Assembly (NCBI GenBank): GCA_965199495.1
Contig: CBDASK010000003.1
Coordinates: forward strand, 3,584,001 to 3,648,000
Origin: Abditibacterium sp.
Lineage (GTDB): Bacteria > Armatimonadota > Abditibacteriia > Abditibacteriales > Abditibacteriaceae
Direction: 5' to 3'
DNA length: 64,000 nt
Shown here: positions 1 through 64,000 of the stretch, piece by piece
How the letters are laid out: every line of letters starts with the position of its first letter
How positions within the stretch are numbered: position 1 is the stretch's first letter
Program-made: the position numbers and the translations under genes
The notes under the pieces: generated by a model
Seen by the model: the letters and a program-made list of their open reading frames with translations, nothing else
Databases searched by the model: none
Told to the model about the DNA's origin: nothing

Positions 1-528
1 GCCGTCAACAGTTCGGGCATCAAGCGGCATATTCTGCTCGACCAATTGGAATCCAAAGCGCGCGCGTCGAACGGCGGCAATGGCGCGGGTGGCAACGGTT
101 CTAACGGAAATGGCGCGGGCAACGGGATGTCAATCAATCGTTCGCACGCGCCGAGCGTCCATTTGCCGCCCGCTTCGGCGCCCGCAGCCACGGCGCCGCA
201 ATCGGCGCCCGCTTATGGCAACGGGCACGACGATGACGATTACATCCCGCGCGTTCATCACGGTTTCGAGCCGCCCGCCGAAGCCGTTGACGCCGTGCAT
301 TTGCACGTCGCGTCGGATTTGGCGACGCAGGATATTTTGCATCGCATCTATAATATGTGCCAGCAACATTCGGGCGCGACCGAAGTTTGGTTGCACTTGG
401 ACAACGGAACCGAGATGGTGCAAATGAAGGTTTCGGCCTCGTTCTGGGTCAACGCCGACGCGCAATTTGTCGAAGATGTCGCCGAATTACTGGGCGCCGA
501 TAACGTGATGGCGCCGATGTTAGGTTAA
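1..528 (+). CDS. dnaE: DNA polymerase III alpha subunit, C-terminal part (5' end outside the window)
   Basis: Frame open from base 1; the C-terminus EVWLHL...VSASFWVNADAQFVEDVAELLGADNV resembles the DnaE C-terminal domain; preceded by a Gly/Asn-rich linker. Confidence 0.65.
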   Translation, partial: AVNSSGIKRHILLDQLESKARASNGGNGAGGNGSNGNGAGNGMSINRSHAPSVHLPPASAPAATAPQSAPAYGNGHDDDDYIPRVHHGFEPPAEAVDAVHLHVASDLATQDILHRIYNMCQQHSGATEVWLHLDNGTEMVQMKVSASFWVNADAQFVEDVAELLGADNVMAPMLG

Positions 529-530
529 AT

Positions 531-565
531 AAAAGGGCTTGGCGAAAATCGCCAAGCCCTTTTTT
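531..565 (+). terminator. Rho-independent terminator
   Basis: AAAAGGGCTTGGCGA-AAA-TCGCCAAGCCCTTTTTT directly after the stop codon. Confidence 0.85.
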
Positions 566-588
566 GGCAAGATTCGAGGAATACATAA

Positions 589-1152
589 ATGATGCTCGTT
601 GGGATTCTTGCACTTTTATTTGTCACTTTTCTTTTTGGCAGTCTCGGCATTTGCATCGCGAAAGAGGTGAAAGGCCAACAAAAAGGATGGGCGTTGCTGT
701 TCGTGTTCGTAGGTTGGGCCGCCATTGTCGCTTATGCAACCAATCTCTCAGGTTTGTGGGGTAAAACATTCGATCCGTCTACTCCTTTTCCCGATTGGCT
801 TGGAATTTCTTTGAGTGTGTTGATATTGACTTTTCCGTTCGCCTTTCCTTTAATCGTGGGCATCAAAGAAATTTGGCGCGGCGGCGGGAAAAACACTGGT
901 TTCGCACTGCCGTTTTTCGATGAAAAAACCGGCATTGGTATTTTGTATGTCGTCTCGTTGGGATTGAGCTTTTACTTGACTGATCATTTCGGCATTCATT
1001 ATGGCTGGAGTTTTCCAATTTCGCTACCCGTACTGCTGGTTCTCTTCTTCGTGGCAACTGGTGTTGCGTGGGCGATTTGTTGGCTGACAACGCAAATGGC
1101 GCAACGGTTTTCGCCCGCTTCCAGACGATCACGAAGAATTGAAAACAAATGA
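589..1152 (+). CDS. Hypothetical integral membrane protein
   Basis: GAGGA RBS; about five hydrophobic segments; visibly AT-richer than its neighbours. Confidence 0.7.
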   Translation: MMLVGILALLFVTFLFGSLGICIAKEVKGQQKGWALLFVFVGWAAIVAYATNLSGLWGKTFDPSTPFPDWLGISLSVLILTFPFAFPLIVGIKEIWRGGGKNTGFALPFFDEKTGIGILYVVSLGLSFYLTDHFGIHYGWSFPISLPVLLVLFFVATGVAWAICWLTTQMAQRFSPASRRSRRIENK

Positions 1153-1163
1153 TTCAGCCAAAA

Positions 1164-2177
1164 CTACTCCATATCCGCGCGATATTCACCTTTACGCGCC
1201 GCGCTGTTCAACTTCAGTCGCTTGCCAAACGCCGTTTGCGCCGCCTCCATGTTCGCCGATTTGCCACCCCAAATTTCCATCGCGTCGTTTTGCAACGCGC
1301 GCGCGAACGAGAAACTGACTTGCCACGGTAAACATTCGCCGGTCGAATTCATCGCGTTGAGCCGCGCCGTGGCTGCTTGCGGCGACTGGCCGCCCGATAA
1401 AAACACGATACCCGGCACGGCGGCGGGCACGCTGCGCCGCAAAGTTTGCAGCGTGTGCGTGGCGACTTCGGCAGCATCGGGTTTTTCGTCGCTGCTTAAA
1501 CTCGGCAAAACCATGTTCGGTTTCAGCAACATTGCTTCGAGCAACACGCGCTGCATGGACAATTGCGAAAACGTCGCCCGCAAAGCCCGTTCGGTGACTT
1601 GCTGGCAACGCTCGATTGTGTGGTCGCCTTCCATGATGACTTCCGGCTCGATAATTGGCACGATGTCTTGTTCCTGGCACAGCGCGGCATAACGCGCGAG
1701 AGCTTCGGCATTGGCCGCTAAACACGCGTGCGTCGGGATGCCGTCGCCGATGGTAATTACCGCGCGCCATTTGGCGAAACGCGCGCCGAGTTCGCGATAT
1801 TCGATCAAACGTTCGCGCAAGCCGTCCAAACCGTCGGTGACTTTCTCGCCGGGAAATAGCGCCATATCGTGCGCGCCGCCGTCCACTTTAATACCGGGAA
1901 TAATGCCTTGGCTTTCGAGCAGTTTAGGAAATGACGTGCCGTTGGAATCGGTCGCGCGAATGGTTTCGTCGAACAAAATGATTCCGCTCAGAACATCAGC
2001 CACGCCGGGCGCGGAAAAGAGCATTTCGCGATAATCGCGGCGCGATTCGGGCGTGGATTCGATGTTCAAGGCTTCAAAGCGTTTGCCGATGGTGCCCAGA
2101 CTTTCGTCGGCGGCGAGCAAACCTTTGCCGGGTGCGACCAACGATTGCGCGGTTGATATTAAGGTGTGTTGATTCAT
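1164..2177 (-). CDS. Fructose-bisphosphate aldolase, class I
   Basis: GKGLLAADES, AKWRAV, VPIIEPEV, LLKPNMV, FLSGGQS and SFSFARALQ motifs; start reassigned to MNQHTL. Confidence 0.95.
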   Translation of the reverse strand: MNQHTLISTAQSLVAPGKGLLAADESLGTIGKRFEALNIESTPESRRDYREMLFSAPGVADVLSGIILFDETIRATDSNGTSFPKLLESQGIIPGIKVDGGAHDMALFPGEKVTDGLDGLRERLIEYRELGARFAKWRAVITIGDGIPTHACLAANAEALARYAALCQEQDIVPIIEPEVIMEGDHTIERCQQVTERALRATFSQLSMQRVLLEAMLLKPNMVLPSLSSDEKPDAAEVATHTLQTLRRSVPAAVPGIVFLSGGQSPQAATARLNAMNSTGECLPWQVSFSFARALQNDAMEIWGGKSANMEAAQTAFGKRLKLNSAARKGEYRADME

Positions 2178-2187
2178 GATTTTTGGA

Positions 2188-2342
2188 TTAGCCACAGAAG
2201 ACTCAGAGAACGCACAGAAGGGCACAGAGGAGAACGAATAAGCATTGCCGAAGAACGCTGAAAAATCATCACTCTTTTCCATTCTATTTTCTTCGTTTTT
2301 CTTTGTGTCCCTCTGTGCGTTCTCTGATTCTTCTGTGGCTAA
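2188..2342. repeat. Palindromic element, family C (TTAGCCAC...GTGGCTAA)
   Basis: Left arm TTAGCCACAGAAGACTCAGAGAACGCACAGA is nearly the reverse complement of the right arm TCTGTGCGTTCTCTGATTCTTCTGTGGCTAA. Confidence 0.85.
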
Positions 2343-2349
2343 AAATTGT

Positions 2350-2991
2350 TCAAGTGCCCGGCAGTTCGCGCAAATGCTTGTCCAAATGTTCGCGGTTGGC
2401 CAGCGTTTGCATGAGCGGCCCGTGTTGCCCAAATTCGATGACCGAAACTGAGCCGACCGGACAGCCCATGCGGAAACGATAGCGCCCGACATCAATGCCC
2501 AAAAGCGCGCACAAAACGATGCGAATCGTCGCTTTGTGCGAGACGATGAGAACATTGCCATCGTCGTATTTTTCGCGAATCTCCTCGACGACTTGCAAGC
2601 CACGGCGGGCGATGACAATCGCGGTTTCGCCGCCCGTCGGCGCGTTCCACGCCGGGTCTGCCGTCCATTTGATATGGTCGTCGTGAAACTGCGCGTCCAC
2701 TTGCGCGGCGGTTTTGCCTTCCCACGCGCCATACGCGATTTCCTTCAGATCGTCGCGCTTTTGAACTTCCAAACCTGTTTTTTCGGAGATGGGCGCCGCC
2801 GTTTGCTGCGCGCGTTTTAAGGAACTGGCGTAAATCGCCTGCCATTTTGCGGCGCTGTAAAAATCGGCGAACTGCTGCGCCATCTGCGCGCCTTCGGGCG
2901 TCAAATCGGGGTTGAGACCCGATCCGCAAAACACGTTGTCGCGGCTCGAACTTGTTTGGCCGTGACGCAGAAAATATAGCTTTAAACTCAT
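2350..2991 (-). CDS. Histidine phosphatase (phosphoglycerate mutase-like) family protein
   Basis: LRHGQT, SSLKRAQQTA, EIAYGAWEG and IVSH motifs; start MSLKLYF. Confidence 0.92.
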   Translation of the reverse strand: MSLKLYFLRHGQTSSSRDNVFCGSGLNPDLTPEGAQMAQQFADFYSAAKWQAIYASSLKRAQQTAAPISEKTGLEVQKRDDLKEIAYGAWEGKTAAQVDAQFHDDHIKWTADPAWNAPTGGETAIVIARRGLQVVEEIREKYDDGNVLIVSHKATIRIVLCALLGIDVGRYRFRMGCPVGSVSVIEFGQHGPLMQTLANREHLDKHLRELPGT

Positions 2992-3069
2992 TACGCGCGT
3001 TTCCGTGATATTTGCGTGCCGAAAACTTGAGGTTGCGCGCGCGCCGAATCGTTCATACTTGACGCGATA

Positions 3070-3855
3070 ATGTTGCTCAATATCCGCTCGCGCGCTTCCT
3101 ATCAATTGCCCAACGAAACCTTCGTTTTGTTGATGGTCGAACCCGCCATTGACGGCGCTCGGCATCACGTCCAAAACGCTTCGCTTTCGACATCGAACAC
3201 GCTGCAAACGCAATTGTGGCAAGACATTTACGGCAATCCCGTGCGCCGCATGACGGCGCCGCAAGGCGAGTTTTCGTTTGAATATCAGGCGCAAATCGAG
3301 GCGCAGACTAACACGGTATTGCCGCCCGATGCGCCCGAACTCGACCCGCGTAACATTCCCGCCGAATGCTTGATTTACACCGTGCCGTCGCGTTATTGCC
3401 AGAGCGACAAGTTACAGCGCTTGGCGCTCTCGGAGTTTGGCGCGATGACGCCCGGTGGCTCGCGCGTGGGCACGATTGCCAAATGGATTCGCGAGCGCGT
3501 CGAATACAAATATGGCACGACCGACGCGATGACCGATGCCTTCGACACAGCCACGAGCAGAGTTGGCGTGTGCCGCGATTTCGCGCATTTGATGATTTCG
3601 TTTTGCCGCGCGCTGGGCGTTCCGGCGCGCTACGTTTCGGGCTATTGTCTGGATTTGGAGCCGCCCGATTTTCATGCGTGGGTGCAGGTTTATGTTGGCG
3701 ACGCGTGGTATAACATGGACGCAACGTTCGATGGCGTGCGCGAGGCTCTGGTGCCGATTGCCTTTGGCCGCGACGCCGCCGACGTGCCGATGACAACGCT
3801 ATTTGGCAACAGCACTTTGAACAGTCAAACTGTCGAAGTCTCGCGCGTCCAGTGA
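3070..3855 (+). CDS. Transglutaminase-like family protein
   Basis: PSRYCQSD, GVCRDFAH, PARYVSGY, DFHAW and GRDAADV motifs. Confidence 0.92.
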   Translation: MLLNIRSRASYQLPNETFVLLMVEPAIDGARHHVQNASLSTSNTLQTQLWQDIYGNPVRRMTAPQGEFSFEYQAQIEAQTNTVLPPDAPELDPRNIPAECLIYTVPSRYCQSDKLQRLALSEFGAMTPGGSRVGTIAKWIRERVEYKYGTTDAMTDAFDTATSRVGVCRDFAHLMISFCRALGVPARYVSGYCLDLEPPDFHAWVQVYVGDAWYNMDATFDGVREALVPIAFGRDAADVPMTTLFGNSTLNSQTVEVSRVQ

Positions 3856-3876
3856 ATTGCGCGAGCGCAAACGATT

Positions 3877-4875
3877 ATGGAAAAAATCAAAATGGCCATT
3901 CTTGGCTGTGGCGGCATGAGCGGGCAGCACGCCAAACGCTACAAAAATCATCCCGATGTCGAAATCGTCGCGCTCTGCGATGTCAACGAAGAAATCGTCG
4001 AAAAATACATCGAGCGCAACCTGTCGGACGTGGACAGTAAACCCGCGATTTTCACCGACGCGGCGCAAATGTATGCCGAAGGCAAACCCGACGCCGTCAC
4101 TATTGTGACGCCGCACACGATGCACTTCGAGCATGGAATGCAGGCGCTTGAAGCCGGTTTGCACGTCTTCATGGAAAAGCCGATGGTGACCGAATCGGGG
4201 CAGGCGCACGATCTGAAAAAGGCCGTCGAAAATTCGGGCAAGGTCTTGGTCGTCGGCTATAATTCGTCTTCGACGCCCGCCGTCCAATGGGTGCGCGAGG
4301 CGATTCGTAGCGGCAAATTCGGCAAGCTCGAAACCGTGACTGGTTGGCTGGCGCAAAGCTGGGCCAAGGGCACCAAAGGTTCGTGGCGCCAAAACCCCGC
4401 GCTGAGCGGCGGCGGCCAGATGTATGATAGCGGTGCTCACATTTTCAATTCGTTGGTGTGGACGATTGAGTCGCCCGTCGCCAGCGTGTTCGCCTTTACC
4501 GACAATTTGGATACGCCGGTTGACATCAACAGCGTCGTGGCGATTAAATTCCAAAATGGCGTTTTGGCGACGATGACGATCAACGGCAACAGCAGATCGG
4601 GCGGCGCGGGCATGGTCTACAACTTCGAGGACGCGCGCGTCGAGTTCGACGGCTGGAACGGTCAATGGGTCAAGGCTTTTGGCCCCGGCGGCGCGGAAAT
4701 CGAAATCGAGCTTCAAGGCGAAGCGCAAAATCCCGACGACAACTTTATTGACGCGATTCTGGGCCGCGCCCAACCGGCGACTTCGGCAACGAATGGCGTC
4801 AACCAATCGGAACTGATGGACGCCATTTACAAAAGCGCCGAAACCGGCCAAGCCGCGCAACCCGTCGCGCGCTAA
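3877..4875 (+). CDS. Gfo/Idh/MocA family oxidoreductase
   Basis: ILGCGG Rossmann motif, HVFMEKP, GGGQMYDSGAH. Confidence 0.93.
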   Translation: MEKIKMAILGCGGMSGQHAKRYKNHPDVEIVALCDVNEEIVEKYIERNLSDVDSKPAIFTDAAQMYAEGKPDAVTIVTPHTMHFEHGMQALEAGLHVFMEKPMVTESGQAHDLKKAVENSGKVLVVGYNSSSTPAVQWVREAIRSGKFGKLETVTGWLAQSWAKGTKGSWRQNPALSGGGQMYDSGAHIFNSLVWTIESPVASVFAFTDNLDTPVDINSVVAIKFQNGVLATMTINGNSRSGGAGMVYNFEDARVEFDGWNGQWVKAFGPGGAEIEIELQGEAQNPDDNFIDAILGRAQPATSATNGVNQSELMDAIYKSAETGQAAQPVAR

Positions 4876-4920
4876 ATATCGAGCTGCTATCAATCAACGT
4901 TAGGGTTTGAACTAAACGAC

Positions 4921-5123
4921 TTAACCACAAAAACGCAAAAATCACAAAGGGCACAAAAAAACTCAAAAGGTTTGGAAGAACAATCTTTCAATGAAGAAAG
5001 TTCGACCAGCTATTTTTGAGTTTTTGAGTTTTTGAGTTTTTGAGTTTTTGAGTTTTTGAGTTTTTGAGTTTTTGAGTTTTTGAGTTTTTGAGTTTTTTGT
5101 GATTTTTGCGTTTTTGTGGTTAA
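4921..5123. repeat. Palindromic element, family C, with an internal (TTTTTGAG)10 tandem array
   Basis: Arms TTAACCACAAAAACGCAAAAATCACAAA / TTTGTGATTTTTGCGTTTTTGTGGTTAA; ten 8-mers at 5013-5092. Confidence 0.9.
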
Positions 5124-5139
5124 AAACAATTAAGCCGAG

Positions 5140-6939
5140 CTACTCCGTTTGATACCGATAATTAAAGCGACGGGCGGGCGCGCAATCGCCGCTCAGGAAC
5201 CAATCGTTGATGTCGTCGGGGTCGGCGTTGTCCACCCATTTGAAATCAAATGCCAACGGCGTGGCTGCATCGCGCGCGAACAAACTGCGCGGCAACGAGA
5301 GTTCGAGTTCGTTGCCCGCGTAAGCCAACTGCGCGCTCGCCACTTTTTTCCACGCTCCGTTGATCCAACGCTCGACCGATGGCGAACTAAGCGGCTCGTT
5401 CGTTGCGCCCACGCGCAAATCGTAGCCGTGCCAGCCGGTTTTCGCGTTTTGGTCGGCGTCAATAAACAGCATCATCCAACGCGCGTCGGTGCGCGGCGAA
5501 AGCGGCGCGTTGGTGCGGGCGTAAAACGTGACATTATCCGCGTCGCGCGCGACTTTGGCGGCGATAATATCGTTGCGCCCCGTCGTGTTGGTATAGTGAT
5601 ACTCGCCCCAGCCCTCGAAATCGCGGTGCATCGTGTCGCCAATCGAATCGCGAAATTCCGGCCACACATCGCGCCACGGCGCAAAATCGCCGTTAATCGG
5701 AATCGTTTGTTCCTTACCAGCCACGGGCACGGGGCGCGCGCCTTTGAACTTGCGGATGTTGGCGACCATTTGATAATAATAATCGTCGGTGTAGCCGCCT
5801 TTCATCGGGTCAACGTCGCGCGAGAATTCGGCGTTATATAAATCCACGAAGAACGGATCGCCGACTTTCTGCATCGGATGCCCGGCCATATTCACGACGC
5901 CTTTTTGCCCTTCGATTTGGCCCTCACTCGCGCCCTGACGCTGCGCGACCCATTCGTTCCAACCGGTGATAAAAACCATCGGCGGATCAATTTTCAGGGC
6001 TTGATCCCACTGCTCCTGAAACTGGATGCCCTGATCGTAGGTCGTCGTCATGTCAGTTTTATCGAGCTTGACGCGCGTTTTATTGGCATACGAACGCCCG
6101 ATATTTTCGCCGATGGGATGAGAGGCCACGCCGACCGCGACTTCCTCGACTTTGCCGTTGGGACTCAATCCCGGCTTTTGCGGCGTGCGGTCGCGCCACG
6201 GCCATTTGCCTTTGCCGTCGCCAAACCAGCCTTTGGGATCGGTCTCGAACCACGATTTGCGCCACGTAAAGAAGTTTTGAATTTCGGTGGGAATCGCTGC
6301 GCCGTCTTTGGTTTTCTCGTTTGGGTCGGCCAAAATCAGAGGCTTGCCGTTCCAGCGAAACCAGAGTTCCTGATACTTGCCGTCTTTATAATAGGCGTCC
6401 CACAGTTTTTGAACCGTCCCCACCATATTCGAGTTGAGCAAAAACGCGATTTGCGGCGTCGAGTTGCCCTGCGCCCGCATCTGGCGCGCGGTCTCGAACA
6501 ACACTTTCATTTCGTCGGGATAAGTAAAAGCGTTGGTCACGTCCACGAACAGACAATCCACGCCCGCAGCGCCCAGCAAGCGCAAATTGCGCCGCGCGAC
6601 CCACGGATCGGTCGCCTGATAATAACCAATTTCGGGTTCGCCCCACCAGTGAAACGCGCCCTGCGGCCCCCACTGCGGATCGTCGGGATTGGCGGCCTTA
6701 ATTTTCGTCATGTCGTAGACATCTTTGTGGCCGTGATAGCCCTGCCAGACGAAATAAAAAATGCCGACGAACTTATCGTCCTGCGGTGGCCGCACTTCGC
6801 CACCCATCGGCAGAGTGCGCCCCAAGGCATCGGTCGCCGCCCAGGTGTCGGCGTAAAGGTCGCGGTGTTCGTCGGCTTTGGCGTTGGACATGAAAAGTAG
6901 GGCGCCTCCCAACGCCGCAAGAAGTAGCGGAGTTTTCAT
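5140..6939 (-). CDS. Secreted putative glycoside hydrolase (GH99-like TIM barrel plus C-terminal beta domain)
   Basis: Signal peptide; VGIFYFVW, HWWGEP..GYY and FITGWNEW motifs. Confidence 0.7.
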   Translation of the reverse strand: MKTPLLLAALGGALLFMSNAKADEHRDLYADTWAATDALGRTLPMGGEVRPPQDDKFVGIFYFVWQGYHGHKDVYDMTKIKAANPDDPQWGPQGAFHWWGEPEIGYYQATDPWVARRNLRLLGAAGVDCLFVDVTNAFTYPDEMKVLFETARQMRAQGNSTPQIAFLLNSNMVGTVQKLWDAYYKDGKYQELWFRWNGKPLILADPNEKTKDGAAIPTEIQNFFTWRKSWFETDPKGWFGDGKGKWPWRDRTPQKPGLSPNGKVEEVAVGVASHPIGENIGRSYANKTRVKLDKTDMTTTYDQGIQFQEQWDQALKIDPPMVFITGWNEWVAQRQGASEGQIEGQKGVVNMAGHPMQKVGDPFFVDLYNAEFSRDVDPMKGGYTDDYYYQMVANIRKFKGARPVPVAGKEQTIPINGDFAPWRDVWPEFRDSIGDTMHRDFEGWGEYHYTNTTGRNDIIAAKVARDADNVTFYARTNAPLSPRTDARWMMLFIDADQNAKTGWHGYDLRVGATNEPLSSPSVERWINGAWKKVASAQLAYAGNELELSLPRSLFARDAATPLAFDFKWVDNADPDDINDWFLSGDCAPARRFNYRYQTE

Positions 6940-7111
6940 GAGTTGATAGCTTTATAGCAGTTTGTTGGTTCAGAGTCTATCAAGCCGGAAAGGTCGCGCT
7001 TTCCATGATCAATCCGTCGCGGGAAAGCGGGCATGGCGAAATTTACCACACATTTCAACGGAACATCGTGTTCCAATTAGGATCATCTTTATTTTTTGAA
7101 AGAGCGTTTTT

Positions 7112-8311
7112 TCAGTGCCCGTTTTCTACCGGTTCAGTCACGATCAAAATATCAACTGTGCGTAATTCGCGCGTTAATTTGCTCAGAATGTCGCCGCGCA
7201 GCAGGTTTTGCCAGCGACTGCGGCTCGAATGACCCATCACAATTTGCGTGATTTCGTTTTCGCGCGCATAACGAATGAGTTCGTCGGCGATGTCGCCTTG
7301 CAACGTCGTGACGGGGATGTTCAACTGCCCTGCGAGCGCGAAATCACTTTCTAAAATTGTTTTCTCACGTTGATTTACCACGCGGTCAGCGACGTAAGCC
7401 GCGACGATTTCGCGGTCGGAGCGCTGGCTCATGCGCCAGCCACGGCGTAGCAGTCGCAGGCTCGAACTGGTTGGCGACAGGCAAACCAGAATGCGTTCGC
7501 CGGTTTGCCAGTGCGTCGCGATTTGTTTCTGTCTCCGGTAGTTGGTAACGTTTTGGTCTACGCCGTGCGCCGTTTCGCGGAGCGCAATTTCGCGCAAAGC
7601 CGACAAATTGCCTTCGCGAAAAAAATTGCCCAGCGCCGCCTCAACTTTATCGGGATGATAAATATCGCCGCGTTTGAGCCGGTTCATCAGCGCGCGCGGC
7701 GTGATGTCAATGATGGTGACTTCGTCGGCCTCGCGCACAACGCGGTCGGGAATCGTTTCGCGCACGCGCACGCCGGTGATATCGAAAACCGAATCGTTGA
7801 GGCTTTCCAAATGTTGAACATTGACCGCGCTCAAGACGCTAATGCCCGCTTCCAGCAAAACCTCGACATCCTGCCAACGTTTGGTATTTCGCGAACCGGG
7901 CATGTTGGTGTGCGCCAGCTCGTCCACCAGACAAATTTGCGGATGGCGCGCCAAAATCGCCCCAACGTTCATTTCCTGAAACGTGGCGCCGCGATATTCG
8001 ATGGTTTGTAAAGGCACGCTTTCGAGTTCGCCCAGTTGCGCAACCGTGCCCGCGCGTTTATGAGTTTCGACGAAGCCGATGACGACATCTTGTCCGCGCG
8101 CGCGGCGGCGATTGGCCTCTTCGAGCATGCGGTAAGTCTTGCCGACGCCCGCCGCGAAACCTAAATAGATTTTCAGGCGCCCACGCCCGTTAACCGGCCC
8201 GACGCGCGGCGCGTCTTCATCGAGCGCATCGGCGACGTGGCTGCTATCGAGCGCGACGATTCCGGCCTCGCGGTTGGCGAGTTGCAGCCATTCTTCGGGC
8301 GTTTTAGTCAT
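7112..8311 (-). CDS. kdpD: Stand-alone KdpD N-terminal domain plus USP domain protein (no TM or kinase domain)
   Basis: GRLKIYLGFAAGVGKT, LVDELAHTN, NVQHLESLND and NFFREGNL motifs; USP-like C-terminus. Confidence 0.9.
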   Translation of the reverse strand: MTKTPEEWLQLANREAGIVALDSSHVADALDEDAPRVGPVNGRGRLKIYLGFAAGVGKTYRMLEEANRRRARGQDVVIGFVETHKRAGTVAQLGELESVPLQTIEYRGATFQEMNVGAILARHPQICLVDELAHTNMPGSRNTKRWQDVEVLLEAGISVLSAVNVQHLESLNDSVFDITGVRVRETIPDRVVREADEVTIIDITPRALMNRLKRGDIYHPDKVEAALGNFFREGNLSALREIALRETAHGVDQNVTNYRRQKQIATHWQTGERILVCLSPTSSSLRLLRRGWRMSQRSDREIVAAYVADRVVNQREKTILESDFALAGQLNIPVTTLQGDIADELIRYARENEITQIVMGHSSRSRWQNLLRGDILSKLTRELRTVDILIVTEPVENGH

Positions 8312-8338
8312 GGCGAAACAAAAGTAATGTCCGTCTGC

Positions 8339-8451
8339 AGAGCGAGAAATTATTAACCACAAAGAACACAAAAAACACAAATAGATTTCTGCAATTGCAC
8401 GCCGTTCTTCCATCCCTTCCATCTTTTTTGTGGTTAATAATTTCTCGCTCT
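8339..8451. repeat. Palindromic element, family C (degenerate)
   Basis: AGAGCGAGAAATTATTAACCACAAA ... TTTGTGGTTAATAATTTCTCGCTCT. Confidence 0.8.
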
Positions 8452-8460
8452 AAAATAAAT

Positions 8461-9201
8461 TCAGCGTGTTAAAACCGCGTCCATCCAGCGGCGCAGATTC
8501 GATGGCAATTCTTCCATGCGCAGTTCGCCATTGGGCGGCGGCGTGGCGTTTTGCCACAGATAATTGGCCAGCGCCTCTTCGCCCAACCAGAGCCAGAAAC
8601 GGTCGCTTTCTTCTAACGTCTCGCGGTCGGCGTGAGCGTAAACCAACTCCATGAAGAACGCCGGAAAACTCACGCGACACGCGACGCCCTCGCCCGCCGC
8701 CTGACGAATGATAAAGCGATGAATCAATGCGCCATCATCGGCGCCGTGGTCAGGCGTCTCGCTTGCCGCTTCGATGCGAAATCCGTTGACCGCCACGCCT
8801 GCGGGCGCCGCGAAATCGTCGTGCGAAACCGATGGCGCATCCTCGCTCAAAGCCGTAGCCACGGCGGCGCGTAGCACATCGGTGGTGAACGGTTTGCGCA
8901 AAAAATTAACGGCTCCAGCGCGTTGGGCTTCGAGCGCCAAATCAACCGTGCCGAACGCCGTCACCATAATCACGCGCGCATCGGGGCGGCGCGATTTCAT
9001 GGCGCGTAGCACCTCGATACCTTCCATCTGCGGCATCCGATGATCGAGCAAAGTTAAATCGAAAGCGGTGCCGTCGCCCCACTGTTCGAGCGCGTCGGGG
9101 CCATCGGCGGCAGTGGCGATGATGTGCCCGTCTTTTTGCAGCGCGATCCGCAGCATGAGGCGGATGTTGCTTTCGTCGTCAACGATGAGTATGTTGGCCA
9201 T
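8461..9201 (-). CDS. Response regulator (REC plus uncharacterised C-terminal domain)
   Basis: ILIVDDE, LLDHRMP, VTAFG and FLRKPF receiver motifs. Confidence 0.9.
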   Translation of the reverse strand: MANILIVDDESNIRLMLRIALQKDGHIIATAADGPDALEQWGDGTAFDLTLLDHRMPQMEGIEVLRAMKSRRPDARVIMVTAFGTVDLALEAQRAGAVNFLRKPFTTDVLRAAVATALSEDAPSVSHDDFAAPAGVAVNGFRIEAASETPDHGADDGALIHRFIIRQAAGEGVACRVSFPAFFMELVYAHADRETLEESDRFWLWLGEEALANYLWQNATPPPNGELRMEELPSNLRRWMDAVLTR

Positions 9202-9242
9202 GAGGGGTTAAACGTATCGCTCGCTGTAAGGTGCGGCGCTTT

Positions 9243-10073
9243 CTACGACGACACTCCCAAACTCCGAAAGAACTCGCTCCACGATGAGATGCCCAGTCGC
9301 CTCACTTTCACCGTTTGCGGCACTTCATAAACCGCCAGAGTATTCGGTGGTTGGCGCGCGTTCACGGCGAGATAGTTAATCAAAGTTTGACCGCACAGTT
9401 CGTCCCAAAACGCGTCGTCAGGGCCGATTGCATATCCAACTTCGGCTTCGATTTGCGCCTGAATGTGCGGCGTCACGCCCACGAAGCAACCGATATAATC
9501 GCCATTGGGCACGCGCAGTTGATACATGCGGCCCGACCCGAATTCTGCCGGATGTTGGTGCGCGATGTTCGGGTCTTTTTGCGACTGCTCGGCGGGCCAG
9601 AAGGTAAAACCGTTCATGCTCCACGAACGCGCGGGCAACTTATAACCTTCTTGTCCCGGTTTCGCCAACATCTGCGCCGGGTCGGCGTGGCTGGTGCCGT
9701 CGCCCACGCGCAATTTCTCCAGCGCGACTTTGACGACATCGCGCAAAGTATCGGTTGTGAACGGCTTGCGCAGGAAATCGAGCGCGCCGATTTGCATGAC
9801 CCGCGAGGCGAGTTCGGGCGTGGCGAACGCCGTCATCATCACGATGCGTGCGGTGGGATCAATGGCGTGGGCGCGGGCGACAAATTCGTCGCCGGTCAGT
9901 TCGGGCATCTGCTGGTCAACGAGCGTTAAATCCCACGCGGAGCCATCATCGAATTTTTCGAGGCCCAGCGCGCCATTTTCGGCTTGCGTAATTTCATGGC
10001 CCTGCGCTTTAAGCGTCAGTTCGACCATTTTGCGAATGTTTTTGGTGTCGTCCACCACTAAAATTTGTGCCAT
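9243..10073 (-). CDS. Response regulator (REC plus uncharacterised C-terminal domain), paralog of 8461-9201
   Basis: ILVVDDT, LVDQQMP, MTAFA and FLRKPF motifs. Confidence 0.9.
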   Translation of the reverse strand: MAQILVVDDTKNIRKMVELTLKAQGHEITQAENGALGLEKFDDGSAWDLTLVDQQMPELTGDEFVARAHAIDPTARIVMMTAFATPELASRVMQIGALDFLRKPFTTDTLRDVVKVALEKLRVGDGTSHADPAQMLAKPGQEGYKLPARSWSMNGFTFWPAEQSQKDPNIAHQHPAEFGSGRMYQLRVPNGDYIGCFVGVTPHIQAQIEAEVGYAIGPDDAFWDELCGQTLINYLAVNARQPPNTLAVYEVPQTVKVRRLGISSWSEFFRSLGVSS

Positions 10074-10085
10074 TATTTATCTCCC

Positions 10086-11906
10086 TTAACTTTGCGCCTC
10101 CAACTCAAACCAGAATTCGCTGCCCTGACCCGCCTCGCTCTTAACTTGAATTTCGCCGCCGTGCGCGCCGACAATCGTCCGCGAAATCGGCAAACCTAAC
10201 CCCGCGCCGCCGCCCGTGGCGCCTGGCACTTGCACGAAACGCTCGAATATTCGATCCAAGAACTCGGCGGGAATGCCCCCGCCTTCGTCTTTGACGCGGA
10301 ATACGACTTTGCCCGCCTCAACGTCCTGTGCCTCGACGATAACGGTTCCTTCGTTGGGCGAATGGCGCACGGCATTATTAAGTAAATTCAGCAAAACGCG
10401 CCCGATTTGCACGCGGTCGGCGCGCACGAGCGGTAAATCGGCGCGTGAAAACGTTTGGATTTGCACGCCCTTGCCGCGAGCAGCCACGGCGACATCGTGA
10501 GCGGCGTTATCAATTAATTCGCGCGGCGCGATCCACTCGAAACGCGGCGGATTGGCGCCCGCTTCCATGCGCGTCAAATCCAATAAATCGCGCAATAGAG
10601 CGTCGAGGCGCAGCAAGTCTTCGCGTTGCGCCCGCACAACTTCCATTTGATCGGCTGTGAGTTCTCCAACCGCGCCTTCTTCCAATAATTGCGCGCTCAG
10701 CAAGAGCGAAGTCACCGGCGTGCGCAGTTCGTGCGAGGCGACGCCGATGAATTCGGTTTTCATGCGGTCGAGCGACTGCAAATGTGTCACGTCTTCCAGC
10801 ACAGCGGTGGCGCCCAAAACTGTTTCATCGTCAATCATTGGCGTGGCGCGCAGACGATAAATGCGTTGCGTATCGCCGCTCTCGATTGTCACCAATCCTG
10901 CGGCGCCTTCTTCGGCGGAGGTTTCGCGTGAGACGATGGCGCGCTCGATAGCGCCCACGATTTTCGGTTGGTCTACTGCTTTAGCGAGCGGCATTCCGGC
11001 CAATTTCGACTCCGGCCCGAATAAGCCCTGCGCGGCTTTGTTCAAATGAACGAGGGTGCGCGTCGCATCGGTGACTAAGACGGGATCGAAGAGATTTTCG
11101 AGCGCGGCGTCGGACATTTTCTGCGCGCGATGCAGACGCAAATCCTGATCGCGTTTGGCTTCGCGCAGTTTGGCGACCATATCGTTGAAGGTACGCGCCA
11201 ATAGTCCGATTTCGTCGTCGCGCCGCAGTTCGATAGTGCGATTGAGATGTCCCGCGCCGACCTGTTCGGCTTCCATCGCGAGCGCCATCAGTGGCGTCAA
11301 AGCCAGATTGACGGCGCGGCGCGCGAACCAGATCGCCAAGCCGAGCGCCACGAGCGTGAACAGCGCGCCCAGCCACGCCGCCTGACGCGCATCGCGTTTG
11401 GCGCGCGCGTCGGCGCGCAGAATCGCGTTTTGGTTCAAGTCCAAAATCCGCTGGGCGCGCGCTTTGTTGGCGCGAAACAATGGCTCCAGTTCGGCGAAGT
11501 AGAACGCGCTGCCATTTTTCTTGTCGCCACGAAGCAGCGCCTCCGTTTGATTGCGATAACGTTCGTAACCGCGCGCCAGTTCGTCGGCGGTTTCGCGTTC
11601 GTCGGCCTCGGTAATATTGGCGCGCTCAGCCTTGAGCGCGCCCTGAAAAATCGGCGTATTGCGCTCGAACTGCGCGCGCGCCTTTTCTCTTTGCCCGGCC
11701 AGATAAAACGTGGCGGCGCTATCCTGCCGTTCGAGCGCTTCTTTCATGGTTTGGGCGACAACGACGCTCTGGTAGTTGTCGCGAAAGATGCGATCAATGC
11801 TGTTGCCCAGCCGCAGGAAATTGACGACCGCGCCCGCCATCATCAGCGCCATCAGCGCGACGAGCGCGAGGTGCGAGCCGAATAATTGGGTGCGCAGAGA
11901 TTTCAT
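10086..11906 (-). CDS. Sensor histidine kinase (2 TM, helical sensor, HAMP, PAS-like, HisKA, HATPase)
   Basis: DEIGLLARTFN (HAMP), ASHELRTP H-box, NLLNNAVRH, DEGGGIP, GAGLGLPI. Confidence 0.93.
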   Translation of the reverse strand: MKSLRTQLFGSHLALVALMALMMAGAVVNFLRLGNSIDRIFRDNYQSVVVAQTMKEALERQDSAATFYLAGQREKARAQFERNTPIFQGALKAERANITEADERETADELARGYERYRNQTEALLRGDKKNGSAFYFAELEPLFRANKARAQRILDLNQNAILRADARAKRDARQAAWLGALFTLVALGLAIWFARRAVNLALTPLMALAMEAEQVGAGHLNRTIELRRDDEIGLLARTFNDMVAKLREAKRDQDLRLHRAQKMSDAALENLFDPVLVTDATRTLVHLNKAAQGLFGPESKLAGMPLAKAVDQPKIVGAIERAIVSRETSAEEGAAGLVTIESGDTQRIYRLRATPMIDDETVLGATAVLEDVTHLQSLDRMKTEFIGVASHELRTPVTSLLLSAQLLEEGAVGELTADQMEVVRAQREDLLRLDALLRDLLDLTRMEAGANPPRFEWIAPRELIDNAAHDVAVAARGKGVQIQTFSRADLPLVRADRVQIGRVLLNLLNNAVRHSPNEGTVIVEAQDVEAGKVVFRVKDEGGGIPAEFLDRIFERFVQVPGATGGGAGLGLPISRTIVGAHGGEIQVKSEAGQGSEFWFELEAQS

Positions 11907-11949
11907 TCTGGTGTGGAGTTTGGTTGTTGTCGCTTGACGCGTTTTGCGT

Positions 11950-12079
11950 GCCCCGTAGAGACACCGACCGGGTGCCCTCTGGGCGGATATCTAAACGTTC
12001 GATTTGCCTCTTCGTTGAAGCAATTTAGACATTTTTAGACATCCGCCCAGAGGGCACCCGGTCGGTGTCTCTACAGGGC
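11950..12079. repeat. GTAG-type REP doublet (REPIN-like), family A
   Basis: GTAGAGACACCGACCGGGTGCCCTCTGGGCGGAT ... ATCCGCCCAGAGGGCACCCGGTCGGTGTCTCTAC. Confidence 0.85.
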
Positions 12080-12114
12080 GTTCGGAAATTATTACCAATG
12101 GCGCCCAATAAATA

Positions 12115-12711
12115 TTATTTTGCGCCGTCCAAAGCCAGATTCAATTCCAGCACATTTACGCCCGCTTCGCCCAAAACGCCCAATCCGCGCGCTTGCGTAT
12201 TCGCCGCGATTAACGCGCGCACTTTGCTTTCGTCCAAACCGCGCGCCTTAGCCACGCGTGGCGCTTGAAGCGCGGCGTTTGCGGGCGAAATCTGCGGGTC
12301 TAAACCCGACGCGCTACGCGTAACGGCATCAACCGGCACGTTGGCGTTGGCGACCAAACTATTTTCGCGGCGATACTTTGCCGCCAACTGTTTCACGCCG
12401 TCGAATGAGCCATCTTTGGCGCCATTGATGAGCTTGTCGGAAGTCGGGCCGAGGTTGGTGCCGCCCGACGTGGCTGCATCGTAGCCCTCGCCCGCCGCGC
12501 TGGGGCGCGGGTGGAAATATTGCGGCGCGCTAAAGTTTTGACCGATCAAGCGCGAGCCGACAATTTTGCCGTCGCGCTGAATCAGCGAGCCGTCGGCCTG
12601 ATTGGGCATGGCGACTTGCGCGATGGCAGTGACGATGGCCGGAAATACGAGGCCAAAAAGTAAGGTGAACGCCAGCACGGAAACGAGGGCGGGACGGAGA
12701 AGTTTGAGCAT
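12115..12711 (-). CDS. kdpC: Potassium-transporting ATPase subunit C
   Basis: GSRLIGQNF, YFHPRPSA, SASGLDP and VNVLELNLALD motifs. Confidence 0.96.
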   Translation of the reverse strand: MLKLLRPALVSVLAFTLLFGLVFPAIVTAIAQVAMPNQADGSLIQRDGKIVGSRLIGQNFSAPQYFHPRPSAAGEGYDAATSGGTNLGPTSDKLINGAKDGSFDGVKQLAAKYRRENSLVANANVPVDAVTRSASGLDPQISPANAALQAPRVAKARGLDESKVRALIAANTQARGLGVLGEAGVNVLELNLALDGAK

Positions 12712-12740
12712 GGGAGTTTGTGAATTGAGATTTGCAATCC

Positions 12741-12836
12741 AATGTAGGGACATGGCCTGCCATGTCCGAAACGTAACGGTCGCGCTTTGTGGGAGCGATT
12801 ATCACGCGTGGACATGGCAGGCCATGTCCCTACATT
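12741..12836. repeat. GTAG-type REP doublet, family A
   Basis: AATGTAGGGACATGGCCTGCCATGTCC ... GGACATGGCAGGCCATGTCCCTACATT. Confidence 0.85.
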
Positions 12837-12842
12837 TTGGGA

Positions 12843-14897
12843 TTACGCCAAATGGAACAACACCAACATCTTATCGAGTAACAAAATGCACGGAAACGGC
12901 ACCAGCAAACCGCCCAATCCGTAGATCAGCAAGTTGCGTTGCAGCGTTTTAGCGGCGCTCATCGGCTTGTAGGGCACGCCTTTGAGCGCGAGGGGAATTA
13001 GCGCGACGATAATTAGCGCATTAAAAATAACCGCCGCCAAAATCGCACTGCGCGCGTTGGTCAGGCCGATGAAGTTGAGCGCCTGAAGTTGCGGGAATGT
13101 CGCCACGAACATCGCCGGGATGATGGCGAAATATTTCGCCACATCGTTGGCAATCGAAAAAGTCGTCAAGGCGCCGCGCGTCATCAGCAAGCCTTTGCCG
13201 ATGCCGACGACTTCGATGAGTTTGGTCGGATCGCTGTCCAAATCCACCATGTTGCCAGCTTCTTTGGCGGCCTGCGTGCCCGTGTTCATCGCGACGCCAA
13301 CGTCGGCTTGCGCGAGGGCGGGCGCGTCGTTGGTTCCGTCGCCGGTCATGGCGACCAGTTTGCCGTCGGCCTGTTCTTTTTTGATCAGCTCCATCTTGTC
13401 TTCCGGCGTGGCTTGCGCCAGAAAATCGTCAACGCCCGCCTCGGCGGCGATAGATTTCGCCGTCAACGGGTTGTCGCCCGTAATCATCACGGTGCGGATG
13501 CCCATCGCGCGCATCTCATCGAAGCGCTCGCGCATTCCAGTTTTTACCACGTCTTTCAGATAAATCACGCCCAAAACGCGGTTGCCGCTCGCCACGCCCA
13601 ACGGCGTGCCGCCGACCTGCGAAATGCGCGTGACCTGCGCGTCAAATTCGGGCGGCACGCTGCCCCCATTGTTTTCGACCCATGCTTTCACCGAATCGCC
13701 CGCGCCCTTGCGCACGCTCGTTCCGCCATAATCCACGCCGCTCATGCGCGTTTGCGCGGTGAACTCGATCCACTCGGCGCCGGGAATCGAACTCTGCTCA
13801 CGGTCGCCCAAGCCGTATTTCTCGCGCGCCAAAACCAGAATCGAACGGCCTTCGGGCGTCTCGTCGGCCAGACTCGACAGTTGCGCGGCATCGGCGATTT
13901 CGCGTTCGGAGACGCCGGGCATCGCAGCGAACTCCGCCGCCTGCCGGTTGCCGTAGGTAATCGTGCCGGTTTTATCGAGCAAAAGCGTGTTGACATCGCC
14001 CGCCGCTTCGACGGCTTTGCCCGACATCGCCAAAACATTATGCTGCATCACGCGATCCATGCCCGCGATGCCGATGGCGCTCAAAAGTCCGCCAATCGTC
14101 GTCGGAATCAAGCAAACCAAAAGCGCCACCAAGACCGCAATCGTCGGAGCGACGCCTTGGCCCGCCGCGCGAACCGAATAGTTAGCGAACGGCAAGAGTG
14201 TGACGACGGCCAACAGAAACACGATAGTCAAACCCGACAGCAGAATCGAAAGCGCGATTTCGTTGGGCGTCTTCTGACGTTGCGCGCCCTCGACGAGCGA
14301 AATCATGCGATCCAGAAACGACTCGCCGGGGTTCTGCGTGATGCGAACCACGATGCGGTCACTGAGAACTTTGGTGCCGCCGGTCACGGCGCTGCGGTCG
14401 CCGCCCGATTCGCGGATGACGGGCGCTGATTCGCCGGTGATGGCCGACTCGTCCACAGCAGCCACGCCCTCAATAACCTCGCCATCGCCGGGAACGCCAT
14501 CGCCCACCTCGCAGACGACGATGTCGCCTTTGCGCAGTTCGGCGGCGGCCACGATTTCTTCTTTGCCGTCGGTCAAACGGCGCGCGTTCGATTGCGTTTT
14601 GGCTTTGCGCAGCGTATCAGCCTGCGCTTTTCCGCGCCCTTCGGCGATAGCTTCGGCGAAGTTGGCGAAGGTCACAGTGAACCACAGCCACAAAGCGATC
14701 TGACCAGTAAAGAGCGCGTCGCCGTGGCTGCTTAAATCGGCCACCCACAGGTAAGTCGTGACGACGGAGCCGACGTAAACCACGAACATCACGGGATTTT
14801 TGGCGACGGCGCGCGGGTCGAGTTTGCGAATCGCATCGCCCGCCGCGCGTTTAAGAATGGCGCCGTCGAGGAGCGAAGCGGAAGTTTTGTTGTTCAT
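12843..14897 (-). CDS. kdpB: Potassium-transporting ATPase subunit B
   Basis: [17 protein letters not shown] and MTGDGTND P-type ATPase motifs. Confidence 0.98.
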
Positions 14898-14920
14898 TTG
14901 CGTATTATGAGTTGCAGTTG

Positions 14921-15024
14921 CCCCGTAGAGACGATGATTTATCACGTCTAAAACGTCAGGTTCTCTTTAAACGTAACGGCAACCCTTATGTTTTAGGCAC
15001 GATAAATCATCGTCTCTACAGGGG
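14921..15024. repeat. GTAG-type REP doublet, family A
   Basis: CCCCGTAGAGACGATGATTTATC ... GATAAATCATCGTCTCTACAGGGG. Confidence 0.85.
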
Positions 15025-15028
15025 TAAA

Positions 15029-16771
15029 TTAAAATGTTTTGCCTGCGCCCATCAGGAAGTGTTCGACGATTGGCCCCAGCGCCAAAACGGGAAAGTAAGT
15101 CAGCGCGCCGACGATGATTATCACGCCGCACAAGACCGCTACGAAAGTTCCGGTATCGGTCGGAAAAGTGCCGAGAGTCACCGGCGAAAACCTCTTGCGC
15201 GCCAGACTTCCGGCGATGGCCAACAGCGGGATAATCATCAGAAAGCGCCCGATGAGCATGGCGATTCCCATCGTCACGTTGTAAAACGGCGTGTTGGCGC
15301 TAAAGCCCGCGAAGGCCGAGCCATTGTTACCCGTTGCGCTGGTGAAAGCGTAGAGGATTTCGCTCAGGCCGTGTGGCCCGGTGTTGTTGACGTTGTTGAA
15401 AGTCGCGCCGTAAGCGCCGTTCAGCCCGCCGACCGGCAAGTTCAAGTTGGCGCCCAGCGCCGAAAAGCCCAGAATCGAAGCGGCTAGCACTAAAACGGCG
15501 AGCATCGCCATCTTGACTTCTTTGGCCTCGATCTTCTTGCCGATATATTCGGGCGTGCGCCCGACCATCAAGCCCGCGATGAAGACGGCGAGAATCGCGA
15601 ACATCAACATTCCGTAGAGTCCCGCGCCAACACCGCCGAAAATCACTTCGCCCGACAGCATATTGAGCAGCGGCACCAATCCGCCAATCGGTGTGAACGA
15701 ATCGTGCATCGCGTTGACGGCGCCGCAACTCGCGCCCGTCGTAATCGTGGCGAACAAAGCGGAATCGGCGATGCCGAATCGAGTTTCTTTGCCTTCCATG
15801 TTGCCGCCCGGCACGTTCAAACTGTGCATCAGCGGATTGCCAACGGCTTCGGCGTGGTAGCAGACGAAGGCACCGATTGTAAACAGCGCGAACATCGCGC
15901 CTAAAAGTGCCCAGCCTTGTTTGGTGTTGCCGACCATTACACCAAAGGTGTAAGTCAGCGCGGCGGGAATCAGGAAAATCGACAGCATCTGCACCATGTT
16001 GGAAAGCGGCGTCGGGTTTTCGTAGGGATGCGCGGAGTTGGCGTTGAAAAAGCCGCCGCCATTCGTGCCCAGCATTTTGATCGCTTCCTGCGAAGCGACT
16101 GGCCCTTGCGCGATGGTCTGTTTGGCGCCTTCTAAAGTTGTAACGTTGGTGTAGGCATTGAAGTTCTGCGGCACGCCCTGCGCGACCAAAACCAGCGCGT
16201 AGACCAGACAAATCGGCGCCAAAATATAAAGCAACGAGCGCGTGCAATCCACCCAGAACGAGCCGATGCCCGAACTTTCGCGGCGCGCGATGCCGCGCAC
16301 CAGACCGATACCCACCGCCATACCCGCCGCCGCGCTCATCCAATTGTGGATGGAAAGCGCGACCATTTGCGAGAAATAACTCATCGTCGTCTCGCCGCCG
16401 TAGGCTTGCCAGTTGGTGTTGGTGGTGAACGAAGCCGCCGTGTTGAACGCCAGATCGGGCGTCATTTGGGTGGCGCCGAAATGCTGCGGGTTGAAGGGCA
16501 AAAATCCCTGCAATCGCAGCAAAGAATAGGACAATAGCAGGCCCGCGACGCTAAAGGCGAGCAGTGAAAACGCGTATTGCTGCCACGTTTGGTCGTCGGC
16601 GTGGCTGATGCCGAAGGCGCGATAAAGGCCGTTTTCGAGCGGCGACAGAACCGGCGATAAAAAGGTGCGCTCACCCTGATAAACGCGGGCCATGTAGGCG
16701 CCCAGCGGTTTGACGGTGAGCAAAAGTAAGCCGCAAAACAGTAGGATTTGGAAAATTCCGTTGGTTGTCAT
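15029..16771 (-). CDS. kdpA: Potassium-transporting ATPase subunit A
   Basis: [19 protein letters not shown] and GNNGSAF filter motifs. Confidence 0.98.
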
Positions 16772-16777
16772 GGCGGT

Positions 16778-16864
16778 TTAGAAGTTCTCCGGTTTAAGCA
16801 GGGCATAGAGCAGGTAGCCAAGCAGGGCGAACGAAAGGATCGCCATTAAAATGAGGTTGAACAT
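16778..16864 (-). CDS. kdpF: K+-transporting ATPase subunit F (28 aa; not in the ORF track)
   Basis: Manual translation MFNLILMAILSFALLGYLLYALLKPENF; YL.YAL..PE.F signature; immediately upstream of kdpA. Confidence 0.92.
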   Translation of the reverse strand: MFNLILMAILSFALLGYLLYALLKPENF

Positions 16865-16877
16865 GAGAATTTTCGAT

Positions 16878-16968
16878 GCCCCGTAGAGACACCGACTTGT
16901 CGTGTCTAAACGTTAATTTGTAGTCAATCTAACGTTTTAGACACGACAAGCCGGTGTCTCTACGGGGC
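16878..16968. repeat. GTAG-type REP doublet, family A
   Basis: GCCCCGTAGAGACACCGACTTGTCGTGTCTAAA ... TTTAGACACGACAAGCCGGTGTCTCTACGGGGC. Confidence 0.88.
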
Positions 16969-16973
16969 GTAAT

Positions 16974-17057
16974 TTAGGCACCATCGCAGAAGCGAACGTA
17001 GAGCGCCATCGCGCCAAAACAAAGCAACGCGAGCGCGGTGTAAAGCAGATCGAGCAT
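16974..17057 (-). CDS. Small hydrophobic kdp-associated peptide (27 aa)
   Basis: MLDLLYTALALLCFGAMALYVRFCDGA; GAGGAG RBS; start overlaps the upstream stop (TGATG). Confidence 0.7.
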   Translation of the reverse strand: MLDLLYTALALLCFGAMALYVRFCDGA

Positions 17058-17194
17058 CAGTTCCAATTCTCCTCGCCCTCGGCGTGGCTGGTGCGCGCGG
17101 CATACTCGCGTTGCGCTTTCGTCGGGTGCGTGTAGAGCCAAAACAGGCTCCCAAATGAAGCGGCGACAATCGCCACATCGTGCAAAATATCCAT
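17057..17194 (-). CDS. Small single-TM peptide (45 aa), first ORF after the kdp leader
   Basis: MDILHDVAIVAASFGSLFWLYTHPTKAQREY...; GGAG RBS at 17201-17204; coupled to the next ORF. Confidence 0.6.
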   Translation of the reverse strand: MDILHDVAIVAASFGSLFWLYTHPTKAQREYAARTSHAEGEENWN

Positions 17195-17237
17195 AGTTGT
17201 CTCCGCGAACAACGCGATTTTCCAAAAACTCGCCGGG

Positions 17238-17325
17238 CAAACAAAAAGGGAGGCCGAAAAGCGCGTGTTCCTGAACAGAAAATTAAAATCTGTCGGTGGA
17301 AACGCTGCTTTTCGGCCTCCCTTTT
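17238..17325 (-). terminator. Leader (attenuator-type) intrinsic terminator upstream of the kdp operon
   Basis: Minus strand AAAAGGGAGGCCGAAAAGC ... GCTTTTCGGCCTCCCTTTTTGTTT. Confidence 0.75.
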
Positions 17326-17432
17326 GACGGGCCACGAATTGTCAAATGATCTCAATTCGTGGCCCTTCCAAACGGCAACCGTTAAAGTTGAAGCTTCGTG
17401 TTATTCAGTTGGCGCGCCGCTTTGGGCGCGAC
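17238..17432 (-). promoter_or_regulatory. Putative structured cis-regulatory leader RNA
   Basis: Successive hairpins near 17411-17430, at 17371-17383 (AACGG-TTG-CCGTT) and at 17329-17365 (13-bp perfect stem), then the terminator. Confidence 0.55.
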
Positions 17433-17439
17433 TTCATTT

Positions 17440-17469
17440 AGCATAGACCAAATTGGATTTGGCGCGCAA
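17440..17469 (-). promoter_or_regulatory. Candidate sigma70 promoter for the kdp leader
   Basis: TTGCGC-18 nt-TATGCT on the minus strand. Confidence 0.4.
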
Positions 17470-17477
17470 GTGGGCGA

Positions 17478-17855
17478 TTACTTCTTATTGGCGAATTGCT
17501 TCTCCAAGTTTTTCTCAAGCGCATAAACTTCGATTTGTTCGGCGGCTTCGACGTTCAAATCGCAATACGAGCGCGCGACGATACAGCCGCACAAATCGCC
17601 GATGACAGTTTCGATTTCGTCGTGATTAATCGAGCGCAGTTCTTGGCGCGCGCTCTTGATGAGCTTGCGCCCTTCGTCGGACGCCGACAAATGCGCTTCG
17701 ATGGGCGTGAAAATCTGCGAGCAACGCACGAGAATCATATCGCCGACCAAAAAGGCGCGCACCTCGCCGGGGCCGCGCCCCTGTTGCTCGCGATGAAATC
17801 GCGTGATGGCAGCAGCCACGTCGGCTTCGAGCGCGCCTTTGCTGGGGAAACTCAT
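17478..17855 (-). CDS. DUF2294 / MpsC-family protein
   Basis: SKGALEADVAAAITRF...GRGP.EVRAFLVGDMILVR...TPIE...EGRKLIKSAR pattern. Confidence 0.88.
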   Translation of the reverse strand: MSFPSKGALEADVAAAITRFHREQQGRGPGEVRAFLVGDMILVRCSQIFTPIEAHLSASDEGRKLIKSARQELRSINHDEIETVIGDLCGCIVARSYCDLNVEAAEQIEVYALEKNLEKQFANKK

Positions 17856-17898
17856 CCGCCTAAGTTAAGCGTAAACCGTTCGTGCGCTCTCACCAGAT

Positions 17899-18495
17899 TT
17901 ACGAAGATTTGGGCAATGCAATATCGCACGCGTCGGCGGGCATCCAATGTTTCTCTTTGCCGTCCCATTTCACGTTGCAACCGATGGGATTAGTGAGCGG
18001 CGTTTCGACTTCGCGGTTTTCCAACAACGCATCAACGGCATCGCGCAATTCGTGCGTGGTTTCGCTGCCGGGATTGCGCGGATTGTCATCCATGCGACCG
18101 GTGTAGCGCAGTTTGCGATCGGCGTCGAAAACATAAAAATGTGGCGTGCGCAACGCGCCATAAGCGCGAGCCACGTCCTGCGATTCGTCGCGCAGATAGG
18201 GAAATTGAAAGCCGCGTTCCTGAACGCGCGCTTTCATGTGTTCAAAACTGTCGTCGGCGTAGGTGTTTTGCGAATTCGAGTTAATCGCGACGTAAGCCAC
18301 GCCTTTGTCGTGATAATCGCGAGTGAAATCTAACACGCGTTGCTCGGAATTAATCACATACGGACAATGATTGCAGGTAAAGGCGATGACGAGAATGGGC
18401 GCGTCACGGAAATTTTCGAGCGAGTAGGTTTGGCCGTTGGTGGCGGGCAGGGAAAAATTGGGGGCGGAGTCGCCGATTTGTAGGGTAAATGCCAT
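17899..18495 (-). CDS. Thioredoxin-like (AhpC/TSA) family protein
   Basis: [27 protein letters not shown] and IGCNVKW motifs. Confidence 0.92.
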
Positions 18496-18572
18496 TGGTA
18501 AAATCCTGTTGGTGCTTTGCCGGGAAAGCGGTAGATTGAATGAGGGCGCCAAATGCGCGCCAAACTTATTCG

Positions 18573-19457
18573 ATGAAAATTTTAGTCACAGGTGCCGCCG
18601 GAAGAGTCGGTTCTTTTGTCGCGCGCGATCTGCTCGAAGCCGGGCACAGCGTGCGCATTTTCGATCAAACCGCGCCCGCCGCCGATTTGCGCGAAAAGTG
18701 CGAAGTCGTTTATGGCGACATCACCGACCGTTTGGCGTTGCTGCGCGCGTGCGAGGGCATCGAAGCCATCGCGCATCTGGCGGCGATTCCCGATCCGATG
18801 GGCCGCAACGCAATTGAACTGTTCGCGCCCAACGTTCTGGGCACACAACTGGTTTTGGACGCCGCGCAGGCCCACGACATCAAGCGCGTGGCTTTGGCGT
18901 CGAGTATCTCGATTTATGGTTTCGCCTTTCAAAAAAGTGGCGATTTGCAACCCGATTATCTGCCGATTGATGTCGCGCATCCGCTTCCGATTGAAGATGT
19001 TTACGCGCTTTCCAAACAATGCAACGAGCTGACGGCGCAGATGTATTCGCGGCGCGACGGCATGGCGACGACTTGTTTGCGTCTGGCGTGGGTCGTTGAT
19101 TTGGAAAAACCCAATCGTTGGATGCGGCGGCGCATCGAAAATGCCGCCGATTTCAAAGATAACGGATTTTGGAGTTACATTGACGTGCGCGATGCGGCGC
19201 GCGCGTTTCGGTTGGCGCTGGAACGGGTCGAAACTGGCCATCACGTTTTGCTGCTGACGGCGCGCGATCTGTTGGCCGAAACGCAGCCACGCGCACTGAT
19301 AGAGCGGCACTTTCCCGCGCTGTTGCCTTCGATGGATGGCGATTTCGACTTCGCGCGCTACGGGTTTTGGGATACGCGCCGCGCCACCGAATTGTTGGGC
19401 TGGGAATCGAAGTTTCACTGGCGCGAAGCGTTGGACGCCCAAAGCGAGCAAACTTAA
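18573..19457 (+). CDS. NAD-dependent epimerase/dehydratase family protein
   Basis: [14 protein letters not shown] and YALSK motifs. Confidence 0.92.
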
Positions 19458-19461
19458 GTTT

Positions 19462-20193
19462 ATGCTGCTGAATTTCTTCGCCTCCGATTGGCATACCAAC
19501 TACGATTTGCTGCGCGTCAAAGACGCCTTTATCGAAACCATTGACCCCAAACGCGAAGTCGAAATCGTGATAATGCACGGCTGGCACTCGCTTTACACGC
19601 CGATGATCGGGTTGGAAAACGCTCTGCGCGAACGCATTCCCAACGCGCGTTTGTGGCGCACGACCTACGATTCGCACTGGAAAACGTTCGGCCAGAGCGC
19701 GCGCCAGATTCGCGATTTGTTGCGCGAACAAAACGTCAAAGAGCGGGACACGTTGCTCATCGGATACAGCATGGGCGGCGTGGTTTGTCGTTCGATGATT
19801 CAAAACGGTTTCGAGGCGCGCGGCGTTTTGAGCTTGTGTTCGCCGCATCTGGGCGCGGCACCGTGGATGCCTGCGGGCGATGTCGGCAGCTTTTCCATCG
19901 CACCGTGGAGCCGCAAATTGGCGCGTCTTAACAACAGCAAGCGCGACATCGAGCGGCGCAACGATTATTTTTTTCAGGCGATTACCTTTACCGACGCTTC
20001 GGGTTATTGCCGTCACGACCGCATCGTGGCGCAGCGTAGCGCGTTGGCTTACGGTCTGGAGGGCGATTTCCAAACGCACACGACCAAGTTGAATTACGAA
20101 GGTATCGCGCCCGATTGCCAGCCGCACATTCAGGGTATGAACCCGGCGCGGTTGGACGTGGCGCTGGAATGGGCGCAAGAAAAATTGGCTTGA
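19462..20193 (+). CDS. Alpha/beta hydrolase (lipase/esterase-like)
   Basis: IMHGW, GYSMGG nucleophile elbow, SPHLG. Confidence 0.85.
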   Translation: MLLNFFASDWHTNYDLLRVKDAFIETIDPKREVEIVIMHGWHSLYTPMIGLENALRERIPNARLWRTTYDSHWKTFGQSARQIRDLLREQNVKERDTLLIGYSMGGVVCRSMIQNGFEARGVLSLCSPHLGAAPWMPAGDVGSFSIAPWSRKLARLNNSKRDIERRNDYFFQAITFTDASGYCRHDRIVAQRSALAYGLEGDFQTHTTKLNYEGIAPDCQPHIQGMNPARLDVALEWAQEKLA

Positions 20194-20228
20194 AAGCAAT
20201 CGCTTAGTGAATTTTGTGGTTGAAAAAA

Positions 20229-21848
20229 TTATTCCGCCGCGTAAACCACGGTGCGATTGTCGCCTTGACCGGCGCTAAATAGCGGTTTGAGTCCCAGCTT
20301 CGGCGAAAGTGAACGGCCCCCGACGGCGCGTTGGAATGCGCGTTCGTAGGGGCCTTCCAAAACCCAGCGAATCTGGTTGCCCGCGAATAATTGGCGCGCT
20401 TCGTCGAGCGACATTTGGCCGCTAAAATAGCGTTGGGTTGCTGGCAATTTCACCTTTTCCATGTGGAGCGATTCGGCCCAGTGCCCGGCGTAGGTGTATT
20501 TGCCCGTCACGCGCGGCAGATAGCCGCCGACGAACGGCAAACACAAAACCGCGCCCTGCTGCGGTTGGCTTTCGATGAAGCGCAGCGCCGCGACATCGCT
20601 GTTGTGCAGGTAAACCGTCGGCATGAAATATGGGTCGCGCGCGGCGTTGTTGGTGGCGGCGTTGTCCAAAATCCAGCCGGTCGTCACCAACGGCGAAATC
20701 GCCAACACCGCGACGGTGGCCATCATCGCCAATGGGCGTTTGAGAGCGGCCAGACCAGCGCCGCCCAAAACCAGCAACGGCAACTGCCAACCTTCGATCA
20801 TCTTGCGTCCGAACGAAATGTAAACCAGCGGTTGATAAACTATCGCGATGACAATCAACGCCCACAAAACTAATAAATTGCGCGCGCGACGATAATCTTT
20901 GAGCGCGAACCAACCCATGATGGCCAGAATCAATAACGGCGCGTAGGAAACTAAGGTGTGTCCAATCGGCAACGCTGGCGTGGCTGATAGGGCTTTGATG
21001 CGGAACTCTTCCGAGTTGGCGAAGACGAACAGTTGATAAAGCACCGGCAACGCCGCGCCCGCCGTGGCTGCCAGGGCGCGACCCGCGCTGGCGCGATCTG
21101 TTTTATTGTTAGCAATCGCCCAAATAATCGCGATGACCATGAGCGGCAACGCGTCGTAGGTGTGAATGTTAGAAAGCGCCAGCGCGCCCAGCGCGGCGGG
21201 CCACCATTGGCCCCGCAGGATATGGCGCATCACCAGCAGCAATAATCCCAGCGAAACGATGTTGAGCGGGTAAATCAGTGCCGACAGAGTGAAGAACGCT
21301 TCGGGCATGAGCGGCCACGTCGGGTTGTCGGCGCGATCAATCCAGATGAGCGGCCCCAAAAGTTGCGGGGAAATCGAGGCGACGAAACCCGCGCCCGTGG
21401 TAAAAGCCGCCAGCGCCAACGCGCCCAGACGCGCGTTTTCGCGGTCGGGTGCGCCATCCGTCACTTCCCAACCCAGCAAATGCAACTGCCACAGCGCCCA
21501 CGCCGCGCCAGCCACGCGCACGCTTTGATACCAAAACACCACTTCCAATCCGCTCAATCGCGACAGCCAACCGATAATGAGCATTAAACCGTTGACAAAT
21601 AGCGGTTTGGTGCCATTGACCAAACCTTCGGTCGTGAACAGGTCGCGCATGAAAAACTCGCCGTCGCGCGCTTGGCGCGCCCACATCAGATGCACATTTT
21701 GGTCATCGGTCGAAAATAACAGCCCGCCCCAGGTAAAACCCGGCGGCGTGATCGCGAAGGCCCAGACGTAGGGCAAAATGATACAAAAAAGAAACGCGAG
21801 GAGAATAATCCATCCCCAGCGTTTTTCGCGGTCGGAAAGCGGAAGCAC
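20229..21848 (-). CDS. Polytopic membrane protein, possibly a GT-C-fold glycosyltransferase
   Basis: Many TM segments; acidic TDDQ motif in the first loop; HTYD; soluble C-terminus. Confidence 0.6.
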   Translation of the reverse strand: MLPLSDREKRWGWIILLAFLFCIILPYVWAFAITPPGFTWGGLLFSTDDQNVHLMWARQARDGEFFMRDLFTTEGLVNGTKPLFVNGLMLIIGWLSRLSGLEVVFWYQSVRVAGAAWALWQLHLLGWEVTDGAPDRENARLGALALAAFTTGAGFVASISPQLLGPLIWIDRADNPTWPLMPEAFFTLSALIYPLNIVSLGLLLLVMRHILRGQWWPAALGALALSNIHTYDALPLMVIAIIWAIANNKTDRASAGRALAATAGAALPVLYQLFVFANSEEFRIKALSATPALPIGHTLVSYAPLLILAIMGWFALKDYRRARNLLVLWALIVIAIVYQPLVYISFGRKMIEGWQLPLLVLGGAGLAALKRPLAMMATVAVLAISPLVTTGWILDNAATNNAARDPYFMPTVYLHNSDVAALRFIESQPQQGAVLCLPFVGGYLPRVTGKYTYAGHWAESLHMEKVKLPATQRYFSGQMSLDEARQLFAGNQIRWVLEGPYERAFQRAVGGRSLSPKLGLKPLFSAGQGDNRTVVYAAE

Positions 21849-21901
21849 TTTTATAGTTTAGTTCTTGTGCCGCGCGCCTCGCGCCGCCAAACTGTGCGTC
21901 C

Positions 21902-22303
21902 ATGCCCCGCAAAAATCCCGGCGATTTGCCCGAAGGTTCGCCCGAACCGTCCGACTCCAACGACGAAGACGATCTGCCTCAACCCTTCAACGCGCGGTTG
22001 GTGCGCGTCGTGCGCACCCCATCGAGCGAGAGCTTTATCATCTGGCAGGACGATACGCGTCTGGGTCAAGTTGATATTCACTACGGCTGGGATATTATTC
22101 ACGCCACGCTGATTTTGGAAACCGATTTGAGTGAAGACGATCAGGCGGGCCTCGTCGAATTGATTGACGAGGACGCCGTGGCTTCCCATCTGCCGCGCTT
22201 TTCGCGCGAAGATTTTTTGGTCACCGTCTTTCGCGCCGAAGAGTTGGAACCGTTCTCCGACGGCCCCGACCCCGAAGAATTGGAAGAAGACGAAGATTTT
22301 TAG
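21902..22303 (+). CDS. Hypothetical acidic protein
   Basis: Clean ORF with typical codon style. Confidence 0.7.
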   Translation: MPRKNPGDLPEGSPEPSDSNDEDDLPQPFNARLVRVVRTPSSESFIIWQDDTRLGQVDIHYGWDIIHATLILETDLSEDDQAGLVELIDEDAVASHLPRFSREDFLVTVFRAEELEPFSDGPDPEELEEDEDF

Positions 22304-22327
22304 AAGATTTTATCCGTAGATTCTACG

Positions 22328-22491
22328 TTTAAATTTCTCGTTTTTGTCATTCTGAGCGAAGAGAGGAACGAACGAAGTCGAAGAATCCATTAGTCGCGAG
22401 TTGACTTCGCTTTGGTCTCGTCCAGAGTTATGGATTCTTCGACTGCGTTCGTGCCTCTCTTCGCACCCATGACAAAAACGAGAAATTTAAA
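22328..22491. repeat. TGTCAT...ATGACA palindromic element, family B2
   Basis: TGTCATTCTGAGCG...GAACGAAGTCGAAGAATCCAT / ATGGATTCTTCGAC...ATGACA; outer arms TTTAAATTTCTCGTTTT. Confidence 0.88.
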
Positions 22492-22581
22492 GTGTGCGCC
22501 CTGTTTATGCCCGACATTGCCACTTCGCGCCACTTGGAAGTAAAATTTTACCGTAAGAAAAAACGAGACGAGTTGTAATTT

Positions 22582-23271
22582 ATGGAAAATTTGCCTTCCC
22601 CGGAAACTTTAGTCAACGAACTGCTGGCGCGCGGCGCCACGATGGAAGAAGTCGCTCGCCTCAAAGACCCGTCGGCCAATACGCCCGATGAGGCGCTCGA
22701 CGCGCTGCGAGATGGCAACCAACGCTTTTATGTCGGCACGCCAGAACGTGTTTTTACCGATGTCAATTTGCGCCGTTCGCAGATTATGTCGCAGACGCCG
22801 TTCGCGGTGATTCTGGGGTGCGCCGATTCGCGCGTGCCCATCGAAATCGTTTTCGATCAGGGGCCGGGCGATATTTTTTCGATTCGCGTGGCCGGTAACG
22901 TCGTTGACGGCTCCAGTCTGGGCAGCGTGCAATATGCCGTGCGTCATCTCAAAGTTCACCTGATTGTGGTGCTGGGCCACGAGGGTTGTGGCGCGGTTTC
23001 GGCGGCGCTACTTAGCGAAGATCAGCGCAATCAGGAGCCAGAAGCCGTGCAAGGTCTGCTCGATTTGATCACGCCCGCGCTCAACGATTTGCCGCCGATT
23101 CGCGACAACAAAGCGCGCATGAGAGAAGCCGTTGTGCTCAACGTCCGGCTGCAAAAAGCTGCGTTAGAACGCGACTCCCTCATCGCCGAGGCCGTTGCAT
23201 CAGGGCAGGTCAAAGTCGTCGGCGCCTTTTACGAAATCGGTAGCGGCGCAGTGGATTTCTTGGACGATTGA
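22582..23271 (+). CDS. Beta-class carbonic anhydrase
   Basis: GCADSRVP, RVAGN and LGHEGCGAV zinc-ligand motifs. Confidence 0.95.
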   Translation: MENLPSPETLVNELLARGATMEEVARLKDPSANTPDEALDALRDGNQRFYVGTPERVFTDVNLRRSQIMSQTPFAVILGCADSRVPIEIVFDQGPGDIFSIRVAGNVVDGSSLGSVQYAVRHLKVHLIVVLGHEGCGAVSAALLSEDQRNQEPEAVQGLLDLITPALNDLPPIRDNKARMREAVVLNVRLQKAALERDSLIAEAVASGQVKVVGAFYEIGSGAVDFLDD

Positions 23272-23343
23272 GAAGTTGAATTTGTAGGGGCTTGCCGCGC
23301 AAGCCCTTCTCTTGAGAATTTCAAGAGGATTCAAGAACATTTA

Positions 23344-23610
23344 TCAGCGCCGCACTTTGACAGCTTTGTTTGGGTCTTGCTTGCCAATCCACGCGAGAAA
23401 CTTTTCCATGCGCGGTTCGGCTCGCAGTTTGTCGGCGCTGTCGAAATGCGCGGCCAGTTCGTCGTTGGTAAACAGCGCGTGAATCTGGCGATGACAGGCG
23501 CTACAAATCCAAATCGTCGGCGTGCGCTCGCCTTTTTTGAGCTTGGAACGCGGCTTGAGATGATGTTCGGTCAGCTTCTCGACATCGCGCCGACAGAGCT
23601 TGCAAGTCAT
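23344..23610 (-). CDS. Small HNH-type endonuclease (YisB-like)
   Basis: CKLC...TEHHLKP...CSACHRQIH. Confidence 0.85.
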   Translation of the reverse strand: MTCKLCRRDVEKLTEHHLKPRSKLKKGERTPTIWICSACHRQIHALFTNDELAAHFDSADKLRAEPRMEKFLAWIGKQDPNKAVKVRR

Positions 23611-23686
23611 AATCGGCGGATTTGCAAAATGGGCGCCTTGTCAAACAACGAAACATTCTGCATTACGGAGTTTCTCTTTGATTAAT

Positions 23687-23802
23687 TTGTCATTTCGAGC
23701 TTGGCGAGAAATCTTACGCCATCGCGGCAGCGAAAATTGAAATGACTTTTGACTTCCACTGGCGCGGGGCCGTAAGATTTCTCGCCAAGCTCGAAATGAC
23801 AA
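23687..23802. repeat. Family B1 palindrome, left of GIY-YIG
   Basis: TTGTCATTTCGAGCTTGGCGAGAAATCTTACG ... CGTAAGATTTCTCGCCAAGCTCGAAATGACAA. Confidence 0.92.
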
Positions 23803-23827
23803 TAGCCCGCGAGGAAGATAGTAAATT

Positions 23828-24115
23828 TCAAAAATCGGCGCTTAAATCGCGCCTCTCTACATTCATTCCGTCAATCAAACTTTCTTTTTTAACGCGCGAC
23901 CATTTTTTGATTTGCTTCTCGCGTTCGATAGCGTCACGCACATCGCCGTATATTTCGTAATACATCAGACGATCAACGTTGTATTTTTCGGTAAATCCCT
24001 GAGTGCATTTATTTTTGTGCTGATCTATCCTACGAACTAAATTACTGGTAACGCCAACATACAGCGTGCCAGTAAAGCTACTGAGAATATAAACATAATA
24101 AGTGCGTTCTCGCAC
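23828..24115 (-). CDS. GIY-YIG nuclease family protein (about 95 aa)
   Basis: YYVYIL...LYVGVTSNLVRRIDQHK...FTEKYNV...AIEREKQIKKWSR; GTG start inferred. Confidence 0.92.
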   Translation of the reverse strand: MRERTYYVYILSSFTGTLYVGVTSNLVRRIDQHKNKCTQGFTEKYNVDRLMYYEIYGDVRDAIEREKQIKKWSRVKKESLIDGMNVERRDLSADF

Positions 24116-24158
24116 GGTGTTACTAATTTGCTTTAATTGCTTAATTATTACGGCATCG

Positions 24159-24322
24159 GCGTTATCACGCAAGGCGCCCACATTGTCATTTCGAGCTTGG
24201 CGAGAAATCTTACGGCCCCGCGCCAGCGGAAGTCAAAAGTCATTTCAATTTTCGCTGCCGCGATGGCGTAAGATTTCTCGCCAAGCTCGAAATGACAATG
24301 TGGGCGCCTTGCGTGATAACGC
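24159..24322. repeat. Family B1 palindrome, right of GIY-YIG, with a 24-bp outer arm extension
   Basis: GCGTTATCACGCAAGGCGCCCACA + core + TGTGGGCGCCTTGCGTGATAACGC. Confidence 0.92.
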
Positions 24323-24340
24323 GGGCACCTTCATCCTTTC

Positions 24341-25675
24341 CTAAAGCCGCGCCGCAATGCGAAATATTGCGTTGGCGAGCTTGCCGGGATGATGGCGCAC
24401 GACGTTGGAAACATCCAAAAACGGGCCGTGAATCGGGCGCACGCCCAGCAATTCCAATTCGCTTTCGTCAATGGCAACCGGTTGGGCGCCAGTACCTTTG
24501 TAGCGTTCCAACATCGCGGGTGGAATCGGGGTTGAGTTGAGCAAAACGTGCGTAATCACGCCCTGACCGATGTGGCGTGTGATGGCGCGCACATGATCGG
24601 CGGCGCTCATGCCCAGCGTTTCGTTGGGCTGCGTCATCACGTTGCACACGTAAATTTTGGGCGCGCGGCTCGCTTTGAGCGCCTCGGCGATTTCGGGCAC
24701 CAACAAATTCGGGATAATCGAAGTAAAGAGCGAACCCGGCCCGATGATAATGATTTCGGCCTCGCGAATCGCCTCGACGGCGCCGGGCAGGGCGGGCGGA
24801 TCGGCGGGCGAAATCGAGACGCACAAAATATCGTGCGCCTTGTTGACGTTGGCCTGACCCTGAATGGTTTCGCCGCTTTTGGTTTCGGCGCTCAGACGAA
24901 TATCTTCGATAGTCGAGGGCAAAACGCGCCCGCGAATCGCCAGAACTTTGGAAACTTCGCGCACGGCGGCGTCGAAATCGCCGGTCTTTTCATACATCGC
25001 CGCCACGAACAGATTGCCCAGCGAATGGCCTTTGAGTTCGCCCAGACCGGTAAAACGATGTTGAAACAGATCGGTCATCAACGGCTCGGCTTCGGCGAGG
25101 GCGGCGATGCAGTTGCGCAAGTCGCCCGGCGGTAGCATTCCATGTTTGCGCAGTTCGCCCGACGAGCCGCCATCGTCGGCCATTGTCACAATCGCGGTGA
25201 TGTTACTGCTGTAAACCTTGAGGCCGCGCAGCATCGTCGAAAGTCCGGTTCCCCCGCCCAGCGCCACGATGCGCTCGCCGCTATCGAGGCGGCGACGTTT
25301 CATGGCGACATCGAGAAAGTTCGAGTGCGTTTCGTTGGAGTAGACCCGCGAAATCGAGCGATAAATCCCGCTGACACCTACAGCCACGCCTGCCGCGCCC
25401 AGCACCAAACAGGCCACGCCCAGCCTGACCGAATCGATCAAATGTCCGGTTAAGCCGTCAATGGCTGTGACAACATCCAGGGAAAAATCAACCGCGCGAT
25501 AGGCAAACGCCAGCGCCGCACCAAAAATCGAGACGACCAGTCCCGTCAGCGCCATCAACGCCCAGCGCTTGACGCCCAGCCCGATGGTGAGCCATTGCTG
25601 CAAGCGATGCCCCAACCCCGGCGGCGGCGCGGGCGCCGGGAGTTCTTTGAGTTCGTCCGGCGCCTGCGCGATCAT
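24341..25675 (-). CDS. yvcK: YvcK (UPF0052/CofD-like) family protein with N-terminal TM segments
   Basis: GGGTGL, ADDGGSSG, PPGDLRN, GHSLGNL and GPGSLFTS motifs. Confidence 0.93.
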   Translation of the reverse strand: MIAQAPDELKELPAPAPPPGLGHRLQQWLTIGLGVKRWALMALTGLVVSIFGAALAFAYRAVDFSLDVVTAIDGLTGHLIDSVRLGVACLVLGAAGVAVGVSGIYRSISRVYSNETHSNFLDVAMKRRRLDSGERIVALGGGTGLSTMLRGLKVYSSNITAIVTMADDGGSSGELRKHGMLPPGDLRNCIAALAEAEPLMTDLFQHRFTGLGELKGHSLGNLFVAAMYEKTGDFDAAVREVSKVLAIRGRVLPSTIEDIRLSAETKSGETIQGQANVNKAHDILCVSISPADPPALPGAVEAIREAEIIIIGPGSLFTSIIPNLLVPEIAEALKASRAPKIYVCNVMTQPNETLGMSAADHVRAITRHIGQGVITHVLLNSTPIPPAMLERYKGTGAQPVAIDESELELLGVRPIHGPFLDVSNVVRHHPGKLANAIFRIAARL

Positions 25676-26661
25676 TGGGCGTCACCGCGGGCGCTTTCAT
25701 TAAGCGCGGGCGCCACCTCGAACGTCTGCGATTGCGGCCCGGCTTGTCCGTTGCTCTCATTCGTCGAACGCCCATTTTTTGGCTCCGGTTCGCCCGTATT
25801 GAGCGGCGCGTGCGCCGCCAAGTCGCGGTGCGAAGCGGCCACGCGGTGGCCCTTGGCTTCCAACTGCGCGGCCAGCCAATTGGTCAGCGCCACGCTGCGA
25901 TGGCGCCCGCCAGTGCAGCCGACGGCAATCGTCAAATAGGCTTTGCCCTCGGCCTCGAATTGGGGAATCAGAAATTCGAGAAAATCTTCCCAGCGCCGCA
26001 AAAACTCCTGCGTGATTTCCGGCGCCATCACGTAATCAACGATCGGCTGACAGAAACCATCCAAATGCCCGATGTCGCGGTCATAATTGGGATTGGGCAA
26101 AAATCGCACGTCGAAAACCAGATCGGCTCCGGCGTGTGGCCCGTGCTTGAACCCGAAACTCTCGACCTGAATCAACATGCCCGGCGCGTCGTTTTCGTCC
26201 ACAAAAGTGCGTTGCAATTCGTCGCGCAGTTCGCGCGGCGTGACGCGCGAAGTGTTAATCACTTTATCGGCGCGCTGGCGCAGTGGCACCAAAAGTTCGC
26301 GCTCGCGTTCGATGGCGGCGGCCAAACCTTCGCTGTCGCTATCAAGCGGATGCTTGCGCCGCGTTTCTTTAAATCGCTTGATGAGAGCGTCGTCGTCGCA
26401 GTCGAGGAACAGAATTTTCAGGTCAAGCGAAGTCTGTTGCAGCGCGTCAATGGCGCCCATCAATTCGGAAAAGAACTCGCCGCCGCGCACGTCCACGATA
26501 AGTGCGGCCTTGCCGATTTTGCCGCGCTCCAAAAGTTCGGCGAACGAATGAATCAACATCGGCGGCAGGTTGTCCACGCAGAAGTAGCCGAAATCCTCGA
26601 AGTGCCGCGTGGCCAAACCTTTGCCCGCGCCCGATAAACCGGTGATGACGATGAGTTGCAT
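25672..26661 (-). CDS. rapZ: RNase adapter / nucleotide-binding protein RapZ (YvcJ)
   Basis: ITGLSGAGK, CVDNLP, SFGFKHG, DVRFLPNP and GCTGGRHRS motifs. Confidence 0.96.
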   Translation of the reverse strand: MQLIVITGLSGAGKGLATRHFEDFGYFCVDNLPPMLIHSFAELLERGKIGKAALIVDVRGGEFFSELMGAIDALQQTSLDLKILFLDCDDDALIKRFKETRRKHPLDSDSEGLAAAIERERELLVPLRQRADKVINTSRVTPRELRDELQRTFVDENDAPGMLIQVESFGFKHGPHAGADLVFDVRFLPNPNYDRDIGHLDGFCQPIVDYVMAPEITQEFLRRWEDFLEFLIPQFEAEGKAYLTIAVGCTGGRHRSVALTNWLAAQLEAKGHRVAASHRDLAAHAPLNTGEPEPKNGRSTNESNGQAGPQSQTFEVAPALNESARGDAQ

Positions 26662-26671
26662 AATTTAAAAT

Positions 26672-27070
26672 TTAGCGGCGAATTCGGTTGTCGTCCTTAC
26701 CGTTGCCGCCGACCAACGCCGTGGCTAACGCATTCACTACCGAAAGAACCAACGCGCCAACCAGCGCCGCGCCAAAATTAGAAACGTTGAAGCCCTTGAC
26801 CGCAGCAGCCACGGCGTAGAACATCAGGCCGTTGATGAGCCATGACAGAATCAGGCTCCACAAACCTAACGTCAGACACGAAAGCGGGAGCGTCAAGGCT
26901 TGCGCGATAAATTCCAAAATCGGCTTAATAACCGCGTTGACCAATCCCAAAATCAGCGCCGCGATGAGAGCGTCGCCGATGCCGTTGACCGAAATCGCGC
27001 CGCCCGACAAATTGGCGATGCCGATGAGCGCGAGCGCGCTGATAACCAGCCGAATCAAAAACGAAAACAT
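26672..27070 (-). CDS. Phage holin family (YvlD-like) membrane protein
   Basis: LGLVNAVIKP...LTLP...TLGL...ING. Confidence 0.85.
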   Translation of the reverse strand: MFSFLIRLVISALALIGIANLSGGAISVNGIGDALIAALILGLVNAVIKPILEFIAQALTLPLSCLTLGLWSLILSWLINGLMFYAVAAAVKGFNVSNFGAALVGALVLSVVNALATALVGGNGKDDNRIRR

Positions 27071-27191
27071 GAGACAACGACGCGCAGGGCATTTAAGCGT
27101 GAGCGTCAAGCGCAAAGTATAGCGGGCGATTGGAGGCTTCATCTCAGCGAAGCGCGACAAGGGGAAAGGACGCGATAAACTTCCGCGCTGG

Positions 27192-30100
27192 ATGCAAACT
27201 GTTCTCGCCGCTTATCTCATCGAACTCGCGCTCAAACGCGCCAACCCGCTTTCGACCGACGAACTTTCGCTGCGCGATGCGCTTTCCGACTTGCTCAACC
27301 AATCGGCGAAAGAGTTGGGCAAATCGGTTCAGTTCGTCGGCGAGGCCAAAGTTATCGCGCAGGGCACGCGGCCCGATTACATCATCGCGCGCGGCGATTT
27401 GCCCATCGGCTACATCGAAGCCGAAAAATATGGCGCCGACCTCGCCAACCTCAAAGGCCACGCCAAGAAACAGAACGACGCCTTTATCGCCGACCTCGAT
27501 AACTTTCTGCTCACCAATCATCTCGACAATCGCCTTTAGAATAAAGGCGATTGTGTCGCATCTGTTACTTTTCCCGCCGATCCGAAACTTCTGACCGACG
27601 CTCATGCGGCGGCGTGGCTGGCGTTGTGCGAACGGATGCTCGCGGGCGAAATCCAGACGATTGCCACGCCCAAAGATTTGGCGATTCTGCTGTCGCGGCG
27701 CGCGCGTTTGCTGGCGGGCGCGGCGCTGGCCGATTTGGGCGTTGACGACGAAAGCCCGGTTGACTTCGCCTACGCCCAGTTCAAGGCCGAGCTTTTGACC
27801 GACATTGATAAGGCCGAATTCGCCGACGTTTATGCCGAAACTTTGACCTACGGTTTGTTCGCCGCGCGCTGTCTGAGCGACGACAAATTCACCGTCGCCA
27901 GCGCCGACCGCGCCTTGCGCGAGATTCCCCTGTTGTCGTCGCTGTTCCACGATTACGAATTCCGCATAGACGACAACCTGCGCTGGATTCTGGACGAAAT
28001 CGTCGCGCTGCTCGATGCCGCGCCGATTGCGGGCATCACCGATTACTTCGCCAACCGCAGCGGGCGCGCCGACCCGATGCTCGACTTTTACGAGCCGTTT
28101 TTGGCCGCCTTCGACCCGCGCAAACGCGAGGCGCGCGGCGTCTATTACACGCCCGAACCCGTCGTCGGCTACATGGTGCGCAGCGTCGCCGCGCTATTGG
28201 AACGCGATTTTAATCGCAAAATTACCGATAAAGAAGTCCGGGTTCTCGACCCAGCCACGGGCACCGGCTCGTTCTTGTTCGCCGTGGCTGATGAGATCCA
28301 TCGCCAGATCGTTGACTTCGACGCGGCTTCGTGGAACGCCCAAACGGTCGAGAATACGCTCGCGCGTTTGTTCGGGTTGGAACTGATGGTCGCGCCTTAT
28401 ACCATCGCGCATCTCAAGTTGCGCCTGCAATTCGGCGCCTGGGGCACGCCGCCCCGCAGTCGCGTCGGGATTTATTTGTCCAACACGCTCGACGACCCGC
28501 GCGGCAATTATGGCGGCACGGTCGAAATGGTGAAAGAGCTTAAAACCGCCGATCAAATCAAAAGCGAAACCGAGATATTAGTCGTTATCGGCAATCCACC
28601 TTACGCTGGTCATAGCGCCAACGTCACCAAACGCGAGGTCACCGAGAACACGAGCGGTGCCATCTTGCGCAAAGGCAAAGCGGCTTCTTATTCTGAGAGT
28701 CGTGTTGTCACCAAACACAACGAAGTTGGCGCTCGCGTCGAGAGTTATAAATTTGTTGACGGCGTGAAATTGAGCGAACGCAATCTGAAGTGGTTACAAA
28801 ATGATTACGTGAAGTTTTTAGCATTCGCGCAAAACCGTATCGCGCGCACTGGAGAGGGCATCGTGGCTTACATCACAGATCGCGGCTATCTCGACAACTC
28901 GACTTTTCGCGGTCTACGCGCCAATTTGATGGATGAGTTCGACGCTTTGTATGTCCTCGATTTGCATGGTAGTGCCAAGAAAAAAGAGAAGTCGCCTGAT
29001 GGGAGCGCCGACCAAAACGTCTTTGCGATTCAGCAGGGAGTCGCAATTTTATTAGCTGTCAAAACCAAAGGTTCGAGCGGTGCGCGCGCCTCGGTTTATC
29101 ACGCCGACTTGTGGGGACGCAAAAAAGAAAAGGAAGACGCTCTTGGTGCTAACGATGTCTTGACGACGGCTTGGCAAACTCTAACGCCCAAAGCCCCGCA
29201 TTATCTGTTTTTGCCGCGCGACGAAACCCATCTGGAAGAATACAAACAAGGCTGGAAAATCACCGATGTTTTCAACCAAAATGGCGAACCTGCACCTGGC
29301 TTTGTTACGACGCAAGATCAATTTGCCATTTCATTTTCCGCCGATGAAGCCAAAACCAAAGTTAAATCATTATTGGCATCCAAAGACGAAACCGACGCCC
29401 GCAAGCTCTTTCGCTTATGTTCGCAAGATCAATGGAATTACGCTAACGCTAAACGTGATCTGGCCGTTCAAAACTGGGAATCAGAAGTCATCCCCGTTCT
29501 CTACCGCCCTTTCGATACTCGCTGGACAATTTGGAATTCCCACGTCGCCGTCCATCGCCGCGAGCGAGTTAATAAACACATGATTCGCACAAACAACATC
29601 GCGCTTTGCACGGTTCGCGGCTTGGAAACACCAGATTTTGAACACGTTTTTGTTTCCGATATCGCAATGCAACATCACACAGTTTCAATCAAAGAAGTCA
29701 ACTATATTTTCCCACTTTATCTCTACGTAGAACCCAAATCTCCGACGAAAGAACAAACCGGAACTCTCGCTGAACTTGATTTGGAATCGGTCGGTCTGGA
29801 AAAGCGCGCCAATCTCAACCCGAAGTTCGTCGCGGCCATCACGTCCATCGTCGGCGTGGCTGCTTCGCCGGAAGCGATTTTCGATTACATCTATGCCACG
29901 CTGCATCGGCCCGACTATCGCGCGAAATATGCGGCGTTTCTCAAAACCGATTTTCCGCGCATCCCGCTCCCGCGCGATGGCGAGCAGTTCGAGGCGTTGC
30001 GTTCGTTGGGCGCGCGGCTCGTCGCGCTGCATTTGCTCGATGAGAAGCGCGCGCCCGCGCTCGCGCAGTCGCCGTTCAAGCCGGTCGGCGAGGGTGATAA

Positions 30101-30356
30101 CATCGTCTCCGGCGCGCGCTATGACGAGGCCGAGCAGACGATTGGTTTCAACGCGACGCGCGGCTTCGCGCCGGTTTCGCGCGCGGTGTGGGAGTTCAAA
30201 ATCGGCGGTTATCAAGTCGCCAAGAAATGGCTCGACGACCGCAAAGGCCGAGCGCTCGAATTCGAGGAGTTGCAGCATTACGCGCAAGTTTTGGCCGCGC
30301 TGCAAGGCACGATTGAGGCGATGGCGGCGTTGCAATCGTTGGCGCGTGAGGGATAA
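27192..30356 (+). pseudogene. Single-polypeptide restriction-modification enzyme (Type IIG-like, ISP-type C-terminal specificity domain) interrupted by one in-frame TAG at 27537-27539
   Basis: ORFs 27192 and 27624 share a frame; RPDY...GYIEA nuclease-like motif, GVYYTP, DPATGTGSF, GNPPY, YRPFD, DFPRIP, IGGYQV. Confidence 0.8.
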
Positions 30357-30500
30357 ACCCCCGCACCTGCCGATTCTCAAGCAATCTTCGCCTAAATTGA
30401 ACGTGAAACCGCGCGAATGTTCATCAGTCCGCGACGACTGTTTATCCGCTTTATAATTAACCGAAAATGTTCGCGTCTCAAACTTAAACGCGAACAAGGC

Positions 30501-30540
30501 AAAAGGGCACCAAGAGATTGATTTCTCTTGGTGCCCTTTT
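30501..30540. terminator. Bidirectional intrinsic terminator
   Basis: AAAAGGGCACCAAGAGA-TTGATT-TCTCTTGGTGCCCTTTT between convergent genes. Confidence 0.85.
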
Positions 30541-30557
30541 ACTTGCGAGGCCAAAAT

Positions 30558-32102
30558 CTAATTCGCGCCGAGTTTCCGTTTGGGAATCGCGGCTTTAATC
30601 GGCTTTTCGATGGATTTGACCGGCGCGATTTTCGATTGCACTTTTTTGGGCGTCGGCGCGGGCGTTAATTCCGGTTTATCCGACGCGGGTTTCGGCGCGA
30701 CAACCGGCGAGGCGGTCGGCGTGGCTGCTGTTGCGGGCGTTGTTGTGTCGGCGTCTGTTGCGGTTGGCGTCTCGAAGGGCAGGGCGCTGACGCGGTTGGC
30801 GTCGATGTCGCGGCGGCGCAGGGTTTTCAAGTCGGCCAGCACGTTGGTGAACTGGCCTACAATCGCATCGAGTTTGTCGTCGCCGGTCTGGGCTTCGTAG
30901 ACCTCGATTTCGCCCAGCGAAACCGCGCGGTCGGAGTTGACGTTGGGATCGGCGTTGGGCAAAACGATGCCGGGGCCATTGGCCTGAAACACGAAACGCG
31001 CGTATTTGGCTTCGACCGGCGTGAACTTGAAATCCTGATTGACCGGCTCGTTTTTCAGGTTGAACACGCCCGCCGTTTTCCACGGGCCGGTCGAATAGCT
31101 GCCGTTGGTGACCTGCAATTCGACGCGGCGCGCCCAGCGCAAATCGCTCTGGTTGGAAGTCGGATTGAGCGTGACTTTACCCAACAAATGCGTGCGGTCG
31201 TTAGCGAAACCGACGGTGACGAACTCTTTGCCCGGCTCGAAACCCTGCGACGCCCAGCCGTTGGAACCCTTGTTTTCCAACGGGCGAAAGTTATCGCCGT
31301 CAATCAGTAGGTTGGGGCCATATTTCGGGTCGTTGTCATAAGTCGAGGACGAGGCCATGATCTGGCCGCCGTTTTTGGCCGCCGCGATGTTGACGTTCGC
31401 GCCCGCTTTCGTTGTGGCGTTGGCGCTCACAGTTTGAAAAGCCGCGCCGCCTTCGGCCTGCAATTTCTTGTAGGCGTTGAGTTGGGTGACGGCGTTCTCG
31501 AAACGATTAATCACGCCGCCCATTGGATCGGCATTGCCGATGGCTTCATAAATCTCGACCTCGCCCAGAGCCACGGCGCGGTCACTGCCATAATTCGAGC
31601 GAAACATCAACTTCACGAAACGCGCGTCAGTCGGCAGAATGTCGAAGCTCTGCGGCTCGCCTTTCTGCTGCAATGTCAGTTGGGCGACCGGCAGATACGG
31701 GCCTTCGGCGCTGTCGGTCGAGACCTGCACTTCGACATCTTTGACCCAGCGTTCGGGCGGCAAGTCGTTGGTCGGGTTAATCACGATGCGGCCCAACTTC
31801 ACGATGCGATTGCCCGCGAAACCCAGCGTGACCGAATCCATCGCAATCGGATCGTAGCTGTTGGAAGCCCAACCGCGCGAACTTTTGGGGCGCGCCGAGT
31901 TATAGACCTGTCCGTCAATCAAGTTGGACGCCGCGTAAAGCGGATCGTTATTGAAGGTGGAAGTGGAGGCCAGCACGCGCCCGCCGTTGGCGGCGGCGGC
32001 GATGTTGGTGATGTCGGTTGAGGTCGCGCGATTCTGGGCGTGAGCCGCAAAGCCGACCGCGCCCAGCGCGGCGAGCGCGATCAAAGAAGTTTTGGAGTGC
32101 AT
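30558..32102 (-). CDS. Secreted protein with two discoidin/F5-8 type C-like domains and a Pro/Thr/Lys-rich tail
   Basis: Signal peptide; internal duplication NIAAA.NGG...LIDG...GWAS...SDRAV.LGE.E.YEA. Confidence 0.75.
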   Translation of the reverse strand: MHSKTSLIALAALGAVGFAAHAQNRATSTDITNIAAAANGGRVLASTSTFNNDPLYAASNLIDGQVYNSARPKSSRGWASNSYDPIAMDSVTLGFAGNRIVKLGRIVINPTNDLPPERWVKDVEVQVSTDSAEGPYLPVAQLTLQQKGEPQSFDILPTDARFVKLMFRSNYGSDRAVALGEVEIYEAIGNADPMGGVINRFENAVTQLNAYKKLQAEGGAAFQTVSANATTKAGANVNIAAAKNGGQIMASSSTYDNDPKYGPNLLIDGDNFRPLENKGSNGWASQGFEPGKEFVTVGFANDRTHLLGKVTLNPTSNQSDLRWARRVELQVTNGSYSTGPWKTAGVFNLKNEPVNQDFKFTPVEAKYARFVFQANGPGIVLPNADPNVNSDRAVSLGEIEVYEAQTGDDKLDAIVGQFTNVLADLKTLRRRDIDANRVSALPFETPTATDADTTTPATAATPTASPVVAPKPASDKPELTPAPTPKKVQSKIAPVKSIEKPIKAAIPKRKLGAN

Positions 32103-32272
32103 TGGAATGAACGGAAGATGAGACATCGCGGCGCCGCTCGCGGTGCGTGGCATTCGCGAATAGCTCTCCGATGGCTCACCCTTTTAAAAGTGAAGGGCTG
32201 TGACGAGTTCCCGTTGGAAATTGTTGTGGCTTATTTTATCAAAACCGGCGAATGTAGTTATAAGATTCTGGT

Positions 32273-32433
32273 GTGAACAAGATTTTAACCACAAAAACAC
32301 AGAACTCACAAAGGGCACAAAAAGATCAAAAAGGTGAGAAGAACTCTCTTTGCAGAATGGTCTTTCTTCAAAGCCTTTTGATCTTTTTGTGCCCTTTGTG
32401 AATTCTGTGTTTTTGTGGTTAATTCTTGTTCAC
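32273..32433. repeat. Palindromic element, family C
   Basis: TTAACCACAAAAACACAGAACTCACAAAGGGCACAAAAAGATCAAAA is nearly mirrored at 32385-32422. Confidence 0.9.
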
Positions 32434-32443
32434 GTCCCATCAC

Positions 32444-33724
32444 TCAAATTTGCTGCGCCGCCGCCAAAGCCGTTTCGTAAACCTCGCGCGCCGAAACGTT
32501 GTTTTCTGACGCCCGTGCTTTGACATCTTCCCATTCGGGATGCGCGCGCCGCACATTGCCTTCTGCCCACGCGACGACTTTGACGCGAATGGGGCCAAAT
32601 TTCGTCTCAATTGTCTCAATCGAACGCGGTAGCGCCGCGCGCTCGACAACAGATGCGCGCACGCCGATGGTCGTGGTATGACGTGTAATCGCGCTCAAAA
32701 CCGCGTCGCGCGCGTCCGCCAAACACAGCGCGCACAATTGTTGCGCGGGCCGACCTTTTTTCATATGGATGGGAATTGTCCAAACATCGAGCGCGCCCGC
32801 GTCGAATAATGCGGCGAACACGGCTTCCCATAATTGCGGGTTCATATCGTCAATATTGGTTTCAAGCAGCGACAAAGTCGTCCATTCCAAACCTTTTAAT
32901 TTTTCTGTTGCGCTCAGTTCTCCGATAAATACGCGCAATAAATTGGGCTGCTCGCCCCACATTTCTTTGGTGCCCGCGCCCATGCCGATGGTTTCCATCT
33001 GCATCGCCGGAGCCGGGCCGTAATTTTGGCACAACGCGGCCAAAATGCCCGCGCCGGTTGGCGTCACGAGTTCGCCTACGATGTCGGTCGGCGTCCACGG
33101 CGCGCCTTTGAGAATTTCCAGCGTCGCCGGAGCGGGAATCGGCATCAATCCATGTGCGCATTTCACCGTTCCGCTCGACATCGGCAGCGCCGACGCGTAA
33201 ACCGCTTCGATGCCCAAATAATCCAGACACCAGGCCACGCCGACGATGTCGAGCAGCGAGTCTAAGCCGCCGATTTCGTGAAAATGCACTTCGTCGGGCG
33301 TCGAATGATGAATCTTCGCCTCGGCCCGCGCGACCTCGCCAAAAATCGCGAGGGCTTTGGCTTTCACGTTTGGGTTCAGCGAACTGCTTTCGATAATCTC
33401 GCGAATCTCGGTCATCGAACGCCCGTGATGATGTTGGTGCGAATGCTCGTCTTCCTCGTCGCCGTGGCTGTGATGCTCGCCGTGATGATGTTCGTGCGAA
33501 TGCGCCAGTTCGTCGGCGTCGCTGATGCCGCCTTCGGTGATGCTGACTTTGACGCCGTGAATGCCGCTGCGCATTACATCGTGGGCACGAATGTCCCAAT
33601 TTTCGACGGCGAGCGAAGCCAGATCGGTTTTGAGTTGGTCGAGCGGCGCGCCGCAATCGAGTAACGCGGCCAAAGCCATATCGCCCGCGATGCCGGTGAA
33701 ACAATCGAAATACGCGATTTTCAT
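32444..33724 (-). CDS. larC: Nickel pincer cofactor biosynthesis protein LarC
   Basis: YFDCFTGIAGDM, His-rich tract, VHFHEIG, ETNIDD and MKKGRP motifs. Confidence 0.95.
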   Translation of the reverse strand: MKIAYFDCFTGIAGDMALAALLDCGAPLDQLKTDLASLAVENWDIRAHDVMRSGIHGVKVSITEGGISDADELAHSHEHHHGEHHSHGDEEDEHSHQHHHGRSMTEIREIIESSSLNPNVKAKALAIFGEVARAEAKIHHSTPDEVHFHEIGGLDSLLDIVGVAWCLDYLGIEAVYASALPMSSGTVKCAHGLMPIPAPATLEILKGAPWTPTDIVGELVTPTGAGILAALCQNYGPAPAMQMETIGMGAGTKEMWGEQPNLLRVFIGELSATEKLKGLEWTTLSLLETNIDDMNPQLWEAVFAALFDAGALDVWTIPIHMKKGRPAQQLCALCLADARDAVLSAITRHTTTIGVRASVVERAALPRSIETIETKFGPIRVKVVAWAEGNVRRAHPEWEDVKARASENNVSAREVYETALAAAQQI

Positions 33725-33733
33725 GATTTTATT

Positions 33734-33833
33734 TTAGCCGCGAAAAAGCACAAAAAATATAAAAGTTTGGAAGCGCGACCTAAACGCGCGACGCCTTCGA
33801 CTTTTTGTATCTTTTGTGCCTTTTCGTGGCCAA
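33734..33833. repeat. Degenerate palindromic element, family C
   Basis: TTAGCCGCGAAAAAGCACAAAA ... TTTTGTGCCTTTTCGTGGCCAA. Confidence 0.7.
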
Positions 33834-33838
33834 TAGAA

Positions 33839-34588
33839 TTACTTCCTGCCCCGCAACATCGAAGCCACGAACGCCGCCGCGCCAAAGCCGTTGTCTATAT
33901 TGACAACCGCCACTCCGCTCGCGCAGGTATTGAGCATACCGAGCAATGCAGCCACGCCGCCAAAGGCGGCGCCGTAGCCGACGCTGGTCGGCACCGCCAC
34001 AACCGGCACGCTGACCAAACCGGCGACGACCGAAGGTAACGCGCCTTCCATTCCGGCAGCGACAATTAAGGCGTCGCACTCGCGAATTTCGTCCATGCGA
34101 TTGAGCAACCGATGCAAACCCGCGACGCCGACATCGCTTAAACGCGTGACTTCAACGCCCATCGCTTGCAAACACAACGCGGCTTCATCGGCGACGGGCA
34201 AATCCGACGTGCCAGCGCACAAAACGCCCGCGCGGCCTTGAAGTTTGGGCGTTTTGCCATCCACGATGATTAAACGCGCCAATTCTTCATAGCGCGCGGC
34301 GGGCACGAGTTTTTTCGTCGCCTCGAACGCCTCCAAACTGGCGCGCGTGACCAAAACGATGTCGCCGCTTTGGCTGAGATTCTCAACGATTTGCGCGATT
34401 TGTTCGGGCGTTTTTCCGGCGCCAAACACGACTTCGGGAAAGCCCTGACGCAGCGCGCGGTGATGGTCAACAGTGGCGAATCCCAAATCTTGAAACGGCA
34501 AATCGCGCAGTTGAGTTATTGCGTCTTCGACGGGCAAATTTTGGTTCTGGACTTGTTCGAGCAATTGACGCAGTGAATCGGGAGACAT
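33839..34588 (-). CDS. larB: Nickel pincer cofactor biosynthesis protein LarB
   Basis: DHHRALRQGFPEVV, AGTSDLPV, AGMEGAL, PTSVGYG and NIDNGFG motifs. Confidence 0.95.
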   Translation of the reverse strand: MSPDSLRQLLEQVQNQNLPVEDAITQLRDLPFQDLGFATVDHHRALRQGFPEVVFGAGKTPEQIAQIVENLSQSGDIVLVTRASLEAFEATKKLVPAARYEELARLIIVDGKTPKLQGRAGVLCAGTSDLPVADEAALCLQAMGVEVTRLSDVGVAGLHRLLNRMDEIRECDALIVAAGMEGALPSVVAGLVSVPVVAVPTSVGYGAAFGGVAALLGMLNTCASGVAVVNIDNGFGAAAFVASMLRGRK

Positions 34589-34594
34589 GGGGAA

Positions 34595-34622
34595 AGGCTG
34601 AAGGATTAAGGCTGAAGGCTGA
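34595..34622. repeat. Heptamer tandem repeat (AGGCTGA/AGGATTA x4), family E
   Basis: AGGCTGA AGGATTA AGGCTGA AGGCTGA. Confidence 0.7.
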
Positions 34623-34757
34623 AAATGTCGGGGTGAAATTTTTGGCTGAACAACAAATTTTAGCAGTTGTGCCTTGCAGCGTCTCGCGTATTTGGGTAAT
34701 ATCTGTCGGGCCGCTTCGATTCTTCCTCGGAATTTGGCGCGGCCTCTTGATTCGATC

Positions 34758-35126
34758 ATGGGAACTTTTCTGCTCGTTTTGCAAATTATCACCGCCTTGG
34801 TGTTCATCGTCTTGATGGCGGTGCAGACCGACAAAGCCGAAGCTGGCGGCGTCATGGGTTTGGGCGGGCAGGGCGGTCGCGTGGGCGAAGAAGTGGATAT
34901 GCCGGTTGGTGCCGAACGTATTCTCAAGCCGCTTTCCAAGTGGACAGCGATTGGGTTTTTGTTTCTTTCGATTTTGGCCGCAATGAACGGTGAAATCGTG
35001 GCGACCAGCAAAGGCGCGCAATCTTTGCCGTTCTGGGTTTTGCTCGTCGGCGTGTTGCTTTACTTATTCATCATGCTCGTCGGGGATCGGATATGGAAAG
35101 GTTTTACCGGCGTTTTCGGCAGCTAA
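34758..35126 (+). CDS. secG: Preprotein translocase subunit SecG
   Basis: TM1, Q..KAEAGG.MGLGG loop, GAERIL...KWT, TM2; followed by tRNA-Leu(GAG). Confidence 0.8.
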   Translation: MGTFLLVLQIITALVFIVLMAVQTDKAEAGGVMGLGGQGGRVGEEVDMPVGAERILKPLSKWTAIGFLFLSILAAMNGEIVATSKGAQSLPFWVLLVGVLLYLFIMLVGDRIWKGFTGVFGS

Positions 35127-35158
35127 CTCGGAATAATTTGGGTAATTAAACAGTCCAC

Positions 35159-35241
35159 GTCGCAGTGGCGAAATGGCAGACGCGTCAGCTTGAGGGGCTG
35201 GTGCCCGCAAGGGCGTGGAGGTTCGAGTCCTCTCTGCGACA
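35159..35241 (+). tRNA. tRNA-Leu(GAG)
   Basis: Acceptor stem GTCGCAG/CTGCGAC, anticodon loop TT-GAG-GG, long variable arm, GGTTCGAGTCC; CCA not encoded. Confidence 0.95.
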
Positions 35242-35247
35242 AACACG

Positions 35248-35286
35248 AAAAACTCCCGTTGACTTTTCAGTCAACGGGAGTTTTTT
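35248..35286 (+). terminator. Intrinsic terminator after the tRNA
   Basis: AAAAACTCCCGTTGACT-TTTC-AGTCAACGGGAGTTTTTT. Confidence 0.9.
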
Positions 35287-35326
35287 CTTTGCGCGCGGCA
35301 TCTGTTTTGAAGCGTCTGGCTTCACC

Positions 35327-36094
35327 ATGAGAAAAGTTTTAGTCGCTCTCGCCCTCGTCGGCGCCTCTTCCGTTCCGCTCGGCGTCTTCGTCGCCGTCAA
35401 CGCGCAAGGCGAAGCCAAAAGTCAACCTTCAACGCCCAAACTCGAACGCAAAACCGCGCAACCGTGGACGGGCAGTCCGTTGGAATTTGAATATGCCAAC
35501 CGCGACCAAACCCTGAAAATCCCGCAGGTTTTTCGCGCCCTAAAGATCGGCAAAGGCAGCCACGTCGCCGACGTTGGTGCGGGCGGTGGCTGGCTTTCGA
35601 CGCGATTGGCGCGTCAAGTTGGGCCAAAAGGCGTCGTTTATGCCGAAGAGATTTTGCCGCGCTATGTCGAATTTTTGCAACAACGCGCGCGCCGCGAAAA
35701 ATTACCGCAGATGAAAACTGTGCTGGGCACGACTTCCGACCCGAAACTGCCGCACAATTTGGACGCCGTGATGATTCTCAACGCCTATCACGAATTCGAT
35801 GAACCGCTCGAAATGCTGGGCAAAATCAAATCTTCGATGAAGCCGGGCGCGCGTCTGGGCTTCATCGAGCGCGACGATCTCGAACTGCGCGCGGAAGCCG
35901 AACTGGCCTATCGCCAAACCGGAAAGATCAAACGGCGCGTGACCGAGCGTGATGACGGCAATCCCATCACAGACGATCATCGTTTGGCGTTGCCAATCGT
36001 CGAACGTGAAGCCGCCGAAGTTGGCTTCAAAAAAGTGAGTTCGATGCAATTGGGCGAAGACAAATATCTGCTCGTCGTCGAAAAAGTGCGTTAG
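35327..36094 (+). CDS. Class I SAM-dependent methyltransferase with a signal-like N-terminus
   Basis: VADVGAGGG, VYAEEI and NAYHEF motifs. Confidence 0.88.
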   Translation: MRKVLVALALVGASSVPLGVFVAVNAQGEAKSQPSTPKLERKTAQPWTGSPLEFEYANRDQTLKIPQVFRALKIGKGSHVADVGAGGGWLSTRLARQVGPKGVVYAEEILPRYVEFLQQRARREKLPQMKTVLGTTSDPKLPHNLDAVMILNAYHEFDEPLEMLGKIKSSMKPGARLGFIERDDLELRAEAELAYRQTGKIKRRVTERDDGNPITDDHRLALPIVEREAAEVGFKKVSSMQLGEDKYLLVVEKVR

Positions 36095-36140
36095 ACGAAT
36101 CCCTAATGTTAGCCACAGGAGTTATTGTGCGATGAAGCAA

Positions 36141-36505
36141 CTGTAGCGTTTAGCGGGGCTAACGCCTCCTTCCAATCGAGCGAAGTTCCTCGCACGTCCG
36201 CCCGATTGGAAGAGGGCGTCAGCCCAAGGGCGAACGCACTACAACAGTTATAAATTTCCCTTCTGTCATTCTGAGCCGGGTGCCCCTTGGGCGTGAGGCA
36301 CGAACGAAGTCGAAGAATCCACGACTTTGGGCGAAGTGAAAGCGAAGTCAACGGGCAACCTATGAATTCTTCGACTTCATTCGTGCCTCACGCCCAAGGG
36401 GCACCCCGGTCAGAATGACAAATTTAGTTTTATCATCTGTTATGATACGTTGTCGAAAAGCTAATTACTGTTGTAGTGCGTTTGCCCTTGGCGTCAGCCC
36501 CGCTA
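36141..36505. repeat. Composite repeat cluster: GTAG-type REPs around a family B2 element (36264-36420)
   Basis: Inverted pairs 36151-36166/36490-36505 and 36224-36248/36467-36491 enclose TGTCATTCTGA...TCAGAATGACA. Confidence 0.8.
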
Positions 36506-36581
36506 TCAAAGCCACGAGCAAAGTCCGGTTTAGACAATCAAAGTGCTAAAGCCAAGTAGCGCCGAACAAATTCGAGCGCAC

Positions 36582-37835
36582 TCAAAAAGAGATGGCTGAA
36601 CCTTTTTCGCCGAAATGATTTTCCTCGGAAATCTTTGAGTTTTGTTTCGCGATCAAGGATTCGTTGAGCGCGCTTTGGATCGCCAGATTTTCGGCTCTGG
36701 CGATCCAAACCAAAAATAAAAGCGATAACACCATCGCCCCGGCCATCAAAGTGCGTGCGGCTAATCCGGGGAGCGATTGCTCGAAAAACCAGTTCGGCGG
36801 AAGAATCATCAGCGCGACGAAGGTGATTACAAGCCCTCGCGCGCAAACGCGTTGCGCGCTTGGAGCCGCGTTCAGCGCGATTTGGAGCAAAAGCAACATC
36901 GGAATAGCCAGTAACATATCGTCATAGATATTATGATACGTCCAGAGGCGCGCGACCAAGGCGGTGATGCTGAGCAGCAAAAGCCGGTCGAGATGCCGGT
37001 GCCGATACGTCCAATAGCCCAACCAGAGCCATATCACCAGTGAAAGCGGATTGCTCCATTGTTTGATGCCGAGGGCTTCCGCCCATGCGCGCAAATTGGC
37101 GTAGCCTTCGCTGAGATGCGCCCCATCACGATTGACCGTTTGCGCCCACAAAGTCACTTCGTGCGTGGCGTTGTGTTGAAACCACAGCGCAACTAACGTC
37201 AAAATCGCATAGCCAACGATCACGCCCAATCCCAGGCGAAGCCGCATGGGTTTCCACAAAACCAACCACAGAAATGGCGCCGCGACGCTGGGTTTGGCGA
37301 GAGCGAAAAGCAAGAGAGCGCCCGCCAAAACTTCGCGTTGCCAGCCGAGTTTTTGGTCGGGCGGCGGATGAAGCAAAAACATCGCGCCCACGATGGCGGC
37401 CATCGAAAGTGGCACCAACTGGCCCAGCCAGACCGCCGCCGAAGTCGCCGTCAGCGAGAGAAAAACCATCGCCGCGAACCAGCGCGCCGAATGCGAGGCA
37501 ATCGCCTGATGACGCGCGCACAGCGTCGCCATCCAGCCCAGAGTTGCCGCGTAAAGTAACGTCCACAACCAACTCGCGTGCGCCAACGAAAGCCAGCCCA
37601 AGAGCGGCCACAGCAAAACATAACTGGCGGGCGGGTAGGTCGAACTCTGATACGCGTAAAGTTCTTGCCCGCTAAACCAACGCTCGACCGCGACCGCACG
37701 CGAGCCTAAATCGAGTGCCGAACCTGCCCAAAGGTGCTGAAACACAAAGGCCAGCCGCGTGGCTGCAATGTAGGCCAACAACAGCGTGAGCGCATAAAAA
37801 GTCAGGCGTCGGGCGGACAGAGGAAATGCGGGCAA
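36582..37835 (-). CDS. GT87/DUF2029-like membrane glycosyltransferase
   Basis: TYPP, GQL, AKPS and YHNIYD motifs; polytopic. Confidence 0.75.
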   Translation of the reverse strand: MPAFPLSARRLTFYALTLLLAYIAATRLAFVFQHLWAGSALDLGSRAVAVERWFSGQELYAYQSSTYPPASYVLLWPLLGWLSLAHASWLWTLLYAATLGWMATLCARHQAIASHSARWFAAMVFLSLTATSAAVWLGQLVPLSMAAIVGAMFLLHPPPDQKLGWQREVLAGALLLFALAKPSVAAPFLWLVLWKPMRLRLGLGVIVGYAILTLVALWFQHNATHEVTLWAQTVNRDGAHLSEGYANLRAWAEALGIKQWSNPLSLVIWLWLGYWTYRHRHLDRLLLLSITALVARLWTYHNIYDDMLLAIPMLLLLQIALNAAPSAQRVCARGLVITFVALMILPPNWFFEQSLPGLAARTLMAGAMVLSLLFLVWIARAENLAIQSALNESLIAKQNSKISEENHFGEKGSAISF

Positions 37836-37856
37836 GAGAAATCAGGGAAATTGAGC

Positions 37857-38708
37857 TTATTGCGGGCTGGCAATCGGCGGCGGCGGGAAGTTGGGACGTG
37901 CCATGTCGCCTTCGCTGCGGCCTACGCCAAACAGGTTGCGATAAGTCAGGGCAATCGCGATTTGCGTTAGCGGATACGTCACCAAAAGACCCAGACCACA
38001 CGCGCAGAGGCCCGCAAGGTTAATCAGGCCCAACACGAAAAAGAGCAGGAATAGCGCGCCCAGATGCGGTTTGCAGGCTTCCCACGAACGCTTGATCGAA
38101 TCAATCGCATCGGCTTTTTGGTCAACGAGAAGCGGTGTATACATCGAGAACCCCAGCGCCATAATAACGCCGGGAATGATACACGCGATAAACCCCAGCC
38201 CCGTCGCGAGACTAACCAAAATGCCCGCGACGAGAATCGGCGCGATGATGTCGGTGATGTCGAAGAGTTTGGCGATTTCGGCTTGGCCGCTACGCACTTG
38301 GTGAATCGCCATTTTCATCAGGCCCGCATTGGCCAACAGACCAATAGCGAAACCCGCGATAGAAATGATGATCGAAAGCAGCGTCACGACAGCCGATGGC
38401 TCCCGCCCACCCGCCGCGCTAATGACAGTACTTATGCCGTTTAAGGCGCCGGTAGCGGCGCCGTAAATCAGCATGGCGACGATCCACATACCGATTTGCG
38501 GTTGCAACAGTTGCCACGCTTGCCCGATAACATCGGTGTTGACGGTTGCCGTTGCGGGCGCGGGCACGCCCGTCGGCGGCAACGGCGGCGAGTTTGGCGG
38601 CTGGTAAGGATTGCTCGGCGGCGGTGGCTGCATTGAGGGTGGCGTCGGCTCTTTCGAGAGATTGAGCGGATCGTTGGGAGTGGGATTGTTGGGATCGTTG
38701 TTTTGCAT
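37857..38708 (-). CDS. Membrane protein with a Pro-rich N-terminus
   Basis: Pro-rich head; GFIACIIPG, SIKRSWE and LCACGLGLLVT motifs. Confidence 0.75.
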   Translation of the reverse strand: MQNNDPNNPTPNDPLNLSKEPTPPSMQPPPPSNPYQPPNSPPLPPTGVPAPATATVNTDVIGQAWQLLQPQIGMWIVAMLIYGAATGALNGISTVISAAGGREPSAVVTLLSIIISIAGFAIGLLANAGLMKMAIHQVRSGQAEIAKLFDITDIIAPILVAGILVSLATGLGFIACIIPGVIMALGFSMYTPLLVDQKADAIDSIKRSWEACKPHLGALFLLFFVLGLINLAGLCACGLGLLVTYPLTQIAIALTYRNLFGVGRSEGDMARPNFPPPPIASPQ

Positions 38709-38782
38709 GAGAGAAAAAGTTGAGGCTCAGAAACTGCGTTCTTCAACGTCTATTTCTGAGCCTCGGTCAAAACGGCTTGAAG

Positions 38783-39025
38783 TTAGTGAACGGGCACGCC
38801 GCCGCCCGCGCCAATGCCCAGCGCAAAGCGTCCGATGATGCCCAGCACCAACAGCACTGTGCCAATAATAGCGATGATGCGCGCAATGTTCGCGTTGCTC
38901 AGGTCGTCGGCGGGCAAAGTTCCAGTTGTAATGGCCTGATTGCTCAGATACCACGTTACGGGTGACAGAATTTGGCAACAGATCAAGCCGAAGATGCTCA
39001 TTCCCAACAAAGTTTTTCCATTCAT
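38783..39025 (-). CDS. Small 2-TM protein (DUF4190-like)
   Basis: GGAG RBS; LGMSIFGLICC...ARIIAIIG. Confidence 0.7.
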   Translation of the reverse strand: MNGKTLLGMSIFGLICCQILSPVTWYLSNQAITTGTLPADDLSNANIARIIAIIGTVLLVLGIIGRFALGIGAGGGVPVH

Positions 39026-39177
39026 AATTGATTAGCTCCCCAAGGTGGATGCTGCTCGCAAATTACTCAAATGTAAGATGCGAAACAGTCTGTCACCAAT
39101 TTTACCACGCATTTCTTGTCAAGTGTTAAATTTGCCTCCGAAATTATTAAATTATCTGAGAATCTTTTCAATCCCCC

Positions 39178-39206
39178 TTGACTTGAACCCAAATCCCCTT
39201 TAGAAT
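39178..39206 (+). promoter_or_regulatory. sigma70 promoter of groESL
   Basis: TTGACT-17 nt-TAGAAT. Confidence 0.75.
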
Positions 39207-39220
39207 AATCCCTTGGCAAA

Positions 39221-39247
39221 TTAGCACTCTCGCTCCGAGAGTGCCAG
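39221..39247 (+). promoter_or_regulatory. CIRCE element (HrcA operator)
   Basis: TTAGCACTC-N9-GAGTGCCAG upstream of groES. Confidence 0.92.
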
Positions 39248-39306
39248 AAAATGTCCGCTCTGTTTCATCCGAAGCGGCGCGAGAATCTCAAGGAGAAACT
39301 TAAAAT

Positions 39307-39600
39307 ATGGCAACTATTAAACCGTTGGCCGACAAAGTGTTGGTCAAACCCAGCCAGTCCGGCGAAATGACCAAAGGCGGCATCGCCTTGCCCGAAAGCG
39401 CCAAAGAGCGCCCGCAGGAAGGCACCGTTATCAGCGTCGGCCCAGGCCGCACGCTCGACTCGGGCGAAAAAACGTCGGTTTCAGTGAAAGAGGGCGATGT
39501 CGTCATCTACTCGAAATACGGCGGCACCGAAATCAAAGAAGACGGCGTCGAGTATCTGATTCTCGATGAATCGAGCTTGCTCGCCGTTAAAGAAGGTTAG
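39307..39600 (+). CDS. groES: Co-chaperonin GroES
   Basis: [13 protein letters not shown] and YSKYGGTE motifs. Confidence 0.98.
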
Positions 39601-39609
39601 GAACACCGA

Positions 39610-41376
<1,767 letters not shown>

Positions 41377-41392
41377 AGTTAGGCCGCAAGGT

Positions 41393-41433
41393 AAAAGCGC
41401 CCCGCATTCCTTATGGATGCGGGGCGCTTTTTT
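41393..41433 (+). terminator. Intrinsic terminator after groEL
   Basis: AAAAGCGCCCCGCAT...ATGCGGGGCGCTTTTTT. Confidence 0.88.
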
Positions 41434-41437
41434 GTGT

Positions 41438-41833
41438 TTATACTTTCTGCGAATCGGCGGCTGCGTTTTCTAAATCGAATAAATTTTCGCTCAAATTCAA
41501 GCTGTTGTTGCCTGTCTTTGGCCAATCAATCTGAAGTTGCTCTGACGTTTGATGAACTTTGTAGGACAAATGCTCGATTTCAAAAGTAGGTTGCACTTCT
41601 ATCGTTTTGCGAGTGTGAATATGCGGTTCCAATCGTTTAATGCCAGTTAAGACAATCCAGCCCGGCGATGTGGAAGCCCAATGAAAAAAGTTGATTTCCC
41701 ATGTGTAATCGTTAGAAACTTTGAGCCATCCATTGCCATCCGATTTGAAAACTAAAGTCGCCGCCGAGTCGGGGATAAAATGATATTCGGTTCGAGTTGT
41801 CCAAACACCGACGAGAATTGATTCATTTCGCAT
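41438..41833 (-). CDS. Hypothetical protein (AT-rich)
   Basis: Open ORF; start uncertain; no recognisable motif. Confidence 0.55.
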   Translation of the reverse strand: MRNESILVGVWTTRTEYHFIPDSAATLVFKSDGNGWLKVSNDYTWEINFFHWASTSPGWIVLTGIKRLEPHIHTRKTIEVQPTFEIEHLSYKVHQTSEQLQIDWPKTGNNSLNLSENLFDLENAAADSQKV

Positions 41834-41874
41834 GACGTGAAGTTTCCACGAATCGTCAAAGTTGAGGAAACGCT

Positions 41875-42034
41875 GACTCACACCCCCACTGCCTTCGGCA
41901 TCTCCCCCTCCGGGAGGGGAAGAATGCCTCAGTGACTTTCGCCGCTTCGCATGAACTAAGTCAGTTCTGAAACCTGATGAGGCATTCTTCCCCTCTCGGA
42001 GGGGGAGATGCCGAAGGCAGTGGGGGTGGGAGTC
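41875..42034. repeat. Palindromic element, family D, adjacent to the DUF559 gene
   Basis: CACCCCCACTGCCTTCGGCATCTCCCCCTCCG...GAAGAATGCCTCA mirrored by TGAGGCATTCTTC...CGGAGGGGGAGATGCCGAAGGCAGTGGGGGTG. Confidence 0.88.
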
Positions 42035-42043
42035 GTAATCTCG

Positions 42044-42436
42044 TCATTCTTCCGCTCTCGCCTCGTCCAACCCCGCTTTCATCTCCGCCACAACCAACGC
42101 GATACCCTCAGCCACGTCCAATGCGCTGCGGTAAACATCCTCGTTGCTCACGCGAATAAATCGCACTCCCAAACTTTCGATTTCGCGTTGCCGAACTGCG
42201 TCATATTCCTGCGCGACTTCGCCCGCGTGCGATTCGCCATCGACTTCGATGGCCAGATGAAGCGACGGACAATAGAAATCCAACACATATTTACCAATCG
42301 AAACTTGGCGGCGAAATTTTACGCCTAATGCTTCATTGCGCAACTGCTTCCACAACAATCGTTCGGCGACAGGCATCTCGGCACGCAGTTGCTGGCGCTT
42401 GAGCGTCCCATCGCGATTGTTGAAGATTTTACGCAC
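42044..42436 (-). CDS. DUF559 family (Vsr-like PD-(D/E)xK) endonuclease
   Basis: LRAEMPVAERLLW..LR, KFRRQ, DFYC, IEVDGESH, IRVSN. Confidence 0.92.
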   Translation of the reverse strand: MRKIFNNRDGTLKRQQLRAEMPVAERLLWKQLRNEALGVKFRRQVSIGKYVLDFYCPSLHLAIEVDGESHAGEVAQEYDAVRQREIESLGVRFIRVSNEDVYRSALDVAEGIALVVAEMKAGLDEARAEE

Positions 42437-42437
42437 T

Positions 42438-42884
42438 TTAACTCAGTAAAAAGCCGCCGACTTTGTCGTCTTTGACGCTCATCTGCGCCAGAAAATCGTC
42501 GCCGCCATCTTCAAATCTCACGCGCCACAGATAAACCACGTAACCGGAGCGATTGATTTCGCCCAGATAATTGAACGTATGTTCGCCCTTTAGACGCGGC
42601 GCGACTTGCTTTGTCACCTGTTGAAATACCGGCGGCGTGAGAGCGGTCTTAAAATCGTCGTCGGCAAATGCGATGAACGCGGCGCGGTTGTTGTCTTCGA
42701 TGGCGCCCATCATCGCCTCGAAAGTCTCGCTCGCGAATTTGGGTGCGACTGGCGCGCTTTGCGGTTCTGCTGGCGCGACTTGAGCGAGCGGCGGCTCGGC
42801 TTGAATCGGGGCATTTTGTGCTTGTGCGACCGAACCGATGAACGCGACTGATGCTAAAATTTGCAATGTTTTTGAGAATTTCAT
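42438..42884 (-). CDS. Hypothetical secreted protein
   Basis: Signal peptide (VAQA); small soluble domain. Confidence 0.7.
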   Translation of the reverse strand: MKFSKTLQILASVAFIGSVAQAQNAPIQAEPPLAQVAPAEPQSAPVAPKFASETFEAMMGAIEDNNRAAFIAFADDDFKTALTPPVFQQVTKQVAPRLKGEHTFNYLGEINRSGYVVYLWRVRFEDGGDDFLAQMSVKDDKVGGFLLS

Positions 42885-43003
42885 CCGAACTCCTGTGACC
42901 GAAATGGCTTGGCGAAAAGTATCGCTGGCGATAACGTCATCCGCAATGCGACTTGTTTTGTATCGCTAATACTGCGGCGAAGGTTTTGCTCCCTCGCGGC
43001 GCA

Positions 43004-43900
43004 ATGCAAACCACTCCAAATTCTCCGCAAATCGAACAACTCGCCGCCGATTACGCGGGCGGCAAACTCAATCGCCGCGACTTTTTGGCGCGCCTCGCCG
43101 CTATTACCGGCAGCATGGCGGCGGCGCATTTGTTGGTCGAAAAGAGCGGGTTGGCCCAGACAATTTCGGATAAAGAGACTGCCGAGGGCGCCATCAAAAT
43201 TAGCGGCGCCGATGTCGATTTTTCGACGCCCAACACCAAAATCGGCGGTTATCTCGCCGCGCCCGCAACGGGCCGGGGCGACGGGCCGTTTCCCGGCGTC
43301 GTGGTGATTCACGAGAATCGCGGCCTCAACGAGCACACGCGCGATGTCGCGCGCCGCTTCGCCATCGAAGGTTTCGTGGCGCTGGCGCCCGATGCGCTGG
43401 CGCGTCTGGGCGGCACCGCTTCAATGGCCGATCCCGACGCCGCGCGGACGGCGATTGGCACGTTGACAGCCGACCAAATTATGGCCGACTTGGACGCGGC
43501 GCTGGTTTATCTGCAAAACCAACCCAACGTGCAAAAAGGCAAACTGGGCAGCGTTGGTTTTTGTTGGGGCGGCGCGCGCTCGTTCAATCTGGCGCTCCAT
43601 AGCGACAAAATCGGAGCCGCCGTTGTGTTTTATGGGAGCGCGCCCGAACTGGATCAATTGCCCAATATCAAGGCGCCGGTTTTGGGACTTTATGGTGCGA
43701 CCGACGAGCGCATCACGTCGCAGGTGCCCGCCGTGGCTGCTGCGATGAAGGCAGCGAATAAATCTTACGAAACCAAAATTTACGACGGCGCGGGCCACGC
43801 CTTTTTCAACGATACCGGCGAACGTTATAATGCTCAAGCCGCCGCCGACGCTTGGCCGCGCGCCATCGCGTTTTTGCGCGCGAACTTGATGGCCGCATAA
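43004..43900 (+). CDS. Dienelactone hydrolase family protein (YghX-like, Tat motif)
   Basis: NRRDFL, VIHENRGL, GFCWGG and AGHAFFND motifs. Confidence 0.93.
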   Translation: MQTTPNSPQIEQLAADYAGGKLNRRDFLARLAAITGSMAAAHLLVEKSGLAQTISDKETAEGAIKISGADVDFSTPNTKIGGYLAAPATGRGDGPFPGVVVIHENRGLNEHTRDVARRFAIEGFVALAPDALARLGGTASMADPDAARTAIGTLTADQIMADLDAALVYLQNQPNVQKGKLGSVGFCWGGARSFNLALHSDKIGAAVVFYGSAPELDQLPNIKAPVLGLYGATDERITSQVPAVAAAMKAANKSYETKIYDGAGHAFFNDTGERYNAQAAADAWPRAIAFLRANLMAA

Positions 43901-44020
43901 TCGGTGAGCCTTTGACCTGCACATTTCTCCTTTAAATGTGCGGGCGCGAACACAAAGTTCGCGCCCGCGCAGCTAAAAATCGCTCCAATTGATGCCATCG
44001 CGTTGCCGACCGAACGCAGA

Positions 44021-44908
44021 TTATTTCGATAAACGCGACAACTGAAAGCCGTGACCGAAGGCTTCGCGCGCGATGGGAATAATCGGTTTGTTCGCGGGAT
44101 GCACGATGATCTCGAACGGTCTTGAACTCGCGTCCTCATCTTCTATATCAACGTAAAATACGAAGGAAAGGCCGCGCGCCTTGCTGTCGTAGATCGCGAG
44201 GCCGCCATCAGCCACGGGGAACGAATAGGTCTGGCGCTTGAGCGGTCTAACGGTTTGGCGGATTTTGCTCAGAGAATTACTTGTCGAGATTTTCTCGGCA
44301 GTAGCGAACTCACCGGCGGTGATCTGGATTTGCGCGACCTTATCGGCGCGATAAACGAGCGTTGCTGCCGCCAGCGCCATGCGGTTGTGCGTGCCCTCGA
44401 AATAATAACAATCCTGCGACAGTTTGTCGGGGCGCTTTTGCGTTTCGCCCGGTTTGCCCCACAACGCCAGAACTTTGGCGCGACTCATGCCCAGCGCAAT
44501 ATCGCCGACGCTCTGGCCGGGTTTAATGAGGCGATGACGCACATAAGACGCGTTTTGATAATTGGTTTCGGTCTGGGCCACGAACTCGGCGTTGCGCTTT
44601 TCGGTCGCCGAAAGTCGCTGCGTTTCATCGCTTGCCTTCCAATTGGCGTCCTTATGATACCATGATTGCGCGCCAAAAAACTTGGCCAAATCGGCGTCGG
44701 TGAACGGGCGACCGTGGCGCGCATAAATCGCGTTGCGAATCAGGCGACGCTCGTGCGAAGTGGTGTCCTCCAAATCTTTGCCGGTGAGCGCGCGCTCGAA
44801 CGGATATTTTTGGACATAAGGCAAATTATCTTCTTGCGCGTGGGCCGAATTGGCGCAAAAGCTCGCGCAAAGCAAGGCGAACAGAGCAAAACAAGGTGGG
44901 AGTTTCAT
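44021..44908 (-). CDS. Secreted YARHG domain protein
   Basis: Signal peptide; IRNAIYARHGRPF...FF..QSWY. Confidence 0.88.
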   Translation of the reverse strand: MKLPPCFALFALLCASFCANSAHAQEDNLPYVQKYPFERALTGKDLEDTTSHERRLIRNAIYARHGRPFTDADLAKFFGAQSWYHKDANWKASDETQRLSATEKRNAEFVAQTETNYQNASYVRHRLIKPGQSVGDIALGMSRAKVLALWGKPGETQKRPDKLSQDCYYFEGTHNRMALAAATLVYRADKVAQIQITAGEFATAEKISTSNSLSKIRQTVRPLKRQTYSFPVADGGLAIYDSKARGLSFVFYVDIEDEDASSRPFEIIVHPANKPIIPIAREAFGHGFQLSRLSK

Positions 44909-45110
44909 AGTTATTAAGGGCAATTTCACGAGTCGAGACGAGATCAACGACTGGCAACCGCTGGCTTCGACTGCTGGTCGGTTTTCAGTGTTCCCCAACT
45001 GTTTCAAATGACCAACGCCAGATACTTTTACCATAATCGCGCGATTTTCGAGTGATCCCACTTCGATTTTTCGCTTGTGCGCGCGTTCTCGCCGCGTCTT
45101 ACTGTTACGC

Positions 45111-45539
45111 GTGCTTAATTTTTTGTTGGCGATATTGGCGGGCGCAGCGTTACCCGTGCAAACCGGCGTGAACTCGACTTTGCGCGGAACCGTTGGGCAT
45201 CCGTTGTGGGCGACGATTATCTCGTTTAGCGTGGGCGCTCTAACCGTGGGGGCATTGTTGCTTGTTATGCGCGTGCCCGCACCGATAGATTTGCCGCCGT
45301 TGGGCTGGAAGTGGCTGGGCGGCAGTCTGGGCGTGATCTACGTTTGCCTTTCCTTAATCTTGGCGCCGCGACTTGGCTCGGCTTCGCTTGTCGCAACAGT
45401 TGTCGCCGGACAGTTAGTGGCGTCGCTCGTTCTCGATCATTTCGGCTGGCTCGGATTCCCGCAACATCTGATTTCCCTTCCGCGCATCGCGGGCGCGGTT
45501 TTGCTGGGAATCGGCGCGTGGCTCATTGGCCGTTATTAA
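45111..45539 (+). CDS. DMT family transporter (YdcZ/DUF606-like)
   Basis: PVQTGVNS, WLGGSLG, GQL and DHFGW motifs. Confidence 0.88.
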   Translation: MLNFLLAILAGAALPVQTGVNSTLRGTVGHPLWATIISFSVGALTVGALLLVMRVPAPIDLPPLGWKWLGGSLGVIYVCLSLILAPRLGSASLVATVVAGQLVASLVLDHFGWLGFPQHLISLPRIAGAVLLGIGAWLIGRY

Positions 45540-45590
45540 GTCCCAATAAAACACAAACTCTGCCGATGTTGCATCGTCCGTTTTCTTCCT

Positions 45591-47468
45591 GTGAAACTCT
45601 CTTTCCTCGCGCCTTCGAGCGCTTTTCTCATAGCGCTATCGTTGCTGCCAAACGTTGCGAAGGCGCAAATTGTAACGCAAAGTTCACCGCAAATCGTGCA
45701 ATCGGGCGCGACACTCACCGTTCCGGTTGCGACGGGCGACTCGAAAGTGCGCTTGCGACTGCGCAACGGCGCGGCCTATCTCGATGAAGAAACCGTCAAG
45801 CGCAACGGCAACACAGTTTCGGCGCGTTTGGATGCCGAGCCGGGATTGTATCTGTTGCGCCCGTTTTCGACCGCTAAAAACGCGGGATTAGTTGGCAATC
45901 CGCTTTCGCTTGTGGTGCCAGGACTGCGGCGCGAGGCGGGCGTCTGGCTGTTCAACGGCTCGATGTGGATTGCTAAAACGGCGCCAATTGCTAATGGCAA
46001 TCCGACGTTTTTGGCGAATCTGCGGCGTGGCGATAAAGCCAAATTGCCGGTCAGCGACGCGACTACTGGGCTTTTGGGTTGGCAAACTTTGCCGCTTGAT
46101 GCTCCGGTGATAGGTTCGGGCGCGGGCGGAAATATCGTGGGTTACACCTATCAGGCGCGCGGCGAAATGAATGGTAACTCAGCGTTGGTAGGCAATGCCG
46201 ATAAATCGCGGGCAACCATTTTAGAAGTCAGCACTTCCGACGCGCCGTTGGCCGCCCGCCAATTGCAAAACGCCGCGCGCAACGCCGATGCCGTCGTCTT
46301 AAAATTCGACGCCGCCAAACCGTGGGTTGCGCAATTGTGGCCGCTCAAAATGGCGCGTCGCATGGCCGAAGAAACCAAAGATTACGATTTGCCGATCTTC
46401 GCCGATGTGAGTTCGGGCGGGTTTTCCGATGCGCAATTATTGGAAATTTACTCCAACGGCGCGACCGGATTTTTAACCGCGCCCGGCACGCCCGAACCGG
46501 CTTGGACGCAGATTTGGGACGCCAACTCGAACTGGCTGAGCGGCGCCGTCACGCTCGAAGACATGGGCGTTACAAACACCGATTCGCCGCGTCTGGCGCC
46601 CTTACTTTCCGATTTGCGCGCGGCAGGACGCATTCCGCTCGTCGGGCAAATGCCGTCCGATAAAAATCCCAAAGGCGAATCGAATATAATTCTGCTCGAT
46701 GATTCGACGACGGCGGATATTTTGGATGGCGTCAAAACAGCAGCCACGGCGGGCAACACGGTTTACTTGGAAGGTCTGCCCTCGCCCGCGCTCTACGACA
46801 AAATGGGCGAAATCACCGGCACGCAGGTCACGCCTTTGGACGCGCCGCGCGACGATGTGATGACGCTTGACGATCCGTGGACATGGGGCGCCATCAACGG
46901 GCGCGAGTTCGCCGTGACGCAGCGCGTGACAATCGCCGTGAAAAAATCGTTGGCCGCGCAGACCAAAGAAGAAAAAGGTCTGTCCATCGAAACCGTGCCG
47001 CGCCCGGCGGCCAAACTGACGCGCGATTTGAATGGTTGGATGGTCTGTCCAGTCGGCAAAGGCCGCGTTTTCTGGATGCCGCAAAGTTTCAGCGCCGCCA
47101 AACGCCCGGATTTAACTTCGTATTACGCGGCGGTTGCGGGCGGCATGCAAACCGCCTTGCTCGAAACGACCGGCGACAGCCAGAACGTGCGCGTGGCTCT
47201 GCGCGCGACGCAGGGCCAAACCGCGTTATTGGGTTTGTTCAACGCGGGCACGACCGACGCAAAATTGAACGTCGGCGTGCGCGGCGATGCGACGTATGTT
47301 TTAGATTTGCTCAGCGATAAAACCATTGATAACAGCGTCGTCGGCTTTGAAACCAAGTTCGACGTGAGCGTTCCGGCGGGCGGCTATCGTTGGCTGGCGC
47401 TGGCGACCAACGAGGAAGCGTTGGATAAAGAACGCGAATTCAAACGCGTCAAAGCGCGCTTGAAGTAA
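45591..47468 (+). CDS. Large secreted hypothetical protein
   Basis: Signal peptide (AKAQ); long clean ORF; VGKGRV segment near the C-terminus. Confidence 0.7.
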   Translation: MKLSFLAPSSAFLIALSLLPNVAKAQIVTQSSPQIVQSGATLTVPVATGDSKVRLRLRNGAAYLDEETVKRNGNTVSARLDAEPGLYLLRPFSTAKNAGLVGNPLSLVVPGLRREAGVWLFNGSMWIAKTAPIANGNPTFLANLRRGDKAKLPVSDATTGLLGWQTLPLDAPVIGSGAGGNIVGYTYQARGEMNGNSALVGNADKSRATILEVSTSDAPLAARQLQNAARNADAVVLKFDAAKPWVAQLWPLKMARRMAEETKDYDLPIFADVSSGGFSDAQLLEIYSNGATGFLTAPGTPEPAWTQIWDANSNWLSGAVTLEDMGVTNTDSPRLAPLLSDLRAAGRIPLVGQMPSDKNPKGESNIILLDDSTTADILDGVKTAATAGNTVYLEGLPSPALYDKMGEITGTQVTPLDAPRDDVMTLDDPWTWGAINGREFAVTQRVTIAVKKSLAAQTKEEKGLSIETVPRPAAKLTRDLNGWMVCPVGKGRVFWMPQSFSAAKRPDLTSYYAAVAGGMQTALLETTGDSQNVRVALRATQGQTALLGLFNAGTTDAKLNVGVRGDATYVLDLLSDKTIDNSVVGFETKFDVSVPAGGYRWLALATNEEALDKEREFKRVKARLK

Positions 47469-47498
47469 ATTATTTGTTTGTGGTTATTTACCCCGCGC

Positions 47499-47631
47499 TG
47501 TCCTTCTGAGCGGAGTGAGGGACGAACGAAGTCGAAGAATCCATCGGTCGCGTGTTGACTTCGCATTCGTTGGTGCCGTTAAGTCATGGATTCTTCGACT
47601 TCGTTCGTCCCTCACTCCGCTCAGAAGGACA
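47499..47631. repeat. Family B2 palindrome (TGTCCT variant)
   Basis: TGTCCTTCTGAGCGGAGTGAGGGACGAACGAAGTCGAAGAATCCAT mirrored exactly. Confidence 0.9.
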
Positions 47632-47678
47632 AATGTGAGCGCGAAGTAATTATGCACCAAACGTCAAAAGTAGGAGTT

Positions 47679-47833
47679 TTAGCCTGCGTCTGTCATTTCG
47701 AGCTTGCCGAGAAATCTTACGGCCCCGCGCCAGCGGAAATGACGGGTGAGTTGAACGTAAAAATGGCTTTTACTTGCGCTGCCGCGCGGGCGTAAGATTT
47801 CTCGGCAAGCTCGAAATGACAAACGCAGGCTAA
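47679..47833. repeat. Family B1 palindrome, solo copy
   Basis: TGTCATTTCGAGCTTGCCGAGAAATCTTACGGCCCCGCGCCAGCGGAA closely matches the GIY-YIG-flanking copy. Confidence 0.9.
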
Positions 47834-47894
47834 CTGCGTAACTCCTAAAAAGATAACGAAACTTGTAATCGAAATTTTATTTCTCTCAACATTT

Positions 47895-48608
47895 ATGTCA
47901 TCACGCTTTGATTTTTGGACGGACGACCGTCCGTGGAGCGACATCCGCAATTGGCTGGTGCCGCGCGCGTTTCGCTTTTTGCATTCGGCTCTATTTAACA
48001 CGCTCAAACTTTCGACGACGGGCGTGCATCGCATGATGCCCTCGCTCGAAGGGCGCGAAAAACCAGCAGCATTGTTTGTCATCTGGCACGATCAAACTCT
48101 GGTGCCATTACACATTTTTCGCGGCACGGGCATCACGACTTTGATGTCCACTTCGCGCAATGGGCGCATGTTCGCCAATGTGTGGGCGCTCTTTGGCTGG
48201 CCGGTCGTCTACGGCTCGACCAACAAGAAAGCCGCCGTGGCTGCTTTGCGCGAGATGCTCAATCGCTTGGAAAACGGCGTCACCGTCGGCCTGACGCCCG
48301 ATGGCCCACGCGGCCCGCGCCACGAAGCGCACGGCGGCTCGGTTTATCTGGCCTCGAAAACCGGGACAGTGATTTTGCCGATGGCGTGGCGCGCGTCCGA
48401 CGCGTGGGTTTTATCCACATGGGACAAATACACGATTCCCAAACCTTTCGCGCGCGTGCATCTGCACGTCGGGCCGCCGCTCCATATCCCGCCCAAACTC
48501 AGTCGCGAAGAAACCGACGCATGGCAACTCAAACTCGGCGCCGCCATTGACGAAGCCGGGCGCGTCGCGCAGTGGGAACTGGGAGAAAGGATGAGGGCTG
48601 AAGGATAA
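47895..48608 (+). CDS. DUF374 / lysophospholipid acyltransferase family protein
   Basis: IWH, S.SRNG, YGST, TPDGPRGP and WDKYTIPKPF motifs. Confidence 0.9.
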   Translation: MSSRFDFWTDDRPWSDIRNWLVPRAFRFLHSALFNTLKLSTTGVHRMMPSLEGREKPAALFVIWHDQTLVPLHIFRGTGITTLMSTSRNGRMFANVWALFGWPVVYGSTNKKAAVAALREMLNRLENGVTVGLTPDGPRGPRHEAHGGSVYLASKTGTVILPMAWRASDAWVLSTWDKYTIPKPFARVHLHVGPPLHIPPKLSREETDAWQLKLGAAIDEAGRVAQWELGERMRAEG

Positions 48609-48682
48609 AGGATGAAAATTAGGAAGAAAGCTCCGAAATGATGAAGAGCTTTCTTCCTAATTTTCATCCTTCAGCCTTTCCC
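48588..48682. repeat. Family E heptamer repeat plus hairpin
   Basis: AGGATGA GGGCTGA AGGATAA AGGATGA, then a 25-bp inverted repeat at 48609-48670. Confidence 0.75.
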
Positions 48683-49657
48683 CTATCCCAGTCCCGCTTT
48701 GAGCAATTCGCCGATTTCCAGCCAGCCGACGGGCTGATTCGCTTCGTCCATAACTGGCGCGTCGTTAAAAGTGCGGCTTTGGAGCAATCGCAACGCTTCG
48801 AGCGCGGGCATTTGTGGGCGCAGGGCAAGTGGCGAACGCGTCATCCATTTTTCGACGGGCGACTGCAAATGCTGCGTCGCGTCGGCGCTTTGTAACAGAT
48901 GGCGCCGCACGTCGCCGTCGGTGAGATAACCGATTAATTCGCCCGTTTCGTCGGTGACGAGCGCGGCGCCAGCTCCGGCGCGCGTGATTTCCTGTAAAGC
49001 GGCGCGCACGTTGGCGTTGTCGCGACAAATCGCCACGCGTTGCTCGGTGCGCATCAAGTCGCCGACGGTCAAAGCGGCGCCGCGTCCCAGCGCGCCGCCG
49101 GGATGAAAACGGGCGAAATCGGGAATGGCAAAGCCGCGCGTTTCCATCAGACAAACCGCGATGGCGTCGCCGAGGGCGAGCGCGGCGGTCGTCGAAGAAG
49201 TCGGCGCCAGATTGAGCGGACAGGCTTCTTTCTCGACACTGGTATCCAGAGCCACATCGGCTTGCCGGGCCAGATACGATTCCAAATTGCCCGTTAATGC
49301 GATGACCGGAACGTCCATGCCGCGCACGACGGGCAACATTCCCAGCAATTCGTCGGAACGGCCCGAATATGAAATCGCGATGAGAACGTCGCCGCGCGCG
49401 ACCATACCCAAATCGCCATGCAGCGCTTCGGCGGCGTGAACGAACAACGCGGGCGTGCCAGTTGAAGCCAAAGTCGAAGCCATTTTTCGCCCAATTGCCC
49501 CGCTTTTGCCCAGTCCCGTGACGACGACGCGGCCCTGACAATGGGTCAAAATCGCGATGGCGCGCTCGAACGGTTCAGCCAGTCGCGCAGCCATTTGGTC
49601 AATAGCCGCGCTTTCGAGCGATAGGACGCGGTGGGCAATTTCGAGAACGGGAGTCAT
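48683..49657 (-). CDS. kdsD: Arabinose-5-phosphate isomerase, KpsF/GutQ family (SIS plus CBS)
   Basis: GLGKSG, EALHGDLG, EACPLNLAPTSSTT and FHPGGALG motifs. Confidence 0.93.
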   Translation of the reverse strand: MTPVLEIAHRVLSLESAAIDQMAARLAEPFERAIAILTHCQGRVVVTGLGKSGAIGRKMASTLASTGTPALFVHAAEALHGDLGMVARGDVLIAISYSGRSDELLGMLPVVRGMDVPVIALTGNLESYLARQADVALDTSVEKEACPLNLAPTSSTTAALALGDAIAVCLMETRGFAIPDFARFHPGGALGRGAALTVGDLMRTEQRVAICRDNANVRAALQEITRAGAGAALVTDETGELIGYLTDGDVRRHLLQSADATQHLQSPVEKWMTRSPLALRPQMPALEALRLLQSRTFNDAPVMDEANQPVGWLEIGELLKAGLG

Positions 49658-49686
49658 GGGGGAAAATGATTATATTTACGAATTTG

Positions 49687-49833
49687 TTCCGCTTGTCATT
49701 TCGAGCGAAGCCGAGAAATCTTCCGGCACCGCGCCAGGGGAAATATGCGCGAGTCTGAACCTGGATCATGCTTGAACCTGCGCTGCCGCGCGGTCAAAAG
49801 ATTTCTCGGCTTCGCTCGAAATGACAAGCGGAA
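49687..49833. repeat. Family B1 palindrome, solo copy
   Basis: TTCCGCTTGTCATTTCGAGCGAAGCCGAGAAATCTT ... AAGATTTCTCGGCTTCGCTCGAAATGACAAGCGGAA. Confidence 0.88.
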
Positions 49834-49858
49834 TGGATGCCTAATTAATCTGACTTTC

Positions 49859-50707
49859 CTACACGCGCGCCGCGTTGAGCGCGATTTCGATGCGGTCGAA
49901 CAATTCGAGATCGGGATTCAAATCCAACGCGGTTTTATACTGTTCTTCAGCGTCGTCTTCGCGCCCGGCGGCGCGATAAATTTCGGCCATGTGATAGGGA
50001 ATTTCGGCATTGTATTGTCCCGTATTGATAATCACCGGATGTTGGCGCACGAACGCGATGACCTGTTCTTCTGCTTTCTCCGCTTCGCCAACGCGCCCCA
50101 GCCGAAACAGTGCCCACGCGTAGGAATCGAGCGCGCCTAAGGTGCGCGCGGCTTGCAAATCCAATCGCTCCTTGTCGTCGGGCGCAAGCGCTTTGATTTG
50201 TTTGTCCCATTCGGCCAGCGAAAGTTTGGTGAGCTGGGCGGCGCGCTGCCAATCGGCGCGCGTAGTGCCCCGGTCGGCGAGCGGATAGCCGATCATGTTG
50301 AGCGTGCTGGCGCTGACCGTTCCGGGTTTGGGATTGGCGGGCAAGAACGCGCTGGCGGCGCGATATTTCGCCAGCGCGCGTTGCAGCAACGCGTCGCGAT
50401 GCGCAAGCGAAGCCTCTTTGGCGTCGTTTTCCAGTTCCTGCGCCGCCGCTGTCACCGTCGCGATGCCATCGAGCAAGCGGCCTTTGTCGTCAATCGCAGT
50501 CAGCGCGTTTCCATACTGGCGCCCGGCGCGTTGCAATTTGGCGTTGTCGGCGCTTTTGAGCGCCAGTTGCGTGTTATCGAAAGCACGACCCGCCACAAAC
50601 GACGCGGCCAGACCGCGCATTTCGGCGGCGGGCGTTTGCGTCGAGGTCGCGCCGCAACCCGACAAAATCAAAGCGGCGATGGGCAAAAGGAGCGTAAATC
50701 GTTTCAT
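49859..50707 (-). CDS. TPR-containing lipoprotein
   Basis: LSGC lipobox; DSYAWALFRLG; YKTALDLNP. Confidence 0.8.
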   Translation of the reverse strand: MKRFTLLLPIAALILSGCGATSTQTPAAEMRGLAASFVAGRAFDNTQLALKSADNAKLQRAGRQYGNALTAIDDKGRLLDGIATVTAAAQELENDAKEASLAHRDALLQRALAKYRAASAFLPANPKPGTVSASTLNMIGYPLADRGTTRADWQRAAQLTKLSLAEWDKQIKALAPDDKERLDLQAARTLGALDSYAWALFRLGRVGEAEKAEEQVIAFVRQHPVIINTGQYNAEIPYHMAEIYRAAGREDDAEEQYKTALDLNPDLELFDRIEIALNAARV

Positions 50708-50751
50708 CAAGAAGTGGAGTACCCAACGCTTTGCAGCGCGACGGGTGCGTT

Positions 50752-51270
50752 CTATTCGCGACACAAACTTAAAGCGAGCGCGCGCACGTTGCGCAGGATG
50801 CGCGCGCCGCATTCTTCGTAGGCTTCGCTGGAGCCACCATACGGATCGGGAATGTCGAATTGTGCTTCTTTGCTTTGTGGCTCGCCCCACAACGGCGCCG
50901 CCGTGGCTGCTCCGAACTCGCCCAAAATCGTGATTTGTGCGGGCATTGGCGCCGCCGTAAATCCCAACCGAAAACGCAGTTGCGTGGCCTGTTCGCGCGT
51001 CATCGCGATTAACATTTCGTCCGGCGCGAGCGGCGGCTCCCAAGATTGCGCGCGATGCTCGCTCAAATCGGCGTCCCAACTCGCCGCCACCAACTGCGCC
51101 ATCGCGTTAGCGCGGTTGCCCACGCGCGCGTTCAGGCCCGCCGAACCGACTTCGATGGGTTCCAACTGCGCGCGACACGCGGGCGCCATTTCATGCAACA
51201 CGACTTGCCACGCCGCCACCGCGAGTGGCGAGCGACAAGTGTTGCCGGAACAAACGAAAGTGATTCGCAT
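50752..51270 (-). CDS. Low-molecular-weight protein Tyr/Arg phosphatase
   Basis: FVCSGNTCRS P-loop and DIPDPYGG. Confidence 0.92.
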   Translation of the reverse strand: MRITFVCSGNTCRSPLAVAAWQVVLHEMAPACRAQLEPIEVGSAGLNARVGNRANAMAQLVAASWDADLSEHRAQSWEPPLAPDEMLIAMTREQATQLRFRLGFTAAPMPAQITILGEFGAATAAPLWGEPQSKEAQFDIPDPYGGSSEAYEECGARILRNVRALALSLCRE

Positions 51271-51299
51271 TGAGTGAATTGCAATAAAAGTTGATGCGA

Positions 51300-51394
51300 G
51301 CGCTTCGCTTTGAGCGGGGCTTACGCACCCTTCCAATCGAGTGCGAAGAAACTTCGTTTGGAAGAGGGCGCAAGCCCCGCTCAAAGCGAAGCGC
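51300..51394. repeat. REP-like palindrome related to the element at 36141-36243
   Basis: GCGCTTCGCTTTGAGCGGGGCTT...TTCCAA / TTGGAA...AAGCCCCGCTCAAAGCGAAGCGC. Confidence 0.8.
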
Positions 51395-51401
51395 AACAAA
51401 A

Positions 51402-52070
51402 TCACGAATTATCTGCCATCAAATTTTTCACCAGCGCCACCAATTCGCTCAATTCGCTAATCTGAAAATCAGCGCGGCCCGCAAAGGCAGCCACGTCGTG
51501 CCAGCGCGGGTCGGGCAGGGCGACGGTGCGCGCGCCCGCCGCGTTGCCCGACTGCAATCCGGCCAAAGCGTCTTCGATAACCAGACAATTTTCGGGTGCG
51601 GTCTGCACGCCCGCCGCCGCTTTGAGATAAATATCGGGATGCGGCTTGCCGTTTTCGACTTGCTCGCCAGTTACCACGAAATCAAAAAATTGTTCGATAT
51701 TGTGGCTCTGCAAAAACGGACGAATGAGCTGGCCGACCGAACTCGTCGCGACCGCCATTTTGAGATTCAGCGCGCGACACTCGCGCAGCGTTTCGACGGT
51801 GCCGGGATAAATCGGGATTTCGTTGGCGTAGAAATGTGCCGCGACTTTGGTGCGATGTTCGATCATTTCATCGAGCGGCGCCGCGATACCGAAATGTTCG
51901 CGATAAAAGCCAATCGCCGTCGGAAAACTGGTGCCGATGACGTGTTCTTTGAGCTGGCCGCCATAATCGGGCACGCCATAAGCCGCCAAATGTTCGCGGT
52001 CAATCGCGTTCCAGTGCATCTCGGAATCGGCGATGATGCCGTCACAATCGAAAAGTAGAGCTTGAAGCAT
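51402..52070 (-). CDS. HAD family phosphatase
   Basis: FDCDGIIADSE, ATSS, GKPHPD and VIEDA motifs. Confidence 0.93.
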   Translation of the reverse strand: MLQALLFDCDGIIADSEMHWNAIDREHLAAYGVPDYGGQLKEHVIGTSFPTAIGFYREHFGIAAPLDEMIEHRTKVAAHFYANEIPIYPGTVETLRECRALNLKMAVATSSVGQLIRPFLQSHNIEQFFDFVVTGEQVENGKPHPDIYLKAAAGVQTAPENCLVIEDALAGLQSGNAAGARTVALPDPRWHDVAAFAGRADFQISELSELVALVKNLMADNS

Positions 52071-52138
52071 GAAAGTGGGAGTATGAGATAATTACGCGAA
52101 TCACCAGTAGGAGCAAAACTTATTTTGTGCTTCAATCT

Positions 52139-52771
52139 CTACTTTTTCGAGGCGCCTCTGAAGATTTGTGAATTATGATACTCAACGTTTTCATCATTCA
52201 ATTTGTGCTTTGGGTGAATACGCAAATTAGACTGATTTAACTCAATCGCACCGTAATCGAGTTGAGCGTGGCAATTTGGGCAGACGCAAATAATATTGCC
52301 CTCAAAGTCTGGGCCATGATGGTCAGAGCCGAGAGGTTGGATATGGTGAGCTTCGGCATAGCTCTGCCCTCCAAACATAGTTAAGGTAAGCCCGCAAATT
52401 TGACATTCGTTGCCATACAAATGCTTTAATTGGCGCGCTAAAGGGCTATCTCGAATGATGCGATTTGAAACGCTCAAGGCGCGTTGAGCCTTTTGAGGTT
52501 CTGCTAAGTCAGAAGCTTTACCTTCGGGACTTCCAACATGAATATAGCCAGGAATGGAAGATATACCTTTAGGGCAGCTTGTTTCTACTCCTAAATGTAA
52601 ATAAGAACAATGTTGATAATCTTCTTCGGTTTCAAAGACGATATATCCTGACGCGTCCAACAACGCGCCAGGAAATTTTTTCAAAAGGTGATACCAAGTT
52701 CCATTGGAACGATAAAGTGCATGGGCGGCATCAATCCCCCATTCACGTTTCAGTTATTTTGCTGTTGCCAT
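52139..52771 (-). pseudogene. HNH endonuclease gene with an in-frame TAA at codon 6
   Basis: GAGGTG RBS, then ATG GCA ACA GCA AAA TAA CTG...; the frame continues into CQICG...EAHHIQPL...NIICVCPNCH. Confidence 0.7.
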
Positions 52772-52796
52772 TTGGAGAATTCACCTCTAAAAACTG

Positions 52797-54608
52797 TTAC
52801 CCCGCCAACTTTTCCATTTCGGCAATCGTTTCCTCGAACACGTCAATCGCCGCGTTGATCGGGTCGGGCGTCGTCATGTCCACGCCCGCGCCTTTGAGCA
52901 AATCAATCGAAGTTTTGCTGCCGCCGCCGCGCAGAAAATTGAGATAACGTTCGACGGCGGGTTGGCCTTCGCGCAGGATTTGGCGCGCCAAGGTTTGCGC
53001 CGCCGAAATTCCCGTTGCGTATTGATAAACGTAGTAGCCGTAATAAAAATGTGGAATTCTCGCCCATTCGATGTTGGCAATCGGGTCAACTTGGACTTCA
53101 GCGCCGTAAAAGCTGCGGTTGATTTCGCCATACATTTCGGTCATCTTCTCCGCCGTCAACGCCTCTTTGTTCTCGACAACCGTATGGATTTTTAACTCGA
53201 ATTCGGCGAATAACGTCTGGCGATACAAAGTCGTGCGGAAGCGTTCGGCGGTCTGGTTGAGCAGGAACAGTTGCAACTCTTTGTCGCCCGATTCACGCGC
53301 GTCGGAAATCATTTTGTGGCTGAGCAACGCTTCCAATAAAGTCGAGGCGACTTCGGCGACGAAGATGGTGTAACCGGCGTAAACGTAAGGCTGAGTTTCG
53401 CGCGCCAGATAAGAATGCAAACTGTGGCCCCACTCGTGCGCGAGCGTGAAAACGCTGCCCAGTTTGTCGTTGTAGTTGAGCAGCATATAGGGCGGCGTCA
53501 AATACGAACCGTCGGAAAAGGCGCCTGAACGTTTGCCCTGATTCTCCAAAACGTCCACCCAGCGCTCCTCGAAACCTCGGCGGATAACAGCAGCCACGGC
53601 GTTGCCCAGGGGGCCGACGGAATTCAGAACCAAGTCTTTGCCGTCGCTAAACGGGATGTCGCGCTCGACGTTTTCGATGATCGGTACATACAAATCCCAC
53701 ATTTGCAGTTCGTCCAATTTCAACAACTTTTTGCGCAACCGCAAATAGCGATGCAAAACCGGCATACGTTGGTGAACCGTGTCAATCAAGTTGGTATAAA
53801 CGCTGGTCGGAATCGCTTCGGGATCGAGTTCCATGTTGAGCGCCGTCGGATAATTGCGAATGCGCGCCATCGCGACGTGACTTTTCACCGTGCCGCTCAA
53901 CGTGGCTGCTGTTGTGTTCTGCCAACCTTCGTAGGTGCCGTGCATGGTGCGAAACGCGTTTTCCCGCACGCTGCGGTCGTTCGATTGCAAAAAATTGATG
54001 TATTTGCCGTGCGTCAATTCCTGCTCGTCGCCGTTTTCGTCGCGGACGTTGGGAAATTTCAGATCAGCGTTATCGAACATCCGAAACGCGCCCGCGCAGG
54101 CGCCGCGCGTTTCGGCCAATTGCGCCAAAACTTCCTCGACTTCGCTGCTTCGCGTGTGAGCGCGCTCGCGTTCGAGCGTCTCGAAATAATATCGGTAAAG
54201 TTTGAGTCCATCTTCGTCGGCAATCATGCGCGCCAAATCGGCGGCGGGAATCGTCAGAATTTCGGGTTGAATCCAGGAAGTCGCGGCGGCACGGCGAGAA
54301 TACAAACCGCTCATGCGGTCGTTGCGCGCCTGAGATTGCGGATTGGTCGTGTCTTCCGCGTTTTTCAGGCTCGCCCACGAACCCAATTTGCCGATGATTT
54401 CGCCGGTTTGGTCGCGCAATGTCAGGCATTCGAGCAACTTTTTAGAATTGTTGAGCGTGCCGGAAAAGGCGGCAAACGCGGGGATTTGCGCTTCGAGCGC
54501 GCTAAATTCGGCTTCCCAATCTTCGGTTGTTTGGTAAACATGGGTCAAATCCCATGTCATTTCGATGGGAACTTGCGAACGTTTGGGCGTAATTTTGGTG
54601 GCGGTCAT
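52797..54608 (-). CDS. pepF: Oligoendopeptidase F (M3B)
   Basis: GKRSGA, HEWGHSLH, AEVAS and WARIPHFY motifs. Confidence 0.96.
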   Translation of the reverse strand: MTATKITPKRSQVPIEMTWDLTHVYQTTEDWEAEFSALEAQIPAFAAFSGTLNNSKKLLECLTLRDQTGEIIGKLGSWASLKNAEDTTNPQSQARNDRMSGLYSRRAAATSWIQPEILTIPAADLARMIADEDGLKLYRYYFETLERERAHTRSSEVEEVLAQLAETRGACAGAFRMFDNADLKFPNVRDENGDEQELTHGKYINFLQSNDRSVRENAFRTMHGTYEGWQNTTAATLSGTVKSHVAMARIRNYPTALNMELDPEAIPTSVYTNLIDTVHQRMPVLHRYLRLRKKLLKLDELQMWDLYVPIIENVERDIPFSDGKDLVLNSVGPLGNAVAAVIRRGFEERWVDVLENQGKRSGAFSDGSYLTPPYMLLNYNDKLGSVFTLAHEWGHSLHSYLARETQPYVYAGYTIFVAEVASTLLEALLSHKMISDARESGDKELQLFLLNQTAERFRTTLYRQTLFAEFELKIHTVVENKEALTAEKMTEMYGEINRSFYGAEVQVDPIANIEWARIPHFYYGYYVYQYATGISAAQTLARQILREGQPAVERYLNFLRGGGSKTSIDLLKGAGVDMTTPDPINAAIDVFEETIAEMEKLAG

Positions 54609-54690
54609 GTGGGCGAAAGTATGGGGCAAACGCGGGGCCGCGAGGAAAATCTAAAGATTTCTTTTAAATGCTTTTCGCTATCCTTTTCTC

Positions 54691-55197
54691 GTGAACGAAA
54701 CAACAAAGCCCGTCGCCGATAAACCCGCCGAAATTCGCCGTCGTTTTGGCACGCGCGAAGAACTGATTTTGGCGCTGTTGCCCACTTCAATTGTTTTGCT
54801 GGTCTTCGGGTTTGTGCAAGCGTGGAGCAAGCAGGAACTTTTGTTCGCATCGCTCGCTTCGAGCGCGTTTTTGATTTATCTCGATCCTAAACACGCCACC
54901 AACAGCGCGCGCACTTTAGTCATTTCGCAAGTTTTATCGGCTTTAATCGGCTTCACGATGTTCTACATTTTCGGCCCCGGCTATCTGTCGGCGGCGGGTT
55001 CGATGGTCGTGGCGATTATCGCGATGGTGACTTTAGATGCAGTTCATCCGCCTGCCGTTTCGACGGCGCTGGCGTTCGGGTTTCGGCCCAGCAACGAACA
55101 TAATTTAACGCTGTTTATTTTGTCGGTTTTTCTCATCGTTTTGCTGGTCGGTTTGCAGCGCGTCTCGCTGTGGCTGGTGGCGCGCGCTTCGCGTTAA
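54691..55197 (+). CDS. HPP family membrane protein
   Basis: ASLASSA and VHPPA motifs. Confidence 0.9.
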   Translation: MNETTKPVADKPAEIRRRFGTREELILALLPTSIVLLVFGFVQAWSKQELLFASLASSAFLIYLDPKHATNSARTLVISQVLSALIGFTMFYIFGPGYLSAAGSMVVAIIAMVTLDAVHPPAVSTALAFGFRPSNEHNLTLFILSVFLIVLLVGLQRVSLWLVARASR

Positions 55198-55207
55198 CTT
55201 CATTTTT

Positions 55208-56035
55208 ATGACAAACGCTCCCAACACAAAAGCTCCCAACATCGCGCCCGAAAAGCAAATTCTCGACGACGAACGCCGCCGACTTTTGCAGCGTATCGAA
55301 GACGGATTGGAAACGCCGCTCCTCGTTCTGGGCATTCTCTGGCTGGGACTTTTGGGCGCCGAATTGATCTGGAACGTTGAAAATTTGTGGATGGAAGTCG
55401 CGGTCTGGACGATCTGGGCAGTTTTCGCGGTTGATTTCGCGATTAAATTCGTCTTGGCGCCCGACAAAGTTGACTATCTCAAAAGCAACTGGCTGAGCGC
55501 GATTTCTCTGTTTGTCCCGGCACTGCGCATCTTTCGGTTTGCGCGCGTGTTTCGACTGTTTCGCGTGGCGCGCGCGGCCCGTGGCTTCCGTTTGGTGCGC
55601 GTGTTGGGCAGTTTGAATAATGGAATGGGCGCGCTGGGCAACGTGATGGGGCGGCGCGGTTTCGGCTACGTTTTGGCGCTCACTCTCATCGTGACTTTTG
55701 TGGGCGCGGCGGGCATGTTGGCCTTTGAAGATCGCGCGTCGGGCGGCGGCATGGACGGTTACGGCCAGGCGATTTGGTGGACGGCGATGTTGATGACGAC
55801 GTTGGGCGCCGGTTACGAACCGCAAACCATCGAAGGCCGCGTGTTGGCATTCTTTTTGGCGTTGTATGCTTTTACCGTGTTCGGCTACTTCACGGCGACG
55901 CTCGCCACGTTTTTCATCGGGCGCGATGCCGAAAACCCCGATGCCGAACTGCCCTCGGCCCAAATGATCGGCGAACTGCGCGAGGAAATCGCCGGACTGC
56001 GCGCCGAAATGCGCGCGCTGAAAGAGGACAAATAA
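55208..56035 (+). CDS. Voltage-gated-type ion channel (S4 plus pore)
   Basis: Arg repeat LRIFRFARVFRLFRVAR; pore AIWWTAMLMTTLGAGYEP; coiled-coil tail. Confidence 0.85.
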   Translation: MTNAPNTKAPNIAPEKQILDDERRRLLQRIEDGLETPLLVLGILWLGLLGAELIWNVENLWMEVAVWTIWAVFAVDFAIKFVLAPDKVDYLKSNWLSAISLFVPALRIFRFARVFRLFRVARAARGFRLVRVLGSLNNGMGALGNVMGRRGFGYVLALTLIVTFVGAAGMLAFEDRASGGGMDGYGQAIWWTAMLMTTLGAGYEPQTIEGRVLAFFLALYAFTVFGYFTATLATFFIGRDAENPDAELPSAQMIGELREEIAGLRAEMRALKEDK

Positions 56036-56038
56036 TTC

Positions 56039-56515
56039 ATGGACGAAACAGCTAAAATTGCACTCAACGCTTTGGGCGATAAAGGCGCTGAAACTTTCGC
56101 GGGCAATCCGCTGGGGCAAGCAACCGAACTGTGGATTCAAAACGCGGTGCAGTGGTTGCGTCTGGGTGTCGAAACGATGGGCGCCATTGTGATTGGCGTC
56201 GGTATTTTGGTGGCGTTGCTGGCTTTGTTGCGCACATTAATCGCGCGTCAGCCCGCCAATTTTAACGCGATCCGTTTGGGATTTGCGCGTTATTTAGCGA
56301 TGGCATTGGAATTTCAGTTGGGCGCTGATATTCTTTCGACGGCCATCGCTCCGAGTTGGGGCACCATTGGGCGCCTGGCGGCTATCGCCATCATTCGCAC
56401 GGCGCTCAACTACTTTTTGATGAAAGAAATCAACGAAGAAACAAAACGCGCCGAAAACGAAAAAGGGGTGGAGGCGCGCACCAGCGATGATCCGTCGAAA
56501 CATATCGCGGTGTGA
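56039..56515 (+). CDS. DUF1622 family membrane protein
   Basis: LEFQLGADIL, APSW and IRTALNYFL motifs. Confidence 0.9.
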   Translation: MDETAKIALNALGDKGAETFAGNPLGQATELWIQNAVQWLRLGVETMGAIVIGVGILVALLALLRTLIARQPANFNAIRLGFARYLAMALEFQLGADILSTAIAPSWGTIGRLAAIAIIRTALNYFLMKEINEETKRAENEKGVEARTSDDPSKHIAV

Positions 56516-56534
56516 ATAAAAGCGCCCATTTTCC

Positions 56535-57551
56535 TCAACTCCCCAACTTTTCCACCCATTCCGCGACTTCGTCCGCGCTTAATTCGCGATCTACGTCCAC
56601 GCTCGCTTTGAGCGAGGCGAACAAACGTTGCGCTTTCCAGCTACGCGAATACGACGACGGCCCCAAGATAATAACGCGATATTGCTCCCACTTGGGAATG
56701 ACGAGGGGCGAATCTTCGTTCCAAATCCAATGCTGGCTGTCGGCCAAATCGTCTTTGATCGAGCCGTCGCGGTTGAGCGCGCGATACGAATACAAATTCC
56801 AATCGCTTTCGACGCTCATTTCGCTGGTCTGCTCGCCGCTACCATCGAAAATCGCGGTCGCGGCTTTGGGATATTTGCGCGCCGCGTCGGGATAGTGCGC
56901 CATCAAAAGCGCGTGCAACTGCGCGATATCGGCGATGCCGCTAAACGTGCCGATAAAACCGCGTTGGCGCGCCGGTTCGATTACCAAAATCGGTTCTTTA
57001 TCCAAAACTCCCAACATCGCATCGAGAAAAAACGCGCCTTCGTGGCGCTCGGACAATGGAGCAGCCACGTCGCGCAGAGGCCGCATTTGCGCGCGCGCTT
57101 CGGGACTGGCCGACAAAGCCGCCATCAGGGGCAAATAAAACGCCTGCAAGCGTTCCCAGTCGCGCGCTTCGGCGGGCATTTGCGCGGTCACTTCTTCCAC
57201 GACGGCATCCACATTTTGCCCGTCGCCCTCGGCATGAATCACGGCGTCGAGCAAACGAGTAGCGCCATCTAACCATTGCGGCAAACGCGGCGCGAACGCT
57301 TCCAATAGCGGTTCGGGCGCGAATCCGTTTTCGACTAAGGCGCCGCTCATCATCAGCGCGAACTGGGCGCGCGCCAAATTCTCCCAATCCATCACGCCCG
57401 CCAATTGAATCTGCGCATCCAAAATCGCCTGAATCGAATCGGGATTTTGTAGCGTCTTGACCCACTTGTCGGCGGCGCTTTGAATGGCGCGTTCGTCCGA
57501 ATCTGGATTGGCCAGAACGTCGAGCAGTTGTTGCGTTTGTTGAGCGGGCAT
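56535..57551 (-). CDS. Hypothetical protein
   Basis: Long ORF with typical codon style. Confidence 0.75.
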   Translation of the reverse strand: MPAQQTQQLLDVLANPDSDERAIQSAADKWVKTLQNPDSIQAILDAQIQLAGVMDWENLARAQFALMMSGALVENGFAPEPLLEAFAPRLPQWLDGATRLLDAVIHAEGDGQNVDAVVEEVTAQMPAEARDWERLQAFYLPLMAALSASPEARAQMRPLRDVAAPLSERHEGAFFLDAMLGVLDKEPILVIEPARQRGFIGTFSGIADIAQLHALLMAHYPDAARKYPKAATAIFDGSGEQTSEMSVESDWNLYSYRALNRDGSIKDDLADSQHWIWNEDSPLVIPKWEQYRVIILGPSSYSRSWKAQRLFASLKASVDVDRELSADEVAEWVEKLGS

Positions 57552-57563
57552 CGGCCAAACAAG

Positions 57564-57986
57564 TTACCAAATCTGGCGCCACCATGCCCACGCGAACACG
57601 CTCGTAAAATAAAGCCAGCCCGCCGCGAACAAGTAATGAATCGTCGTCTCGAAGATTTTGCCGCGCCACAATTGGGAATCGTAGACCGCGAACTGAAAGA
57701 CCAATCGGCAACCCCAAAACAGCGTCAATCCGCCGCACAGCCAATTTCCGGCCAGCGTCGGTTCGAGCAAAGCGCGCGTGCCCAACAGTGCCAAAGCGCC
57801 CATCATGGCGCAAATCAGCGCGATGAAGAAATTATGAACGTAGAAAATCTGCCGGTTGAGCGGTGACATCTTCGCGGTCTCTTCGTCCCAATGGAAGCGT
57901 TTGTCGAAAAGCGCGTGGGAAACTCCGAGAAAAATGAGAATCGCTCCGGTAAATTTCAGGTGCAACGCGAGATCGAAAAGCGACAT
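57564..57986 (-). CDS. Hypothetical 4-TM membrane protein
   Basis: Four hydrophobic segments; NRQIFYVHNFFI. Confidence 0.75.
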   Translation of the reverse strand: MSLFDLALHLKFTGAILIFLGVSHALFDKRFHWDEETAKMSPLNRQIFYVHNFFIALICAMMGALALLGTRALLEPTLAGNWLCGGLTLFWGCRLVFQFAVYDSQLWRGKIFETTIHYLFAAGWLYFTSVFAWAWWRQIW

Positions 57987-58132
57987 TGGCGTTAGTTTAA
58001 TGGATGGACTTTTGACAAGTGGCCGAGCAAACCGACGAAATTTGGGGCCAAAAGTCCGCCATCCATCCGAAATTGAAAATCGCCCGGTAAACTGAAAGAG
58101 GCGACTTTTACGCCGTCTTCCCAACCTATTTC

Positions 58133-61100
58133 ATGAAAAATTCGCTCGTTATCCTCGCCGTGGCTGCTTGGGGCGCTGGTTCGGCATTGGTCGGTTGCGC
58201 CGCACTGCGCCCGACCAACGCGGCAGTGGTGAATCAAGCGCCAGCCAATATCGGCTCTGAAAAAATCGCGATGGCGCCCGCCGCTTTGCGCGGTTACGGT
58301 CAAGTCACGGCGAGCTTTACCGCCACGCGCGCCGAGTTCGAGTGCGAAACTGCGGATTACGCCGACCGTTTGATGGGAAAATTGTTGGCGGACGCGTTTT
58401 GGGAGGCGGGCGCCAATCACATTCAGACGACGGCGCGCGCGGGCAAAGTTTCGATTCCGCTTCATCAACGCGCGGGCTACGGCGTTTTGAGCGTCGCGCG
58501 CAACGGCAATCGCGTCGTGGTTTTGGGCGGCGAAACGCCCACCGATGTCGTCGCGTTGGCGACCAAAGAACCGCTATTTCAGCAAGCGGGGACGATTTTC
58601 GCGCCAGCCAAACCGTATCCGATTTATCTCGATTTTTACGATTTGCGCGCCGTCAAATTTTATACGGGCGCGATGGACGGCGGCGAGTTGGGCTTGGAAA
58701 GCCATTGGCCGTTCCTCCAAAAATTCGGTCTGGGCGGCCTGACCGTGCAGGGGCCTTCGGCCAATTTTAACAATCCGGCGTCCGGCGTTGTGCAATGGGC
58801 GCCCTACGATTACGAAGTGCGACAGGCGCAGCGCAGTGGCGGTATGATCGTGCCGTCGCTTTATCTGGGCGGCGAGGTCTCATTGTGGGATTATAACGAC
58901 CGGCCCTTTTCCATGATGCAGCCGTCGCCGACGGCGCTGGTGGGCGCCTGGGGCTATGGTGCAGCCACGGCGGGCGCGCACTATCTCAGTTGGGGCTTGA
59001 GCGGCGCCGCTGATAACATCGCGCCCACCCAATTCGCGCGTCAGGTCGTCGCGCGTTACGGCGATAATCCCGCCGTCGGTGGCTGGCATCTTTATGCCGG
59101 TTCGCCCGGTGTCGAGATGGCATTTCACGACCGCGTAACCGATTTATGGGATTATTCGGTGGCGGGAGAGCGTGGTTTTCGCCAGTGGTTGCGCGACGAG
59201 AAAAAGTTGACTTTGGCCGAATTGGGCGCGCGCTGGTTTGGCGATTCCGCGCATTTCGCTTCGTGGGACGAAGTTCATGTTCCCGATGTGCGCGGCTTCA
59301 CCGCCGATTTAGCGGGCGGCGCTTTGCGCTTGGGCGCGGGTTGGAGTTGGAAAAAAGCCGATGGCGCGCAGTCCTCGGAAGCTGCGCCGCCCGGCGCGGG
59401 CAAGCCGTGGATTCCCGTGGCGATGCCGCCCGCGCAAGATCAGGATTTCTTGCCGTTTGGTGCGGCGTTCTATCGCGATTCGTTCGATGCGAGCGCTTGG
59501 ATGCGCGGCAAAACCGATCAGAAAATCTATCTGGCGATTGACACCAACGACCGCAGCGCGGACGGCACGCAAATTTGGATCAACGGCCAAACCGTCGGCC
59601 AATTCAAAAGCCAGCCCGAAACTCGTCAAGTCGGCGTGGATGTCACAGCTTACCTCCAAAACGGGCGCAACGAACTGGTTTTGCGCGTGCCTTCGGGCCG
59701 CGATATTCACCGCGACGGCAAACTTTTTGGCCCGGTCGCGCTCAGCACAACGCCACCACGAATCTATCCGTTTTTGGGGCGCGAGGCCAACGCGCGCTGG
59801 GTGGACGTGCGCGAGTGGCAAGCCTACGGCATCTATCACAGCCATCTTTTGGCGGCCCAAACCGCGCGCGCCGCCGACCCCAATCGCCCGCTCATTTTGT
59901 CAGGGACGGCGGCGGAGTTGGGCAATTACAACCAGGATTTGGCCGTGCGTTTTGGAATGGGCTTGCAGTTCACCGGGCGCGAGGCCTACTATTTTCCGTG
60001 GAGTTCGCGTGCCGGGCAGATCGCGGGCTTTTATGGCACTTCGGAGCCGTCGGCGCCCACCCTCGATCCGCGCGATCTCTCGCGCACCATCGGTTGGAGC
60101 TTGTTCGACGGCGATAGCAACATTGACCTGTTTTATCATATCGAACAATATATCGGCATGGAAAACAAAACCGGTTGGTTTTCCAAAAACAAGCCGTTGC
60201 TGCAATTGGTCGGCAAGTCGTTGCCCGAACCGGCGCCGATGGTGATTTTGCGCTCGGCGCAGACTTATCTATTGGGCAGTCAGGCGCCCGATAACTGGGA
60301 CATCGGGCGCGGCGAATTGCACAGCGCGCATTTCGATTACGGTTATGCCACCGAACGCGAAGTCCGCAACGGCCAAATCAATGGCACGCCGCTCGTATTC
60401 GATGCGGGCAGTGAGTTCATGGACGCTCAAACCCTCGCGGCCCTCGAAAAATATGTGCGGGCGGGCGGCACTTTCGTGGCGCTTCACCAAACCGGACGCC
60501 ACAGTTTGCTCGCGCCCGATACTTATCCGATCTCGACGCTGACCGGTTTCAAGGTGGCGTCCGGTTCGGCGTCGGGGCCGATCCGTTTTGGCGCCGATTT
60601 GCCGATTTTTAAGGGCTGGGAAAACGATCAATTCGATGGTCGCGAAGGCATCGAACTCGACGCGAAAACGGCGGCGCCCGGCACGGTCGCCCTCGCCAAA
60701 TGGGCGAATGGCAACGTCGCCGTCGGAATGCGGACGCTGGGCAAAGGCCGCGTTATCACGCTGGCTTCGACATTTTGGCGCGCGGACGGCGCGCGCGCGA
60801 CCGATTTTTTCGAGCGGCTTTTTGGCGCCGTCGGCATCGAGCGCACGGCGCGCAGTGCGGACACAAATATCTGGACGCGCAAAGTCATCAGCAAAAACGG
60901 GCAGCAAGATTGGCTGCTCGCCTTCAACAACAGCGACAACGCGCGCACGGCGGGCGTCTCGTTTCGCACCGCGCAACGTCCCGCGCAAGTCACCGATTTG
61001 CTGACGGGGCAGTCCGTTTCGTTCGATTATCAAAACGGCATGGTCGAAATCGCTGGGGTAGGCTTCGACCGGCAGGGCACGCGTGCCTTCGCGGCGCGGC

Positions 61101-62062
61101 GCGCCAGTCTGGTGGGCGGTTTGCCGTTTTGGTGGGCCGAAAAACTCAAGTATTGGCGCCAAACCGAAACCGAAAGCGGAACTTTGCCGCCTTCATCTCC
61201 GGCGAACAACGCGCGCACCCTCGCTTTCGATGGGTGGAAGTTTCGCCGCGACGATGCAGCCATCGGCGCCGATTCGGCTTGGATGCAGCCGAATTTCGAT
61301 GATGCCAAGTGGCAAACGCTGCCAACTGGGCCGTGGAATTTGCGGGACGAAAACCTGCGCGATTATCACGGCGCCGCCGCTTATCGCGCGCGCTTTACTC
61401 TTCCGCCGACTTGGAAAGGGCGCACAATTACGCTCAACCTTTATTCGTTCAACACGCCGATTGTTTACGATAGCGGCGAGTTTTTCATCAATGGCCAGAA
61501 AGTCACGTCGTATCAGGGGCGCCCCGGCAGCCAGACTTTGAATTATGATGTGACCCCGCTACTGCGCGACGGCGAAAATATATTATCGGTCAAAGTCAAG
61601 GGCGGCCCCAAACTGTCCGGCGTGGCTGGTTGCGTGTGGCTCGCACCCGAACGCGCGTTTGACGCCCAACTCGATTTGAGCGGTTCGTGGGACATGGTTA
61701 AAGGCGATTATTTGACGCGCGAAAAAATCAGTTTGCCCGGTGGCGGGCAGGGCAAATATCTGGAAAAAACCGTGGACGTGCCCGCCGATTGGAGCGGCGG
61801 CGAAACTTTCGTTCACATCGAAGTGCCCAATGGGCAGTGGATGAAATGCGTCGCGGTGAACGGACATCCCATCGCGCTCAACTCGTATTTGCATCCGTTT
61901 GGGTTGCGCAGCGAGATTAATATCTCGCCTTATGTGCGCGCGGGCGAACCCAATCGCATCCAAATTTGGCCGTGGAACACGATTCCCGCTCAAGGAGAAA
62001 ACGCGCAAGTCGCCGAAGATCGTTTCGATATTTCGCGAATTTTTCTGGGGCGCGCCAAGTAG
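58133..62062 (+). CDS. Large secreted or lipoprotein beta-galactosidase-like (GH42-like) multidomain protein
   Basis: LVGC lipobox-like; RYGDNPAVGGW, FRQWL, LEKYVRAGG trimerisation-like segment; GH2-type sugar-binding segments (WINGQ, FINGQ). Confidence 0.7.
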   Translation: MKNSLVILAVAAWGAGSALVGCAALRPTNAAVVNQAPANIGSEKIAMAPAALRGYGQVTASFTATRAEFECETADYADRLMGKLLADAFWEAGANHIQTTARAGKVSIPLHQRAGYGVLSVARNGNRVVVLGGETPTDVVALATKEPLFQQAGTIFAPAKPYPIYLDFYDLRAVKFYTGAMDGGELGLESHWPFLQKFGLGGLTVQGPSANFNNPASGVVQWAPYDYEVRQAQRSGGMIVPSLYLGGEVSLWDYNDRPFSMMQPSPTALVGAWGYGAATAGAHYLSWGLSGAADNIAPTQFARQVVARYGDNPAVGGWHLYAGSPGVEMAFHDRVTDLWDYSVAGERGFRQWLRDEKKLTLAELGARWFGDSAHFASWDEVHVPDVRGFTADLAGGALRLGAGWSWKKADGAQSSEAAPPGAGKPWIPVAMPPAQDQDFLPFGAAFYRDSFDASAWMRGKTDQKIYLAIDTNDRSADGTQIWINGQTVGQFKSQPETRQVGVDVTAYLQNGRNELVLRVPSGRDIHRDGKLFGPVALSTTPPRIYPFLGREANARWVDVREWQAYGIYHSHLLAAQTARAADPNRPLILSGTAAELGNYNQDLAVRFGMGLQFTGREAYYFPWSSRAGQIAGFYGTSEPSAPTLDPRDLSRTIGWSLFDGDSNIDLFYHIEQYIGMENKTGWFSKNKPLLQLVGKSLPEPAPMVILRSAQTYLLGSQAPDNWDIGRGELHSAHFDYGYATEREVRNGQINGTPLVFDAGSEFMDAQTLAALEKYVRAGGTFVALHQTGRHSLLAPDTYPISTLTGFKVASGSASGPIRFGADLPIFKGWENDQFDGREGIELDAKTAAPGTVALAKWANGNVAVGMRTLGKGRVITLASTFWRADGARATDFFERLFGAVGIERTARSADTNIWTRKVISKNGQQDWLLAFNNSDNARTAGVSFRTAQRPAQVTDLLTGQSVSFDYQNGMVEIAGVGFDRQGTRAFAARRASLVGGLPFWWAEKLKYWRQTETESGTLPPSSPANNARTLAFDGWKFRRDDAAIGADSAWMQPNFDDAKWQTLPTGPWNLRDENLRDYHGAAAYRARFTLPPTWKGRTITLNLYSFNTPIVYDSGEFFINGQKVTSYQGRPGSQTLNYDVTPLLRDGENILSVKVKGGPKLSGVAGCVWLAPERAFDAQLDLSGSWDMVKGDYLTREKISLPGGGQGKYLEKTVDVPADWSGGETFVHIEVPNGQWMKCVAVNGHPIALNSYLHPFGLRSEINISPYVRAGEPNRIQIWPWNTIPAQGENAQVAEDRFDISRIFLGRAK

Positions 62063-62082
62063 CGGTCGCATAAACTGAGTCA

Positions 62083-62316
62083 ATGCCCCGTGAAATTCAG
62101 GATGAAAACACGATTTGGAGCTTGGCTCAGGCCTACGCCGGATTGGAAGAATTGCACAGCGCCCGCAAAGACGTGGCGCACAAGGACGGCTTAGTTTGGG
62201 TTATCGCCACGCCCAATGGTGGCGCGCAATCGGTGCGTTTGCACTTGGCGGAAGATTGGGAAAGCGAACTCGACGATGAAGACTTGCTCGCGGTAATCGC
62301 CGAGAACGCGAAATAA
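62083..62316 (+). CDS. Small acidic hypothetical protein
   Basis: 77-aa ORF; WSLAQAYAG, SVRLHL..DWE. Confidence 0.7.
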   Translation: MPREIQDENTIWSLAQAYAGLEELHSARKDVAHKDGLVWVIATPNGGAQSVRLHLAEDWESELDDEDLLAVIAENAK

Positions 62317-62528
62317 CCTAAGTTGCGCCCTACTTCTTCATTGTCATTCTGAGCCGGGTGCCCCTTGGGCGGTAGGCACGAACGAAGTCGAAGAATCCAT
62401 GACGTAACGGCACCGATGAGAGCGGAGTCAAAAAGCAACCGATGGATTCTTCGACTTCGTTCGTGCCTACCGCCCAAGGGGCACCCGGCTCAGAATGACA
62501 ATGAAGAAGTAGGGCGCAACTTAGGTTA
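62314..62528. repeat. Family B2 palindrome with perfect 87-bp arms
   Basis: 62314-62400 is the exact reverse complement of 62442-62528. Confidence 0.93.
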
Positions 62529-63286
62529 ACTACTTCTTCATCGCCCGCTTTGCGCCAAACCCAAACGCGCACAAACGGCGTGATTTTAAATGCGTCAACC
62601 GTCTCGAACATTTCGCCCAAGTGGCGCCATTCGCTCGCGGCGAAAAAGTGAAACGCGCCCGGCCCAAACGCCACAAAGTTCGCCGCGTCGCGAACGTGTT
62701 CGGCGACGATTAATTGTCCGTCCGGCTTTAATATTCGTCTGAGTTCGGCGAAAAATCGCTCGCGGTCGGCGCGCTCGCGCAGTTCGTGCGCGGCCAACAT
62801 CACAAACGCCGTATCGAGCGAATCGCTTTCGATATTCAAAGCGCGGAAATCTACCGTTGCGGCTTCAACTTCGGGCCGCGAAACCGCGCGCGCGCGGTGA
62901 ATTGAAGGCTCGACCATGACTTTGGCGTCAAAAAAATCGTAAGCCGCGCCGTCGCTGCCAAATAATTCGCGCAGCATTGGCGTGGCATCGTCAACTCCGG
63001 CGTGGAACGTCGCCCAAGCGTGCGGGTTTTCGGGGAAATAGGCGCGTAGCCAATGCCATTTATAAAGCGGCGACACATCGTAAATCCACCAAGAAACGAA
63101 AATCGAAGCCGCGCTCCACCACGCGCCCGCTACCAAACCCAATTGCGCGCCGCGCTCGACAATCGGCGCCCAACGCCGCGCACGCAATGCAGCCACGGCG
63201 ACTGTTGCCGCCGTGGCTGCTATGGCATAGAAAGGCCAGTTGAACTGCAAAATCTGGCGTGTGCCGTGAAAGGGTGAGCGGGACAT
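62330..63286 (-). CDS. Class I SAM-dependent methyltransferase-like protein whose C-terminus reads through the palindrome
   Basis: SLDTAFVMLAAHE, ELRRILKPDG, FGPGAFHF; the last ~65 codons lie inside the repeat. Confidence 0.8.
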   Translation of the reverse strand: MSRSPFHGTRQILQFNWPFYAIAATAATVAVAALRARRWAPIVERGAQLGLVAGAWWSAASIFVSWWIYDVSPLYKWHWLRAYFPENPHAWATFHAGVDDATPMLRELFGSDGAAYDFFDAKVMVEPSIHRARAVSRPEVEAATVDFRALNIESDSLDTAFVMLAAHELRERADRERFFAELRRILKPDGQLIVAEHVRDAANFVAFGPGAFHFFAASEWRHLGEMFETVDAFKITPFVRVWVWRKAGDEEVVNLSCALLLHCHSEPGAPWAVGTNEVEESIGCFLTPLSSVPLRHGFFDFVRAYRPRGTRLRMTMKK

Positions 63287-63289
63287 CGT

Positions 63290-64000
63290 TCAAACTTTCG
63301 CGACTTCCGGCTCCGGTCTTTCAGGTTCGATCATCTTCGGTTCAGTTTCGGTTTCGACGGTTCTATAATCGTCTTTTATGTCCCAACCGTAACCGAAGTA
63401 GCCGCGTTCCTTAATCATTTGCGCGACTTCGGCGGGCACCATCTCTTCCCACGACGAATCGCCCGCGATGATTAGTCGCAAAACTTCGCGCGAGAAGATA
63501 TGCAAATAATCGCGATTGTAAAAATCAATTGCCTGAATCGAACCGTTTTCGACCAAGAATTGATACAGGTTATGCAAGTGCGGCGCGACCTTTAATCGCG
63601 ATACGTTAACGAGATGATGCGTATCTTCTAACAACGGATAAACATAGAGTTTCAAATCGTTCTTGAACAATCGTCCAAACGATTCCAAAATACCGCCTTC
63701 GAGATGTTCGTAATACTTTTCATCGAACAAATCGCGCAGACTGGGAACGCCCATAACCATCGCGATTTTCTTTTTGGTGTAGTTGCCCAGATATTGCGCT
63801 AATCGGTAATATTCGGCGTAATCCGAAATTAAAACCGTGGCGCCGGTCGAGGCCAAAAGTTCGACGCGCGCGATGAAGTCGGCGTAGTCAATGGCGCCCG
63901 GCTCCATCAGGTTTTTGAGCGTGAGTTCAAACAAAACCAACGGTTTATCGGAGTCGCCGCCCCCGTCGGCGGCGAACTGGGCGGTCGCACATTCGATCAT
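63290..64000 (-). CDS. Conserved protein, C-terminal part, nucleotidyltransferase-like (5' end outside the window)
   Basis: EYYRL..YL, LEGGILESFG, LYVYP, FSREVL and WEEMVPAEV motifs. Confidence 0.6.
   Translation of the reverse strand: MIECATAQFAADGGGDSDKPLVLFELTLKNLMEPGAIDYADFIARVELLASTGATVLISDYAEYYRLAQYLGNYTKKKIAMVMGVPSLRDLFDEKYYEHLEGGILESFGRLFKNDLKLYVYPLLEDTHHLVNVSRLKVAPHLHNLYQFLVENGSIQAIDFYNRDYLHIFSREVLRLIIAGDSSWEEMVPAEVAQMIKERGYFGYGWDIKDDYRTVETETEPKMIEPERPEPEVAKV

Follow-up and report, generated by a model that had tools for sequence, protein, structure and literature searches.

The kdp operon of this Abditibacterium genome is preceded by a leader RNA of which the conserved, covarying part is a rod-shaped fold competing with a strong predicted terminator, and matches to this RNA in the phylum were found exclusively in genomes which also encode MpsC (DUF2294, PF10057). 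We propose, with a probability of about 0.6, that the leader is a default-OFF attenuator and that MpsC is a candidate antiterminator binding the rod. The leader stands where the usual regulator KdpE is missing, and together with MpsC it suggests a third mode of control for K+ uptake in bacteria.

The window, by which we mean the whole stretch of 64,000 nucleotides that was analysed, comes from a genome of 4.8 Mb which is 95% complete. On the minus strand, on which all features below are located unless stated otherwise, the order is mpsC, a gap of about 280 nt, two small ORFs, kdpF, kdpA, kdpB, kdpC, a histidine kinase gene, two genes for receiver proteins and a short kdpD. The mpsC gene (DUF2294/YbcI, 17478-17855; PF10057, E 3.8e-28, 98.2 bits for a cut-off of 23) is single copy in its genome and encodes the candidate RNA-binding antiterminator, a protein of 125 aa whose closest named relatives in sequence belong to Abditibacterium and other Armatimonadota. 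Past the terminator, the first ORF is ORF1 (17057-17194, 45 aa, first ATG at 17194), which is followed by the hydrophobic ORF2 (16974-17057, 27 aa). The transporter genes are kdpF (16778-16864; PF09604, E 3.7e-7), kdpA (15029-16771; PF03814, E 1e-241), kdpB (12843-14945; PF00122, PF00702) and kdpC (12115-12711; PF02669, E 1.6e-69). According to domain profiles, the next gene (10086-11906) encodes a membrane histidine kinase with 4HB-like, HAMP, PAS, HisKA and HATPase domains, of a kind typical of leader-type kdp operons, and the two after it encode receiver proteins: RR-X1 (9243-10073), with a divergent C-terminal domain that we call X, and RR-X2 (8461-9201), with an acidic X domain. The short KdpD (7112-8311; PF02702, PF00582) consists of an N-terminal KdpD domain and a Usp domain without histidine kinase, and it reaches 407 bits against NF038185, under the cut-off of 550.

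An earlier note on this DNA had described a candidate promoter and a leader of about 240 nt directly downstream of the DUF2294 gene, and both are present in the sequence. The candidate sigma-70-type promoter (17440-17469) has a -35 element TTGCGC (17469-17464) separated by 18 nt from a -10 element TATGCT (17445-17440); of the nine relatives listed, the four nearest ones have hexamers at the same position, as do two copies that are further away, and those of the window were not called by a promoter consensus scanner. Transcription would start near 17433, that is about 240 nt before the first ATG. The 13-bp stem and the strong terminator after it, which the same note had announced, are there as well. 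By sequence and alignment, the stem (17329-17365; arms 17365-17353/17341-17329) is the apical stem of a longer rod (17313-17381), for which there is evidence from the alignments A3 and A6, from covariation, from our model R1 (56.6 bits, for a copy belonging to the training set) and from the minimum free energy folds (MFE) of the nascent RNA. The terminator predicted by folding (17239-17325) is made of a 19-bp perfect stem (17325-17307/17262-17244), inner helices and a U run. The core of the rod (17381 to 17313) measures about 70 nt and has fixed non-canonical pairs, and its 3' strand is the left arm of the 19-bp terminator stem. From the base upwards, one can follow the outer helix P1 (GG/CC, two U-G pairs, an invariant G.A, then two pairs which are CC/GG or AC/GU), an internal loop of about 5x5, a 2-bp helix, a tandem A.G/purine mismatch, and the apical stem, which varies in length and sequence between species.

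That alternative folds are possible was also part of the earlier note. A conserved competitor of the terminator does exist, in which CGGUUGCC (17381-17374) pairs with GGAGGCCG (17320-17313), but the antiterminator proposed at the time was another one: neither the TTTG...CAAA extension nor the pairing of CTTCAACTTT with AAAGGGAGG is the conserved pairing, and the pairings of AACTGAATAAC and CTTCAACTTT were rejected, both segments falling outside the conserved alignment columns. The leader folds with a z-score of -7.1 (0 of 200 shuffles were as stable). Folding of the nascent RNA of the window favours the rod while the 3' end lies between 17312 and 17260, and by 17250 the terminator has overtaken it; the terminator alone reaches -50.4 kcal/mol, about 22 kcal/mol better than the fold constrained to keep the rod. 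We also folded 50 copies, namely the R1 matches of at least 25 bits minus one short match which is probably false: 48 of them have the rod as MFE fold when the core is taken by itself, and in 44 a U-tailed terminator replaces it once 90 nt are added to the core. As the rod is best early and the terminator wins later, we concluded that the layout of the leader is OFF by default and that something would be needed to hold the rod.

A covarying motif ahead of a terminator, which the earlier note had suggested looking for beside other DUF2294 genes, does occur there. Among 15 loci found through the MpsC protein, the motif follows mpsC immediately in 12 and lies 1.9 kb further in one more, and in two the contig ends at the gene. 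In an alignment of 30 copies made from sequence only, 90% of the cells pair and 8 of the 15 pairs change on both sides, with a covariation of 0.455 versus 0.186 in shuffles (0 of 500 reach the observed value) and at most 0.118 in slid controls. Both-sided changes affect 13 of the 17 pairs among 54 copies aligned with the model, an alignment which leans to the structure. The conserved and covarying part is the antiterminator fold and not the interior of the terminator. A handful of bases of the rod are invariant, and it has neither multi-helix junction nor loop conservation. Subtypes of the rod differ at fixed positions according to the target: they read UU/GG where K+ genes or mpsC follow, and AA/AG where the genes of PEPCK or of an MFS protein follow.

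The leader matches no known Rfam family, in keeping with the reading of the earlier note: with Rfam 15 at the gathering threshold, the sole match of the window is a tRNA at 35159-35241 on the plus strand. A search of 16700-17600 at E<=10 returned sub-threshold hairpin matches alone, mostly to miRNA models, and 13 loci carrying other copies of the rod returned 0 matches. The c-di-AMP riboswitch is lacking at the leader, as the note had stated: RF00379 is absent from the window and has 0 matches at E<=1 in the genome, with a positive control in B. subtilis. For RF03071 there is no match at the leader even at E 10, and elsewhere in the genome there are two weak ones (17.1 and 13.9 bits, for a cut-off of 40.5). 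We found no published description of this RNA or of an RNA-binding MpsC, in a literature search that missed most subscription journals, and an earlier uncurated prediction of the RNA may exist.

The tie between the RNA and mpsC was examined over the phylum, where PF10057 is found in 43 of 201 genomes. Model R1 was run, with stricter filters and 63 candidates scored per genome, on 160 of these genomes, and it has a match in 25 of the 43 mpsC-positive genomes versus 0 of the 117 mpsC-negative ones; the positives are partly circular, because R1 was trained on copies beside mpsC. The other 18 mpsC-positive genomes have no R1 match, and just two of them (G109, G071) show a divergent copy in the flanks examined. 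One R1 match of 35 nt (contig C50 of G087) lies inside a coding region and is probably spurious. Within the phylum, mpsC, the RNA and kdp move as one cassette, and the targets of the RNA are kdp, mpsC, the HK/RR-X pair (histidine kinase and receiver protein) and KimA-like K+ importers, of which the one in G059 matches KimA (6s3k) with E 7e-136. Three genomes (G181, G136, G026) have copies away from mpsC, on another contig or 8 kb off, and all three are mpsC-positive. In many genomes a second copy or subtype is found immediately before mpsC, which is the arrangement expected of an antiterminator that regulates itself, and this counts for antitermination by MpsC; the genome of the window has no copy at that place. 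In one locus (L164:1994-3008) the mpsC-type RNA occurs twice upstream of mpsC, with a PIN-type toxin-antitoxin pair between the two copies.

In metagenomes, we searched for the motif itself and obtained 53 pattern matches, 18 of them with at least 35 bits. The locus includes mpsC for 14 of these 18 good copies (they represent 13 contigs, some probably from the same organisms as the training copies) versus 0 of the 35 poor matches. The four others have no mpsC within the available stretch of contig, which for one of them extends over 63 nt upstream only; two precede an ORF which looks KimA-like by eye and has a cut N-terminus, and one precedes an Amt transporter. Contig L216, with no mpsC in the available stretch, has two copies (2995-3063 and 5461-5530), and the genes that they precede encode an Amt ammonium transporter and an M50 peptidase.

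The co-occurrence test is confined to one phylum, because in another phylum mpsC is found in only 1 of 81 genomes, the centre genome. Model R1 does not detect the copies of Bacillota. We also report the results of a structural descriptor, which was written from the copies of the phylum after two Bacillota candidates had been spotted by eye, and of which an earlier, stricter version missed the Bacillota copies. Among the 15 loci scanned, 5 have a single rod-plus-terminator by this descriptor; each locus was also shuffled 10 times, and no shuffle gave a match. In three of them the element follows mpsC, and the gene after it codes for a bicarbonate permease (Anoxybacillus), an MFS protein (Acetoanaerobium) or PEPCK (G071); in a Xenobia genome it comes before mpsC. 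The match in L097, inside a small coding region, is a probable false hit. With the same descriptor there is no rod around mpsABC on a Staphylococcus plasmid (L050) nor around the mpsC of Paenibacillus. In another locus (L101:6968-10096), a GTP-PEPCK fused to a class I/II aminotransferase is encoded behind mpsC and a rod-terminator leader.

KdpD/KdpE controls the initiation of transcription, by means of an OmpR-type protein and of direct repeats located upstream. Leader-type loci have the same kdpFABC operon, and the locus of the window keeps a short KdpD/Usp, but both the OmpR-type regulator and the repeats are missing from them. We looked for kdpA in 80 genomes and found it in 41. In addition to the window, 39 kdp regions were compared: one genome contributed two, and two genomes whose kdp contigs are fragmentary were left out. 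A KdpE-type gene, with receiver and Trans_reg_C domains, is present in 13 of the 17 leaderless regions versus 0 of the 22 leader-bearing ones, of which three are cut by contig ends and one (G109) has a weak RNA copy only. The guess about the absence of KdpE holds: no kdp locus examined has both the leader and KdpE, the regulators of the window have no Trans_reg_C, and a profile built from 10 of the 13 kdp-adjacent regulators gives at best 90 bits in the genome of the window, versus 133-155 bits for the regulators beside kdp. Direct repeats, which we take to resemble the KdpE box, precede kdp in 14 of 17 leaderless regions versus 2 of 23 leader-type ones, with a pattern that was written after viewing the leaderless loci; in the window there is none in the 900 nt upstream of kdpA. 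A quick tree of KdpA needs only two state changes: the leader type arises once, and G027, although nested in the leader-type clade, has KdpE and lacks the RNA, mpsC and RR-X. Hence the exchange with KdpE amounts to about two evolutionary events, not dozens.

The leaderless kdp operons of the f29 group open with an MpsC-like ORF lacking the GRG motif and most of the basic residues: the two segments contain 1-4 K/R, versus 5-7 in the leader-linked proteins. This fits a relaxation after the loss of the RNA, another history being possible. The degenerate ORFs (L141:14075-14512, L138:14282-14665, L142:1625-2011, L149:3233-3607, L154:14448-14804) all come from one family, and they may be relics or a repurposed subfamily.

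The AF2 model of MpsC (pLDDT 93) is a small alpha/beta domain with the order helix-strand-strand-helix-helix-strand, which may resemble that of the type II KH domain. The fold search gave no clear match in solved structures (best Z 6.7), and a chain from a 30S-RbfA entry (Z 5.6, rmsd 3.8, 89 aligned) appears there with unrelated rows of similar Z alongside. There was no Foldseek match at E<=0.001, the sequence search of the PDB gave designed proteins only at E<1e-5, and the Atlas contains no usable match outside PF10057. The residues which are invariant in 41 close homologs include R22, G26, R27, G28, R70 and R95, and the alignments show a conserved QQGRG loop and a basic helix (60-89), in a protein that is not net basic (16 K/R, 19 D/E). 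In S. aureus, according to an extract of PMC6689103, the deletion of mpsC had no growth phenotype and no effect on MpsAB, and its authors concluded that MpsC is not part of the transporter.

We propose the following scheme. RNA polymerase would use a promoter that has a -35 of its own and start near 17433. The rod is computed to fold first, once 17313 has been transcribed; if it is unprotected, its 3' strand should be taken by the right arm of the terminator, and transcription should stop in the U run near 17240. The active form of MpsC, which is probably an oligomer, would bind the non-canonical pairs of the rod with its GRG loop and basic helix and thereby block the strand exchange, so that kdpFABC-HK-RR-kdpD is transcribed. 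In favour of this speak the covarying rod that overlaps the terminator, the co-occurrence of the RNA with mpsC in the phylum and in metagenomes, the copies away from mpsC, the exchange with KdpE, the joint absence of RNA, mpsC and RR-X in G027, the degenerate MpsC-like ORFs of f29 and the lack of a CAT-domain protein. Against it speak the partly circular training of R1 and the linkage of mpsC, RNA and kdp, the 18 mpsC-positive genomes with no R1 match, the four good metagenome copies with no mpsC in the available stretch, the small number of exchanges with KdpE, the charge of MpsC, and in Staphylococcus the S. aureus deletion and the lack of a rod around mpsABC. In this lineage the activity of MpsC would be tied to K+ shortage, most plausibly via the co-encoded histidine kinase and RR-X. 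These kinase and receiver proteins, which the earlier note does not mention, may supply the signal, and from kinase to RR-X to MpsC would be the simplest route for K+ status. This is the weakest step, for which we see about even odds provided that MpsC binds the rod; it is loose because the HK/RR-X set is also found in 3 of 37 mpsC-negative genomes (G007, G039, G009), with no RNA in the regions examined. The short KdpD gene need not feed the leader, because KdpD/Usp proteins are known as serine kinases inhibiting KdpB, mostly in species without KdpE (as far as the available part of PMC11018627 goes). The candidate MpsC-leader module would do the transcriptional job of KdpE, and the short KdpD would probably keep only a post-translational role.

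One can also imagine that RR-X, acting like an ANTAR protein, or a complex of RR-X and MpsC, is the binder of the RNA, with MpsC as an adaptor. RR-X is found in 24 of the 25 RNA-positive genomes, and together with the kinase it stays with mpsC and the RNA also where these are not near kdp (G059, G181); it combines a phosphorylatable receiver with an uncatalogued output domain, and no DNA-binding domain was found in RR-X1 or RR-X2. The X domain (8461-8832 in RR-X2, 9243-9680 in RR-X1; model pLDDT 90) has about 120 aa and belongs to no Pfam family; its best Atlas value is 0.80, and its closest fold, the DUF1488 protein 2gpi (Z 7.1, rmsd 3.5, 86 aligned), is a weak match which gives no functional clue. 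We consider RNA binding by RR-X quite improbable: the X domain is acidic (mean K+R minus D+E of -5), RR-X occurs without RNA or mpsC in the three genomes just named, and G071 has the RNA and mpsC without RR-X. Because of these last two facts, the distribution of the RNA agrees better with that of MpsC than with that of RR-X. In G007, G039 and G009, the X-domain receiver occurs with the kinase and a short KdpD, in the absence of kdpA, mpsC and RNA.

It is unlikely, to a lesser degree, that the rod works without protein as an ON riboswitch, sensing an ion or a small molecule such as Na+, pH, bicarbonate or a nucleotide, with mpsC as a co-regulated passenger. A pocket for an ion could be built from the invariant G.A, the tandem A.G and the conserved U-G pairs, but the rod has few invariant bases and neither the junction nor the loop conservation mentioned above. 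An aptamer overlapping a terminator is the layout of Na+-I in the part of PMC9337991 at hand, and yet the leader does not match RF03071. Most of the targets transport ions or solutes (kdp, KimA-like, Amt, SbtA), and positions of the subtypes vary by target (UU/GG versus AA/AG) as ligand variants do; however, the same architecture is found before targets as unrelated as a bicarbonate permease, an MFS protein and PEPCK, which one ligand-binding aptamer explains poorly. K+ itself would have the wrong sign as a ligand, since a rod stabilised by K+ would turn uptake ON at high K+. Moreover a riboswitch leaves unexplained the loss of conserved MpsC residues in the leaderless operons, and 0 of the 117 mpsC-negative genomes have the RNA. 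We regard as very improbable that MpsC binds the leader and favours termination, or that the leader is a fixed element of low read-through which is not switched. The lack of growth defect of the S. aureus deletion (PMC6689103, in the same extract) is what is expected if MpsC is a repressor there, and the 22 kcal/mol advantage of the terminator goes in the same direction, but it is the antiterminator fold which covaries, not the interior of the terminator, and an attenuator of fixed output would have no use for non-canonical pairs that never vary.

Antitermination by MpsC would resemble several known systems. In the BglG/SacY/LicT family, as described in an extract of PMC12591593, the RAT is a rod-like stem-loop which partly overlaps an intrinsic terminator, the default is OFF and the regulator gene is linked. 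Here too the rod overlaps a predicted intrinsic terminator, the predicted default is OFF and the gene of the candidate regulator is linked, but the rod has about 50-80 nt and a variable apical stem whereas the RAT has about 30 nt, the partner is PF10057, unrelated to CAT, and the targets are K+ uptake genes, not sugar PTS. No CAT-domain protein (PF03123) was found in the 95% complete genome, in a search whose control was positive in 4 of 14 genomes. With the ANTAR response regulators (EutV, AmiR, NasR) the locus shares a two-component system, a terminator-containing leader and the lack of a DNA-binding output. ANTAR targets are dual hairpins with hexanucleotide loops (same extract of PMC12591593), unlike the single rod with its variable loop; RR-X and the regulators of the operon have no ANTAR match in Pfam, and the search for ANTAR domains in the genome gave 0 in conditions where the control genomes also gave none. 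Na+-I (DUF1646, RF03071) is, in the available part of PMC9337991, a small ON-type element which overlaps a terminator before cation transport genes, and the leader is such a small element as well; in DUF1646 there are two helices, of which P1 is conserved at its foot and P2 in its loop (same source), where the leader has one rod with a variable apical loop. The c-di-AMP (ydaO) riboswitch controls the termination of kdpFABC and kimA in Bacillota without KdpE (PMC11018627 and PMC6488665, both in extracts). It shares with the leader the kdp and KimA targets, the control of termination and the absence of KdpE; it differs in that binding of the ligand turns it OFF, whereas the conserved element of the leader is an antiterminator, and RF00379 was not found in the genome. 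The leader RNA is outside every family of Rfam 15 and outside the CAT systems: its mode of action, as predicted, is of a known kind, and its parts are new.

If this scheme is true, a function would follow for a widespread domain which is still named as a transporter subunit (compare the extract of PMC6689103), and an RNA family absent from Rfam 15 would be added. The parts are small, a protein of 125 aa and an RNA of about 70 nt, and whether they make a new antiterminator family or a new riboswitch, either would be new. We tentatively consider, as a rather doubtful extension, that MpsC could be the founding member of a widespread and undescribed family of RNA-binding antiterminators, each with a rod-shaped RNA as its target; protein and RNA would make a portable output module, with inputs from inorganic carbon in some lineages or, in Armatimonadota, from a histidine kinase and a receiver of new output which would pass K+ status to MpsC by protein contact. 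In that case a two-component system would end on a separate RNA-binding protein, and kdp would have a third route of transcriptional control beside KdpE and the c-di-AMP riboswitch.

Finally we must mention some minor features of the kdp operons. Neither ORF1 nor ORF2 matches a Pfam or NCBIfam family. Judged by eye, ORFs like ORF1 are present in close relatives, and ORFs like ORF2 stand ahead of kdpF in both kinds of kdp operon, leader-type and leaderless; ORF2 is a possible extra Kdp subunit. In eight genomes (G087, G136, G010, G036, G139, G145, G075, G040), the match to the KdpA profile is split near position 430 within one open frame, and therefore these leader-type KdpA have an insertion of about 40-50 residues. 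Between ORF2 and kdpF of the window lies a palindrome with arms of 33 nt (16878-16968); as it has 80 BLAST matches in its own genome, at about 40 places and on both strands, it is a dispersed REP/MITE-like repeat, outside the switch.

Follow-up and report, generated by a model that had tools for sequence, protein, structure and literature searches.

A stop codon within a short hairpin points to a possible loop-flip switch in restriction-modification genes of Abditibacterium

A Type IIG-like restriction-modification (R-M) gene in the 64,000-nucleotide stretch of Abditibacterium DNA analysed here (the window; genome G000, 4.8 Mb in 3 contigs) is interrupted by one stop codon that lies inside a perfect hairpin, and inversion of the hairpin loop would reopen the reading frame. 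Hairpins with the same CGCCTT...AAGGCG core recur in unrelated R-M genes, and both ON and OFF states are found among relatives. The device is real and recurs, and when all mechanisms are taken together a programmed ON/OFF switch is its most likely nature. The more specific reading, that the hairpin at 27526-27554 belongs to a set of reversible ON/OFF micro-inversions in R-M genes which are started by a nick and finished by template switching, is in our judgement evenly poised. The features concerned are the following, with positions counted in the window.

27192-30356, plus strand: Type IIG-like single-chain R-M gene (nuclease, m6A methyltransferase, specificity domain), 1054 codons with one interruption
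27192-27539, plus strand: frame of the OFF state, 115 codons, incomplete nuclease domain
27372-27425, plus strand: putative nuclease catalytic motif P61-D62...E76-A-E78, in which E replaces the usual K
27526-27538, plus strand: left hairpin arm (13 bp), whose outer part codes for N113 where homologs have F
27531-27536, plus strand: left CGCCTT core, a motif common to sites elsewhere
27537-27543, no strand: 7-nt spacer TAGAATA with inner arms of 2 and loop GAA (27539-27541); it holds the TAG, and its flipped form codes for Y-S
27542-27554, plus strand: right hairpin arm (13 bp), from the inverted-repeat search
27544-27549, minus strand: CGCCTT core of the opposite strand (AAGGCG), a motif common to sites elsewhere
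27624-30356, plus strand: downstream open frame with the methyltransferase and specificity part, start at TTG 27624 or ATG 27636, a candidate product only upon restart
28248-28604, plus strand: methyltransferase motifs DPATGTGSF to NPPY (Pfam N6_Mtase)
29292-30323, plus strand: Type ISP C-terminal specificity domain (Pfam PF18135, 5e-78)
30501-30540, no strand: 17-bp hairpin with A/T tails 3' of the gene, likely a two-way terminator

The initial annotation had described a perfect 13-bp repeat around GAA that contains the only stop of the frame, and recomputation bore this out: the TAG at 27537-27539 is the sole stop between 27192 and 30353. Folding of the hairpin as single-stranded DNA gave -13.7 kcal/mol (z -6.4), and none of 200 shuffled sequences folded equally well. 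Since about 370 hairpins with arms of at least 13 bp occur in the genome, most of them terminator-like, the hairpin by itself is unremarkable; it is the coincidence with the stop that is remarkable. Genome-wide, 82 candidate same-frame stops between two coding-like stretches were found, most of which are ordinary gene junctions. Arms longer than 5 bp were present only at 27526-27554 and at one other R-M site among these candidates, selected by a filter that missed a third R-M site. No intrinsic terminator was called at the hairpin on either strand, no promoter-like match was found in 27000-27800, and no simple-sequence-repeat tract or frameshift occurs at the site. A Logan contig from run X1 (depth 50, 3941 nt) matches 26993-30600 with 0 differences. 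X1 is perhaps the source sample, so an assembly slip is excluded as far as visible, yet X1 does not count as a second strain. The contig carries the OFF orientation only; the two loop orientations were not seen together in this sample at the level of the contig, from which rare variants get dropped. Among the variants listed for runs X3 and X4, none falls at the loop.

When read through the stop as X, the frame matches the PADLOC model REase_MTase_IIG across residues 14-1042 (3e-213). Pfam places N6_Mtase and Type_ISP_C in the same frame, and full-length homologs have about 1020-1090 amino acids. D62 is kept in 118 of 120 homologs and E78 in 119; we take the P61-D62...E76-A-E78 stretch to be a variant of the PD-(D/E)xK motif, and DPATGTGSF and NPPY are assumed to be the methyltransferase motifs. 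The sequence at 27417-27425 is E-A-E instead of E-x-K in 119 of the 120 homologs, which describes a whole IIG subfamily with PD...ExE. Assignment as a Type ISP enzyme was rejected: the Pfam search of the protein revealed no helicase family between nuclease and methyltransferase, and LlaGI and LlaBIII align only from residue 296 onward.

The nearest solved relative of the host protein is DrdV (PDB 7lo5). A model of the N-terminal part of the same-genus ortholog from genome G011 (mean pLDDT 87), compared with the 143-residue nuclease chain of DrdV, gave a TM score of 0.76 by target (E 2.4e-3). The stop falls in strand 112-117 of this model, before strand 120-126 and within the nuclease domain, so the 115-residue OFF peptide would be an incomplete nuclease domain. 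The flip thus truncates the nuclease domain and very likely silences the whole fused enzyme. The earlier idea that the stop separates the nuclease from the methyltransferase proved not to be clean, the break being in a strand inside the nuclease domain. Similar to DrdV, a Type IIL/IIG enzyme, the protein has an N-terminal nuclease, a helical linker, an m6A methyltransferase and a C-terminal recognition domain and lacks a helicase (bioRxiv 10.1101/2021.01.06.425610; PDB 7lo5, 7lvv). Unlike DrdV, to which identity by structure is about 20%, it has an E-x-E motif, and the accessible part of the DrdV preprint mentions no switch (bioRxiv 10.1101/2021.01.06.425610). The X3 and X4 contigs join 27073 to 30552 and 27128 to 30565, respectively, and the DNA upstream of the G011 copy differs, which together indicate that the gene is a mobile single-gene insert. 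A gene for a GIY-YIG domain protein, flanked by housekeeping genes, is located on the minus strand at 23828-24181 of the window.

Relatives of the host protein show what the uninterrupted gene looks like. Homologs had been forecast to carry an aromatic residue at the position of the stop and F in place of N, and both forecasts hold in the alignment of 120 homologs: every sequence has an aromatic residue at position 116 (Y 72, W 33, F 15), and position 113 is F in 117 sequences, W in 2 and N in 1. The G011 ortholog (88% identity, 1121 nt) has identical arms and reads CTT TAT TCC AAA, or L-Y-S-K, with TAT TCC where the window has TAG AAT. Reverse-complemented, the window spacer reads TAT TCT A, one synonymous base away from G011. 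In P0127, an intact relative of 1033 amino acids, the site reads A-F-R-L-Y-S-K-G-E, and the G001 sequence (66%) reads D-F-R-L-Y and has no hairpin. The proposal that loop inversion restores the open frame thus finds support in L-Y-S-K of G011 and R-L-Y-S-K-G of P0127, and the opposing case of a simple TAY-to-TAG change with AAT kept does not fit the sequences of the relatives. The predicted TTC loop allele was not seen in DNA; at the amino-acid level G011 agrees with it, holding the synonymous TCC. As TCC would flip to TGG, which is not a stop, the G011 copy should be unable to switch off.

Codons 110-115 and 118-122 are identical between the window and G011, and in the homolog alignment no insertion is needed to form the hairpin. 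P0127 already has the residues that code for the core and not yet those of the outer arm, which suggests that the site arose by substitutions, presumably with F113N as the last. With A-F at 112-113 and K-G-E at 118-120, a hairpin in another pairing register (residues 111-121) is possible in P0127. The protein P0123, from a different strain, ends at the same residue 115 as the window product. In a tree of residues 1-110 (8 rows) it groups with the open G011 allele, with the window sequence outside (98/94 and 97/95). If the end of P0123 is a true stop, the loop has flipped at least twice on this tree; the end may instead be a contig edge. Further copies of the window site numbered 0 in metagenome contigs, 1 in genome contigs and 0 in viral contigs, and a protein-based metagenome scan for the window gene returned 3 distant loci.

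The hairpin has sisters in the same genome. When the whole genome was searched for hairpins that, once flipped, would connect two long open stretches, 3 of the top 4 contained CGCCTT-N7-AAGGCG. Exactly three sites of this form exist in G000, and all of them lie in R-M genes and have a stop that the flip removes. The hosts, each in the OFF state, are the IIG gene of the window, a two-domain specificity subunit and an IIG-like methyltransferase. The second site is found between the halves of the specificity subunit, behind a nuclease-methyltransferase fusion and in a different frame, and the third in the methyltransferase gene, next to a PLD-helicase. For all three an open relative agrees with the flip: the counterpart of the second site is P0197, which reads A-L-S-Y-K-A (a protein-level match), and that of the third is a syntenic ortholog in G004 which reads R-L-V-K-Q-G and carries the exact inverted base. 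Across 26 family genomes, the specificity gene of the second site had no DNA ortholog that spans the hairpin, and a viral-contig scan with its protein gave 0 matches.

OFF hairpins with arms of at least 8 bp and at least 100 codons on each side number five in G000, and the core is common to three. The plain count of CGCCTT-N7-AAGGCG (3) is not above that of other spacings (0-7), so the signal resides in the symmetry, the host gene and the stop. Allowing up to one mismatch per arm gave 33 more matches in G000, 0 of them with a flip-removable stop, and only 3 of 9 N6-methyltransferase loci in this genome carry a site. The third gene has a second stop, a TGA near codon 88 without a matching hairpin. 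It also contains about 100 extra in-frame residues of REP-like repeats (L026, about 11270-11580) which are absent from the G004 ortholog; beside these repeats, the ORF at L026 7732-8235 presumably resembles a REP-associated transposase and has no Pfam match. At L025 8330-8360, an 8-T run is present where the stop of the nuclease-methyltransferase overlaps the TTG start of the specificity subunit.

The core was then fixed, before the count, for the 12 other genomes of the genus, with spacers of 5-10 allowed. These genomes are kin and not independent draws. They contain 148 core sites, 21 of which are self-complementary (inner arm of at least 3, loop of 1-4; counted by eye, with perfect palindromes excluded). 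At thirteen of the 21 the flip makes or removes an in-frame stop of an R-M gene; 7 of these sites are OFF and 6 ON, distributed over six genomes and all three frames. By comparison, a simulated random site of the same build toggles a stop at a rate of 0.11, and R-M genes make up, as a rough estimate, ~1% of such a genome. The genes hit encode Type IIG enzymes, Type I methyltransferases and Type III Mod proteins (two assigned by homology). At 7 of the 13 toggling sites the loop is a single base, and the flip there equals one transversion. Of the remaining 8 sites, one adjoins the start of a methyltransferase gene, three toggle frames of other kinds (an 89-aa ORF and two genes for putative secreted proteins), and four lie clear of any gene.

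Alignment of the sites defined the motif further. Its fixed part ends with CCTT, the following base is free, and the inner arm is self-complementary. When only CCTT was kept constant and the spacer set to 9 nt, 28 matches resulted, and 9 of them, all in the genus, were self-complementary as compared to 0.4 expected; CG precedes CCTT on both arms in 8 of these 9, and the outer C is present in 41 of 42 arms that were selected on GCCTT. A fixed 7-nt spacer was dropped as a rule once forms of 8, 9 and 10 nt had been found beside the 7-nt one, and many stems have only 9-10 bp. Most stops at the sites are TAA, and the same 21-mer is found in four unrelated genes and in two frames. The homolog of the third gene in G003 is OFF at the same codon by means of a different, 8-nt spacer, with two adjacent changes needed, and another G003 homolog has no hairpin, which argues for convergence.

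R-M sites are absent from six of the 12 other genus genomes, the nearly complete G009 and G012 included, and the 18 class genomes outside the genus yielded one stop-bearing site with a shorter inner arm, in the G016 homolog of the window gene. Among 401 phylum genomes, GCCTTGT-N3-ACAAGGC matches in 6, and in the 4 that lie outside the genus the frames appear to be due to chance; viral-contig scans with two full motif forms gave 0 and 0. A core site at L122:6010 ends 2 bases before a methyltransferase ATG, where the flip alters no codon and could instead affect a promoter or ribosome site. The 89-aa ORF at L060:8020-8292, without Pfam match, is ON and has a 16-bp stem, in which a 19-mer is identical to that of the G004 methyltransferase. 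An FkbM-family methyltransferase gene in a polysaccharide-type cluster (L133:5101) is OFF via a site that lacks one outer C. Self-complementary core sites at L119:3396, L123:6056, L138:4974, L139:5044 and L144:4943 either closely precede genes for large secreted proteins or fall within the part that codes for the signal peptide, and these sites near secreted-protein genes are possibly a second site class.

Template switching at a quasi-palindrome, to which the initial annotation had appealed, would account for the inversion; the arbitrary arms that go with it are not what is found, as the CGCCTT...AAGGCG core recurs in many unrelated R-M genes. Ordinary template switching offers no explanation for this recurrence, and a sequence-specific trigger enzyme is likely. 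We propose that a host enzyme would nick immediately 3' of CGCCTT, after which the freed 3' end would pair with the AAGGCG arm of the displaced strand and copy the spacer backwards. The copied end would re-anneal via the 2-4-bp inner arm, and replication would sort the daughters into ON and OFF. The outcome would be inversion of a loop of 1-4 bases, by which an in-frame stop is made or erased. A nick after CGCCTT combined with fold-back copying would explain the fixed core, the free self-complementary inner arm and the 7-10-nt spacer. The purpose, we infer, would be bet-hedging of restriction and methylation.

The lead candidate for the nicking step, put forward tentatively, is a chromosomal type IB topoisomerase. 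The pox enzyme cuts after (C/T)CCTT (PMC2666729). The present sites are similar in that their fixed part closes with CCTT on each strand, the two copies pointing towards one another, and differ in that G precedes CCTT where pox has C/T. Among bacterial enzymes the known site preferences are weak at most: the Pseudomonas topoisomerase has a modest preference for the pox site, the Deinococcus enzyme is reportedly without a CCCTT preference, and the accessible part of that article mentions no role in switching (PMC2666729). The G000 enzyme retains the equivalents of pox Q69, Y70, Y72 and R80, and K133 is not retained. Of 27 family genomes, 21 have a gene for this topoisomerase, whether they carry sites or not, and because of this family-wide presence the distribution does not discriminate. 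It is conceivable, though doubtful, that one host enzyme, plausibly this topoisomerase, flips 1-4 bases across an R-M regulon and some surface-related genes, which would be a new form of phase variation in which cells rearrange their defence and methylome by means of the smallest invertible element known.

The main rival is enzyme-free template switching during replication, with CGCCTT selected repeatedly as a good pause or fold-back sequence that fits common codons (R-L, A-L, K-A, G); we consider it unlikely. Flip-flop spacer inversion is known from yeast genes, with arms of more than 9 bp and 2-5-nt spacers (PMC8604942). The variation of spacer length from 7 to 10 would suit such a process, as would the result that no recombinase gene was found adjoining any site when the three G000 tyrosine recombinases were used as queries and the loci were examined. 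However, many GC-rich hexamers are equally common in G000 and should do as well, whereas each long-armed toggling hairpin found in R-M genes had the CGCCTT core, and the many stems of 9-10 bp are at the lower limit in yeast.

A site-specific recombinase or HUH nuclease that exchanges the loops of an extruded cruciform from arm to arm is improbable. A fixed facing motif, as found here, is typical of recombinase sites, and G000 encodes 7 serine recombinase matches. The core site of a tyrosine recombinase is a fixed 6-8-bp overlap between two binding elements, and such a site was rejected, as spacers of 7, 8, 9 and 10 nt contradict a fixed overlap; they are also too short for pairing two recombination sites. 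The distribution of two solo tyrosine recombinases roughly tracks the sites (13 of 13 genus genomes, all 4 of genus g5, 2 of 10 other family genomes), but a different palindrome is conserved upstream of them in G000, G011, G004 and g5, and the GC-skew turn is close to one of the two, which gives them the look of an Xer pair. Because the pair appears to have a site of its own, it was set lower as the flipper. The motif that precedes this divergent pair, AACCTGTC-(A/C)AAT-N3-ATTG (L141, L156, L157, L153-L155), likely represents the dif-like site of a non-canonical Xer system. At L140:470-1381, amid ordinary genes, lies a gene for a solo integron integrase (TIGR02249 above cut-off); this enzyme was likewise set lower, since it was not found in G004, G009 and G010, which bear sites.

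Quite improbable is a one-way mutational sink, in which the hairpins would be hotspots that disable costly R-M genes and the OFF alleles young pseudogenes that rarely revert. As such a sink would have it, the G000 sites are OFF in all three cases, N113 stands where F is nearly invariant, and the X1 contig lacks the ON form. Further damage is present in 2 of the 8 fully readable OFF R-M genes, namely the third G000 gene and the gene in G006, which has a frameshift near its start besides the OFF site (two more genes have assembly gaps); the other six readable OFF genes, however, show no other break, and six of the test sites are ON. Comparison of the window with G011 gave dN/dS values of 0.22 upstream and 0.11 downstream of the stop (dS 0.43), indicating purifying selection on both halves of the gene. 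A sink also leaves unexplained why the sites are built to give stops, in three frames and at an amino-acid cost (13 of 21 against the simulated rate of 0.11), and as the flip leaves the perfect stem unchanged, the back-flip should be equally easy. Of the two options considered at the outset, a reversible switch is favoured over a one-off inactivation. It is barely credible that the stop stems from an error in sequencing or assembly, or that it is read through and the hairpin acts as an RNA signal, for although hairpins can disturb sequencing and all data are metagenome assemblies, the independently assembled X1 contig is identical base for base, an artefact would not single out R-M genes or stop codons, the stops are mostly TAA, and relatives carry the inverted DNA.

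If the loop-flip switch is true, R-M genes of this group that annotation lists as pseudogenes would be turned off rather than dead, and defence inventories and methylome predictions would have to include the loop state. A flip of 1-3 bases resembles a SNP, and tools for invertons or repeat tracts are unlikely to report it. A motif of six bases, suited to all reading frames, would be a compact and testable device. Should a nicking enzyme drive the flip, it would link a sequence-specific enzyme to programmed template switching, which would be a new kind of system if the enzyme is found, and bacterial topoisomerase IB may then gain a defined job in a genetic switch.

Known phase-variable R-M systems include mod genes with simple-sequence repeats and hsdS shufflons such as SpnD39III. 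The switch proposed here would share with them the heritable random switching of restriction and methylation, and Type I, IIG and III genes are all hit; in contrast to them, there is no repeat tract or exchange of whole target-recognition domains, and one small device is found in many loci. Intragenic invertons of the premature-stop class (Chanin et al., PMC10028968) are similar in that an intragenic inverted repeat is present, its orientation sets whether a full protein or a stop results, and the variation is read as bet-hedging; the present repeats are likewise intragenic, and the orientation of the spacer alters the product. The known invertons are long enough for an invertase, as in BT0375, where 57 bp are inverted, and 7-bp flips were set apart as enzyme-independent (PMC10028968). 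The present flips change 1-5 bases, their repeats are fold-back hairpins, and a single core of six bases is used across a gene class.

Spacer inversion by template switching is described for perfect arms of ~9 bp or more with 2-5-nt spacers and leads to parallel, reversible flips (Abraham and Hazkani-Covo, PMC8604942; Lavi et al., PMC5941160); the yeast study left out genes with premature stops (PMC8604942). The resemblance extends to the arm length, the short spacer and a perfection of the arms that changes amino acids, as in F113N. It extends also to the alleles, which are exact reverse complements at the third site, differ from this by one synonymous base at the window site, and correspond at the protein level at the second site. 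In the accessible parts of these reports the arms are arbitrary, with no targeting of a gene class and no shared motif (PMC8604942, PMC5941160), whereas the arms described here are not independent of sequence, one core being dominant. Full-text searches, with subscription papers mostly outside their coverage, found no description of a loop-flip switch marked by a motif. What is new here is the use of short stems with one shared motif.
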